Shown here: positions 1 through 64,000 of the stretch, in pieces
How positions within the stretch are numbered: the first letter of the stretch is position 1
Layout of the letters: the number at the start of each line of letters is the position of its first letter
Source of the DNA: an uncultured Clostridia bacterium
Lineage (GTDB): Bacteria > Bacillota > Clostridia > Lachnospirales > Lachnospiraceae
Direction of reading: 5' to 3'
Assembly (NCBI GenBank): GCA_947385945.1
Contig: CANDMY010000006.1
Coordinates: forward strand, 1-64,000
DNA length: 64,000 nt
Made by a program: the position numbers and the translations under genes
Notes under the pieces: model-generated
What the model was told of the DNA's origin: nothing
Databases searched by the model: none
Seen by the model: only the letters and a program-made list of their open reading frames with translations

Positions 1-7554: not shown

Positions 7555-10242
7555 CTACTTTGCATCAAACCAGCTAGTTCCGGTATGCATATCTACTTCT
7601 AACTTTACCTGTAAATCAGCCGCATGCATCATCTCTTCCTCTAAAATTTGACTGACGATATCGACTTCTTCCTGATGTGTCTCAATCAGCAGTTCATCAT
7701 GTACTTGTAAAATCAATCTGGATTTCAGCTTCTGTTCTCTTAACCGCCGCTCCACCCGAATCATAGCAATTTTAATAATATCCGCTGCCGTACCCTGAAT
7801 AGGAGAATTCATAGCAATTCTTTCTCCAAATGACCGCTGCGTATAATTAGAAGAAGTAATCTCCGGCAGCGGTCGCCGTCTTCCAAACATCGTAACCGAA
7901 TACCCCTTTTCTTTTGCCTCTGTCACCAACTGATCCAAAAAACGCTTAATCCCGGGATAAGCCTGAAAATATTGTTCAATATACTCCTGTGCCTCTGTCT
8001 TGGACACGCTTAAATCCTGACTCAACCCAAATGAGCTGATGCCATAGACAATTCCAAAATTGACCGCTTTTGCATTTCTTCGCTGCAGTGGTGTCACTTC
8101 TTCCAAAGGAACATGAAATACTTTGGAAGCAGTTGTACTATGAATATCTTCCGCATCCCGATATGCTTCAATCAGATGCTGATCCCCTGACATATGGGCA
8201 AGCACCCGAAGTTCAATCTGTGAATAATCAGCATCTAAAAAAACATAACCCGGCTCTGGTACAAAAACTTTTCGAATCTCTCTTCCTAACTCCATCCGTA
8301 CCGGAATATTCTGCAAGTTCGGTTCGGTACTGCTGATTCTTCCCGTAGCAGTAATGGTCTGATTAAATTTTCCATGAATTCGTCCGTCCGCTCCAATATA
8401 AGCTGCCAGCCCGTCCGCATAGGTTGACTTTAATTTTGTATACTGCCGATACTCTAAAATCTCCCGCACTACCGGATATTCCGGTGCTAATTTTTCTAAG
8501 ACTTCTGCCGCTGTAGAGTACCCGGTCTTTGTCTTTTTCCCGCCGGAAAGTCCCATTTTCTCAAATAAAATCTCTCCTAACTGCTTCGGTGAATTAATAT
8601 TAAACTGCTCTCCTACCTGTCGGTAAATAGATTCTTCTACCTCTTTAATCTTTATGGCAAGCCGCTTTCCATATTCTTGAAGTTCCTCCTTATTCGCCCG
8701 AATCCCCCACTGCTCCATACGATATAGAGTAAAAATCAAAGGCATTTCCACCGTTTCAAAAAGTTTCTGCATCCCCTGTTTTTCTAACCGTTCTTTTAAA
8801 ACCGGCTGGGCTAAAAACGGAATTAAACTGTTAAAACAGCAGTACTTTAAGAATTCTTCCGGCTTTTCTTCCTGTGCCTGTTTAAGTGACATCTTTCCCA
8901 AAAGTTCACTTCTTCCCGGCACAATCCGATGCAGATAATCCCTTGCCACTTCCTCATACCCATAGGCATCTTTTAATGGATTCAGCAGATACGCTGCAAT
9001 TCCTACATCAAACTTTCGCTCTTCTGTTACTGCAGTTTCTGTTCCTTTCCAGGTATCTGCTCTTTCTAAATAGGGCAGATTTTCTTTTATATTCAGAAAA
9101 ATACTGTTTGGAGAAACTTGAACCAGCCGATGCCAGCACTGCAGCAGATATTCTTCTGTCATAAAAAACTGAATCGGTATAAAATAAGCCTGTCCTTCCG
9201 AAAAAGCAAGCGACAATCCTAATAACATTCCATCCTCTGCAATTCCAGATACCGCTACCCTTTTTTTCTTTTCCGCCTTTCGAAAAATTTCCCCTGCCTC
9301 ACTAAAATCCTCTAAAAGAATAAACTGTTCCGTTCCCTCTTTTGTCAGTTCAGCCTGTTCTGCAGAAAAATCCATTTTGTTAAAATATCGGTAAATCAGA
9401 CTTTTAAATTCTAACTGCTGAAATACTTGATACGTTTCTTTGGTAAAAAAATTTTCTTTTTTGGCGTCCTCTTTTTTATATTCCAATTCACAGTCTGTTT
9501 TAATTGTTGCCAGTACTTTGGAAAGCTGTGCCAAATGATAATGCTCTTTTAACATTTTCTGTGCTTTAGGCAGTTTAATTTCTTCAATATGTGCATAGGC
9601 ATTTTCTATTGAACCAAAACTTTGAATAATCTTGGCGGCTGTTTTTTCTCCAATGCTTGGCACTCCCGGAATATTATCGGAAGAATCTCCCATTAATGCC
9701 TTCATATCAATAAATTGTATGGGAGTTACACCATATTTTGTTTTTACATCCTCTTCATAATAATCCTCTACTTCTGTTACACCCTTTTTCGTCTTTGGGA
9801 TCCGAATCTGAATCTGACTAGATGCCATCTGCAAAAGGTCTCGATCTCCAGACAGTATTACTACTTTCATTCCCTCTGTCTCTGCCTTTTTTGCCAGACT
9901 TCCAAGAATATCGTCTGCTTCCCATCCGGCATGTTCTAAATAAAGAATTTTCATCGCAGCAAGTACTTCCTTAATCCTAGGAAGCTGTTCTGCTAATTCT
10001 TCCGGCATAGGCTTTCGATTTCCTTTATACTCTTCATACATCTCATGCCGAAACGTAGGTTCTTTTCGATCAAACGCTACTGTAATATAATCCGGGGTTT
10101 CCTCTTCCACTACTTTCATAAGAATATGAATAAATCCCAACACTGCATTTGTATGCTGTCCATTGGAATTTGTCATATCCGGTAATCCGTAAAAAGCACG
10201 ATTTAAAATACTGTTTCCGTCAATCAGTAATATTTTTTCCAT
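7555..10242 (-). CDS. polA: DNA polymerase I
   Basis: 895 aa. N-terminal 5'-3' exonuclease ('LLIDGNSILNRAFYG'), and polymerase motifs ('DYSQIELR', 'RRNAKAVNFGIVYG', 'QVHDELL'). Confidence 0.95.
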   Translation of the reverse strand: MEKILLIDGNSILNRAFYGLPDMTNSNGQHTNAVLGFIHILMKVVEEETPDYITVAFDRKEPTFRHEMYEEYKGNRKPMPEELAEQLPRIKEVLAAMKILYLEHAGWEADDILGSLAKKAETEGMKVVILSGDRDLLQMASSQIQIRIPKTKKGVTEVEDYYEEDVKTKYGVTPIQFIDMKALMGDSSDNIPGVPSIGEKTAAKIIQSFGSIENAYAHIEEIKLPKAQKMLKEHYHLAQLSKVLATIKTDCELEYKKEDAKKENFFTKETYQVFQQLEFKSLIYRYFNKMDFSAEQAELTKEGTEQFILLEDFSEAGEIFRKAEKKKRVAVSGIAEDGMLLGLSLAFSEGQAYFIPIQFFMTEEYLLQCWHRLVQVSPNSIFLNIKENLPYLERADTWKGTETAVTEERKFDVGIAAYLLNPLKDAYGYEEVARDYLHRIVPGRSELLGKMSLKQAQEEKPEEFLKYCCFNSLIPFLAQPVLKERLEKQGMQKLFETVEMPLIFTLYRMEQWGIRANKEELQEYGKRLAIKIKEVEESIYRQVGEQFNINSPKQLGEILFEKMGLSGGKKTKTGYSTAAEVLEKLAPEYPVVREILEYRQYTKLKSTYADGLAAYIGADGRIHGKFNQTITATGRISSTEPNLQNIPVRMELGREIRKVFVPEPGYVFLDADYSQIELRVLAHMSGDQHLIEAYRDAEDIHSTTASKVFHVPLEEVTPLQRRNAKAVNFGIVYGISSFGLSQDLSVSKTEAQEYIEQYFQAYPGIKRFLDQLVTEAKEKGYSVTMFGRRRPLPEITSSNYTQRSFGERIAMNSPIQGTAADIIKIAMIRVERRLREQKLKSRLILQVHDELLIETHQEEVDIVSQILEEEMMHAADLQVKLEVDMHTGTSWFDAK

Positions 10243-10284
10243 TTTTTCTCCCGCTTTTATTCCTATTCTTTCCTTTTCTTTATT

Positions 10285-10620
10285 TTATATCCATTTTATT
10301 ATCTGAAATGCAATTCCCAATCCTACAAGAATATGCAAAATAATAATGACCAGCCGGTTAAAAGAGCGAATCTGCCGAATCCGTTCAAAACGAATTTCTT
10401 CTTCTAGTATTTTATTCTCCAACAACTGGCTAAAATTATACGAAATATTTCTTTCTTCTTTTAATTCCTGTAAACCAATAGAAAGCATAAACATAATTTC
10501 TAGCTCTTCATAACAGTCCTCACAGGTTTGTACATGTTGAATAAAGCCTTCCATTTCTTGGTTTTCTAACGTATCATCTAAAAACCCGGGAATCATTCTC
10601 TGCCATTCTTTACATATCAT
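10285..10620 (-). CDS. Putative anti-sigma factor, zinc-finger (zf-HC2-like) with a C-terminal TM helix
   Basis: H-x3-C-x2-C motif 'HVQTCEDC' and a C-terminal hydrophobic segment. No cognate sigma factor is adjacent. Confidence 0.45.
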   Translation of the reverse strand: MICKEWQRMIPGFLDDTLENQEMEGFIQHVQTCEDCYEELEIMFMLSIGLQELKEERNISYNFSQLLENKILEEEIRFERIRQIRSFNRLVIIILHILVGLGIAFQIIKWI

Positions 10621-10728
10621 CTTTTTTCGTCCTTTCTGGCATTTTCCAGTTTAACAGGTTATTGCTTTTATTCTAGCACAAGAATCCTAAGATTGCAAAG
10701 AAAAGATATAGGAATCCTAGTCGAAAAG

Positions 10729-10977
10729 TGGGGGGAGGACGCCAGAGTATGGCATTGCAGTACTGTTTCGCTCTACAGAAAGTAAGAAGCTCTAAGACTT
10801 CTGAATTTAGATGCATCCAACCGGACGGACCGGGGTGCAATTCGCCCGTGCTGCGGGCTAAACACACCCCTTTTTTTGCCATTCAAGAATGGCAAAAAAT
10901 CCTCATGAATCGACAGAAGTCTAAAAGCTTCTAACTTTCCTCCGAAGTCACAGTACTGCAATGCCATACTCTGGCTG
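10729..10977 (-). repeat. F1 structured repeat, copy C (reverse orientation)
   Basis: Reverse complement carries the F1 core. Arms 'tatggcattgcagtact' and 'agtactgcaatgccata' are perfectly complementary. Confidence 0.85.
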
Positions 10978-11070
10978 TCTTTTTCCACAATATAGGTATT
11001 CTTTTTTCTCTTTTTTTGTTTTTTTAATCTATCAAGGAAGTAGCGGAGCGAATTCCGAATTTCCTTTGAC

Positions 11071-11113
11071 TTAATAAAATAAAAGGCAGTTATCTTATCT
11101 TTTGATAACTGCC
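11071..11113 (-). terminator. Intrinsic terminator downstream of tRNA-Leu: hairpin ggcagttatc-aaaagataag-gataactgcc plus a U-tract on the minus strand.
   Basis: Perfect 10-bp stem followed by 'ttttattttatt' on the minus strand. Confidence 0.6.
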
Positions 11114-11299
11114 CAAACTAATGGTGAATAAAATTTGTTATGTTCTTTCTATTTTTATAATCGAGTAGGGAAGGCTGCCTCCTCTACTCGCCGTGCTAAA
11201 TGTCTGTCAGTTCTGCTGACATCGTTCCTTGAGACATCTGTGTACATAAAAAAAATTCCCTGTAAACATTTCGTCTACAGAGAACGCCCCTGCCAAGAG

Positions 11300-11382
11300 T
11301 GCCGCAGGCCGGACTTGAACCGGCACGAGGTCGCCCCCGCTAGATTTTGAGTCTAGTGCGTCTGCCATTCCGCCACTGCGGC
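11300..11382 (-). tRNA. tRNA-Leu (anticodon CAA), type II with a long variable arm. CCA is not encoded.
   Basis: Hand fold: acceptor GCCGCAG/CTGCGGC, 3-bp D-stem, anticodon stem CTAGA/TCTAG with loop CTCAAAA, long variable arm, T-arm GCCGG-TTCAAGT-CCGGC, discriminator A. Confidence 0.8.
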
Positions 11383-11532
11383 AATTCCTTAACACTTGAT
11401 AAGTCTATCATAGAAATAAATCCTTGTCAACTCTTTTTTTACAAATTTCGAAATTTGCTTGATATGGTTTTTTACAAATTTATTGTATCGTTTTTTTGAG
11501 AATTTTTCTGTAACTTTTTTTACAGTTATAAA

Positions 11533-13905
11533 CTACTCTGCTGCCCGCATCTGCTCTATTAGGGATTGTTTTTTCTGCCTATGAATCACCCAAGCGGTCA
11601 GGATAAATTCTATACTAAACAGTCCCAAGATAAACAGTCCCATTTCAAGGGTAGGAAATTGATATGGAACAATTTTGCCGCTAAAAGATCGCTTGCTCAG
11701 TTCCCTGCATACCATAACTGCAATTGGAAGCCCCATAAATAAGACTGTCAAAATAACAAAACAGGTATAACAAAGCCCCTCACAAATATTCATCTGATAT
11801 AGTTGTTTCTTTGTCAGACCAATCGAGCACAAGATGCTGTTTTCCCGTTTTCGAAACATCTGATTGGAAAGTGTCGTATTGATTAAATTAATAACTCCAA
11901 ACAGGAAAATCAACCAAGAAAATGCCTGCATACTCCCGAAAATAAAAGAATTTTGCCATTTCTCATATTCAATATGTGCCTCAATAGTATCCAATCCAAT
12001 ATTGCTGTGGTTAGACAGGATTTTTTGCAGTCCGTTTTCCACGCTCTCTGATTTTTCTGAATCACTGACAATACTCCAAGAATAGTCAAAATTTTTAATT
12101 TCAGGCAGAATCTCTTGAAATAGTGCTTCTGGTGCAAACATAGAAACACTGTCAAGAAAAAGTGCACCATGCCCATTTCCAATCTTAGTTACATCAAATA
12201 AACCACATATCGTAACAGTCGTGGTTTTTTGACCCAAAGACAGTTCCATAACCGCCCCTACCGTCATATCATCATAATGTTTATAATAATTTGTACCCAA
12301 AATAACGCTGTGTGAATCCTTCGGCATCGTACCAGATATCAGTGCAGCTTCTACTGACAAAACATTTTCGTGAGTCAGCATATCGCACATACCTACGGAA
12401 GCATTTTTAGAAGTCCGAAATGCTGCATGTACGGATCTGCGTGTAACCAGCACCTCTGCTACCCCATCCACAGATAAAATTTCCTGCCGCAGCTCTTCAT
12501 TCAGCGGATTATCGATACTCATAATTTCCGTTTCTGACTGCTCCGAAGCCAAATAGATTTTATAATCTCCGTCCGAAAAAAACAGCCTTGCCGCCTGCTC
12601 CGGCGATCGAGTCAGCAGCATAGAAGATACAATTAAAAGAATCATTCCACCCAAACTTAAAGATGCTACAATACTAACCGCCTTTCTGCGATCACGCAGA
12701 AAATTCGCTATCCCCATAGATACAGGATTTAATTTTATATGTTTCTTCCGACTGTATATTTTTTCCTGTCCCATAGAAAAACGCATTGCTTCCAGCGGTG
12801 AAATTCCGGCAGCTATTTTAACTGGTCTGCGAACAGAAACAGCCACCATAAACCAGCAGATCCATACTGTCAGAAAAACAACCATCCCATAAGAAACGAT
12901 ATAAACACCCTTTGGGAATAAAACCAATCCTGCACAGACTCCCAAAAAAACTCCAAACAAAATTCCCATACTGCCAAGCTGTCGGCTCTCTCTCTTTACT
13001 ATGCCCCGAAGCTGTTTTGGCGTTGTGCCAATTGTACGAAGCTGTCCATAACTTCGAATCTTATTATTGACAGAGATGCAAAAAATACTCTGAATAACAA
13101 CATAGCCGCCAATCAGTACAAGAATTGCAGCACCGCCAACTGTAACAAAATCAATCGACCTTGAATAATAAGTGAAATAATTACTATTTATTCCCGCAGG
13201 AGGCAGATCATATTGAGCGGCAATCTCTTTGCAGCGGGCAGTTATAATCTCCTGACCGAGCTGCCGATCATTCTGAAAATGTACATAGGCACGATATCCA
13301 ACCGGATTAAAGCCTGCCCATTCTGTCAATGTCTCCTTTGAAACAACAAAGACACAGATATTTTCCTCTTCCTCACTCATACCCCTCATAATACCAGTCA
13401 CCATATATTCCCCTTGAAAACTTTCCGTATCCAACAGAACCGTTTCACCAATTCCAGCATTAGAGCCATAAGCAGAAAGAAAATATTCGCTGACAACAAC
13501 TTCATTTGCCTGTTTCGGAAGCCGTCCTTTTACCAATTCCATCTGACTGCGGGCAATATACATCATCTCACTGTCACAGTACACATACGATGCATGATAT
13601 CCCCGTTCCGAGTGCTCCTGCCCCAACAGATAATATTCACCCACGCGGGCAAACTCTGGCAAACCTTTTAAAACTGCCACATCCGATTCATCAACACCAG
13701 TAAAAACCGCCTCATAAGTATCAGCCACCTGACGGCGTTGCATCTGTGTAATTGAAACAGATGTAATTCCTGCAAAACAAATCAAAAATGCCGCCAATCC
13801 AACCGCAACCACTACCATCAGATTCCTGCGTCTCTCACTTTTCAGACTCCTTTTTGCTAACTTCTTTACAACAGCACGGGTATCATTTTCAAAAGGCCAA
13901 GTCAT
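11533..13905 (-). CDS. ABC transporter permease, FtsX/MacB-like, with two permease domains (790 aa)
   Basis: An N-terminal TM helix follows the cytoplasmic start. Two 4-TM FtsX-like blocks are separated by large extracytoplasmic regions. No ATPase partner is adjacent. Confidence 0.6.
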   Translation of the reverse strand: MTWPFENDTRAVVKKLAKRSLKSERRRNLMVVVAVGLAAFLICFAGITSVSITQMQRRQVADTYEAVFTGVDESDVAVLKGLPEFARVGEYYLLGQEHSERGYHASYVYCDSEMMYIARSQMELVKGRLPKQANEVVVSEYFLSAYGSNAGIGETVLLDTESFQGEYMVTGIMRGMSEEEENICVFVVSKETLTEWAGFNPVGYRAYVHFQNDRQLGQEIITARCKEIAAQYDLPPAGINSNYFTYYSRSIDFVTVGGAAILVLIGGYVVIQSIFCISVNNKIRSYGQLRTIGTTPKQLRGIVKRESRQLGSMGILFGVFLGVCAGLVLFPKGVYIVSYGMVVFLTVWICWFMVAVSVRRPVKIAAGISPLEAMRFSMGQEKIYSRKKHIKLNPVSMGIANFLRDRRKAVSIVASLSLGGMILLIVSSMLLTRSPEQAARLFFSDGDYKIYLASEQSETEIMSIDNPLNEELRQEILSVDGVAEVLVTRRSVHAAFRTSKNASVGMCDMLTHENVLSVEAALISGTMPKDSHSVILGTNYYKHYDDMTVGAVMELSLGQKTTTVTICGLFDVTKIGNGHGALFLDSVSMFAPEALFQEILPEIKNFDYSWSIVSDSEKSESVENGLQKILSNHSNIGLDTIEAHIEYEKWQNSFIFGSMQAFSWLIFLFGVINLINTTLSNQMFRKRENSILCSIGLTKKQLYQMNICEGLCYTCFVILTVLFMGLPIAVMVCRELSKRSFSGKIVPYQFPTLEMGLFILGLFSIEFILTAWVIHRQKKQSLIEQMRAAE

Positions 13906-14155
13906 AATCCACCGCCTCCTGAACCCAAACTCCTATCCCTCTCAATCCCCACAACCCCCACAATTTACTCCACCGAACAGCACCATCCCGCCATCCCCCA
14001 AAAACATTCCAAACAATCCTCTGCAATACTTTCATCTTAACCTAAGACACTCCTTTCTAAACAATTTACCTTATAGAGCCTATTATAAAATCCAAATATC
14101 ACAGAAATGTCCGAATGAAACCATTCTCGTTTCATTTTTTATGACCCCATTCTTT

Positions 14156-14824
14156 CTATCTTCTATCCTCTATCTTCCCCTTTTCACAAAACGGTTTCTC
14201 GTTTCGTTTCTCACAGGACTGTTTCGAAAAAATACAACCGCAGTAATTCTGCCGATAAAGTCCATACTCCCTTGAAAGTTCAATAGAACGCTGGTATCCA
14301 TTCTTCTTCTTAAAATCAGAAAAAAGATAAGGTACACCATACTCTTCTGAAAGAACCGCACCAATTTCATTTAACTTCTCTGCATTTTTCAAAGGACTAA
14401 TACTCAAAGTAGTTGTAAAATAATCAAATCCCCCCTGTTGTGCCATCCGAGCTGTCTCCTCTAATCTTAACCTATAGCAACGAAAACACCTCTCTCCGCC
14501 TTCCCTTTCCCCTTCTAATCCCTTTACCGCATCAAAAAATCGCTCCTGTCTATACTCTCCCTCCAAAAAATGCACCGGATACCGAAACGGCATAGCAGCA
14601 ATCAACCGCTTCTCCTCCTCTACCCGATACCGATATTCCTTCTCAGGAGAAATATTCGGATTAAAATAAAACACCGTAATTTCAAAATAATTCGATAAAT
14701 ACTCCATTACATAACTAGAACAAGGGGCACAACAACTATGTAAAAGAAGTCTCTTTCCTATCCCCTCCTGTTCCTGCATTTTTTCCAATATCCGTTCCAA
14801 TATCTTCTGATAATTCTCAGCCAT
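14156..14824 (-). CDS. queH: Epoxyqueuosine reductase QueH (DUF208)
   Basis: Signature 'LLLHSCCAPCSS' plus downstream conserved Cys residues (CFRCY, CGC). About 222 aa. Confidence 0.85.
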   Translation of the reverse strand: MAENYQKILERILEKMQEQEGIGKRLLLHSCCAPCSSYVMEYLSNYFEITVFYFNPNISPEKEYRYRVEEEKRLIAAMPFRYPVHFLEGEYRQERFFDAVKGLEGEREGGERCFRCYRLRLEETARMAQQGGFDYFTTTLSISPLKNAEKLNEIGAVLSEEYGVPYLFSDFKKKNGYQRSIELSREYGLYRQNYCGCIFSKQSCEKRNEKPFCEKGKIEDRR

Positions 14825-14965
14825 ACTCCTAAACTACATCCTTCCTAATTCAAAATCCCATCTCTATCCACACACCAAAAAATATCATACCACTCCTCAT
14901 TCCACCAAACCACCCCAAAATTCCCTCCCATTCCCACCTGAATAAAAAATAAAAATCAAATCTAT

Positions 14966-15232
14966 CGCCAGAAAGAACCAGCTGGAGTTTGGAAGCCCTT
15001 TCTCTATGCAGTGACTTCGGAGAAAAGTTAGAAAGTCTTATGCCTCTGTCGATCTCCTAGGATTTTTGCCATCTTCTGATGGCAAAAAAGGGGTGTGTTT
15101 AGCCCGCTGCACGGGCGAATTGCACCCCGGTCCGTCCGGTTGGATATATTTTCATTCAGAGGCATAAGACTTTCTTACTTTTCGGAGAGCGGAACAGCAT
15201 AGAGAAAGGGCTTCCAAACTCCAGCGTCCTCT
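14966..15232 (+). repeat. F1 structured repeat, copy D
   Basis: F1 core with the variant 'gccatcttctgatggc' central hairpin. Its arms 'gtttggaagccctttctctatgca' and 'agcatagagaaagggcttccaaac' are complementary and related to the arms of copy B. Confidence 0.85.
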
Positions 15233-15360
15233 ACACCATCCCCCAGCTTTTCCATCCTAATATCCACACATCATCCCCCAACTTTCCCATCTCAATATCC
15301 ACACCATCCCCCCAACTTTCCCATCTCAGTATCCACACCATTCCCATTCCCCTCAACCTT
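15233..15360. repeat. C-rich tandem repeat of about three copies of a roughly 33-bp unit, 'catcccccaactttcccatctcaatatccacac', appended 3' of F1 copy D.
   Basis: Direct reading. Confidence 0.7.
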
Positions 15361-15372
15361 CACTTTTTTCTA

Positions 15373-16881
15373 TCAAGAAATCCCATACAACTTCTCATAC
15401 TTTTCCGTAAGATACCCCACAAAATAATCAGGATTAAATTCCTCCCCAGTAGCTTCCTTTAAAATCTCCCGTGCCTCCTTAAAAGCACCATACTGGTGCA
15501 CATACCGATGCAAAAACTCCCGTACAGCCCCAATATTTCCCTTAGAAAGCTCCGCCTCCACATCTATCTCACTCTTCATCTTAGCATAAATCTGAGCCGC
15601 AAAAGCATTTCCAAGTGCATAAGAAGGAAAATACCCAATATCCCCCATAGACCAATGTACATCCTGCAAAATCCCCACCGTATCATTCTCTGGTACCACT
15701 CCCAAATACTCCTGATACTTCTCCTTCCAAAGCCGAGGCAGTTCCTCCACCTCCACTTCCCCATTTATCATCAGCTTTTCCAACTCATATCGAACCATAA
15801 TATGCAGACAATACGTCAGCTCATCTGCCTCTGTTCGAATCTCATCTGCCCGAACCCGATTAATTGCCGCTACAAACTGATCCAAAGAAACCTCCCCCAA
15901 CTGTTCTGGAAACGTTTCTACTAACTTTCCATAAATAGGCACCCAAAAAGCCCGGCTCCTTCCAATCATATTTTCCATCAGCCGAGACTGTGACTCATGA
16001 ATCCCACAGGAAGCCCCTTCTCCCAACACGGTCTGCGTATACCGATCCGCAATCCCCTGTTCATAAATCGCATGTCCACTCTCATGAATTGTAGAAAAAA
16101 TTGCCCCTGCCAAATTATCCTCATAATAATGAGTCGTAATCCGCACATCATGATTATGCCAAGCCGTTGTAAAAGGATGTTCACTTTCCGCAATCACTCC
16201 ACGATTCAAATCAAATCCAATATACTCCGCCAAAAACCGATTAAACTCCTTCTGCTTCTCAATATCATACTTCTGATACAAAAAAGAATCCTCAATCTGC
16301 GGCTTCTTTTGAATCTTTCGAAGCAGCGGAAGAATCCCCGCCTTTAGCTTTTCAAAAAATACGTCTAACACTTCCACGGAAAAATCCTCTTCATAATCAT
16401 CTAAAAGCACATCATACCCGTTTAATTTCTCTGTCGCACCATAAGAAGCAAACTTTTTGCAGTATGCGATCACTTCCTTTAAATAAGGAGCAAAGATTGA
16501 AAAATCATTTTCTTTTTTTGCCCTCTGCCATGCCTTCTGCGACTTTGACTTCAGTTCCGCATAAGCCCGCTTCTCCTCCTTAGGAATTGCTTCTGTTTTT
16601 CTCAAATTTTTCTTTATTTTTCGAATAATCGCCTGCTCCGTCTCTTCCTGCTCCTTTGTCTCTTCTGTTTTAGACTCATAGTCCTCTAAAATCTTCTTTA
16701 CCTGCGGATTAGTCAGACACAGAAAATCCTCTTCCGATAAAATCCCGATTACCTTTGCCGTATACTCTCCTGCTTCCTTTGGTGCAAGAGTTGCATCGTC
16801 CCAATCTAATAGGGCAAGTGCTGTCTGTAAAGCCATATGTTTTTCCAAATAAGGCACTAACTGTTCAAAAAGCTGACTCAT
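15373..16881 (-). CDS. Carboxypeptidase Taq-like metallopeptidase (M32 family)
   Basis: About 500 aa with the HExxH motif 'HESGHAIYEQG'. The overall M32 pattern includes 'DVRITTHY' and a C-terminal 'GYL' region. Confidence 0.8.
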   Translation of the reverse strand: MSQLFEQLVPYLEKHMALQTALALLDWDDATLAPKEAGEYTAKVIGILSEEDFLCLTNPQVKKILEDYESKTEETKEQEETEQAIIRKIKKNLRKTEAIPKEEKRAYAELKSKSQKAWQRAKKENDFSIFAPYLKEVIAYCKKFASYGATEKLNGYDVLLDDYEEDFSVEVLDVFFEKLKAGILPLLRKIQKKPQIEDSFLYQKYDIEKQKEFNRFLAEYIGFDLNRGVIAESEHPFTTAWHNHDVRITTHYYEDNLAGAIFSTIHESGHAIYEQGIADRYTQTVLGEGASCGIHESQSRLMENMIGRSRAFWVPIYGKLVETFPEQLGEVSLDQFVAAINRVRADEIRTEADELTYCLHIMVRYELEKLMINGEVEVEELPRLWKEKYQEYLGVVPENDTVGILQDVHWSMGDIGYFPSYALGNAFAAQIYAKMKSEIDVEAELSKGNIGAVREFLHRYVHQYGAFKEAREILKEATGEEFNPDYFVGYLTEKYEKLYGIS

Positions 16882-16948
16882 AATAAACTCCTTTCTTTTT
16901 TAGCAAAACCGGAAAGCAGCCTTTTCTTCTCACTGCTTTCCGGTTATT

Positions 16949-17434
16949 TTAAAAGTATTTCTTACTTCCCCAAAGATTATTCCTTTTTAAATCCAAATAT
17001 TCGTTATAAGCTTTTTCTAAAATCTGCTTTTCATTTGAAAATTTTAATAAGTGGTAAGCCTCATGAAATTTATAATAACCTGAATCCATGAAAAACTCTT
17101 CCCGCTGTGGTTTGCTGTAATAGCTGTCCGACATCATCAGATACCAGTGTACATCTTTCTCTACCATATCAGCAGGAGTTGCAAACGTATATTGGCTCTT
17201 TCCTACATATTTAATTATATTTCCCTTTACTCCTGATTCCTCCAATACTTCACGTAACGCAGTCTCCTTATACTCTTCTCCAGCCTCTACAGTCCCTTTT
17301 GGTAATACCCATCCCTCATATTTATTCTTATAATTTTTATATAAGAGTAAAATCTTACCTCGAAAAATAACCACACCGCCACAGCTCGTTGCTTCAATCA
17401 TTGCAATTCCTCCTGTCCTTTGGTGTGAAACCAA
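16949..17434 (-). CDS. NUDIX hydrolase
   Basis: Nudix box 'GTVEAGEEYKETALREVLEESGV' (GX5EX7REUXEEXGU). Confidence 0.8.
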   Translation of the reverse strand: MVSHQRTGGIAMIEATSCGGVVIFRGKILLLYKNYKNKYEGWVLPKGTVEAGEEYKETALREVLEESGVKGNIIKYVGKSQYTFATPADMVEKDVHWYLMMSDSYYSKPQREEFFMDSGYYKFHEAYHLLKFSNEKQILEKAYNEYLDLKRNNLWGSKKYF

Positions 17435-17511
17435 AACTAGGATAAGTATACCTCAATTGACAGAATTATGCAAGTAAATCCAAAAATATATAGAAATTTT
17501 CTGTTACTATT

Positions 17512-20280
17512 TTAGGATTCTTCCTGATCGAGAGAATACCATGTCCGAAACAGCTTATCTGCTATCGCCGCCGCTTTTGTACTTCCTGCTCCTCCCTCTT
17601 CTACAATCACACTCACTGCAATCTCTGGTTCCTCTGCAGGAGCAAACCCTACAAACCAAGAATGTGCCTCTTTCTTTACATCCCACTCTGCCGTTCCGGT
17701 CTTTCCTGCCACGGTATAATCCTCCGATGCAGCACGGCTTCCGGTTCCTTCTTCAACACACAGCATCATCCATTCTGTCAGTCTCTCTGCTTCTTCCTGG
17801 CTAATTGGTTCTCTGTACTTTTTTGGTCTATATTTCTTTACAGTAAATCCATGTGCATCTGTTATCCGATCTACAAAATAAGGCTTCATCATTACTCCGT
17901 CATTGGCAATCGCTGCTGCTATCATCGCCTGATGAAGCGGCGTCATCTCTGCCGTTCCCTGTCCGATTGCCGTCTGCATCTTCTCCCAGTCAGGTGAATC
18001 CTGCTTCCATTCAAATTGACTCGATACATAAGATAGGGCAATCGGTAAATCCTGATTTAGTAAAAAACTCTCACAAAGATCCGTAAACCGCTCTGCTGAA
18101 AGCTTTGATGCAATACTGGCAAAAGCCCCATTGCAGGATTTCGCAAAAGCCGTTTCAAAGGAAATTGTTCCATGTGCTTTTTTATGATAACACTGAATAA
18201 CAGCCCCCTGATACTCATAGGAACCCTCACAAGTATAGGAAAAATCGGAAATTTCTTCTGGAAATTCTCTGGCATACTCCAATGCCGTTAAAATCTTAAA
18301 TGTAGAACCAGGCGGATAACGCCCCTGCGTAGCACGATTTAATAGATAACTCTGCTCGGTATCAGGATTTTCCGAAAGCGATTCCCAGATCTCTTCTATT
18401 TGATTGGGATTATAATCCGGTTTTGAAACCATTGCAAGCACCTTTCCAGTAGAAGGCTCCATCACTACTACAGCCCCCTTTTCCTCTCCCAATGCTTCCC
18501 AAGCCGCTTTCTGAAGCGGATAATTTAACGTGGTCACAACTTGATTTCCTTTTTCTTTCTCTCCCTTTACTTCAGCCGCTATCTTTTCATAAATCGGAGC
18601 ATCGGAAGTTAAAAGCTGAAAATTATAAATCTTTTCCAGTCCGTCCTTTCCACTCTGTGAATATCCAACCACATGAGAAAACAGATTGCCAAACGGATAC
18701 TCTCTTACCTCTGTCCCATCTGCTTCTATCTTTGTCTCTGCCAAAATCTCTCCGTCCGCTGACAGAATCGATCCCCGCACAACTTTTTTAGCAAACTCTT
18801 CCTGCCTCAGATTATAGGGATTATTTACAACTTCCTTACTCTCCGCTAAAAGAAAATATCCCAGATAACACGGCATCAAAATAAACAATCCGGTAAAAAG
18901 ATACATAACCAGATAGAATTCCCGATTGCTGTTTCTTTTTTTTATTTGTATTTCTAACTCTATACTCTGCCCACAATCTGCCCTTACATCTGAATTTACA
19001 TTTGCATTTGCATCAGAAATATACAGTCCCTGTATAATCCCATACATAATCAGGGAACTCAGCATCGAACTTCCCCCATAACTGACAAACGGAATCGTTA
19101 CTCCAGTAGAAGGAATTAACTTCATCGCCCCGCCAATCGTTAAAAATACTTGGATCCCATATTCACAGGCAAGCCCTAATGCCATATATCGATAAAAACG
19201 GTGATGCATCTGAATTGCTGCATTTAAAATTAGCAAAAGACAGCCCAAGCAGATAAAAATAACACAGATCGCTACTAATCCTCCCATCTCTTCTGCAATT
19301 GCCGAAAAGAAAAAATCTTCCTCTACAACCGGAATCTGTGAAGGAGAGCCCTTATTGAGTCCGACTCCTAACCATCCTCCCGTTCCGATTGCAAAAAGAG
19401 ATTGTGCTATCTGATACCCTTTGCTTTCAATTACAGACCATGGATCTAACCATGCAGTCACTCTGGTCTGAATATGAGAAAATAGCTGATATGCTGTATA
19501 GGAAGCCGCTGCCCCCGCCGCCAGTCCGCCAAACAGATAAATCGGCTTTTTTGTAGCGACATAGACCATAAATACAAAGACCAATGAAAAGATCAATGCA
19601 CTCCCTAAATCAGTTGAAGCAACCAAAATCAAGATATGTATTGCTGCTAAAATTCCTGTTTTTACTACCTGCTTCCAGTCATTTCTTACCTCAAACATAG
19701 CAGCAATAAAAAATACATAGCTGATTTTTACAAATTCGGACGGCTGAAAAGAAACACCCAGCAGTGCAATCGATAACTTTGCACCATAACTGGTCTCTGC
19801 CAAAATTAAAACAACCAAAAGCAGCAGTGCCCCGGCAATTCCATAGAGCCATGCAAATTTTCTCAATGCCTTCCACTTTTTCATAATATAGGGAATTACT
19901 GCCATAAAGACCGTACCCAATGCCAAGATTAAAAACTGCCGATTGGCCTTCCCTATCGAAAGTCTTGCCAGCATAATAAACCCTATCACCATTAACATGC
20001 AAACCAAACTGGTTAAAATCTGCGATCCCTCTGGATAAGCTGTATGGAATAACGTCTCCATTAAAATCAGATAAACTAACTCTGCCCCATATAAAAGAAT
20101 TAAATTTTCATTGCCTGTAGAAAGAAACAAGGATAAAAAACCTAAAAAATGAACAGAAAACAGACAAATATTTAACACCGCCAGCTTTCTTTTTCTATAA
20201 TAGGCAAAAGAATAATACGTATATACCATAATCAGCAGAATAATCAGATATTTTGAAAATTCCTCTATCAGATGAATCAT
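17512..20280 (-). CDS. Fused SEDS glycosyltransferase (FtsW/RodA family) and class B penicillin-binding protein transpeptidase (922 aa)
   Basis: N-terminal part (about 430 aa) is multi-TM with SEDS-like motifs. The C-terminal part has the PBP dimerisation and transpeptidase domain with SxxK 'STFK', SxN 'SCN' and 'KTGT' motifs. Confidence 0.75.
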   Translation of the reverse strand: MIHLIEEFSKYLIILLIMVYTYYSFAYYRKRKLAVLNICLFSVHFLGFLSLFLSTGNENLILLYGAELVYLILMETLFHTAYPEGSQILTSLVCMLMVIGFIMLARLSIGKANRQFLILALGTVFMAVIPYIMKKWKALRKFAWLYGIAGALLLLVVLILAETSYGAKLSIALLGVSFQPSEFVKISYVFFIAAMFEVRNDWKQVVKTGILAAIHILILVASTDLGSALIFSLVFVFMVYVATKKPIYLFGGLAAGAAASYTAYQLFSHIQTRVTAWLDPWSVIESKGYQIAQSLFAIGTGGWLGVGLNKGSPSQIPVVEEDFFFSAIAEEMGGLVAICVIFICLGCLLLILNAAIQMHHRFYRYMALGLACEYGIQVFLTIGGAMKLIPSTGVTIPFVSYGGSSMLSSLIMYGIIQGLYISDANANVNSDVRADCGQSIELEIQIKKRNSNREFYLVMYLFTGLFILMPCYLGYFLLAESKEVVNNPYNLRQEEFAKKVVRGSILSADGEILAETKIEADGTEVREYPFGNLFSHVVGYSQSGKDGLEKIYNFQLLTSDAPIYEKIAAEVKGEKEKGNQVVTTLNYPLQKAAWEALGEEKGAVVVMEPSTGKVLAMVSKPDYNPNQIEEIWESLSENPDTEQSYLLNRATQGRYPPGSTFKILTALEYAREFPEEISDFSYTCEGSYEYQGAVIQCYHKKAHGTISFETAFAKSCNGAFASIASKLSAERFTDLCESFLLNQDLPIALSYVSSQFEWKQDSPDWEKMQTAIGQGTAEMTPLHQAMIAAAIANDGVMMKPYFVDRITDAHGFTVKKYRPKKYREPISQEEAERLTEWMMLCVEEGTGSRAASEDYTVAGKTGTAEWDVKKEAHSWFVGFAPAEEPEIAVSVIVEEGGAGSTKAAAIADKLFRTWYSLDQEES

Positions 20281-20301
20281 ACTCTACTACCTCCCTTGTA
20301 C

Positions 20302-22596
20302 TTACTCAACCCCCCGTTTTAAATGCCCTCTGGTAAATGCAAAAGGTTCTTCTAAAAATATCCTATTCTTCCGATATGCCTGAATAAATTTCGAAAGAAT
20401 TTCCGTCATCTCCGCTACTGACTCCAAAGTAAAATCCAATCGTACCGCAGCAGGTGCAATCCGATCCACTTCTTTTTTTGCACTTAAAAGAGAAAGCGGC
20501 TTACAGTTATAAATTTTATTATAACAAAACTTACATCTGTTTTTTACGATAAATTCATTGTGATAGCGATCCGTCAGTGTTAAAATGCCCGCCTGCTTCT
20601 TACACCCCTTCTTATTTTTCATAATACACTGTGCCGATACCATCATAGGAAGATAGCCATAGACAATCAATTCACTCTTTTGATCGGCTATCTGTGCCAA
20701 TTCCTTTCCGTTTAACTCCAAAGGAAGCGTAATCCACTCTGCTTTCCACTGTTCTTCAAATACCCGCATACTCTCAGAATTAAATCCATAAAGCGTAGAA
20801 TCAAACCGAATCGAAACAGATTCTTTTCTCTCCCTATTCTTCTCCCTAACAAAAGAAAGCTCATCTAAATTTCTTACAACAAATCCGTCTATCCCTGCCT
20901 GCAATAACAGCTCATACTCCTGCTCTAACCACGCCTGCTCCAGATCTCGAAAGACAGGAGGCAGCATACAGTAAAACTGCTTTTTAGGAAACTGTTCCCG
21001 ATAACGTTTTATCTCCGCTGCCGAAAACTCACCGGCGTCCAAATAAATGGCAGAAATCTCCGAAAACGCCGCTGCCGCTGCTACATACTCCTTTTTTTCC
21101 AGATATACATGAATCGGATAAAACGGCTGATCTGTAAAATCCACCTGTTTTTCGGTCTTTTTCCTATGATTTTCTCTGCAGAGTTCCTCTTCCTCACTGC
21201 GGCAATAAGGCTGCAGCAAAAATTTCTGCAGCTGCTCTAATGCCCTTCTTCGCAGTTCATTTAATTCCGTTACACGAATAAAACTTTTCCCGTCTGTCTG
21301 AACAGAAAGCTCCGAAAAATAAAAAGGCGTACCGCCAGTTTTCTCTATCTGTCTGCGAATATTTTCCTGTGTAATTGGCTGTTTTTGTGCCAAAGCCACT
21401 TCTTCTCCCCATACCGTTACCCTATTTCCTTCTTCCTCTACCGTAAGTTCTGCTCTCTCTCCGCACTGCACCACAACCTTTCCGCAGACAGCCTCCTGAA
21501 GCTCTTCAGCAAGAAATTTTTTTCGAATATTTTTTATTAACTCCTGATTTCTGCTTTCATTCTCTCCCTCTTTCCCCTGAAAAAATATCATATCTTTTCC
21601 GTTTCTTTCTACATAATATCCCTTTGTAAATCCACCCCGATTATAGAGATCATATAGAATCTTTTTATCCTTATCCGACACCAAAAAACGCTCTCTTCCA
21701 TACTCCAAATACCAATCTAAATATTTTCGATAGATACTAACTACTCCTGCTGTATACTCTAATTTTTTCATTCTGCCTTCAATTTTAAGAGAATACACTC
21801 CCGCCTCTAAAATATCCGGCAGCAGTTCAATACTGCACAAATCCTTTGGACTTAAAAAATACCGTTCTTCCTTCTGACCTTTCTGTCCTCCCGGTTCACC
21901 AACCTGATAAGGCAGACGGCAGGGCTGTGCACAACGTCCCCTATTTCCGCTTCTTCCTCCTGCCAAACTGCTAAATAAACACTGCCCGGAATAGCAGTAG
22001 CAAAGTGCCCCATGTACAAAGCTCTCTATCTCTAAAGTCTCTAGCCCCTTTGTTCTATGAATCTTTCGAATCTCTTCCAATGAAAGTTCCCGTGCCATTA
22101 CCACCCGGGCAGCCCCCATTTCTTTTAAAAGTTTTGCCCCATAGACTCCCGTCAATGTCATCTGTGTACTAGCGTGAATTGGAAGCTTTGGAAAATTCCT
22201 TTGAATAAAAGAAAATACCCCGATATCCTGCACAATAACGGCGTCTAACCCCTGCCGATAAAAAGGCAGCAGATAAGAGTACAGCTTTTCTTCCATCTCC
22301 TCTTCCTTCAATAAAGTATTCACTGTCAAATACAACTTTCTCTTATGAAGATGCACAAAATCAATTGCTGATAATAAAGCTTCGGTATCTAAATTGTTGG
22401 CATAAGCCCTTGCACCAAATAAATTTCCCCCCAAATAAACGGCATCTGCTCCTGCCAAAACAGCCGCTTCCATCGTCTCATAAGAACCAGCAGGTGCCAG
22501 CAGTTCTGCCCTTTTTGCATGATGCACGTTATATTCCTGTCTTTTCTCTAAATCCATACCTCTTCTAACATACTTCCTTTCTAAAAAGAATGTCAT
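20302..22596 (-). CDS. Peptidase U32 family protein (collagenase-like / RlhA-TrhP-like), long form with a C-terminal extension
   Basis: N-terminal 'ELLAPAGS' and the U32 signature region 'E.F.HGALC..YSGQC..S' are present. A GGAG RBS lies before the ATG at 22596. The further upstream ATG lacks an RBS. Confidence 0.75.
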   Translation of the reverse strand: MTFFLERKYVRRGMDLEKRQEYNVHHAKRAELLAPAGSYETMEAAVLAGADAVYLGGNLFGARAYANNLDTEALLSAIDFVHLHKRKLYLTVNTLLKEEEMEEKLYSYLLPFYRQGLDAVIVQDIGVFSFIQRNFPKLPIHASTQMTLTGVYGAKLLKEMGAARVVMARELSLEEIRKIHRTKGLETLEIESFVHGALCYCYSGQCLFSSLAGGRSGNRGRCAQPCRLPYQVGEPGGQKGQKEERYFLSPKDLCSIELLPDILEAGVYSLKIEGRMKKLEYTAGVVSIYRKYLDWYLEYGRERFLVSDKDKKILYDLYNRGGFTKGYYVERNGKDMIFFQGKEGENESRNQELIKNIRKKFLAEELQEAVCGKVVVQCGERAELTVEEEGNRVTVWGEEVALAQKQPITQENIRRQIEKTGGTPFYFSELSVQTDGKSFIRVTELNELRRRALEQLQKFLLQPYCRSEEEELCRENHRKKTEKQVDFTDQPFYPIHVYLEKKEYVAAAAAFSEISAIYLDAGEFSAAEIKRYREQFPKKQFYCMLPPVFRDLEQAWLEQEYELLLQAGIDGFVVRNLDELSFVREKNRERKESVSIRFDSTLYGFNSESMRVFEEQWKAEWITLPLELNGKELAQIADQKSELIVYGYLPMMVSAQCIMKNKKGCKKQAGILTLTDRYHNEFIVKNRCKFCYNKIYNCKPLSLLSAKKEVDRIAPAAVRLDFTLESVAEMTEILSKFIQAYRKNRIFLEEPFAFTRGHLKRGVE

Positions 22597-22632
22597 GTCT
22601 TTCTCCTGAGAATGACATGACATGTTCTATTC

Positions 22633-23097
22633 TTATTTATCCTGTTTTTCATTCTTATGCTGCCCATCTTTACTTTTCTCTTCCTTTTGTACCGTTTTCG
22701 TATGTGTTGCTTCTGCCTCTAAACGAATAATCGTCTTCTCCTGTTCACTCACTGTCCTTCGAAGAGCTTCCAATTCCAGTTCTTCCTCCTCCATACGAAT
22801 CTTTAATCCTACTAACTCATGTTTTAAATTCGAAATCTCCTTATTGCGATCCTCCAATTCCAAACTTGCTGTATCTGCACTTTTCTTTGCTTTATAATAA
22901 TCATCTGCCACATTTAGATACATTAGGATATTTTGTACCTCTCGGTTCTGACGTTTATATCCCTCTGCCATACGTACCTCAGAAAGTTTCGCATTAATAT
23001 ATGCAGCCACTTTATTTAGATATTCCGGGTCTTCATATCCGCTTAATGTATATACTTTTCCGTCAATAACCACCTGTACATTGTTCTTTAGTGCCAT
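22633..23097 (-). CDS. zapA: Cell division protein ZapA-like with a C-terminal coiled-coil extension
   Basis: N-terminal 'VVIDGKVYTLSGYEDPEYLNKVAAYINAKL' is typical of ZapA. It sits immediately upstream of the U32 peptidase. Confidence 0.7.
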   Translation of the reverse strand: MALKNNVQVVIDGKVYTLSGYEDPEYLNKVAAYINAKLSEVRMAEGYKRQNREVQNILMYLNVADDYYKAKKSADTASLELEDRNKEISNLKHELVGLKIRMEEEELELEALRRTVSEQEKTIIRLEAEATHTKTVQKEEKSKDGQHKNEKQDK

Positions 23098-23217
23098 CCA
23101 GTATCCTCTCCCTGTATCATTCTTCCTCTGTTATTAAACCTTATTATAATCAATTTCAGAAAAAAGCACAAGCACTTTATAAGAGGATTTTCTTTTCCAA
23201 AATTTTCCTTCTCCTTA

Positions 23218-24207
23218 TTATTTTAATCCCAAATGCTGATAAGCCAGATCTGTTACAATTCTTCCGCGAGGTGTCCGCTGCAAAAATCCATTCTGAATCA
23301 GATAAGGCTCAATCACTTCCTCTAAGGTCCCCGCATCCTCTCCCAATGCCGCTGCCAACGTATCCAATCCACAAGGACCTCCTGCGAACTTTTGTATCAA
23401 AGTAAGCAAAAACATCCGATCACTATTATCTAGTCCATACTTATCCACTTCCAGCAAATCCAAAGCAAAATTTGCCACGCTCTCCGTAATCACCCCATTA
23501 TACTTCACCTGTGCAAAATCCCGCACTCTTCTCAACAGCCGATTGGCAAGCCGAGGAGTCCCCCGGCTTCTTCTAGCCATCTCCATTGCCCCTGCCGGCT
23601 CTATCTCCACTTTCAATACCTTAGCTGAGCGAAGTAAAATTGTCTGCAGTTCTTCCGGCGTATAAAATTCCAATCGATGAATCACCCCAAACCGATCCCG
23701 AAGAGGTGCCGTTAAAAGTCCTGCCCTAGTCGTAGCCCCCACCAGAGTAAACTTTGGCAAATCCAGCCGAATCGATCGTGCCGTAGCCCCCTTTCCAATC
23801 ACAATATCAATTGCAAAATCTTCCATTGCCGGATAGAGTACCTCTTCCACCTGCCGGTTTAACCGATGAATTTCATCAATAAACAGCACATCTCCCTCCT
23901 GCAGATTATTTAAAATAGCCGCTATTTCCCCCGGTTTTTCAATCGCAGGACCAGAAGTAATCTTCATATTTGTTCCCATCTCATTGGCAATAATTCCTGC
24001 AAGTGTCGTCTTCCCCAGTCCGGGAGGACCATAAAACAATACATGATCTAATGGCTCTTTTCGGCTCTTTGCAGCCTCAATATATATTTTAAGATTTTCC
24101 TTTGCCTTTGCCTGTCCAATATAGTCCTTTAAAAGCTGTGGTCTAAGATGATTTTCCACACTGCTGTCTTCTTCTGTCAGCTCTGTTGTTATAATTCTCT
24201 TTGCCAT
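23218..24207 (-). CDS. ruvB: Holliday junction branch migration helicase RuvB
   Basis: Walker A 'GPPGLGKTT', 'FIDEIHRL', arginine finger and winged-helix C-terminus. About 329 aa. Confidence 0.95.
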
Positions 24208-24223
24208 ATATAACCCTTCCGTC

Positions 24224-24832
24224 CTACCGACTGATCGTTTTTAAAGAAGCCTTTAGCAACGCTTCTACTGTCATTTCTTCTGTCACTGTTACCGCCCGAA
24301 CCGCACGAAGAGCATCTGTCGGACTATATCCTAAAGCCGTCAATGCCTGCACCGCCTCATTCTGAATCTCTGCAGTCTGTCCCAAGAGCGACTTCTCCTC
24401 ATTTGCTATCTTCTGCTCAAATGCCTCTTCTAACTTTAATTTATCCTTTAATTCAATTACCATCTTCTGTGCTGTCTTGTTTCCGATTCCAGGTGCTTTT
24501 GCAATCGTTTTCGCATCTCCCGCCAATACGGCAAACCGCAGTTCATCTGCAGAAATGGTAGAAAGAATGGCTAAAGCTCCCTTTGGACCTATCCCGCTTA
24601 CCCCTAAAAGAAGCCGAAAAATATTCATGTCATCTCTATTTAAAAATCCATATAAATCCAAAATATCTTCCCTTACATAGAGATATGTAAAAATTTGAAT
24701 TTCACTGCCCACTGCCGGAAGCTTAGCAATAACAGCAGCAGGAACCCGTATTAAATACCCGATTCCATGATTCTCTACAACTGCAAAATCGGTACCAGCT
24801 TCTTTTAATTCCCCTTTAATATAATAAATCAT
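24224..24832 (-). CDS. ruvA: Holliday junction DNA helicase RuvA
   Basis: About 202 aa with HhH motifs '[17 protein letters not shown]' and '[13 protein letters not shown]'. Directly upstream of ruvB. Confidence 0.9.
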
Positions 24833-25026
24833 TGTGGTTCTCCTTACCCATAGTGTTACAAACCTGCTTCGATTAATCGAACATATATACGATTGTAGCA
24901 GATTTTCTATTATCTGACAAGACCTTAATTCGAATCGATCGAATAGTAATCTGATTGTTTATAGTGAGCCAGAAAATTATTTATAGTGAGCCGAATGATT
25001 GTTTATGGCGATCCGGACGATTGCAT

Positions 25027-25150
25027 CTGCTGGTGAATCCCTGCTGGGGCCGTTTGCACTAAGGCTTCCTCGCAGCGGACACATAAGGCACGAAAGTACC
25101 GTGCCTAAGTGCCGGCGGGAAGCAATACCCCTGCAGGGATTCACCAGCAG
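25027..25150 (+). repeat. F2 structured repeat, copy 1. Core is 'tgctggggccgtttgcactaaggcttcctcgcagcggacacataaggcacgaaa..accgtgcctaagtgccggcgggaagcaatacccctgca', closed by the variable stem 'ctgctggtgaatccc/gggattcaccagcag'.
   Basis: Core repeated at 25785, 36195 and 36751(-). An internal hairpin 'aggcacg-aaa..ac-cgtgcct' is visible. Confidence 0.85.
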
Positions 25151-25192
25151 CTACAATCTGTCTATCTCAACGGAATGTTTGATAGAATCGCT

Positions 25193-25459
25193 TTACCAAG
25201 TTGTTTTCTGATCTTTATGTGTATAATGTTTCATCTGTACTAATAAATTGGACAATTTTTCTTGATAATATTCTTTCTGTTTTTCATCCAGTTTATTTGC
25301 ATCAAGATATTCCTGAAAAACCTTTTGAAATTCCTTTAAATTTTCTTGTGCTGCGTCTTTATAATTATTTGACATATTCATTTGTATCTTTTGTAAAATT
25401 GTCTCTAACTGAGCATTTTTCTTTGCTTTATTTTTCAGATCTTTAAAAAATAAAAACAC
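25193..25459 (-). CDS. Hypothetical small Lys/Glu-rich protein (88 aa)
   Basis: Intact ORF between two F2 copies. No recognisable domain. Whether it is coding is uncertain. Confidence 0.35.
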   Translation of the reverse strand: MFLFFKDLKNKAKKNAQLETILQKIQMNMSNNYKDAAQENLKEFQKVFQEYLDANKLDEKQKEYYQEKLSNLLVQMKHYTHKDQKTTW

Positions 25460-25667
25460 GGATTTAATTTAACCTCCTAAATCTTTAAATTAAAAACATA
25501 TCGCCTATTTTATATAAAAATGCGGAGAGAAATCCATATTTTTCCTCTCCGATCTATTTACCATCTCTATTATAAAAGCAGCCTTAAAATTTTTCAACTA
25601 TATTTTATTATAAATATAATATTCCATGTAAAACATAGGAAAATTTTCACTAAAGCATAAAAATCAA

Positions 25668-25770
25668 AGGAAATTCGCAATCCGCTTCACTACTCGCTCA
25701 TAACCTCATAGCCACTATCGCAACTTTTCAATGAAAGTCTAAAGTCTGCACTTCCTTGATGAGGTTAAAA
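25668..25770 (+). repeat. F3 structured repeat, copy 2 (internally deleted)
   Basis: Shares F3 5' part 'ggaaattcgcaatccgct..ctcataacctcatagc..ctatcgca' and 3' end 'cttccttgatgaggttaaa'. Confidence 0.7.
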
Positions 25771-25784
25771 TAAGGTACAAAACA

Positions 25785-25923
25785 GCTCGCCCTAAGGGAT
25801 CTTTCTTTGCTGGGGCCGTTTGCACTAAGGCTTCCTCGCAGCGGACACATAAGGCACGAAAAGACCGTGCCTAAGTGCCGGCGGGAAGCAATACCCCTGC
25901 AAAGAAAGATCCCTTAGGGCGAG
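25785..25923 (+). repeat. F2 structured repeat, copy 2. Closing stem is 'gctcgccctaagggatctttcttt / aagaaagatcccttagggcgagc'.
   Basis: Identical core. A different, perfectly complementary closing stem. Confidence 0.85.
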
Positions 25924-26031
25924 CGTCAGGACTACCCAAAACAATTCTAAATCAAACAATCCCAAACCACTCCAAACAATCGAAACTCTACAATAAATGA
26001 AAAACTTAGTATAAAATATATTATACCTATT

Positions 26032-27459
26032 CTATTTATTCTCCGTCTGAGGCAGACTAATCCGCACAAACCGCCTTAAAAACTCCCGTCCATTAAAAGG
26101 AAACAACGGATACAAATAACTCTTTCCCGAAAGCGTGCGATTCTGACAAATACAAAATACCGCAAACAAAATTCCAAATCCATATCCCCAAACATCCAAT
26201 ATCTGTGTAAGCAGCAAGGTAATCAACCGCATAAACTTAAGTGCAAACCCCAGCTCAAAACTAGGCTGCGAATAATTTGCCAACACCACAAAAGCCATAT
26301 AAAGCATAGACTCCGAATTAAACCACCCCGACTGTACCGCATAATCTCCTAATACTAAACCCGCAATTACGCTTAAAGGCGTACTAAGCATATTAGGTGT
26401 ATTCACAGCCGCAAGCCGCAACCCATCAATCGCAAATTCCAAAATAATCAACTGCCAAATCAAAGGAACCTGTATCTCTTCAGCCGGAAAGATAAACGCA
26501 AGCCATTCTGGAACCCACTCTGGATTTTTCATAAGCAACAGCCAAGTAGGTGTCAAAATCATTGTCAAGATCGTAATAATAAATCGTGACACTCTAAGAT
26601 AAGTCCCTGTAACAGGAGGAAAATAATAATCATCTGCTTCCTCTAAAATATCAAATACCGAACAAGGCAGAATCATAGCGGAAGGAGAATTATCTACTAA
26701 AACCGCAATCCCTCCTTCCAATATCGATGCCGCTGCCGTATCTGGACGCTCGGTATATTTATACTTCGGAAACGGATTCCACCATCCCCTTCTATAGAGA
26801 CATTCCGCCAAACTCTCCTGATTCATAGTCAATGCATCAATATCAATTTTTTTAATTCTCTGAATCAACTCCTTTAAAAATTCAGGATCGACACGATCTC
26901 TCATATAGCAGACAGCTATATCCGTCTTAGAAGAACGCCCCACTGTATAGATCTCATTTGTCAATTCCGTACTTCGAATTCGGCGGCGAATTAATGCCGT
27001 ATTGGATACCATCGTTTCTACAAATCCATCCCTAGAACCACGCATTACCCTATCTTTTTCCGGTTCCTCTACTCCCCTTGACGGATAACTTCTGCAGTCA
27101 ATCAGATAAGCTTCCTGATACCCCTCTACAAACATTGCAACCACACCGGAAAGTACATTTTTTATAATCGTATCCTCTTTTGTCTCTAATTCCACCTCTA
27201 AATAAGACAAATATTTTTTAGAAAATCCTGCTGCATCGGACGGCATATCCTCTTTTTTAATACTAACAAAAGATGCCATTAACTTCTGCATATCGTCATC
27301 TTTTACAAAACCATTTACAAAAAAATAAACTGCATTTCGCTCACCAATCAAAAGTTCTTTATATAAAATATCAAAACTATCCTCTGTCCGCAAAAGCTGC
27401 TGGAACCGTTTTAAGGTATTTTGAAAATTCAGCTGATCTGTCTTATCCATTCCTCCCAC
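26032..27459 (-). CDS. Spore germination protein, GerA-family A subunit / SpoVAF-like
   Basis: About 475 aa. Soluble N-terminal domain, then a C-terminal multi-TM region, with the family-typical 'ILEGGIAVLVDNSPSAMILP' segment. No GerB/GerC partners are adjacent. Confidence 0.7.
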   Translation of the reverse strand: MGGMDKTDQLNFQNTLKRFQQLLRTEDSFDILYKELLIGERNAVYFFVNGFVKDDDMQKLMASFVSIKKEDMPSDAAGFSKKYLSYLEVELETKEDTIIKNVLSGVVAMFVEGYQEAYLIDCRSYPSRGVEEPEKDRVMRGSRDGFVETMVSNTALIRRRIRSTELTNEIYTVGRSSKTDIAVCYMRDRVDPEFLKELIQRIKKIDIDALTMNQESLAECLYRRGWWNPFPKYKYTERPDTAAASILEGGIAVLVDNSPSAMILPCSVFDILEEADDYYFPPVTGTYLRVSRFIITILTMILTPTWLLLMKNPEWVPEWLAFIFPAEEIQVPLIWQLIILEFAIDGLRLAAVNTPNMLSTPLSVIAGLVLGDYAVQSGWFNSESMLYMAFVVLANYSQPSFELGFALKFMRLITLLLTQILDVWGYGFGILFAVFCICQNRTLSGKSYLYPLFPFNGREFLRRFVRISLPQTENK

Positions 27460-27720
27460 CCTCTCCTTATTTTTTATTTTTCTTCAAGATAGTATCTTCT
27501 TAATCTATCCGAAATATACAAAATTTAATAAGGAGATTTTTTCCACTTTCCTATTGGCACAATTCTTTCTCAATCAAATTATAATTATGTTTTAACTTTA
27601 TCACAGTTTCTTTTTTATCAAATTTATCAAAGAAAGAGACTACTGCAATCAGGTATAACATCCTTTACACAATAGTCTCTTTCCTTTTTATTTCTATTCG
27701 AACTCTTTATTTTTATTTCT

Positions 27721-28443
27721 TTATTCTGAGGCAGCGGAATCCGAATGATAACTATAACTATTACTCTCGCCTTCTCCACGCACGGTTAAATCTAAAGTAG
27801 TAATCGTGCCTTCATATTCTGCCGGTATTTGGAAAATTAAAACCGCCTGTTTCGTTTCATTTGCTGCAAATACTTCCTTAAAAGAAGCCAAATCATCCAG
27901 TAACATGGTAAGCTGTGCCCCAAATCGTTCCGTATCATTTACCCGACACCGGTAAGTTCTCTCTTTGGATAAAATATCGCACTCTTTTTCCTCTCCCGTC
28001 CGATTGGTAATATCAAACTTCATAACCAGCAGCCGTTTATTCTGCGTTGCCCTCATTGCAAAATAAGCATCTCCTGTATTCGGATATGTATTCGTCACTT
28101 CATACCCGGCATATTCTACCTCAAATCCTTCCGCTGCAATCCCTACCGCTTCCGAAAGATTCTTTGCCGGTGCCTCCGTAGAAACAGGAAGATTCGGCGA
28201 TATCTGCCCGCCCTGTCCGTTTTGTGATATATCTGCCGGAGCAGTTGGTGTAATATAAATATTCGGAATAGTCTCTATTACTTCGTCCTGCAATTTAGGC
28301 TGATAGGTATTTGAATATTTTAATAATACAGTTGCTGCATACTCTGCTATTAGATCACTTTCACTATCTGTCAATTCCACTGCTCCGCAGCCTGTTAAAA
28401 GTATCGTTGCTGCACATAACACAGTACATAGTCTCTTTTTCAT
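27721..28443 (-). CDS. Putative lipoprotein
   Basis: Signal peptide with lipobox 'LLTGCGA'. Otherwise no recognised domain. Confidence 0.6.
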   Translation of the reverse strand: MKKRLCTVLCAATILLTGCGAVELTDSESDLIAEYAATVLLKYSNTYQPKLQDEVIETIPNIYITPTAPADISQNGQGGQISPNLPVSTEAPAKNLSEAVGIAAEGFEVEYAGYEVTNTYPNTGDAYFAMRATQNKRLLVMKFDITNRTGEEKECDILSKERTYRCRVNDTERFGAQLTMLLDDLASFKEVFAANETKQAVLIFQIPAEYEGTITTLDLTVRGEGESNSYSYHSDSAASE

Positions 28444-28663
28444 CCTTCTTACCTCTCACTCTATTCATAAAATTTACAAAAAATTCCCGTCCTGCTTTCC
28501 TCTCTTCTCCTAATATATCACGAAATCTGCATTTTCACAACCTGATTTTACATTTTCACAATGCAAATTTCCTTTTTCAACCTAACAATACCCATTCCCA
28601 AGCAGCTCCATCTCGCCTTTTATTCTTTTTATCAATAAAAATACAGGAAAAAACAGCCAGAGT

Positions 28664-28916
28664 TGGGAAGCGATTCTTTTTTGCTGTGACTTCGGAGAAA
28701 AGTTAGAACGTCTTATGCCTCTGTCGATCCACTAGGATTTTTTGCCATTTCCAAATGGCAAAAAAAGGCACGTGTTTAGCCTCCTGCAGAGGCGAATTGC
28801 GTGCCGATCCGTCCGGTTAGATGCACCTAAACTCAGAGGCATTAGCCGTTCTTACTTTTCGGAGAGCGGAACAGCAAAAAAGAATCGCTTCCAAACTCTA
28901 GCGTCCCCCTCCCCCC
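28664..28916 (+). repeat. F1 structured repeat, copy E (divergent core with compensatory changes)
   Basis: Core helix 'ggggtgtg..cgaattgcacccc' becomes 'ggcacgtg..cgaattgcgtgcc'. Helix 'gcccgctgcacgggc' becomes 'gcctcctgcagaggc'. Central hairpin 'gccattcccgaatggc' becomes 'gccatttccaaatggc'. Pairing is preserved in all three. Confidence 0.85.
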
Positions 28917-28941
28917 ATTTCCCTACAAAACCCCCATTTCC

Positions 28942-30456
28942 CTACAAAACCCCCGTATCACTATCCACCTCAAACCAAAATTCCACCCCATTTTCCAAAT
29001 TTCGAACCCCATATTCTTTATGATGAGCTTCCATAATTGCCTTTACAATCGACAGCCCAATCCCGCTCCCTCCATACTCTCTTGTCCGTGCCTTATCCAC
29101 CTTATAAAACTTAATCCAAACCTTCCCCAACTCCTCCTCTGGAATCGGATTCCCTGTATTAAAAACAGACACCCTTACCGTATGCTCATTTTTTGTCAAA
29201 GAAACAACGATCTGCTTCTCTCCGCCTGCATAGTGAATCGCATTACTAATATAATTCGTAACCACTTCCTCTAACTGATACTCATCTCCCCATACAAAAA
29301 CCGGCTCCCGCTGCTCGAATAAAACCGTAATCTTGTCCTGCCTGCATAAAATTTCAACCGACTGAATCACACCCAAAATCAATGCCGTCAAATCAAACCG
29401 CTCCATCGTAATCTGTTCCTGTCCAAATTCTAACTGATTTAAAGTCAGCAGTTTCTTTACCATTTTATTCATTTTATCTGCTTCATCTATAATTACTTCA
29501 CAGTAAAACTCCCTGCTTTCTGCATCCTCATTAATCCCTTCTGCAAGCCCCTCCGCATATCCCTGAATCAATGCAATCGGCGTTTTTAATTCATGAGATA
29601 CATTCGATAAAAATTCCTTCCTTATCTCCTCCATCTGAATCTTCTGCTCAATATCCTTTTGCAGTTCATTATTTGCCGACTTTAATTCAGAAATCGTATG
29701 CTCTAACTTTTTGGAAAGTTCATTCATACTCTGCCCTAACACACCGATTTCATCTTTATCGTGCCGCTCATACTTTGCCTCAAAATCTAAATTAGACATT
29801 TTCCCCGATAATTCTGCCAATTCCAACAAAGGTCTAGTCAAACGCCTAGTAATCGTAATCGAAATCATAATAGCTAAAATACTGACAATTCCTCCCACAT
29901 AGGCAACAAAACGATTGGAAATCTCTACACTTTCCTTTATACTTTCCACCGGAATACGAAGCAGCATATATTCTCTGGTATTAGGCTCCACCCCGAATAA
30001 TTCCAAAAAATTAGTCGAATAGCGACTATCTTTATTTCGAAAAATACTATAATCCTCTTCCCTTTTTAAAGTCACCGCACTATTCTCAATTCCAAATAAA
30101 TAAGGCATTACCAAATCCTGCAGGGTCTGTACATTGTGCACATTATAATAGACTGGTTTTAACATTCCTGTATTGGCATCCAAAATAATAAATGTAATAT
30201 TGGATTTTTGGCACAACCCCTCTAACTCCAATGCTACCTCATCCGCCTTTTTATTACTCTGTACCAATTCACACATACTCACATAAGCATTTTCCAATTT
30301 TGTCTGTTTACTAATTAAATAATAATCTTCTAAAAATCGATTATTAATCAATAAAAGCAAAAAAACTGTACCAAAAGTCGCAAATAACATTAATGCTATT
30401 ATTTTGGTTCGAATAGAATATTGTATTTTCCCTACTAAACCTGCTATTTTACTCAT
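28942..30456 (-). CDS. Sensor histidine kinase (TM, HAMP, HisKA, HATPase_c)
   Basis: H-box 'SHELKTP'. N, G1 and G2 boxes 'GGSGIGLSIVKAI'. Two TM helices flank an extracytoplasmic domain. Confidence 0.85.
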   Translation of the reverse strand: MSKIAGLVGKIQYSIRTKIIALMLFATFGTVFLLLLINNRFLEDYYLISKQTKLENAYVSMCELVQSNKKADEVALELEGLCQKSNITFIILDANTGMLKPVYYNVHNVQTLQDLVMPYLFGIENSAVTLKREEDYSIFRNKDSRYSTNFLELFGVEPNTREYMLLRIPVESIKESVEISNRFVAYVGGIVSILAIMISITITRRLTRPLLELAELSGKMSNLDFEAKYERHDKDEIGVLGQSMNELSKKLEHTISELKSANNELQKDIEQKIQMEEIRKEFLSNVSHELKTPIALIQGYAEGLAEGINEDAESREFYCEVIIDEADKMNKMVKKLLTLNQLEFGQEQITMERFDLTALILGVIQSVEILCRQDKITVLFEQREPVFVWGDEYQLEEVVTNYISNAIHYAGGEKQIVVSLTKNEHTVRVSVFNTGNPIPEEELGKVWIKFYKVDKARTREYGGSGIGLSIVKAIMEAHHKEYGVRNLENGVEFWFEVDSDTGVL

Positions 30457-30497
30457 CTCTTTCTCTAATACCTTTCTGCTTTTATCCCTCTGATTCC

Positions 30498-31178
30498 TTA
30501 TTTTCCCGGTTCAAATTTATATCCCATTCCCCATATGGTTTTAATATATTCCCCTTTTTCCCCCATTTTACTCCTTAATTTTTTTACATGTGTATCAATG
30601 GTTCTAGCATCCCCAAAATAATCATAATTCCAAACATGATTTAAAATCTTTTCCCGAGACAACGCCAGCCCCTGATTCTCAATAAAATACGTCAATAACT
30701 CAAACTCTTTAAAACTAAGTTCTACATCCTCTCCATCAATTGTAACTTTATGTGCAGCCTTATCCAGACGAATTCCTCCTATCTCAATCGCTTCATCCAT
30801 GCCAAGCACATTGGTACGGCGTAAAATAGCTTCTACTCTTGCCACTAAAATTTTAGGGCTAAACGGTTTTGAGATATATTCATCCACGCCCAATTCAAAT
30901 CCCAGCAGTTCGTCCCGCTCATCCCCCTTTGCTGTCAGCATAATAATCGGTACCTTTGAATGTTGTCTAATCTCTCTGCAGACTTGCCAGCCGTCCATCT
31001 TCGGCATCATAATATCCAATATTAAAAGTGCAATCTCTTTTTCCTGAAAAAAAATATCAATCGCTTCTTCTCCGTTCTCTGCTTCTAAAACCTCAAAATT
31101 CTTTTTCACCAAAAAATCCCGTACCAATTTTCTCATTCGGCTTTCATCGTCAATCACCAGAATTTTTAACTTTTCCAT
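30498..31178 (-). CDS. OmpR-family response regulator
   Basis: Receiver domain with 'LVIDDE' and a phospho-acceptor Asp context 'LLILDIMMP'. C-terminal winged-helix 'TIWGMGYKF'. Confidence 0.9.
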   Translation of the reverse strand: MEKLKILVIDDESRMRKLVRDFLVKKNFEVLEAENGEEAIDIFFQEKEIALLILDIMMPKMDGWQVCREIRQHSKVPIIMLTAKGDERDELLGFELGVDEYISKPFSPKILVARVEAILRRTNVLGMDEAIEIGGIRLDKAAHKVTIDGEDVELSFKEFELLTYFIENQGLALSREKILNHVWNYDYFGDARTIDTHVKKLRSKMGEKGEYIKTIWGMGYKFEPGK

Positions 31179-31248
31179 TTTATTCCTTCTTTCTTTTCGT
31201 TCTAATCTCTGGATCTTTTTCTATTTTAAAAATTATCATAAAGTTATG

Positions 31249-31863
31249 TTAATTTTGTGAATCTTTCCCGAAAAGTTCCTTTTCTTTTGCCTTTAATTCT
31301 TTTTCCCTTTCTTTTAATTCTGCTTCTTTCTGCTGTAAATCTTTTTCCCATGATATATATTTATTAATCAGTGTATTCTCATAATTTAATATATTGACAT
31401 GATTACTATTTAGTGTAATATAAGCCATAATCAATATAGCAGCAATCAACAAAATATTTAAAATAAGGGCATGATAATATTTCTGCCGATAATAAAGACT
31501 TGTATTTTTTTTATTTTTCTGAGCAATTCGTTCTTCTTTTTCCGCTCTGTCCCTCTCTCTTACCCGCAGCCACTGTTCATCCTCTAACTGAAATCCATAT
31601 ATTCTCTGATTCTCGATCTCTTTTGCCTCTAACAACCGCTCTTTCCATTCCCTTAAAAATTTTGTCCCAACTTCTGTTTTCAATATATTGCGTTCTGCCA
31701 ATTTATTATATACAGCAAGTGCAACCTCCATATTTTCCATATCATTTTGCGACAAAATATACTGTATCCCTTCCCACTCTTTTTTTGCCTTTTTCGCTTC
31801 CACCGGATCTCTGTAAGTAATCCCGTAAATGGTTTCTCCTTTAGCCATACCGCTTTTCTCCAT
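31249..31863 (-). CDS. Hypothetical membrane protein (single TM, coiled-coil C-terminus)
   Basis: ORF with a central hydrophobic helix 'ALILNILLIAAILIMAYITL'. No recognised domain. Confidence 0.5.
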   Translation of the reverse strand: MEKSGMAKGETIYGITYRDPVEAKKAKKEWEGIQYILSQNDMENMEVALAVYNKLAERNILKTEVGTKFLREWKERLLEAKEIENQRIYGFQLEDEQWLRVRERDRAEKEERIAQKNKKNTSLYYRQKYYHALILNILLIAAILIMAYITLNSNHVNILNYENTLINKYISWEKDLQQKEAELKEREKELKAKEKELFGKDSQN

Positions 31864-31873
31864 TTCTTTTAGT

Positions 31874-32036
31874 CAAAGGAAATAAGGAAATTCGGAATCT
31901 GCTCCTTCCTCATAATCCTATGCTGCTATCGCTGCTTGTCAGATGGAACTTGCCCCCAACTGACACAAGGAAGTCCCCCAACCCACCGCTTTCGCCTTCA
32001 CGGCTTAGAAGCAGAGGACCTCCTTGATAGGTTAAA
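31874..32036 (+). repeat. F3 structured repeat, copy 3 (diverged)
   Basis: Shares F3 hairpins 'gctgctatcgctgc' and 'aagtccccc..', and the 3' end 'ccttgataggttaaaa'. Confidence 0.75.
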
Positions 32037-32085
32037 AAACACAAAAGCCCCGGATCTCTCCGGGACTTACTCTGCCGCAAAATCA

Positions 32086-32547
32086 TTAAAAATCAACACG
32101 TCCTGCATTTTTGCCGTTGATCACATAATATACAGCGGCTTCTTCTGGCTTAATATAAATATCTAACTTTTTAATCGATCCGGCACGATGTCCTTCTGAT
32201 TCCCAAGCCTTCTTTACTCTATCTTCAATATCTACTATATTGACTTCTTTATTTGCATATTGAATATAAATCTGTTTTTCCTGACCGTTCTCTTTCTTAA
32301 CAGCTTCCTTCTTTGCAGCCCCTCTTTTCCCTGCTGCTTCTGTTTCTTTCTTTGCTGTTCCTCTCTTTGCCCTTGGTTTTCTCTGCTTTAGAACGGATGT
32401 CTCTCCGTCATTTTCCATAAACAACTCATCCAAAGAAGCCTCTTCCAATTTTGCTTCTGCCGGCTTACTTTCCACTGCTTCCGGCATCACTGCTGATTGA
32501 GTCTTTTCTGCGATTTCATTTTCTGTTCCTTTTTTCCTTCTTGGCAT
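32086..32547 (-). CDS. Hypothetical protein (Lys/Ala/Glu-rich N-terminus, conserved C-terminal about 60 aa)
   Basis: ORF with an RBS-compatible start. No recognised domain. Confidence 0.45.
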   Translation of the reverse strand: MPRRKKGTENEIAEKTQSAVMPEAVESKPAEAKLEEASLDELFMENDGETSVLKQRKPRAKRGTAKKETEAAGKRGAAKKEAVKKENGQEKQIYIQYANKEVNIVDIEDRVKKAWESEGHRAGSIKKLDIYIKPEEAAVYYVINGKNAGRVDF

Positions 32548-32566
32548 ATATATCCCTCCTTCACAA

Positions 32567-32815
32567 TTAACAATCTAAATATGCTGCCATACTCTCCATT
32601 GCCGCATCTTCATCTGCACCATCTGCATATATTGTAACACTCATCCCTTTATGAAGTGTCAGTGCCATCATACCCATGATACTCTTGGCATTTACCTTAC
32701 GTGTTCCATTCTCCAAATAAATAGAGCTTTCATATTGACAAGCAATCTGCACTAGCTTTGCTACCGGATTTAATTCTTCTTCCGCAGGTGCACCAACCAA
32801 AACTGTCTTGCTTTC
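32567..32815 (-). CDS. HPr-like phosphocarrier protein lacking His15 (Crh-like; Ser46 context 'KSIMGMM' retained)
   Basis: HPr fold signature 'LVQIA..', 'GTRKVNAKSIMGMMAL' and 'IYADGADEDAA'. A GAGGAGGAG RBS precedes the ATG at 32815. The longer ORF-track N-terminus overlaps tRNA-Pro and is rejected. Confidence 0.7.
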   Translation of the reverse strand, partial: ESKTVLVGAPAEEELNPVAKLVQIACQYESSIYLENGTRKVNAKSIMGMMALTLHKGMSVTIYADGADEDAAMESMAAYLDC

Positions 32816-32982
32816 CATTCTATACTCCTCCTCTAATTGCATACCAATTCCTTTTTTTCTCTTTTTCGTTCCTTTCGGCACAAATAGCTTTTCGAATATA
32901 CTATATAACACAAACAACCATTTTGGCAAGCACTTTCGAAAAAAAAAATTAGCAGACGCGATCCGCATCTGCTTAAATTCAG

Positions 32983-33056
32983 TCGAGGTGACGTGATTCG
33001 AACACGCGACTTCTACGTCCCGAACGTAGCGCTCTACCAAACTGAGCCACACCTCG
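32983..33056 (-). tRNA. tRNA-Pro (anticodon CGG)
   Basis: Hand fold: acceptor CGAGGTG/CACCTCG, D-arm GCTC-AGTTTGGTA-GAGC, anticodon arm CTACG-TTCGGGA-CGTAG, T-arm GCGTG-TTCGAAT-CACGT, 74 nt. Confidence 0.8.
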
Positions 33057-33082
33057 AACATAACACGGTTACGTTTAACCGA

Positions 33083-33444
33083 TGGAGCTGAGGGGAATCG
33101 AACCCCTGTCCGAAGACTCCTCCATCAAAGCATCTCCCACCACAGTCCCTGTTTTATGCATAGCCTTTTTCTATACGGTTCCCTCTATCGGACACCCATG
33201 GACAGGTTTCCGGCTTTAGTAGCTTCATTTTTCTTTTATACCCTCAAAGCTTTGGATACAAAGTTCCTTACCTCCTTGATGCCGGATTCTTAAGCAGTAA
33301 GCTACCTAAGAGCGACAGCTGCTATTAAGCAGCGAACGCGTAATCTTCGTTTGCGTTTATATTTAATTTTCGGTTTACTAATGCGGTTCCGACCCGCAGG
33401 TGGCTTCTCCAACTTCATAATCCCCGTCGAAACCAGTACAACCC
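33083..33444 (-). ncRNA. ssrA: tmRNA (ssrA) with tag reading frame ANEDYAFAA** (+ coordinates 33325..33354)
   Basis: 5' end 'GGGGTTGTACTGGTTTCGACGGGGATT' and 3' tRNA-like end 'GGACAGGGGTTCGATTCCCCTCAGCTCCA' with a G3:U70 pair. Internal 'gca aac gaa gat tac gcg ttc gct gct taa tag'. About 362 nt. CCA is not encoded. Confidence 0.9.
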
Positions 33445-33700
33445 CGAATTTTTCAATTCTTTCAGTTGAATGGTTCTTACAGAACAATAGTTATTATACT
33501 GATAAAATAATCATTCGTCAAGTATTTTTTTTTATTTTTTAAAAAAAGTCCGATAAAACAAAAAACCTCTTTCCTGCTTTAACTGCCCTTTTCCTCCCAA
33601 TACTTATGTACGCAAAAAAAGACTGCTGCAAAACAATAAATAGTATTATGATTGCCCCTATATTCTGTAAAATTACTATATTTTGCAGCAGCCCCTTTTT

Positions 33701-34009
33701 CTATTTTTCCAATTTTTTCATCTCTAAAATAATTCGATCCAAATCTTCTAACGACTGCTTAATAGAACTATTTACCGCTGCTGAACTGCTTGCCAATTCC
33801 CCGACTTTTGTAGCAACAATCGCAAATCCTTTTCCGGCATCTCCGGCTCGTGCTGCTTCTATTGAAGCATTCAATGCTAAAATTTTTTGCTGACTTTCAA
33901 TTTTATCCAAATTTTTTGTCTTATCTAAAATTTCCCTAATACAATCGTCTGCCCGATCAATACAAGCCTTTAACTCCTCAAATTGAACTCCTGTTTCTTT
34001 CGTCTCCAT
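33701..34009 (-). CDS. Stand-alone mini-protein carrying a methyl-accepting chemotaxis protein signalling-domain core (102 aa)
   Basis: '[34 protein letters not shown]' matches the highly conserved MCP tip '[31 protein letters not shown]'. Confidence 0.55.
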
Positions 34010-34050
34010 AGAATTATTCCTCGCCCTCTCTTCTCTTATTTTCTTTATCC

Positions 34051-34968
34051 TTATTTTAAAAACCCATTTACAATCTGTGCCTCAGCCTCACTCTCTGTTA
34101 GTCCAAGCGTCATTAACTTAATGATCTGTTCTCCAGCAATCTTTCCAATCGCCGCCTCATGAATCAGACTTGCCTCCAGATGATTTGCTGTAATTTCAGG
34201 AATTGCACTAATATTGGCACGATCCATAATAATAGCATCACATTCCGTATGTCCGTTACACTTATTATTCCCATTAATCTTTGAAAAAAAGATCTGTCTA
34301 GAATCATCTTTTGCCACTGCCCTAGAAATCACATTCGTTCCAGAACCTTCCCCATCCAAATCCACCTCAAAGGAAGTCTCTGCTACTTGTTTTCCATGTG
34401 TCATCAGCTTCTCTTTAATCACCAAAGTTGCATAGTCAGCCAGTTTTGCCTTAGTAGAACGCTTAGTAGAATCCACTCCCCGAATCTGAACGGTCTCCAT
34501 CTCCATATAACTGCCTTCTCCTAATTCCACAACCGTCTGCGGATTCATAATCCGTTCTCCTGTTCCTTCCCCGCTTCCATAATGCTTTTCCACATATCGC
34601 ACTTTTGCATTTTTCCCAACAAAAAAACTATGAATTCCATCATGCCGAGTTTCCTTTGCTCCACCATTATGAATTCCGCACCCTGCAACAATTGTAATAT
34701 CGCAGTCATCTCCTATGTAAAAATCATTATACACCATCTCTGTCAGTCCGCTCTGACTAAGCAGCACCGGAATATGCACACTCTCCTTTTTTGTTCCCGG
34801 CTTAATTCGAATATCAATCCCCTGTTTATCCTCTTTTGTTACAATATCAATATTGGCGGTCGTATTCCTCTCCGCACTGACACCATTTGCACGAATATTG
34901 TATGCTCCCTGCGGCACTTCATGAAGTCCTGCTACCTGTTCAAGCAAGGTCTTTTGAATCTCATCCAT
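34051..34968 (-). CDS. SufB/SufD-family Fe-S cluster assembly protein (short form, 305 aa)
   Basis: Beta-helix-type repeats typical of SufBD ('[13 protein letters not shown]', '[20 protein letters not shown]'). Immediately downstream of the sufC-like ATPase. Confidence 0.65.
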
Positions 34969-34970
34969 CT

Positions 34971-35705
34971 CTACACCTCCCTTTTCTGATAATACCTGCA
35001 GGAACTTGTACCAGATAGCAATTCCGGCAAAATCTCATCCTTCTTTCCAATTGCCTGAATGGATCCATTTGCAATCACCACAATCTCATCCGCAATATTC
35101 AAAATCCGCTCCTGATGAGAAATAATCATAATCGAACGTTTCTGTTCCTGATAAAGTCTTTCAAATACATCGATCAAATTACTAAAACTCCACAAATCAA
35201 TCCCCGCTTCCGGCTCATCAAACACAGAGAGTTTCGATGCCCGTGCCATCACAGTCGCTATCTCAATCCGCTTTAATTCCCCGCCGGAAAGACTGCCGTC
35301 CACTTCCCGATTAATATAATCCCTAGCACAAAGCCCCACCTCAGACAAATAATTACAAGCTCCGGCAACCGTCAGCTTCTTTTCTTTTCCTGCCGCCAGC
35401 ATAATCAGATCCTTTACTGTAACCCCCTTAAACCGCACCGGCTGCTGAAAAGCAAAACTAATTCCTGCCTTTGCCCGTTCTGTAATGGTCATCTCTGTAA
35501 TATCCACCCCATCAAATAAAATTCTTCCCATGGTTGGCTTTTCAATTCCGACAATTAACTTAGCAAGCGTTGATTTTCCTCCGCCATTCGGTCCGGTTAC
35601 AGCAATAAACTTTGTATTATCCACAGTTAAACTAATATTCCGTAAAATCTCTTTTTTCTGATTTTCTCCTTCCACTTCAAAGGAAACATTCTGTAATTCC
35701 AGCAT
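34971..35705 (-). CDS. sufC: Fe-S cluster assembly ATPase SufC
   Basis: Walker A 'GPNGGGKST', ABC signature 'LSGGELKR', Walker B 'LSVFDEPEAGID'. 244 aa, typical of SufC. Confidence 0.85.
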   Translation of the reverse strand: MLELQNVSFEVEGENQKKEILRNISLTVDNTKFIAVTGPNGGGKSTLAKLIVGIEKPTMGRILFDGVDITEMTITERAKAGISFAFQQPVRFKGVTVKDLIMLAAGKEKKLTVAGACNYLSEVGLCARDYINREVDGSLSGGELKRIEIATVMARASKLSVFDEPEAGIDLWSFSNLIDVFERLYQEQKRSIMIISHQERILNIADEIVVIANGSIQAIGKKDEILPELLSGTSSCRYYQKREV

Positions 35706-35829
35706 TTTTCTTTATCCCTTTATGCCTTTCTTCCCGATCATTCCACTCGGTAAATAATCCTATCATTTCCAAAATTTTCTATTCCATTTCCAAATGATAT
35801 ACTTATTATAGTTTTTCCTAGCAAAAAAG

Positions 35830-36051
35830 TCAACTATTCTCCTGAGATGCTTTTTCCTCTTGTGCTTTCTTTTTTCGATTCCGTGTCCCAAGAATTCCGC
35901 CGATACGTCCGGTTTCCCGTGCAGAAAGCGTTCCCCATCCCCCTTTCAGCACTTTATCTAACACCCCAATTTCCTCTGCAATTTCTAATTTCATCTCATC
36001 CTCTGGTGTTAAATTCTCTAAATCAATTTCTTTCTTTTTCTTAGTCGGCAT
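35830..36051 (-). CDS. Small acid-soluble spore protein, alpha/beta type
   Basis: 'MKLEIAEEIGV' and 'ARETGRIGGILGTR' match the conserved SASP blocks (KYEIAQEFGV; ANGSVGGEITKR). A GGAGGAG RBS precedes the ATG at 36051. Confidence 0.7.
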   Translation of the reverse strand: MPTKKKKEIDLENLTPEDEMKLEIAEEIGVLDKVLKGGWGTLSARETGRIGGILGTRNRKKKAQEEKASQENS

Positions 36052-36194
36052 TACTCTCTCCTCCAATACTCTAATTTTACCAAGAGTATTTCCCTAATTT
36101 TCAAGGCTTATTCAATTTCTAAAGAAAAGTTATCAGAAAAAAGGAAAACCACTTCAGCAATTATAAACCAGATATTGGTATTGTAGAACCGGAC

Positions 36195-36334
36195 GCAGGT
36201 AGCATAGAGAGATTCTTTGCTGGGGCCGTTTGCACTAAGGCTTCCTCGCAGCGGACACATAAGGCACGAAAAGACCGTGCCTAAGTGCCGGCGGGAAGCA
36301 ATACCCCTGCAAAGAATCTCTCTATGCTACCCGC
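36195..36334 (+). repeat. F2 structured repeat, copy 3. Closing stem is 'gcaggtagcatagagagattcttt / aaagaatctctctatgctacccgc'.
   Basis: Identical F2 core. Confidence 0.85.
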
Positions 36335-36336
36335 TG

Positions 36337-36545
36337 TTTCGTTCCCCCTAGAAATAATGCCTCATAAACATTTTTATTCTACCTGTTGGTTTATTCCTCC
36401 TGGAAACAATACCTCACAAACATTTTTACTCTGCCTATTAACTTGTTCCTCCTGGAAATGATACTTCACAAAAATATTTTATTCGGTCTGCTGGTTTATT
36501 CCTCCTAAAAACAACGCCCCGTAAAAATTCTCTACTCCGACTGTT
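36337..36545. repeat. Tandem repeat of about 3.5 copies of a roughly 60-bp unit ('...ttattcctcctggaaacaatacctcacaaacatttttactctgcctgttgg...')
   Basis: Direct reading. Degenerate periodicity of about 59-62 bp. Confidence 0.75.
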
Positions 36546-36546
36546 G

Positions 36547-36678
36547 GAATTCAAAAGAAATTTGTAATCCTATGCTGCTATCGCAGCTTGTCAAATAGGG
36601 CTTGTACCCCACCTGCCCCCAACCCACCGCTTTCGCCTTGGCGGCTTAGAAGCGGGGGACTTCCTTGATGAGGTTAAA
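36547..36678 (+). repeat. F3 structured repeat, copy 4
   Basis: Contains 'gctgctatcgcagc' and 'cgccttggcggcttagaagcgggggacttccttgatgaggttaaa'. Confidence 0.8.
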
Positions 36679-36750
36679 CTATCTAAAATCACACAAAAAC
36701 GGTTTTAATCAACCAAAATACTGCGACTGTTCCGGTTGGAATATACAGCT

Positions 36751-36884
36751 GACACCACTGGATGAATCTCTGCAGGGGTATTGCTTCCCGCCGGCACTTA
36801 GGCACGGTCTTTTCGTGCCTTATGTGTCCGCTGCGAGGAAGCCTTAGTGCAAACGGCCCCAGCAGAGATTCATCCAGTGGTGTC
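36751..36884 (-). repeat. F2 structured repeat, copy 4 (inverted relative to copy 3). It is followed by a twice-repeated 'gatgtcagcgtccccccaaca'.
   Basis: Reverse complement of the F2 core. Closing stem 'gacaccactggatgaatctct / agagattcatccagtggtgtc'. Confidence 0.85.
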
Positions 36885-36962
36885 AGCGTCCCCCCAACAG
36901 AAAATCACCCAATGATGTCAGCGTCCCCCCAACATATATTCGTTTAAATTCAAATCATTCGC

Positions 36963-39900
36963 TTAAATTCGAATCTCTTTCCCCAATCCAAAAGAATACA
37001 ATATCATCTCCCCAACTTCCTCCCCTGTCATCTGCTCCAATGCCATTTTATAAAGTTCAAACTGCCTCTCATACCGCATCACCAGCACTTCCTCCTGCCC
37101 TTCATAAACTGCATCTGTCTTATAATCCAACAGTACCAACTTCCCCTCCTCTTCAAAATAAACATCAATCACCCCCTGCAGTAAAATTAACTCCTGACTC
37201 TCTGTCTCCCGATATAACTTCCAAGCAGGAATCCCCACTACAAACTGCGTCTCCCGATAAATCTGCCCTCTCTTTTCTGCTTCCCGCATCCGCTTTGCCG
37301 TCTGAGAGGTTAAAAACGCCACAATCCTCTGATTCCAAATCAACTTAGCATTTTCTTTTGAAAGTTTCTTTTCCTCCACTAACTGCCGCTTTAACTGCCC
37401 GATTCGTTTTGAAATCTCGTTCTCTTCCATTCCATCAAATTCTGCTAAATTCATATTTTCCAAAAAAATATGATAGGCGGTTCCTCGTGTTGCTCCTCCC
37501 ACACCTTCTAATTTTCCCTGCATAAATTTCGGCAGAATCTCTTCTTTTTGTTCGATTAATAATGCCGTATCTTCTTCTGCTTCCATTTCTCTTTGATTCA
37601 AACGTTTCTGCTCCGATACGGAAGTTTTTGCATAAAGTGACATTTCTTTCTGATAAGGATACAGATAAGAAAACCTCTTTTCTATCTCTTCTCTTAACTG
37701 AGGATCAAAACATTGCGAAAAATCCAGTTTCTTCTGATAATCGGATAAATCCATATTTTCTTTCTGCCGCAGAATCTCTCCCTCTGCAACTCCCTTTGGT
37801 GTATAAAATGTAACTTCACAACTTTCTTTTGTGATCGCCGGTACAATCCAATCCAGATAGGACTCCGCTTTTGCAAGGGAAGCATAGGACAATGCCGCTC
37901 CTCCGTTTGTTTCTCTCCGCCACTTTTCATATCGTTCTGTCATCTTATCTGTTACACCGGTTAAAATCAGCTTTTCTTTTGCCCTTGTCAGTGCTACATA
38001 TAAAATCCGCAGTTCTTCTCCAAGGTTTTCTAAACGAATACTTTTTTGAATAATTCGCTTGATTAAAACAGGAGCTTTCGTTCTGCGTTCATAATTTACA
38101 AAATCTAATCCCACTCCTAAGTCGGGATGAATCACTGCTTTCTGCATAGCATCCATTTGATTAATCTTTTTTCCCATTCCGGCTACAATAACAATCGGAA
38201 ATTCCAGTCCTTTGCTCTTATGGATACTCATAATCCGAACGGTGTTGTCCTGTTCATTTACAATCGATGCTTCTCCGAAGTCCACCTCATATTGGTTGAG
38301 TTTTTCAATATAGCGGATAAAGTGAAAGACACCCCGATAACTGGTTGCTTCAAAGGCAATCGCTTTTTCTAACAGCATATCTAAATTCATTCTTCGTTTT
38401 GTTCCTGCCGGCATGGAAGCGGCATAATCTCCATAACCTGTTACTTTTAAGACTAATCGTATTAATTCATGAATAGGGGTACATGCTGCTTGATCCCGGA
38501 AATATTCTAACTGTTCTAAAAATGCTTTTACTTTTTTATCTAGTTCTTCTTCTTCAACTGGAGAAAGCAGTGCTTCATAGAGATCTCCCTCTAGATGAGC
38601 CGAACGGATCTTTGCCAGTTCTAAGCTGCTGAAATGTCCAATCGGCGAGTGCAGAACCCCTGCTAATGGAATGTCCTGTCTGGGATTGTCAATAATTCTT
38701 AATAGGTTTAATACCGTCTGTACTTCCAAGGCGGTAAAATATCCGGTCTGGGACTGGGTATGGGCAGGAATTCCTTCTTCCATGCAGATCGTTACAATCG
38801 TCTCTCCCCATCCTGCTACTGTACGCAAAAGGACAACAATATCCCTGTACTGTGCAGTCCGATAGGTACCCGACTTTTTGTCTAGAACTTTCAGACCGGT
38901 ATCTGGATGGGTCAGTCTTCGAATCTGACCGGCTATTACCTTTGCTTCCATTACCAGGGCTGTCATTTCTGCCGTTACCAGATCGGTGGTATCCTCTTCT
39001 TGGGATTTATTGATCAGCAGTAACTCGGTCTTTCGCTCCTGTGCTTCTGAACCGCCTTCTGGAAATGCTGCTCCCGGATAGAGTGCTGCTGCGTTGTCAT
39101 AGGTTACGCCTCCTAATTCTTTCCGCATAATCTGATAAAAGATATCATTTACGCTCTGTAAGACCTCTGGACGGCTGCGGAAGTTTTTATGGAGATCAAT
39201 TTTTTGATAATTGCTTTCTTCTGTGGTATATGTCTGATATTTTTCCACAAAAAGCTCGGGTCTTGCTAAACGAAACTTATAGATGCTTTGTTTTACATCT
39301 CCTACCATAAAGACATTGGGAATTTCTTCCTGATAGCGGGAAACGCTAAATAAAATTGCTTCCTGTACTAAATTGCTGTCCTGATATTCATCGATCATAA
39401 TCTCTGTAAACTGATCCCGATATTCTTTTGCAATCAGTGACGGCACTCTTCCCTCTTTTGTCTGTTCGGTCAGGATATTAAGTGCCAAATGTTCTACATC
39501 CGAAAAATCCATTAAATTGCGTTCCCTTTTTTTTGCCTGATATCTGGTATGAAAGTCTAATGTCAGCCTTACCATTACCGCCATAGTCTTGCTTACATTT
39601 GCCATATTTTCCAGCATCTTATCGATTGGCTGAAAATAGAACTGCTTTCCGATTCCCCGAATTTCCTCTTTGATTCGATCTCGAATCTCTTTGACTCTTG
39701 CCTTTTTTTCAGCATCGATCGAGGAATCTTTTTTTGAGGATAAGCGGATAAAATTTACTTCTTTTAAAGCCTTTCCAAAACTTTGATAGGATTTACACTG
39801 CACCAATTTTTCTAAATAATAGAAATCTGACTCAATAGCTGGAAGATACTGATAGGGACCTCTCTCCTGGCTGCAGATCTGTTTTGCCAGATCCAACTGT

Positions 39901-40643
39901 CTGCAGCAGTCCGTGATGAGTTTTTTTAGATATTCCATTAAAAACTGTACGGATTTAGTCTGCTCTAATGCTTTTCTATAAGCCTGTTCCATTGTTTTTT
40001 GTTCTTCCTGATCCAAAACTTCTTCCTCGGCTTGTTCCTCCATAGGGTATTCATTTAAGCAGCCTTTTAGCCATTCCTCCGGATCGGGATAACTCATTGC
40101 AAATTCATAGAGCCGCAAAATCAAGTCTTCTAATCCGCTGTCATTTTTTCCGGTTGAATAACTCTCTACAAAATGAAAAAACTCCGGATCTGCCTCGCTG
40201 TAGTAATCCTCTAACAGTCCTGCTACTACATCTGATTTTAACAGTTTTCGCTCCCCCTCATCTCCAATTCGAAAAGAGGGATCAAAGTCTAACAGATCAA
40301 AGTGATCTCGAATCACACTCAGACAAAAACTGTCAATTGTCATAATTTGTGCCGTATGAACTAATGTCTGCTGTCTCTGCAAATGGGCATCTTCTGGGGC
40401 ATCTTCTAATGCTCGTTCAATAGCAGAAGTAATTCGTTCTCTCATCTCTGCAGCCGCAGCATTGGTAAATGTAACAATTAAAAGCCGGTCAATATCCACC
40501 GGATTCTCCCGATCTGTAATCATCTGAATAATTCGTTCTACCAAAACGGCTGTTTTTCCTGAACCTGCCGCTGCCGAAACCAAAATTGCCCTATTCCTTA
40601 AATAGATAACCTGTTCCTGTTCCTTTGTCCAATTTACTGCCAC
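36963..40643 (-). CDS. addA: ATP-dependent helicase/nuclease subunit A (AddA)
   Basis: 1226 aa. UvrD-like helicase motifs ('AAAGSGKTAVL', 'DEYQDSN', 'GDVKQSIY') and a C-terminal PD-(D/E)xK nuclease ('GVIDVYF..LLDYKTD'). Confidence 0.95.
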   Translation of the reverse strand: MAVNWTKEQEQVIYLRNRAILVSAAAGSGKTAVLVERIIQMITDRENPVDIDRLLIVTFTNAAAAEMRERITSAIERALEDAPEDAHLQRQQTLVHTAQIMTIDSFCLSVIRDHFDLLDFDPSFRIGDEGERKLLKSDVVAGLLEDYYSEADPEFFHFVESYSTGKNDSGLEDLILRLYEFAMSYPDPEEWLKGCLNEYPMEEQAEEEVLDQEEQKTMEQAYRKALEQTKSVQFLMEYLKKLITDCCRQLDLAKQICSQERGPYQYLPAIESDFYYLEKLVQCKSYQSFGKALKEVNFIRLSSKKDSSIDAEKKARVKEIRDRIKEEIRGIGKQFYFQPIDKMLENMANVSKTMAVMVRLTLDFHTRYQAKKRERNLMDFSDVEHLALNILTEQTKEGRVPSLIAKEYRDQFTEIMIDEYQDSNLVQEAILFSVSRYQEEIPNVFMVGDVKQSIYKFRLARPELFVEKYQTYTTEESNYQKIDLHKNFRSRPEVLQSVNDIFYQIMRKELGGVTYDNAAALYPGAAFPEGGSEAQERKTELLLINKSQEEDTTDLVTAEMTALVMEAKVIAGQIRRLTHPDTGLKVLDKKSGTYRTAQYRDIVVLLRTVAGWGETIVTICMEEGIPAHTQSQTGYFTALEVQTVLNLLRIIDNPRQDIPLAGVLHSPIGHFSSLELAKIRSAHLEGDLYEALLSPVEEEELDKKVKAFLEQLEYFRDQAACTPIHELIRLVLKVTGYGDYAASMPAGTKRRMNLDMLLEKAIAFEATSYRGVFHFIRYIEKLNQYEVDFGEASIVNEQDNTVRIMSIHKSKGLEFPIVIVAGMGKKINQMDAMQKAVIHPDLGVGLDFVNYERRTKAPVLIKRIIQKSIRLENLGEELRILYVALTRAKEKLILTGVTDKMTERYEKWRRETNGGAALSYASLAKAESYLDWIVPAITKESCEVTFYTPKGVAEGEILRQKENMDLSDYQKKLDFSQCFDPQLREEIEKRFSYLYPYQKEMSLYAKTSVSEQKRLNQREMEAEEDTALLIEQKEEILPKFMQGKLEGVGGATRGTAYHIFLENMNLAEFDGMEENEISKRIGQLKRQLVEEKKLSKENAKLIWNQRIVAFLTSQTAKRMREAEKRGQIYRETQFVVGIPAWKLYRETESQELILLQGVIDVYFEEEGKLVLLDYKTDAVYEGQEEVLVMRYERQFELYKMALEQMTGEEVGEMILYSFGLGKEIRI

Positions 40644-43600
40644 TCTTCTCCCTCCTCTATCCGAATCATTTGTCCCGCTGCTTCTTCTACTTCTTTCTGC
40701 ATCTTTTGTAAAATATCCTCATTGTCCATCTCATGCAGTCTTCGGTATTCATATCCTGTACTCTTTTCGTCAAATCCGCAGACCTCCCGAAATTCACAGT
40801 AATCGCATCCGGTTTCGGTTCCTTTCCGATACGGGGCAATCTGTGTATTTCCATCTAATATTTCTGCTCCCATTTGGCGTATCCGATTTCGTACATAAGC
40901 AGACACTGCTTCAAACTGCCTGGTATCGACAGCAGAAGAATTTTTACTTAAACTCCCATCTTTATTATAACTAATCGGAATGACATCAGAATGTTTATCC
41001 ATAGAGGAATCTAAAAGTGCAATTACTTCCGATGCACGGTTGACTAATCCGTTCATCTTTAGCTTAGAAAGCAGTTCCCTTTCAATCTGTTCCTCCCCCA
41101 TCTCTTCTGTCTCTTCAATTACCGGATCTTTAATATTATAATAAAAAATTCCTGCAGGAATCACGGTTTTCTCCACCCGCTTCCGCTGTTCTGTCTCCAT
41201 TGCCGCTTCCATATAAACTACCAGCTGAATCTGCAGACCATAGTAGACCGAGGACAGATTAAATTCAGCAACCCCAGATTTATAATCAATTACTTTAATA
41301 TAGATATGTTCTTCATCCTCATAGAGATCCATCCGATCCAACCGTCCGGCAAGGTACATATTTTCCTGATCCGAAATCGGAATCGTAAGGGCATCTAACT
41401 GATCGGCAGGAGAAAAAAAGACCTCATAATTAACTGGCTCAAACTTTCCTTTCTGCAGCTGTTTCTTCAATGCCCAGACTGTCCGATTTACAATCCTCTC
41501 TAATCGATCAATAAAATAAGCATTTCTTGCCGTACTCTGCAGCACATGATTTCCATAGTCAGCGGACGCCTCCTCCACAGATTCTTTTACCATCTTCTGC
41601 TGATCTTCTGGCGTTACCATACTCCATTTCATCCCGTTTTCCTTTATCTTATTCGAATAACGCTCAATCGAATTATGAAACAGATTTCCCATATCCACCG
41701 CTGCCATTTCAAATTCCTGACGTTTTGCAAGCCGAAGCCCATAGGTTAAAAAATGAGCAAATGCACAGGCAGCATAACGTTCTAACCGAGTTACACTATT
41801 AATCGGCTGCGGTCCATACAGTGCCGCCGCTGCCAGCTTTCCTATTCCGCTTTCGGTATTGTGATAGGAAACCGCTTCAAATAGCTGATCCATTCGCCCC
41901 TTCCAATTTTCTTGTCCCGCATACCAAGAAGTCAGTTCCAAAAAAATGGGATCGGCATTCTGCTGAATCGGATTTTGGCTAAATTCTAACAGCTTCGAAA
42001 TCCAATAGTGTAATGTCCCCTCTGGTGTTGTAATCTGCTGCAGCTCTTTCTCTCTCTTTTCCTCGTCCTCCTGCTCCAGTGCCGGAAATAATTTTTCAAT
42101 CGTATAGACTAAATAAGAGGGACGAATCGCTTCACCTGCCTGCGTATTTCTGCTGTAACTTAAATACAGCCGTTCAGAAGGCTTCGTCAGATTCAGATAC
42201 AAATAGAACTTCTGAATATAAGCATTTTCTTTTTGCGTAGGAGAAAGCGTAATCTTCTCTTCTTTTAGAAACTGCCGCTCCATCTGTGAGAACATCCCGC
42301 CTTTTCCACTGTTCTTAGGAATAATCCCGTCATTTAATCCCAAAAAGAACAAAACCCGAATTTCATTCAGACGAGTCCGCTCCATATCTCCAATTAAAAT
42401 CTGATCGATCGAAGGAGGAATCAATCCCACTTTTAATTCTTCAAATCCCGCATCCAAAATCCCGTTTAACTCCTGTGCCGAAATCTGTTCCTCTCCCAGC
42501 AATCCCACCACTTTATCAAATAATTCCATTACTAACGGATAGACCTGCTTATATTCTTTTTCCTTTGCCAAATGCCCCTGCTCCCGAAATGTACTCTCAT
42601 ATGCTTCCATTTTCTCCTGCAGACCGATTTCCTTTAAAAACCCATATAATGCTTCTATCTTTTCCTTTACGGTTCCTTTTTTCCGCTTCCAGACAGAAGA
42701 AAGGGTTTGAATCGGCAGCAGCACTGCCTCCCGAAGCTGATTCATCCGCTCTAACTCAAGCGGCTCGTCCTTTTTCATACTGCGTACCCAAAGTTTTTCC
42801 CACTGTCTCTGTCCCCGAATCCCCATAGCCAGACAATAATTTTCCAATAAATCTACATCTTCCCGTGCAATCGAAGTCATATTGCTTTTTAAATAACGAA
42901 AAACACTCTCATAAGAAAAATTATCTGCTATCATCTCCAATGTACTGCGAATAAACTCCACACAAGGATTTCCCATCATTCCCTTTTTCTGATCGACAAA
43001 ATAAGGAAGCTGATTTTCATTTAACACTTCCTCTAAACTATCCCGATATCCTTCCAAATCCCCTGCTATAATTGCAATATCTCGATAGCGGTACCCCCGT
43101 TCCCGTACTAAATTGACAATCTCTCTGGCAACATATGCCGCCTCTTTTGCCGGATTCCCCGCTACATGAATCGATACTGCCTCCTGCTTTTTCTTATAAG
43201 CCAGATAGGGATAACGAAATAAATTCCTCTCCAGCCAAAAAAGTGCCTCTGCCTGCCGGAATCGGTGATGTTCCTCCCCTGTCAGTACAATATCCTTCTC
43301 TTTAGGAATCTGCCGCTCCTCCGCCAAACGGATCAGATGGGAGATCATCTCTTTACTCATATGAAATAATTCCTGCTCCCCGCCAATCCGATAGGGATTT
43401 TCCCGTGCATCTATTGTAACTGTCAGAGTTACTTTAGGAGAAAGCATCAATAACAATCCAATCAACTGATACTGAATCGGTGTAAAACCAGTAAAACCAT
43501 CCAGCCAGACACTGCTTCTCTTTACCATATTAGACTCTGGTATCACTCGGCAGAGCACATCTAACTGCTCCTCTTTTGTAATATAATGCTCCTTTGTAAA

Positions 43601-44104
43601 CCGTTCAAATTCCTGTATAATAACCTGCATATCGTTTAACTTTGCATAAAGCATCGGTTTCTTTTTCGCACATGCCAGCATTTTCTCCTGCTCTTCTTCC
43701 CGAATTCCATACTGATAAAATTCCGATACAACCGATTTTATCTCACTTACCATCCCCGGTGTATGCCGTTTCTGTCCATAAAGTTTTAACTCTTCCTTCT
43801 TATTCTCCAGCACCTTCCGAAGCAGCAGATTTTTTCCGGTATCATCCAAAACAGGAAGCTGTGCCGCCCCCACTTCCGATAAAACCCGATAGGAAAGCCG
43901 CCCAAAACTTAAAATATCAATATTCATCACGCCATGTCTGGGATGAAGTTCTACAATATCCTTCTGTGTTTGCATAGAAAATTGTTCTGGTACAATTAAT
44001 AGAAAATTTTTCTCTGGATGTTCCATAGACTCCCGAATTAATTCCTGATATAAATATCTCGATTTTCCCGAACCAGAACCGCCTAAAATCAGTTGTAATG
44101 ACAT
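40634..44104 (-). CDS. addB: ATP-dependent helicase/nuclease subunit B (AddB)
   Basis: 1156 aa. N-terminal Walker A 'GGSGSGKS'. C-terminal nuclease and Fe-S Cys cluster ('CDYCEFREVC'). 10-nt overlap with addA. Confidence 0.9.
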   Translation of the reverse strand: MSLQLILGGSGSGKSRYLYQELIRESMEHPEKNFLLIVPEQFSMQTQKDIVELHPRHGVMNIDILSFGRLSYRVLSEVGAAQLPVLDDTGKNLLLRKVLENKKEELKLYGQKRHTPGMVSEIKSVVSEFYQYGIREEEQEKMLACAKKKPMLYAKLNDMQVIIQEFERFTKEHYITKEEQLDVLCRVIPESNMVKRSSVWLDGFTGFTPIQYQLIGLLLMLSPKVTLTVTIDARENPYRIGGEQELFHMSKEMISHLIRLAEERQIPKEKDIVLTGEEHHRFRQAEALFWLERNLFRYPYLAYKKKQEAVSIHVAGNPAKEAAYVAREIVNLVRERGYRYRDIAIIAGDLEGYRDSLEEVLNENQLPYFVDQKKGMMGNPCVEFIRSTLEMIADNFSYESVFRYLKSNMTSIAREDVDLLENYCLAMGIRGQRQWEKLWVRSMKKDEPLELERMNQLREAVLLPIQTLSSVWKRKKGTVKEKIEALYGFLKEIGLQEKMEAYESTFREQGHLAKEKEYKQVYPLVMELFDKVVGLLGEEQISAQELNGILDAGFEELKVGLIPPSIDQILIGDMERTRLNEIRVLFFLGLNDGIIPKNSGKGGMFSQMERQFLKEEKITLSPTQKENAYIQKFYLYLNLTKPSERLYLSYSRNTQAGEAIRPSYLVYTIEKLFPALEQEDEEKREKELQQITTPEGTLHYWISKLLEFSQNPIQQNADPIFLELTSWYAGQENWKGRMDQLFEAVSYHNTESGIGKLAAAALYGPQPINSVTRLERYAACAFAHFLTYGLRLAKRQEFEMAAVDMGNLFHNSIERYSNKIKENGMKWSMVTPEDQQKMVKESVEEASADYGNHVLQSTARNAYFIDRLERIVNRTVWALKKQLQKGKFEPVNYEVFFSPADQLDALTIPISDQENMYLAGRLDRMDLYEDEEHIYIKVIDYKSGVAEFNLSSVYYGLQIQLVVYMEAAMETEQRKRVEKTVIPAGIFYYNIKDPVIEETEEMGEEQIERELLSKLKMNGLVNRASEVIALLDSSMDKHSDVIPISYNKDGSLSKNSSAVDTRQFEAVSAYVRNRIRQMGAEILDGNTQIAPYRKGTETGCDYCEFREVCGFDEKSTGYEYRRLHEMDNEDILQKMQKEVEEAAGQMIRIEEGEEWQ

Positions 44105-44227
44105 GAAATCCCTCCTTTGTTTATTCCAGTCAGCTATAAAAATTCTTATTTTCTATTATAACATACCATCTAAAAAGATACCACCTTTTCAGACAGCAGA
44201 AGAAACTCATATCCAAAAAAATTCCCC

Positions 44228-44470
44228 GGAAATAACGCCAGAGTACTTGAAAGGGAACTGTTCCGCTCTCCGAAAAGCAGAAGCTCTAAGACTTCTGAAT
44301 CTAGGCATATCCAACCGGACGGATCGGGGTGCAATTCGCCCGTACAGCGGGCTAAACACACCCCTTTTTTTGCCATTCGAGAATGGCAAAAAATCCTAGT
44401 GGATTGACAGAAGTCTAAGAGCTTCTAACTTTCCTCCGAAGTCACAGTTCCCTTTCAAGTACTCTGGCTG
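44228..44470 (-). repeat. F1 structured repeat, copy F (reverse orientation)
   Basis: Reverse complement carries the F1 core. Arms 'tacttgaaagggaact' and 'agttccctttcaagta' are complementary. Confidence 0.85.
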
Positions 44471-44965
44471 TATTGTCTCACAATCTACTTTTTTTCTCTT
44501 TGCTCCATTATATTCTTATTCTTTTTTGTTAAATTTCCTTCTTTCTTTTTTTATTAAAAATAATTTTAGAATTTTTGCATTGGTCAAAGCGGATTGCGAA
44601 TATCCGATTTGACTATCCCTATCAGACATTTCTCTATATCAGCCGTAATCATTTTATGCTTGTATTTTACACACCAAACAATATGATATTGGATGGAATA
44701 TACCTATCCACGTCCATGAGTCACTTCCATATAGAATCACCTCGTTATACAAACGATAATAGATGTATGTTGTTATATCAATTATTTTTAGCATTATTAC
44801 TTGAAATTTAATTAACATATGTGAGCAATTCATCCCACGACTAAATGCTCATGTACGGTAAAGAAACAAGAAACCGAAAACAAGAGATAGACCTCCAGCA
44901 CCACACTATTCCGAACCAAAGACCAAAAGACAAGCATGATGGAATCCCTCTCTCATTCCTTTATG

Positions 44966-45313
44966 TCAAAAAGATTTTCCGCTGTTTTCCGTTCCCCATT
45001 GACACATACTTTCCATAATGGGGAGGAGGGAACGTCCTTTATTTGAAAGACTATACTCAACTTTTGGCGGTATCTGCGGATATTCTTTACGGATAATAAG
45101 CCCGTCTGCTTCCAATGCCTTTAACTCTGTACTTAATGTTTTGTAGGTGATTGTTCCGATTTTTCGTTGTAGTTCGTTAAAACGTATTGTGTCGTATTCA
45201 ACGAGCCAATAGAGAATAACCAGCCGCCATTTTCCACCAATCATAGATAATGTATAGCCAAAAGGAGTATCAGTCAAAGAAACAATTCTCTTTTCAAATT
45301 TTTCCATGCTCAT
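44966..45313 (-). CDS. HxlR-family (MarR-like) transcriptional regulator
   Basis: 'GGKWRLVILYWL..RFNEL...ITYKTLSTELKALEADGLIIRKEYPQIPPKVEYSLS'. An AAGGAAAG RBS precedes the ATG at 45313. Confidence 0.8.
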   Translation of the reverse strand: MSMEKFEKRIVSLTDTPFGYTLSMIGGKWRLVILYWLVEYDTIRFNELQRKIGTITYKTLSTELKALEADGLIIRKEYPQIPPKVEYSLSNKGRSLLPIMESMCQWGTENSGKSF

Positions 45314-45424
45314 ATAGGTACTTTCCTTAAAGATAGTATTTGTCAAAAAAGTGCGTACTTGTCTTTTTGACATTGCGAATATAGAATAGCATAAAGAACG
45401 ATATTTAGCAAGGGAGTAAAAAGC

Positions 45425-46006
45425 ATGAAAAGAATAATGGTTATTTTAGGCGGCGGGCGTGTCAATGGAAATACGTCACAGTTAGCAGAAGCATTTATGA
45501 ACGGAGCTAAAGAAGCCGGACACCAAGTAGAGATGGTATCATTGAACAAACTGAATGTGAATGGCTGCATAGGCTGTAATGCCTGTCGCTATGGTAAATC
45601 TTGTGTACAAAAAGATGATTTTAATTCACTTGTTCCAAAGATAAAAACGGCGGATTTAATCGTATTTGCGTCACCTTTATATTTCTGGACTGTATCATCA
45701 AAAATTAAAGCATTTATTGAACGTTTTTACTGTATAGCAGAAAAAGACGAGAATCCACCTTTGGGACGATATGAGAAATATCCCATACATGATTGTGCTT
45801 TGCTTATGACTTCCGCTGATAACTTTTTTTGGACGTTTGAGCAGGCTGTTTCTTACTACAAGTTTACATTGATAAACTATATCGGTTTTCACAATAAAGG
45901 TATGTTGCTTGCTGGTGGTTGTGGTGAAACAAACGGGAAACCTCAGATTTCAAAAACCACTCATTTAAGGGAAGCATATGAATTTGGAAAAGCAATTTAC
46001 GAATAA
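45425..46006 (+). CDS. NAD(P)H-dependent FMN reductase / flavodoxin-like oxidoreductase
   Basis: 'MKRIMVILGGGRVNGNTSQLAEAF' and 'ADLIVFASPLYFW'. Divergently transcribed from the HxlR regulator, a classic pairing. Confidence 0.7.
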   Translation: MKRIMVILGGGRVNGNTSQLAEAFMNGAKEAGHQVEMVSLNKLNVNGCIGCNACRYGKSCVQKDDFNSLVPKIKTADLIVFASPLYFWTVSSKIKAFIERFYCIAEKDENPPLGRYEKYPIHDCALLMTSADNFFWTFEQAVSYYKFTLINYIGFHNKGMLLAGGCGETNGKPQISKTTHLREAYEFGKAIYE

Positions 46007-46026
46007 ATGAAAAGGGGCTTTGAAAA

Positions 46027-46344
46027 ATGATGAAGAAATGTAAATTAACTATCTTGAAAACAACGCTTCAAGAAGATTTAGCAAAGGAATATGGCGTTCC
46101 CAATTTAAGCATATGTCCTTTGATGAAAGAAGGACAGGTATTCTATGCCGACTATGCGAAGCCAGAGGGCTTTTGTGACGAAGCATGGAAAGCTATCTAT
46201 CAGTATGTATTTGCATTGGCAAATGGTGCAGAGGGTTGGTACTCTGATGATTGGATTGACCCCAAGCATAAAGATGTGGCAATTTGTTCATGCAATGACG
46301 GATTAAGACCTGTAATTATCAAAGTTGAGCGAGTTAATGAATAA
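46027..46344 (+). CDS. Hypothetical small Cys-rich protein (105 aa), co-directional with the flavoreductase
   Basis: ORF 20 bp downstream of the preceding gene. No confidently recognised domain. Confidence 0.5.
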   Translation: MMKKCKLTILKTTLQEDLAKEYGVPNLSICPLMKEGQVFYADYAKPEGFCDEAWKAIYQYVFALANGAEGWYSDDWIDPKHKDVAICSCNDGLRPVIIKVERVNE

Positions 46345-46412
46345 TCGGAAGATTATATAAATGCAACCGTAAACCATGCAACGCCCTATGTGGAAGAAAG
46401 AGGGAATCGTTT

Positions 46413-46961
46413 ATGCCCTGCACAGAAGCATACAGAAAACACATCATGTATACGTTCAATAGCTATTGCAAGACCGTTATACGCTTTGCGGCTATTAACG
46501 CATGGCGTGACAGGAGCAGACGGCGGCAAAAGGAAATATCCCTTGAATACCTCACAGAAGAAAAGTTTTACCCTTTAGGCACAACAGACGAATATTTTGA
46601 AGCACCCTATAAAGAATACCCCGTTACGATATGCGGTCAAACTTGTATTGCGGGAGCTGCCGCCAGCTTCAAAGACCGTAACGAATATATCTCCCGCCTT
46701 TGCAGCTTCCCCTTGCTTATCCTTGATGATTTCGGCATGGAGCGTGGCACGGAATACGGCTTAGAGCAAATCTATAACGTGGTTGACAGCCGATACCGCA
46801 GCGGCAAGCCGTTAATCGTGACAACGAACCTCACGCTGGAAGAATTGCAGAACCCGGAGGACACCGCCCACGCCCGCATTTATGACCGCCTTACAGAAAT
46901 GTGCTGCCCCGTCTGCATTACCGGGGAGAATTTCAGAAAAACCAAAGCACAGGCGGACTAA
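46413..46961 (+). pseudogene. Mobile-element relic: IstB/DnaC-like ATPase C-terminal fragment fused to an unrelated N-terminal stretch
   Basis: 'PLLILDDFGMERGTEYGLEQIYNVVDSRYRSGKPLIVTTNLTLEEL' is the Walker B and sensor region of IstB/DnaC helper ATPases. No Walker A is present. The locus is GC-rich. Confidence 0.55.
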
Positions 46962-46988
46962 AAACACATTACCCGGCGTGAGCTGAAA

Positions 46989-47561
46989 TTATTTTCGTCC
47001 AAAATACCTTCGGACTTTGCTTTTGTAGGCGTTGTACTCTGCCCCAAATGCCTTTGACAAGAACTTTTCTTCTTGTAGTATTTGCAGATGAAGCATTGTC
47101 ATGGCAAAAACAGAAAACACCAGCAAAACCCAGTTAAAGGCTATAAGCAGCAGACCTATATAAACACAATCAAAGGCTAAAAAGGCGGGATTTCTGCTTA
47201 TGCGGTAAATCCCGCCGGTAATGATTTCTGTTTTATCGTTTTCTGCTATGCCAGCCCGCCAACTGTCTTTCATTGTTACGACTGATACAGTAAAAAGAAT
47301 ATCTCCAATAAATCCAAGAACCACACCAACAGCAACAAGCGTTTGCGGCAGAAATGGAGGTGCAAAGAACAGGCTGAGGACTTCCGCCACAACCACGGAA
47401 TAAGTAGCTATTTTCATAGCCAGCTCAATGTAGAATACCTTTGTTTTCTGCTTGCCTTTTGCTATCTGGTCTGTCTGTATGCCTTTTCTTTTTTGCAATA
47501 TCATCTTGCTGATGTAGACTGCATAAAACACGGCAAGTATCAGTAATCCTATAATTTTCAT
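46989..47561 (-). CDS. Isoprenylcysteine carboxyl methyltransferase (ICMT) family membrane methyltransferase
   Basis: Multi-TM protein with the C-terminal motif 'GGIYRISRNPAFLAF' and 'E..FG..Y..Y'. Confidence 0.7.
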   Translation of the reverse strand: MKIIGLLILAVFYAVYISKMILQKRKGIQTDQIAKGKQKTKVFYIELAMKIATYSVVVAEVLSLFFAPPFLPQTLVAVGVVLGFIGDILFTVSVVTMKDSWRAGIAENDKTEIITGGIYRISRNPAFLAFDCVYIGLLLIAFNWVLLVFSVFAMTMLHLQILQEEKFLSKAFGAEYNAYKSKVRRYFGRK

Positions 47562-47650
47562 TATGTTTCCTTTCTCATGGGAACAGTGTTTTTTAATAAG
47601 ACCAGTATATCACACAAAAGCAGATTTTTCCACATTAGATAGCCCGTGTC

Positions 47651-48319
47651 TTGACGGAACAGCAGACCCCCACGCCGGGGACGCTGGAATACCGCCGGAC
47701 GGGAAGCACACGCCGCTACCACCCCGGCTATGAGTGCAAGTGGGCGACAAACACCGTGGCGCATATCCTTGAAAACCGGGAATACACGGGCTGCCTTGTG
47801 AACTTCAAGACCGAGAAAGTGTCCTACAAGGTAAAGCAGAGCATGGAGAACCCCGAAGAAAAACAGGCAGTCTTTGAGAACCACCACGAGCCTATCATAG
47901 ACCGTGACACATGGGAGCGTGTGCAGGAGCTACGCAAGCAGCGCAAACGCCCTAACCGCTATGATGAAGTGGGCTTGTTCTCCGGCATACTCTTTTGTGC
48001 CGACTGCGGCAGCGTCATGTACCAGCAGAGGTATCAAACGGACAAGCGGCGGCAGGACTGCTACATATGCGGCAGCTACAAGAGGCACACCCGTGACTGT
48101 ACGGTGCACTTTATCCGCACCGACCTCTTGACCGTGGGAATGACCGAGAACCTACGGAAAGTCACCAGCTACGCCGCCAAGCACGAAGCACGGTTTATGA
48201 AGCTGTTGACCGAGCAGACCGAGGACGGGAGCAAACACCGGAACGCCGCCAAGAAGAAAGAGCTGGAAGCGGCAGAAAAGCGGATTGCGGAACTCTCCGC
48301 TATCTTCAAGCGGCTGTAG
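47651..48319 (+). pseudogene. C-terminal fragment of a large serine recombinase (recombinase domain, zinc beta-ribbon, coiled coil). The N-terminal catalytic resolvase domain is absent.
   Basis: 'TVAHILENREYTGCLV', Zn ribbon 'CADCGSVMY...CYICGSYKRHTRDC' and a C-terminal coiled coil. No catalytic Ser domain upstream. Local GC is markedly higher than in the flanks. Confidence 0.65.
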
Positions 48320-48682
48320 GAGGACAGCGTGGCGGGACACATATCGGACGAGCGTTTCACAGAGCTTTCGGCAGGCTACGAAGCCGAGCAAAAGTATATA
48401 TAAAATCCATATTTTCATCAAAGTTAAGCTGATACATTCTGAAGATAACCGGGAAATCTTTTGGCTGCCATTGTTCTTCATAGGAATAGCAGTATTTCAT
48501 TCCTACCCGATTATATCAACCAGCTTTTTTCCGATTCCCTGTCTTCTGTATTCTTTCTTAACCGTTGCGTGATAGATAAAACCTTTGTGCCTGTCATGTC
48601 TATCCATTATGTATCCATAAATCCTATATTTTTTCAAAATCTTTCATATCCATATTGTCATTATTACCGTTCTTCTTATGCT

Positions 48683-49183
48683 CTATTTATTCATTTTAAA
48701 TTTTTCCAGCCGATAATGCTGCTCATCATCCAATTCTTTTATTCCGTTTTTATATTCATACCCCTTTTTCCGATAAAATTCTACTGCAGTAATAGATGCG
48801 GGAATTTCTATTCTCTCTGCCCTTAAAAATAATTCATCGGATTCAAGAGTATCAATAATATAACTACCGATCCCCTGCCTATGAATTTCCGGCAGCACAA
48901 AAATAGTAAGCAAAATACTTTCTGTAAGGCTTCCCCAAAAACTTGATATAGAACCAACACCCACAATGTTATTTTCATTCCAAAATACATACACATGTGC
49001 ATGTTCTGCCACACCCTTAAACCAATTTACATCATGCGTAGCAGAGAGTATATCCACCGCTCTTTCCCCGTAATCTTTCACGTTGACTTCCTTGAAATTT
49101 CTATGAATCAGCTTGACAATTTCTTCCGCATCTTCTTCACGATAAGGCTTAGCAATAACCTCTGTTCCATTTGATAATTTCAT
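48683..49183 (-). CDS. GNAT-family N-acetyltransferase
   Basis: Acetyl-CoA binding motif A 'HRQGIGSYII'. A GAAAGGAG RBS precedes the ATG at 49183. Confidence 0.75.
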   Translation of the reverse strand: MKLSNGTEVIAKPYREEDAEEIVKLIHRNFKEVNVKDYGERAVDILSATHDVNWFKGVAEHAHVYVFWNENNIVGVGSISSFWGSLTESILLTIFVLPEIHRQGIGSYIIDTLESDELFLRAERIEIPASITAVEFYRKKGYEYKNGIKELDDEQHYRLEKFKMNK

Positions 49184-49563
49184 AAAAAACTCCTTTCCAA
49201 ACAAAAAAACACTAAACATACAATATGTCCAGTGCACTTCTAAAACCATCGGCTATTGCAAATATAATTACAACTTACACCTACTAATTTATATGCACAG
49301 ACATATCAGACCTACCTGCGTAACTGTGCATCCAATCAAAAACACAATTACTTCTAAGTACGTCTGTCATACATGTACATATCATTCATTGTAAAATGTA
49401 AGTTCTGCATTTTCACGTTCTCCTAAACTTTTTTAATAACTTACCATAATTCTATTTATATGTCAAGAAATATTTCTGAAACGAACCATATAACTTTATT
49501 TTTGATTTTAAAATATATATCATTCATTCCATATCAACCCCAAACCAACAGTCAAATCGGATA

Positions 49564-49716
49564 TTCGCAATCCGCTTTGCTACTTGCTCATAACCTCATA
49601 GCTTCTATCGCAGCTTTTCAGTGGGAGTCTGCACTCCCACTGAAACAAAGAAGTCCCAACCCACCGCTTTCGCCTTGGCGGTTTAGAAGCGGGGGACTTC
49701 CTTGATGAGGTTAAAC
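49564..49716 (+). repeat. F3 structured repeat, copy 5 (near-identical to copy 1)
   Basis: 'aatcggatattcgcaatccgctttgctacttgctcataacctcatagc...cttgatgaggttaaa'. Confidence 0.85.
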
Positions 49717-49866
49717 AACCCTTTACCTGCCTAATACCAAACTTCAAAGAAAATAATCCTATTCCAAAAAACCAAATAAACTTTTACACTATCTTTGAAA
49801 AAAGAAAAGCAAAGTAACAAAGAAGACATTCTCTTTCCCCTCTGCATTTCTTACCTTTAAAATATC

Positions 49867-49946
49867 AAAGGAAATTCGGAATCCGCTCCGCTGCCTCCTC
49901 ATAATCCTATCCTGCGTCAAATAGGACTTCCTTAATAGATTAAAAA
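49867..49946 (+). repeat. F3 structured repeat, copy 6 (short or deleted form)
   Basis: 'ggaaattcggaatccgctccgct..ctcataatcctatcctgcg...cttccttaatagattaaaa'. Confidence 0.6.
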
Positions 49947-49999
49947 CAAAAAACTCTACAGATGAATGAATCAACTCTAACCTTACAGGCAGGAAAAGA

Positions 50000-50256
50000 C
50001 AGCCAGAGTGGGAAAGCCATTTCTTCCCGCTGTGACTTCGGAGGAAAGTTAGAATGTCTTATGCTTCTGTCGATCCACTAGGATTTTTTGCCATTCTCGA
50101 ATGGCAAAAAAAGGGGTGTGTTTAGCCCGCAGCACGGGCGAATTGCACCCCGGTCCGTCCGGCTGGATGCACCTATCCCCAGAAGCATTAGACATTCTTA
50201 CTTTCCGCAGAGCGGAACAGCGGGAAGAAATGGCTTTCCCACTCTAGCGTCCTCCC
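50000..50256 (+). repeat. F1 structured repeat, copy G
   Basis: F1 core. Arms 'tgggaaagccatttcttcccgct' and 'agcgggaagaaatggctttccca' are complementary. Confidence 0.85.
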
Positions 50257-50345
50257 CTTCCCCACTCTAGCGTCCTCCCCTTCCCCACTCCAGCGTTCTC
50301 CCCTTCCCCGCTCCAACATCCTCCCCCCAATCCCCTCACTCTCAC
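50241..50345. repeat. C-rich tandem repeat, '(c)cactctagcgtcctccccttcc' in 3-4 copies, extending the 3' terminus of F1 copy G
   Basis: Direct reading. Confidence 0.75.
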
Positions 50346-50474
50346 ACCCAAACTTTTCCCTCACCAGTCATATTTTCCCCTCCCCCTACATACCTTGTAA
50401 CAAAACTTAAATTTTTGTGTACTGACCGACGCATAAATCAGGCAGTACACTTATCTGCAAAGGGGATCTCAAAT

Positions 50475-50942
50475 ATGAGTGCAAAGACCAAAATTGTTGT
50501 ATTACATATGAGGGAAGTCATTTATACTGCTATTTTTGTAGCCCTCGGTATCTTCCTTGTCCTGCTTTTTATCTATATGTTTCTGCCTGATGATGCTTCC
50601 GATAAGCAAATCCTACCAGAAACAGCTCCTACCTTTTTAGCAGGCATTTATACCTCTTCTGTTGATGCAGGAAATCAAGCCATGCAGATTGAGGTCATTG
50701 TTGACAAAAACCATATCAATTCCATTCGTTTAGTCAATTTAGACCAAACCGCAGATGTCAGCAATCCTCTAATGGAAACAACCTTAAACAACCTGTCTGC
50801 ACAGATACTAAGCAACCAGTCATTAGAAGGCATCACCTGCTCCGATGTCAATCGCTATACCGCTCAAACACTCTATGACGCCATTAAGCGTGCCGTTAAA
50901 AAAGCCTCTACTGTCTCAGGCAATGGAGTCACCGCAAACTAA
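50475..50942 (+). CDS. Hypothetical membrane-anchored protein (N-terminal TM helix, about 110-aa extracytoplasmic domain)
   Basis: An RBS 'AAAGGGGA' precedes the ATG at 50475. It has a TM segment 'VIYTAIFVALGIFLVLLFIYMFL'. The longer ORF-track start lacks an RBS. Confidence 0.5.
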   Translation: MSAKTKIVVLHMREVIYTAIFVALGIFLVLLFIYMFLPDDASDKQILPETAPTFLAGIYTSSVDAGNQAMQIEVIVDKNHINSIRLVNLDQTADVSNPLMETTLNNLSAQILSNQSLEGITCSDVNRYTAQTLYDAIKRAVKKASTVSGNGVTAN

Positions 50943-51017
50943 CCGCAAAAAAGGGAGAGCCTTCCCAAACGAACACTCTCCCTAACCCAAATCTTTTATA
51001 ATTATATAAAATCTCCC

Positions 51018-52937
51018 CTATTCCATCCTTTCCAGCTCCTCCATCCAAATCCGAACACAAGCATCACTTGGCATCCGAAGATCCCCTCTAGGCGACACAG
51101 CCACCGATCCCACCTTCGGTCCATCCGGCAGACAAGACCGTTTAAACTGCTGAGAAAAAAACCTCCGATAAAAAGTCTTCATCCACTTTACAATCTCTTC
51201 TCTCTGATAAACCCCCTCAAATGCTTTTTCTGCCAAAAAGCATATTTTCTTCGGTGTATACCCAAACCGAAGCATATAATATAAATAAAAATCATGTAGC
51301 TCATAAGGTCCGACAATATCCTCTGTCTTCTGAGCAATCTCTCCGTCTTTAGGCGGCAGCAGTTCTGGACTCACTGGAGTATCCAGTACATCCAGCAGTA
51401 CATTTGACAGTTCCTGATCCTGACAGGTATCCGCATAATACCGCACCAAATGTCTTACCAACGTTTTTGGCACGGATGCATTTACCCCATACATTGACAT
51501 ATGATCTCCATTATAAGTCGCCCATCCAAGTGCCAATTCTGACATATCCCCGGTTCCAACCACCATGGAATTCCCCTGATTGGCAAAATCCATCAGTACC
51601 TGCGTCCGCTCCCGTGCCTGTGCATTTTCATAAGTGACATCCTGTAAACTGGGATCTTGTCCAATATCTTGAAAATGACGCAGCACTGCTTCCCGAATAT
51701 CCACTTCCTTTAATTTTGCTCCCAGCCGCTCTGTCAGCCGTATCGAATTTTGATACGTTCGATCCGTAGTTCCAAAACAAGGCATGGTAACAGCCATAAT
51801 CTGCTTTCGCTCCAGCCCCAGCAAATCAAATGCCCGTGCTGTAACCAAAAGTGCCAATGTCGAATCCAACCCGCCGGAAATACCAATAACCGCCGAATTA
51901 CAACCAGTATGCTCTAACCGCTTCTTTAACCCCATTGCCTGAATTGACAAAATCTCCTCGCATCGCTTATCCCGATCCGCCTTTTCACTTGGAACAAATG
52001 GTGCTGGATCGACATACCGATAAAATCCTTCCGCTTCTTTTGCTTCCTTTATAGAAAAATATATGGTTTGATAAACTCCTTCTGCTGCCCCAAATGTCTT
52101 CATTCTTCGTCTTTCACTGTGTATCCGCTCCAGATCCAAATCTGCCGTTATCATCTGATTTTGAAACCGCACTGCTTCCGCTAACAGCGTTCCATTTTCT
52201 GCTATGATATGATGTGCTGCAAAAACCAGATCGGTACTCGATTCTCCCTCTCCGGCATCTGCATAAAGATAGCCGCAAACCAACCGTGCCGACTGGCTTT
52301 CTACCAACTGTCTGCGATAGCGATCTTTCCCCGTTGTCTCATCACTTGCAGAAAGATTGATCATTACCGTAGCCCCCGCTAAGGCATGGCGAGTACTAGG
52401 AGGACAAGGCACCCAAAGATCCTCACAAATTTCTGCAGCCAGTGTAAATCCTGCTATTGTTTCACACTGAAACAAGAGATTCGTTCCCATAAAGACCCGC
52501 TCTCCTCCAAATATAATCTCAACCGGTTCCTCCATTCCTTCTTTAAAATGTCTTGCTTCATAAAATTCGGAATAATTCGGGATAGCACGCTTTGGCACAA
52601 GTCCTAATACTTTTCCGTCAAATAAGATCGCAGCAAGATTATAGAGACCTCCCTTCCATTCCATAGGAAATCCCACTGCCACCACAATATTCTTTCCTTT
52701 TGTATAATCCCGAAGTAAAATCACCTGTTCTTTTGCTAGACGCAATAAACTGTTCTGCAGAAATAAATCCCCGCAGGTATAACCAGTTATTCCTAATTCT
52801 GGCAAAACCAAAAGTTTTACCTGCATCGTTACCGCCTGATCGATTATCTTTTCTGTCTGTTCTCTATTGTAAATACAATCAGCAACCTTTATCTTTGGTG
52901 CTGCCGCCGACACACGCAAAAACCCGTTTGATATCAT
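51018..52937 (-). CDS. nadE: Glutamine-dependent NAD(+) synthetase (N-terminal nitrilase/CN-hydrolase domain plus NAD synthetase domain)
   Basis: 639 aa. CN-hydrolase catalytic region 'AAEICEDLW'. P-loop-like 'GISGGLDS' of the NAD synthetase / N-type ATP pyrophosphatase. Confidence 0.9.
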   Translation of the reverse strand: MISNGFLRVSAAAPKIKVADCIYNREQTEKIIDQAVTMQVKLLVLPELGITGYTCGDLFLQNSLLRLAKEQVILLRDYTKGKNIVVAVGFPMEWKGGLYNLAAILFDGKVLGLVPKRAIPNYSEFYEARHFKEGMEEPVEIIFGGERVFMGTNLLFQCETIAGFTLAAEICEDLWVPCPPSTRHALAGATVMINLSASDETTGKDRYRRQLVESQSARLVCGYLYADAGEGESSTDLVFAAHHIIAENGTLLAEAVRFQNQMITADLDLERIHSERRRMKTFGAAEGVYQTIYFSIKEAKEAEGFYRYVDPAPFVPSEKADRDKRCEEILSIQAMGLKKRLEHTGCNSAVIGISGGLDSTLALLVTARAFDLLGLERKQIMAVTMPCFGTTDRTYQNSIRLTERLGAKLKEVDIREAVLRHFQDIGQDPSLQDVTYENAQARERTQVLMDFANQGNSMVVGTGDMSELALGWATYNGDHMSMYGVNASVPKTLVRHLVRYYADTCQDQELSNVLLDVLDTPVSPELLPPKDGEIAQKTEDIVGPYELHDFYLYYMLRFGYTPKKICFLAEKAFEGVYQREEIVKWMKTFYRRFFSQQFKRSCLPDGPKVGSVAVSPRGDLRMPSDACVRIWMEELERME

Positions 52938-52978
52938 AGTTCTCTTCCTTTCTTTTCTAACCTAAGTTTAAAAATTTT

Positions 52979-54169
52979 TTATGCTCCTGTCAAAATCACC
53001 CGTGCATATTCTGGATTGATCTCCGCCAGTTTTTTCTTCTCGGTCTCCGCCATTTCTAAAAATGCACGATTTCCTTCCATATTTTGCCGAAGCATTTTTC
53101 GGCGTCCATTTAGATCATGCCGAACTTCCACCATCTCTCTTGCATCTAACAATGCCGTAGCATATCCCACCCAAAATCTAGGCTGTTCTACCATATATTC
53201 AGTAAGAACTCCAACCACTTCCATCTCTGCTTTATGCAGCTGATCTGAGCTGGCCCGATATTTTTCCCGATTCTTCTTTTCCTCTAAATATAAACCCCAG
53301 ATAAAATTCAATTCATACGCACTGCTCACTTCATATTTGGCATACTGATACTGAATACTATTAATGATCATAACATATCGTGCCTTTACACGGTTTAAAA
53401 GCAAGATGGCTTTTTTTAGCTTTCGATCCGCCAGCCGCAGCTCTTTTGCAGCTTTTTGAAATATCAAAAAAGTAATCGTTAAAAGCACCCCGACTACTCC
53501 CAGCATAACATAAAGAAAATTTTCATAGTCTTCTTTCAGCAGTATCATACAGACCAGATAAAATACAATACTAATCCCCAACAATACGACCGACCATTCT
53601 ACTGCTTTTTTTGCAATGATTTTTTTGGAATATAATTCGTCTTTTTCATAGCGGATAGAGGTCTTCTCTGCCTCTAAATGCCGCATATCCTGTTCCAAGG
53701 TATGTGCATATTTTTCATCTTCATCTAGCTGTGCCATCATAGAACGGATTCCTTCTCCATATTCCTCCATCTTCTGATACTGCTTTTCACTAATCTTGCT
53801 TTCTGTACTTTGAAATTTTTTTCGCTCTTTATTAATCTCTTCTATCCGCATAGCGGCATCAAAAAGTTCCTGCTTATCTTTTTGTTCCATTCCTTCAATT
53901 TTCTGCACATCATTTAATATACTGCCGATTCTTCCATACTCCTCTTTCAATTCGGAAAGCTGCCGCTTAGCTGCCTGCTTCTGTTCATTTAAATGCTTGA
54001 TATATTCAAAACACTCCTCCTCACTGTTCATTCGATAGGCCTTTTGTACCTCCAGTTTGCCGTAACCGTTTTTTCCTGTTCCGTCTTCTCCTAGGTATTC
54101 CTGTATCGTCTGTTTGCCTTCTAAAGAATGTTTTTCTTTTCTCTTAAAAAGTTTTTTCCAAAATCCCAT
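52979..54169 (-). CDS. Hypothetical membrane protein (N-terminal coiled coil, two central TM helices, C-terminal coiled coil). It is the last gene of a three-gene operon.
   Basis: TM helices 'VVLLGISIVFYLVCMILL' and 'VMLGVVGVLLTITFLIF'. An 8-bp gap separates it from the upstream ORF. Confidence 0.55.
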   Translation of the reverse strand: MGFWKKLFKRKEKHSLEGKQTIQEYLGEDGTGKNGYGKLEVQKAYRMNSEEECFEYIKHLNEQKQAAKRQLSELKEEYGRIGSILNDVQKIEGMEQKDKQELFDAAMRIEEINKERKKFQSTESKISEKQYQKMEEYGEGIRSMMAQLDEDEKYAHTLEQDMRHLEAEKTSIRYEKDELYSKKIIAKKAVEWSVVLLGISIVFYLVCMILLKEDYENFLYVMLGVVGVLLTITFLIFQKAAKELRLADRKLKKAILLLNRVKARYVMIINSIQYQYAKYEVSSAYELNFIWGLYLEEKKNREKYRASSDQLHKAEMEVVGVLTEYMVEQPRFWVGYATALLDAREMVEVRHDLNGRRKMLRQNMEGNRAFLEMAETEKKKLAEINPEYARVILTGA

Positions 54170-54176
54170 ATTTTAA

Positions 54177-56327
54177 TCAACCTTCCATCTCATACCGATA
54201 TGCTTCCATCCACTCCTGAAGCTGCTTTTTGGCATACTCCTCAAACTGTCCTAACTTTCCCTGCTTTCTGCTGTGAAATGCCTCTGCCGCCAAATAATTT
54301 CTGTCATCCTCTATAGCTCCACTTTCCAATACTTTCCACTCCCGCTCCCACTCCATTACCTGTTCTGCATCTGTCCGCTTTTTCCACTCGGCATAATCGA
54401 CTTCCATTCCCGCCAAGTGCAGCGTCAGCAAAAGTTTTTTTAAAATTTCATCCTGTGGTACATACTCATAAGCCTTTTTAAAAAAACCGGAGGCTTCTTC
54501 AAAATAAAACATTTCCATATAGAGTACCCCGATATTGTGATAAACAAAGCCAAAGAATTCCTTGGGTTCTTCGGAAGTTTCTTCCATTTTTAATAATAAT
54601 TGATATTGGTTTCTTGCCTGAATATATCTGCACTCTGTCAAATACATATCTCCCAACAGCTTCAGCCGCTCCTCCCGGCTCTGTGTTCCAAAATAGGCAA
54701 GTTTTTCTAAAATCCTCTTCCACTCCGCTTCCCTATAATATCCGGTACTCTCCATCACTGCTGCAATATATTCTCCCAGAGGTGCTTCTTTCTTTTTTGC
54801 ATACTCCAATTGATCTGCCAGCCGTTTCATATCCAGGTTATCTCGAATAAAATCAATCAATTTTGTATCAAAGAATTCCGGCTCCAGAAGATAGCAATTA
54901 TGATAAAGATAATAGCAAATCTCATCAATCGAATACAGTGCCTGTCTGCTCTCTTCTGCTTCATAGGGGGAACGGCTTCTTCTGCTGCCGCATAATAAAA
55001 ACTGTCCCCCCTCTTGTACTGCCTCTTCTTTCTTTTCTCCAATCTCAGAAAATAGTTCAAAAAGTTCTAATTTCTTTTGTATTACCGTCCCGCTGCTCTC
55101 TGCATACTGCCCAAATCCCAGATCGGCTACATGGAGAACTGCTTCTCCCTCCGATAAAAAAGAAAGAGAAACTTCTACTCGTGTCATCTTAGGTTCCCGA
55201 TAGGGAAATGCCGAAAGAGGCAGCCGATATTCTAGTTTCCCTGAAACTCCCTGTCGTGTGATTACAAAAAAAAGTTCTGCCGCACCGTCTAAAATTCCTT
55301 CCATCTGTGCTTTTGCATGATACCAATTTTTCCCTTCCTTTACCAGATTGAGCAGATGCCTTCCTCCCTTTCGATAGACACGAACTCCTATACTGACAGG
55401 AATACAGCCCTTCATCCGCATTGTTACCGTATCCATCAAGCCTTTCGAGATATGATCATATGCACTTAAACTGGCTCCCTTTGTGTATAAATTCATTCCC
55501 AAAAAGACCCGTTTCCTGCTGCATAGATATTTTAATGCAGAAACTGCCCAGTTTTCTTTTTGACAAAATCCCTCTCCTATTAGATAGACACAGCTAACCG
55601 GTGGTCTTATAATCTGCTGCATCAGCAATTCCAAGAAATTTTGATCCGCCCTTTGCCTGCCTTCTTCTGTCTCTAACAACGCAATTTTAAAATAATCCGA
55701 ATAATCGGTTTCTATCAATTCTAACAGCAGTTCTCCTGCCTTTTGATCCCGATGAAGTCTTCTGCATAAAAAGTGCTCTTCGGTAAAATCAAAAAACAGC
55801 ACATCTAGCTTCCACAATTCTTTCGGTCTGCTCAATGCATAACATACTGCACTTTCCTGCTCACTCATCGCAAAAAGATTGTTCTCCTTGATTCCTAACC
55901 GCATCAGACAGCGAAAGATCACATCCAATAAAAATCCGCTCTGTTCCCAAAGAGAAATCGCTACTGCATCGATTTCTCTTCCAATCATCTCTACTCCTGG
56001 AATAAAAAGCAGCGTCTCTCTTAGAAAAATTTCCAAAAGTTCTTCTGCCGAATATCCGTTTAACACTTCCATTTCCTGATGGAGTACCCGTAGAATTAGC
56101 TGGTCTACCAATATCCCCTTATGCTGAAGATGTGCCTCCCATGCCTCTTTTCCAATTACCCATCCCTCTTCGGTCTGTGCAATCAGACAGGGAATCTCAT
56201 AGCCAGATCGATCCGAAAGCGGACCCACCGACTCTGCATCCTCTCGATCCTCAATATAAAAACTCAGCTGTATTTTATCTTTTTGGATATCATAACCTGC
56301 TACCAGTTTCTTTTCCAATTTTTCCAC
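54177..56327 (-). CDS. Hypothetical large protein (716 aa) with a TPR-like C-terminal region. It is the middle gene of the three-gene operon.
   Basis: Long intact ORF. Its start lies 2 bp after the upstream stop. No recognised catalytic motif. Confidence 0.55.
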   Translation of the reverse strand: MEKLEKKLVAGYDIQKDKIQLSFYIEDREDAESVGPLSDRSGYEIPCLIAQTEEGWVIGKEAWEAHLQHKGILVDQLILRVLHQEMEVLNGYSAEELLEIFLRETLLFIPGVEMIGREIDAVAISLWEQSGFLLDVIFRCLMRLGIKENNLFAMSEQESAVCYALSRPKELWKLDVLFFDFTEEHFLCRRLHRDQKAGELLLELIETDYSDYFKIALLETEEGRQRADQNFLELLMQQIIRPPVSCVYLIGEGFCQKENWAVSALKYLCSRKRVFLGMNLYTKGASLSAYDHISKGLMDTVTMRMKGCIPVSIGVRVYRKGGRHLLNLVKEGKNWYHAKAQMEGILDGAAELFFVITRQGVSGKLEYRLPLSAFPYREPKMTRVEVSLSFLSEGEAVLHVADLGFGQYAESSGTVIQKKLELFELFSEIGEKKEEAVQEGGQFLLCGSRRSRSPYEAEESRQALYSIDEICYYLYHNCYLLEPEFFDTKLIDFIRDNLDMKRLADQLEYAKKKEAPLGEYIAAVMESTGYYREAEWKRILEKLAYFGTQSREERLKLLGDMYLTECRYIQARNQYQLLLKMEETSEEPKEFFGFVYHNIGVLYMEMFYFEEASGFFKKAYEYVPQDEILKKLLLTLHLAGMEVDYAEWKKRTDAEQVMEWEREWKVLESGAIEDDRNYLAAEAFHSRKQGKLGQFEEYAKKQLQEWMEAYRYEMEG

Positions 56328-56328
56328 C

Positions 56329-59300
56329 TCACATTAGTGTACTGTTTTTCTCCACCAACTTCTGCTTTTTTAGATACTGTTCCATCAGCTCCGCTAATGT
56401 CTGCTCATCCTGCATCTCAACCGAAACACACATATCATTCAGCATATCATAACGACTGTCTCTGCCGATACTGTTCCAATGGCTAATCGAAACTGCATCA
56501 CTTTCTGTCAGCCCTGTTCCGCTTTCATTTTCTTCTGAAATATAATACTGCAGCTTCTCTCCATAGAATAAAATCATCTGTTTTCCATAGATTCCTTCAT
56601 AGATATGCTCCATCTTTTCAATCCGATATTCCAACTGTTCTTTCTCTTCTGTATCCAAACTATAGTGCAGAAAAACCTTGCTGCCAGGTTCTGTCCGATA
56701 TTCCAATATCGTCTTATCCCGCAGAGCAAACGGCAGCAGAATCCGATCAGCAAGCCTTTGATAAAATGAAAAATATTTTCCGTTTAAAGAAAGAACTTCT
56801 AATAATTGTTCTGCAATCTTTTTCTCTGCTTCGGTATTTCTCTCTTTTTTTGCCAGCCAGGAAAGCAGTGCCATCTGATTAATCGGCAGCAGTGTTTTTT
56901 GAAATTGGTATTCTCTTGCCAAATATTGAAAAATCTTTTCATCAATTATCATATCCTGTACAAAATACTGATAAGACTGATAGGCAAGATAAGCCTCCTT
57001 TACCATCTGGCTTCTGCCGTCCCTATAATAAGAAGAAAAAATCTCTTCCATATCGGGAACAAATGCCCCGGTAAATAAAATCTGCACCAAAATCCGTTCC
57101 TCTAATTCCGCCGTTGCAATTTCAAAATCTACTGCAGATTTCCAAAGACGACACATCTCCTTGGTTGTATTATTATAATACTGTACCAGATATTCCAAAA
57201 TGGTTTCTTCGTATTTTCCCTTTCGATAGACACTTGCACACGCCTTTAACAGCATCTCATCTTCTGCCATCTGCAGCTGCCCAATCTGATAAATACAAAG
57301 CCGCAGCAGCCGATTCGGCGAAATTCCCTCCACTTTACAGCTATCTAACATTTCCCATGCATCTTCATACATGGTTCGAACAATTAACAGCTCTATCACC
57401 TGTATACTCTCCCCTGCTTCTAACTGTTCCTTATAGATCGAATCCAAATAGGATTCTAACTGTTCTCCCTCGCAGTGTTCTAAATAATAGTCCAAAATAT
57501 GCTGTACTATCATACTTCGATAGGATTTCTTTAAAAGAGAAAAAGCTGCCGTCTGTTTAAACAGCTTCATTCTATCATTTTCCTCTGGCAAATAGATCAT
57601 CTCATGTTCACACAGATAAAGCCATACCCAGATATCCCCTTCCGAAAGCCGCTGACACTCCCGAATCAATTTTCTGTCTTTTATCAAATCTTCAATCTGA
57701 TACTCGGTATGCTCCCAAAACCGTCTTCCCTGCCTATCTTCAAATACCACTGCACAGTCTGAAGTAAAGACAGGAAAATAGACCTCCCCCTGCTCTAGCG
57801 GCAGTTTCCACTCACAGTCTAACTCCTTATGCCGAATAATGACATGGGATACTTTGGGATTTTGGCAGCACAACCGCTTTGTAAGAAGTATTGCCGGCAG
57901 CTTTTCCGCCACCGTCTCATCAATCATTGCTGAAGAAAGCACTCCCAGATAGATTCGTGCAAGCCTCTTACTGATATGCCCTTTTCTTAGCTGATCTTCT
58001 GCAAACTGTTCTATCGCAGGCAGATAATTCCTCAGCATAGCCGGATTCTCCGATCCATACATCATAATATTGCTGTAGAGCAGTTCCTTCCGTTCCTCAT
58101 CCAATGTCTGATCATAGATAAAATAAAGCTGTATCGATTTAGGAAGTTCCCCGTAAAAATAATAAGGAAGTGTATTCATATACGCTTCATAGAGTCCCGT
58201 CATTGTAATCTGCCGCTGTACTCCCTCCTGAAACCAGGCAAAGTTTTCCTGTTCCATACGAAAGTTTCGAATTAACTGCGACAACAAAGCTTCTAATGCC
58301 GTTCGATTTTGATACGTTTGATAAATCTCTTTTAAAATCCGAATTAACAGCGGATAGTACCGCTGTTCTGTCAATGCCTGTTCTGCAATCTGTGCTGCAG
58401 CCCTTTCATTTAATATCCCATGTACAATTCCCCACCAAGCTGTACGCAGTTCAAACAGATCCAATACTCGGATAAGTATCGGCATTTCATTCATTACCAT
58501 ACACGCTTCATAATATAAAAATGAACTATTGCTGCCGATTAAAAATTGTTCCTTAATTCGAGCCAAGCGAAGGCTTTTATTTACGGCACATTCTTCATCT
58601 AAATATAAGATTACCCAGAGCATCCTGTCATCTTTCGGATGTTTCTCATACAACTCTTTTACCTGTGCAGCAGCATCTCTGGCAAATAGAGCATCTCTTG
58701 TTAAAAGAGTATAGACATATAAATAATAGCTGTATAAAAAAGGTTCTTCCTCCCGATTCGGAACAATCCACTCTGCAAGTACAGCCAATCTTCCCGCTGC
58801 CTCTTTGGTCTTTCGCATCGTGATCCATACCTGAACCTCCAAAAGCTGAATAAAGCTGTCCTCTAAATGCAGCCGCTTCATTCTTGTAATCGTCTCCAAA
58901 GAATCCCGGCACCAGATATCCGTTGTAATCTTATGCAGCCGAAAAGCAAAGTATAATTGGGAAAGCCGAAAAAGCCCCTTTTTCTGCTCCAAAGTATGCT
59001 TCTCCTTTTCTGTATAACGATAGACCAAAATTTCATATTCCAAATTTTGATATGGCGTCTCAAGATAAATCTTTCCAAAATTATAGCCGGCATGTACCCT
59101 GCTCTCTTCTATCTGATAATACAGGGCAAAACTATTTCCGGCAAATTCTTCTGTGGTAAACCGGCGGCGATCCATTCGGATAAAGTCCCCATCTACCTCG
59201 ATCTCAACCTCCATATAGCCCCAAGTGTCTTTTTTTATAACAAAACTATCTCCAATGGTCTCTGTAAAGTCTAAATATTCCTGCCTTTCCTGTTCCAGCA

Positions 59301-64000: not shown

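Follow-up and report, generated by a model that had tools for sequence, protein, structure and literature searches.

Tn4451 and Tn4453 are mobilizable transposons of Clostridium perfringens and C. difficile that encode the large resolvase TnpX together with TnpW. PMC6822371 cites Lyras and Rood (2000) on them. Integrative mobilizable elements (IMEs) have been treated in general (PMC5704250), and the serine-recombinase element IME_Rho_tet of gut Bacillota carries tet(W)/tet(32) (PMC12904643). We analysed a 64-kb stretch of DNA (hereafter the window, 64,000 nucleotides at its full length) from a metagenome-assembled genome of an uncultured mouse-gut Lachnospiraceae species, and found that the segment 46345-48396 is very probably an eroded, non-functional remnant of an IME of the TnpX/TnpW type. 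Like Tn4451/Tn4453, its parent element has a TnpX-type large serine recombinase and a small TnpW (PF14202), and belongs among the mobilizable, not self-conjugative, elements of Clostridia; unlike them, tnpW and tnpX are adjacent in the parent, with RepA_N and an IstB-like ATPase upstream (as in L004), no catP, tnpV or tnpZ was seen, the parent recombinase bears DUF4368, and the copy in the window is dead. With the gut Bacillota IMEs (IME_Rho_tet being compared by its description) it shares small size, MobC, a relaxase, a serine recombinase and cargo, although the cargo here is an ICMT-family methyltransferase gene, perhaps with an HxlR–FMN reductase–TIGR04076 block, and not tet. A TetM/W/O/S-family gene does occur in one relative (L005), directly 5' of a sigma/IstB fusion, TnpW and the recombinase.

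Surviving pieces and the parent element

Four pieces survive, namely an IstB fragment, the tail of tnpW, an intact ICMT gene and a tnpX fragment, and they lie with a truncated sigma-like gene as follows:

46345..46657, plus strand: 5' part (~80 codons) of a sigma-70-region-4-type regulator gene (tblastn, alignment with the L037 and L005 proteins)
46658..46954, plus strand: 3' part of an IstB/DnaC-like AAA+ ATPase gene, codons ~170-267 of 284 (blastn, Pfam)
46944..46955, no strand: junction of a 213-nt deletion between AAAGCACAG direct repeats (strain comparison)
46955..46981, plus strand: last 9 codons of tnpW (GLKTHYPA*; comparison with TnpW of L001, L004 and L005)
46989..47561, minus strand: intact ICMT/PEMT-family membrane methyltransferase gene, 190 aa (Pfam)
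47637..48396, plus strand: internal fragment of a TnpX-like large serine recombinase gene, codons ~207-458 of ~539 (blastn, translation, Pfam)

Intact relatives are arranged RepA_N – IstB-like ATPase (283-284 aa) – TnpW (63 aa) – TnpX-like large serine recombinase (~539 aa), and in L004 the genes run in one direction as MobC – relaxase – Cys-rich protein – RepA_N – IstB-like ATPase – TnpW – TnpX-like recombinase, with no conjugation genes seen in this intact relative. By blastn, 46658-46949 matched nt 507-798 of the L004 IstB gene (90% identity) and 47637-48394 matched nt 602-1359 of the L004 tnpX gene (89% identity), both with sharp homology boundaries, and in other strains of the species TnpW sits between the IstB and tnpX pieces. 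That the fragments and the ICMT gene all derive from a single element, as one collinear stretch in the order IstB–TnpW–(ICMT)–TnpX, is supported. Everything upstream of IstB codon ~170 has been lost, and the gene is now joined to the initial ~80 codons of the sigma-like gene; the ICMT–tnpX spacer and the first ~206 codons of tnpX, and with them the catalytic serine domain, are gone; and everything past tnpX codon ~458 has likewise been lost.

The sigma/IstB fusion ORF occupies 46413-46961 (plus strand, 182 aa, ATG at 46413), and tblastn placed residues 9-226 of the L005 sigma/IstB protein on 46392-46952. The IstB piece had been described as fused to unrelated N-terminal sequence; the fusion stands, and the N-terminus is now identified as the 5' part of a sigma-70-region-4-type gene, since this part aligns with the complete proteins of L037 (172 aa) and L005, both of which carry Sigma70_r4. 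The piece in the window supplies the N-terminal part of the 182-aa ORF and is without region 4. On the IstB side, only positions 148-234 of the 238-position IstB_IS21 profile (PF01695) were matched (30.7 bits vs a 24.1 cut-off), and NCBIfam PRK08116 gave 135 bits, under its 189 cut-off. Walker B (LLILDDFG) is retained with the C-terminal half of the AAA+ fold; the Walker A P-loop (GxxGxGKS/T) and the last ~17 codons are absent, whereas the full-length relatives of 283-284 aa have Walker A (GxVGTGKS). The reported absence of Walker A was accordingly confirmed by alignment with the 284-aa relatives, on which the fragment begins at residue ~170. Other elements (L003, L005) have sigma-like and IstB genes joined at nearly the same place, so the fusion may have arisen before integration; the dS of the IstB part is 0.37 to intact L004 IstB and 1.09 to the L003 fusion, a pattern suggestive of fusions that arose independently.

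In some strains, including that of the window, a further 213 nt were lost between 9-nt direct repeats, taking the IstB 3' end and most of tnpW. These 213 nt, with a 64-aa TnpW ORF, are kept in L001, L002, L006, L007 and L011, and are missing in the window, L008-L010, L012 and L013. The TnpW ORF of strain L001 (64 aa) reaches 30 bits against PF14202 (cut-off 25), while in the window 9 codons are left of a complete TnpW ORF (~63-65 aa). The 30 nt downstream of ICMT were first read as part of the cassette, and comparison with the TnpWs shows them to be the native tnpW 3' end.

The called recombinase ORF (47651-48319, plus strand, 222 aa) underestimates the actual reading frame, 47639-48396, which an in-frame TAG interrupts at 48317-48319; no uninterrupted ~540-codon frame is present. 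The fragment is 87-91% identical to family members, and its alignment begins at family residue ~207, the DNA upstream being ICMT cassette, and stops at residue ~458, so that the C-terminal ~80 residues (DUF4368, PF14287) are missing. PF07508 (Recombinase) scored 65.2 bits over profile positions 39-102 of 102 only and PF13408 (Zn_ribbon_recom) 45.4 bits; there was no Pfam match to the Resolvase catalytic domain (PF00239), in agreement with the catalytic domain having been called absent. Recombinase, zinc-ribbon and coiled-coil domains had all been listed as retained: the zinc ribbon is present and the Recombinase domain is present in part, but the coiled-coil region is only partly retained, and DUF4368 is missing.

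Relaxase, MobC and RepA_N had no match anywhere in the 64-kb window, and megablast of 46300-48450 against plasmid and phage collections returned no match. Att-like repeats, which the sequence-only reading had proposed to look for as direct repeats at the island edges, were searched for at the relic edges in direct and inverted orientation and none was found; none is expected, because both edges are internal deletion endpoints. With a truncated recombinase, no relaxase match, no flanking direct repeats and edges inside element genes, the segment does not qualify as a functional IME or integrative and conjugative element, and the remnant would no longer be able to excise or transfer, as it has no recombinase, no relaxase and no ends. 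The same reading had seen here the debris of an integrative or conjugative element of a kind common in gut Clostridia. Mobile-element debris it is, both ORFs being truncated pseudogene pieces measured against full-length homologues of 284 and ~539 aa, so neither is normal at its present length; the conjugative part of the claim gives way to an IME of the TnpX/TnpW type, which fits better.

The ICMT cargo gene and the accessory island

The opposite-strand ICMT-family gene between the fragments, recognised from the outset, exceeds the Pfam cut-offs for both ICMT (PF04140, 39.3 bits) and PEMT (PF04191, 41.8 bits), and its close homologues are all 188-190 aa long; the equivalog for protein-S-isoprenylcysteine O-methyltransferase (NF040696) gave 60.6 bits, under its 160 cut-off. 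Together with its own upstream region the cassette extends to ~47635, with a GC content of 0.40. The stretch 46944-47635 is 95.8% identical to L032, and in L032-L036 the cassette is flanked by an intact tnpW on one side and the start codon of tnpX on the other: one element lineage gained the ICMT cassette between tnpW and tnpX, in the opposite orientation to these genes. A reading in which the cassette had replaced the tnpX 5' end was rejected, since L032 shows insertion into the spacer, followed by simple deletion. ICMT copies in four other genomic contexts retain 25-60 nt of tnpW tail or element spacer, and beside the gene L026 keeps a frameshifted tnpX piece and L031 tnpX codons 1-18. The cargo may have outlasted its eroding backbone repeatedly, at no fewer than five Lachnospiraceae loci.

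Such copies bear on an alternative in which the GC-rich fragments are unrelated debris left by separate events, with ICMT as a normal host gene that happens to stand between them. The host-like GC and diversity of ICMT, and the occurrence of its homologues in many chromosomal contexts, would fit; however, the IstB–TnpW–ICMT–TnpX order is collinear with intact elements and is found again in L032-L036, where tnpW is complete and the start of tnpX is kept, ICMT copies elsewhere bear the tnpW and spacer remnants just described, and the whole island, ICMT included, is missing in the sister species, which leaves this alternative highly improbable. Since ICMT sits between tnpW and tnpX in copies that have decayed less, it is cargo of the element itself and not an interloper, and it is the only part still under selection. 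Its dN/dS is 0.09-0.17 among seven copies and its within-species diversity resembles that of host genes, consistent with a domesticated cargo gene that selection has probably kept.

The relic lies within a larger region:

44126..50348, no strand: accessory island with the relic, flanked by TwoAYGGAY RNA elements in divergent orientation and missing in two sister species

The island comprises HxlR, FMN reductase and TIGR04076 genes, the relic, a GNAT pseudogene piece and a GNAT gene. In L023 (AddB 88% identical) addB and the orf175 homologue are ~112 nt apart, and in L022 the corresponding gap is ~900 nt with one TwoAYGGAY-like copy inside. The empty site that had been proposed as a check does exist in sister species, but for the 6.2-kb island and not for the relic alone. 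The order HxlR–FMN_red–TIGR04076–sigma-like recurs in the unrelated contigs L037 and L038, and this block may have come with the element as cargo or have been acquired separately; the left edge of the relic is uncertain, because the sigma-like gene follows the TIGR04076 gene in those contigs too.

Two TwoAYGGAY RNA copies (RF01731) exceeded the gathering score of 43, at 44265-44441 on the minus strand (65.3 bits) and 4868-5042 on the plus strand (63.7 bits); long-stretch Rfam scans were blank in the region, and scans of ~300 nt recovered them. The stems show compensatory changes in 35/91 pairs across 7 copies, and the copy at 50002-50248 escaped the Rfam scan despite its 87% identity to the left one. 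Two inverted repeats, which had pointed at the outset to a bracketed transposon or an invertible segment, were rejected as element ends: the 176-nt pair 44272-44447 / 50030-50205 is TwoAYGGAY RNA, a genome-wide family, and the perfect 30-nt pair 44585-44614 / 49550-49579 is an IS200/IS605-like MITE that also forms a genome-wide family.

Variation of the relic among strains

The exact ICMT protein was present in at least 21 contigs of the species from independent samples, and among the matches listed all eight distinct places showed the same addAB…nadE context with the relic; L001 and L002 also have the remnant at the same position. That the segment is an assembly or binning artefact on a chimeric contig, a concern with any metagenome-assembled genome, is negligible as an explanation, given this recurrence of the ICMT protein and the same junctions in 10 contigs (L001, L002, L006-L013) built from different samples with different assemblers.

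Segregating sites per 100 nt amounted to 10.0 in tnpX and 6.9 in IstB, compared with 1.6 in ICMT and 1.2-2.5 in the flanking genes, so that site diversity in the relic is ~5 times that of its neighbours. The changes showed no third-position bias in the relic, with codon-position spectra of 20/37/19 in the tnpX fragment and 8/11/2 in the other, and derived singletons comprised 8 synonymous and 14 non-synonymous changes, near the 32% synonymous that random placement would give. The TAG at 48317-48319 is itself polymorphic, a Tyr codon having become TAG in most strains and being TAC in L008. Backbone fragments would, on these spectra, be drifting neutrally, pushed toward the AT-rich, GCGC-free composition of the host.

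We weighed whether the truncated proteins might instead be functional, the recombinase as a DNA-binding-only repressor or immunity factor, or the sigma/IstB fusion as a real protein family. The 182/196-aa ORF is open in all strains, similar-junction fusions exist at ~60% identity in other elements (P0123, P0122), the IstB part has a dN/dS of 0.15 between the window and L003, and dN/dS within the species is below 1 in the tnpX fragment. Yet strains differ in the nonsense codon, in the 213-nt deletion and in a 1-nt indel, the codon-position spectra lack the bias noted above, zinc-ribbon and other conserved residues are substituted in some strains, and, by direct reading, the only in-frame start of the tnpX fragment is a TTG, with no Shine-Dalgarno-like sequence seen immediately 5' of it. 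The sigma/IstB ORF has a within-species dN/dS of 0.57 (ICMT, 0.10), and this value, together with the greater proximity of IstB to intact L004 than to the L003 fusion, led us to judge a conserved fusion family unlikely here; functional truncated proteins in general we consider very unlikely.

A rather unlikely but weightier possibility is that the fragment diversity reflects repeated gene conversion from intact, selected copies of the element family that pass through the species, rather than neutral decay in situ. Among strains of the species, pairwise dN/dS in the tnpX fragment amounts to 0.1-0.4 and not to 1, synonymous sites there have diverged by 0.06-0.12, 3-5 times as much as in neighbouring genes, and some changes are clustered (for example at 48091-48094). 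Shared variants also carry more synonymous changes than singletons, so some of the variation may stem from gene conversion involving intact elements, or may be older than the inactivation. On the other hand, derived changes run mainly from GC to AT and concentrate at GCGC, singletons match the neutral expectation, and no second copy is present in the window. Gene conversion and in-situ decay are not mutually exclusive.

Composition and loss of GCGC sites

The base composition of the relic differs strongly from that of its surroundings. GC content is 0.57 in the recombinase fragment and 0.534 in the IstB fragment against a window mean of 0.41, with host-like 0.398 in the ICMT segment between them and 0.435 in the sigma-like 5' part (46345..46657). 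In 400-nt windows GC was 0.47-0.51 at 46400-47000 and 0.54-0.58 at 47600-48400, compared with 0.407 (SD 0.040) outside the relic region (z up to 4.2), and the top five windows of the 64 kb all fell within 47600-48400, in the recombinase fragment; the sharp rise claimed around 47600-48350 was clearly borne out. Tetranucleotide usage, likewise put forward as a check, agreed: the L1 distance between the GC-rich pieces and the rest of the window was 0.535, whereas same-size random segments gave 0.251 ± 0.029 with a maximum of 0.328.

5-Methylcytosine in bacterial methyltransferase sites (Dcm CCWGG and HhaI-type GCGC classes) is a mutational hotspot, and restriction-site avoidance is established in bacteria. 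The relic resembles both situations in that its transitions concentrate at the inner CpG of GCGC, where methylation is here putative. Among polarised changes 39 were GC→AT vs 14 AT→GC, and 10/69 segregating sites fell on the 16 inner-CpG positions of GCGC (p = 2e-6). GCGC, GGCC and CGCG are nearly absent from host sequence, with one GCGC observed outside the relic in the 64-kb window where 59.6 were expected. The parent would have had ~7-8 GCGC sites in this fragment and the strains now have 0-5, two of which survive in the fragment of the window:

47759..47762, no strand: GCGC site, one of three in the 64-kb window, of the mutation hotspot class
47941..47944, no strand: second surviving GCGC site in the fragment, of the same class

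The depletion is lineage-specific, because L022 and L023, the loci of the sister species, contain GCGC in normal numbers. Part of the AT push would be C→T change at the inner CpG of GCGC, with deamination of putative G5mCGC the most likely cause, although no C5-methyltransferase ORF was found by motif in the window. Sister-species GCGC sites are replaced here by many kinds of change, not only GTGC/GCAC (14 sites, mixed), which makes selection against the site an alternative to deamination. A candidate GCGC system could accordingly act by 5mC methylation followed by deamination, or through selection by a GCGC-cutting enzyme. We raise only tentatively the broader notion that the relic is a population-level record of the host erasing foreign DNA via a species-specific GCGC system, which would clear such sites from the fragment in one strain after another, combined with recurrent ICMT retention.

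The relic is an ordinary genomic fossil, and the sequence-only reading was essentially right. For annotation, the two ORFs are pseudogene fragments and the ICMT gene is element-derived cargo. The locus offers a neat case of stepwise element decay whose lesions can be dated against strain variation, and it also illustrates cargo-gene domestication and motif-specific amelioration at GCGC. Current understanding is not challenged, and only two features, the signal at GCGC and the repeated survival of ICMT, might repay more work; such repeated retention, if true, would imply that this bacterial ICMT family serves some selectable function.

Composition and parentage of the fragments

The sharp GC rise described in the sequence-only reading was borne out in 400-nt windows, with GC of 0.47-0.51 at 46400-47000 and 0.54-0.58 at 47600-48400, compared to a mean of 0.407 (SD 0.040) in the remainder of the window, and all five top-GC 400-nt windows of the 64 kb fell within 47600-48400. 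In tetranucleotide usage the two GC-rich pieces lay at a distance of 0.535 from the rest (0.251 ± 0.029 for equal-size random segments), and the ICMT-bearing piece between them had a GC of 0.398. The shift in composition is both genuine and strong. The domain calls made earlier for the three ORFs were reproduced with Pfam.

ORFs of the relic
46413-46961 (+): IstB-type ORF, IstB_IS21 match in the last third only
46989-47561 (-): ICMT/PEMT-family protein, lying as described on the opposite strand between the fragments
47651-48319 (+): recombinase ORF, partial Recombinase domain and recombinase zinc ribbon

The reported truncations also held. In full length, the relatives of the first ORF are ATP-binding proteins of 283-284 aa that carry a GxVGTGKS Walker A motif, and the window ORF aligned solely to their residues ~170-267 (91-96% identity), downstream of Walker A. 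Its first ~80 residues, previously regarded as an unrelated fusion, indeed belong to a different family, and could be assigned to the N-terminus of a small protein of sigma-70-region-4 type, which is complete in P0122 of L005 (a contig with another sigma/IstB fusion) and in the metagenome contig L037. No Resolvase domain was found in the recombinase ORF by Pfam search, and alignment with homologues, which are plentiful in gut metagenomes (87-91% identity), placed the fragment at family residues ~207-458 of ~540, so that the catalytic domain, as claimed, and the beginning of the Recombinase domain are missing; the C-terminal DUF4368 region is missing as well. The frame is open over 47639-48396, interrupted by a single in-frame TAG codon (48317-48319) at a position that is Tyr in relatives.

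An intact relative on contig L004 encodes, on one strand, MobC, a relaxase (PF03432), Cys_rich_VLP, RepA_N, an IstB-like ATPase (284 aa), TnpW (63 aa) and a 539-aa large serine recombinase with Resolvase, Recombinase, Zn ribbon and DUF4368 domains. In nucleotide comparisons, 46658-46949 matched nt 507-798 of its IstB gene (90% identity) and 47637-48394 matched nt 602-1359 of its tnpX (89% identity), with sharp boundaries of homology, and L005 carries a TetM/W/O/S-family gene, a sigma/IstB fusion, TnpW and a recombinase in that order. Both fragments therefore come from a single integrative mobilizable element (IME) of TnpX/TnpW type, as parts of its terminal module in native order and orientation. 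This parent works like Tn4451/Tn4453 (TnpX/TnpW mobilizable transposons) and the serine-recombinase IMEs of gut Bacillota (PMC5704250, PMC12904643), although Tn4451 has another gene order and the RepA_N and IstB-like genes are a feature of the parent. The earlier view of decayed mobile-element debris was upheld, the truncated recombinase and IstB being collinear with L004; of its integrative or conjugative parent, the integrative part stands, while the intact relative, which is of mobilizable type, showed no conjugation genes. No remnant of relaxase, MobC or RepA_N was present within the 64-kb window, and the window copy, missing the catalytic domain, relaxase and element ends, is by every functional measure not an IME, and belongs to a known class of relics.

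The ICMT gene and the accessory island

The exact ICMT protein occurs on at least 21 contigs, with identical chromosomal context in 8/8 distinct places among the matches listed. Mouse-gut contigs L032-L036 carry a variant with 96% identity (P0241) within the order IstB (with Walker A), complete TnpW, ICMT (opposite strand), 215-nt spacer and tnpX beginning at codon 1, and in L032 a ~700-nt cassette interrupts the tnpW–tnpX spacer, with matches to L004 on either side. Window positions 46944-47635 were 95.8% identical to L032, beyond which the match jumps to tnpX codon ~207, so the remaining spacer and the initial ~206 codons were lost in a single deletion. ICMT homologues with 84-92% identity were found in at least five other genomic contexts, and four such contigs (L014, L026, L030, L031) retain element traces beside the gene, consisting of 25-60 nt of tnpW tail or element spacer, with a frameshifted, AT-enriched tnpX piece (residues ~180-245) in L026 and preserved tnpX codons 1-18 in L031. 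The ICMT dN/dS of 0.09-0.17 across these copies shows that the gene is functional and was repeatedly retained during backbone erosion. ICMT is the element's surviving cargo.

The source is an uncultured member of the Lachnospiraceae, and its AddB shows 100% identity to the AddB of MGBC128194, a MAG in a mouse gut catalogue. The distance from addB to the orf175 homologue is ~112 nt in the sister species locus L023 (AddB 88% identical) and ~900 nt in that of another sister species, L022, and these short gaps mark 44126-50348 as an accessory island, of which the relic is only the GC-rich core. The empty site anticipated in relatives therefore exists, but it covers this larger island and not the relic alone. 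The island also holds a gene block:

44966-46344: HxlR regulator (-), NADPH-dependent FMN reductase and TIGR04076-family protein

This block, followed by a complete sigma-like gene, recurs in the unrelated metagenome contigs L037 (5533-7816) and L038, so the N-terminal part of the first ORF represents the block's last gene in truncated form, and the true junction to the element backbone lies near 46650-46657, within the ORF. In other contigs, L098 among them, FMN reductase homologues adjoin serine recombinases and relaxases, so the block, possibly a mobile cargo module, may be cargo of the same element. Sigma/IstB fusions are also present in other mobile elements on L003 (2164-2736) and L005 (2960-3688), the L003 junction being nearly the same as the window's (ELAA microhomology), while that of L005 differs. 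The dS of the window's IstB part was 0.37 to intact L004 IstB versus 1.09 to the L003 fusion, a difference in favour of fusions that arose independently or as mosaics. Either the joint has formed repeatedly or it is ancient. A short, frameshifted GNAT pseudogene piece at 48400-48640 (-), whose ORF 48503-48637 matches GNAT profiles, sits between the relic's right edge and an intact GNAT gene (48683-49249).

Repeats in and around the island

Repeat families
TwoAYGGAY (RF01731), long-hairpin element of ~190-270 nt, seven copies in 64 kb: 227-413, 4862-5049, 10739-11012, 15011-15197, 28684-28874, 44231-44474, 50002-50248
23-nt unit (CTTYCCCACTCTAGCGTCCTCCC), three to four tandem copies: 50234-50325
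~160-nt repeat with internal hairpins: 2029-2191, 25661-25740, 31886-32040, 36618-36679, 49550-49715; fragment 44585-44614; 9053-9204 of L001

TwoAYGGAY copies scored 63.7-65.3 bits against the Rfam gathering score of 43 and showed compensatory changes at 35/91 base pairs, with outer stems wholly different in sequence and preserved in pairing. The two copies bracketing the 6.2-kb island are divergent, and multi-copy, repeat-flanked, divergent-doublet behaviour of the family has been described in a recent preprint (10.64898/2026.09.22.753630). Scans of ~300 nt recovered copies far over the gathering score, while Rfam scans of 43500-51500 and 1-64000 returned no TwoAYGGAY at gathering or E-value threshold, and copy 50002-50248 was missed in a 400-nt scan, yet is 87% identical to a scoring copy; these misses are a filter-sensitivity caveat for this family. 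The 23-nt unit adjoins the right-hand copy and repeats its outer 5' stem sequence. In L001 and L002, contigs of the window's species, the ~160-nt repeat is inserted within the FMN reductase gene directly 3' of TTAA, without target duplication or terminal inverted repeats, a behaviour that resembles that of IS200/IS605-type MITEs (PATEs) and suggests recent activity. A weak Y1_Tnp ORF lies nearby in another such contig, L012.

Strain variation and direction of decay

Ten same-species contigs with flanks 98-99% identical were aligned over 44900-49300. A 213-nt stretch comprising the final codons of IstB and the whole of a 64-aa TnpW ORF (PF14202) is absent from the window and five other contigs and present in the rest, the deletion being flanked by AAAGCACAG direct repeats; L008 has TAC in place of the tnpX TAG, and the first ORF has a 1-nt indel in two contigs.

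Segregating sites per 100 nt
HxlR, FMN_red, TIGR04076, GNAT: 1.2-2.5, third-position bias
ICMT: 1.6
IstB part: 6.9, codon positions 1/2/3 = 8/11/2
tnpX fragment: 10.0, codon positions 1/2/3 = 20/37/19

Within-species dN/dS was 0.10 for ICMT versus 0.57 for the sigma/IstB ORF, and derived singletons in the tnpX fragment (8 synonymous, 14 non-synonymous) were near the 32% synonymous expectation for random placement under the observed mutation spectrum. The backbone fragments are pseudogenes drifting unconstrained; the relic is fixed in the species, and its decay is ongoing and polymorphic. Simple neutral decay does not fully account for the synonymous divergence of the tnpX fragment (47637-48396), which among strains is 3-5x that of neighbouring genes, with pairwise dN/dS of 0.1-0.4 and synonymous changes enriched among shared variants. 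Part of this excess is due to GC-rich DNA being more mutable, and the remainder may reflect gene conversion from intact elements; the window holds no second copy of the element.

Polarised with L004, changes in the relic comprised 39 GC→AT versus 14 AT→GC. Inner-CpG positions of GCGC (n = 16) held 10/69 segregating sites (expected 1.45, P = 2e-6), an excess that persisted under G/C-only and CpG-only nulls, and 9/10 of these changes were C→T or G→A. The tnpX stretch has 7 GCGC sites in the L004 homologue and 0-5 in the strains. GCGC occurs three times in the 64-kb window, in a tRNA-Pro (33029) and twice in the relic (47759, 47941), and outside the relic observed/expected counts were 1/59.6 for GCGC, 9/97 for GGCC and 6/43.8 for CGCG. 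Normal GCGC counts in the two sister-species loci (14/19.2 and 11/8.4) indicate that avoidance is specific to the window's lineage. Deamination of G5mCGC would be the simplest mechanism of loss, and no C5-methyltransferase motif ORF was present within the 64-kb window; selection against the site is a possible alternative, since replacements at sister-species GCGC sites are heterogeneous, of mixed kinds.

Collectively, the observation and interpretation of the sequence-only reading were correct in substance, and the present analysis adds the identity of the element family, a precise account of the lesions, ICMT as surviving cargo, a relic fixed in the species whose decay continues and is polymorphic, GCGC-focused amelioration, and a larger island around the relic.
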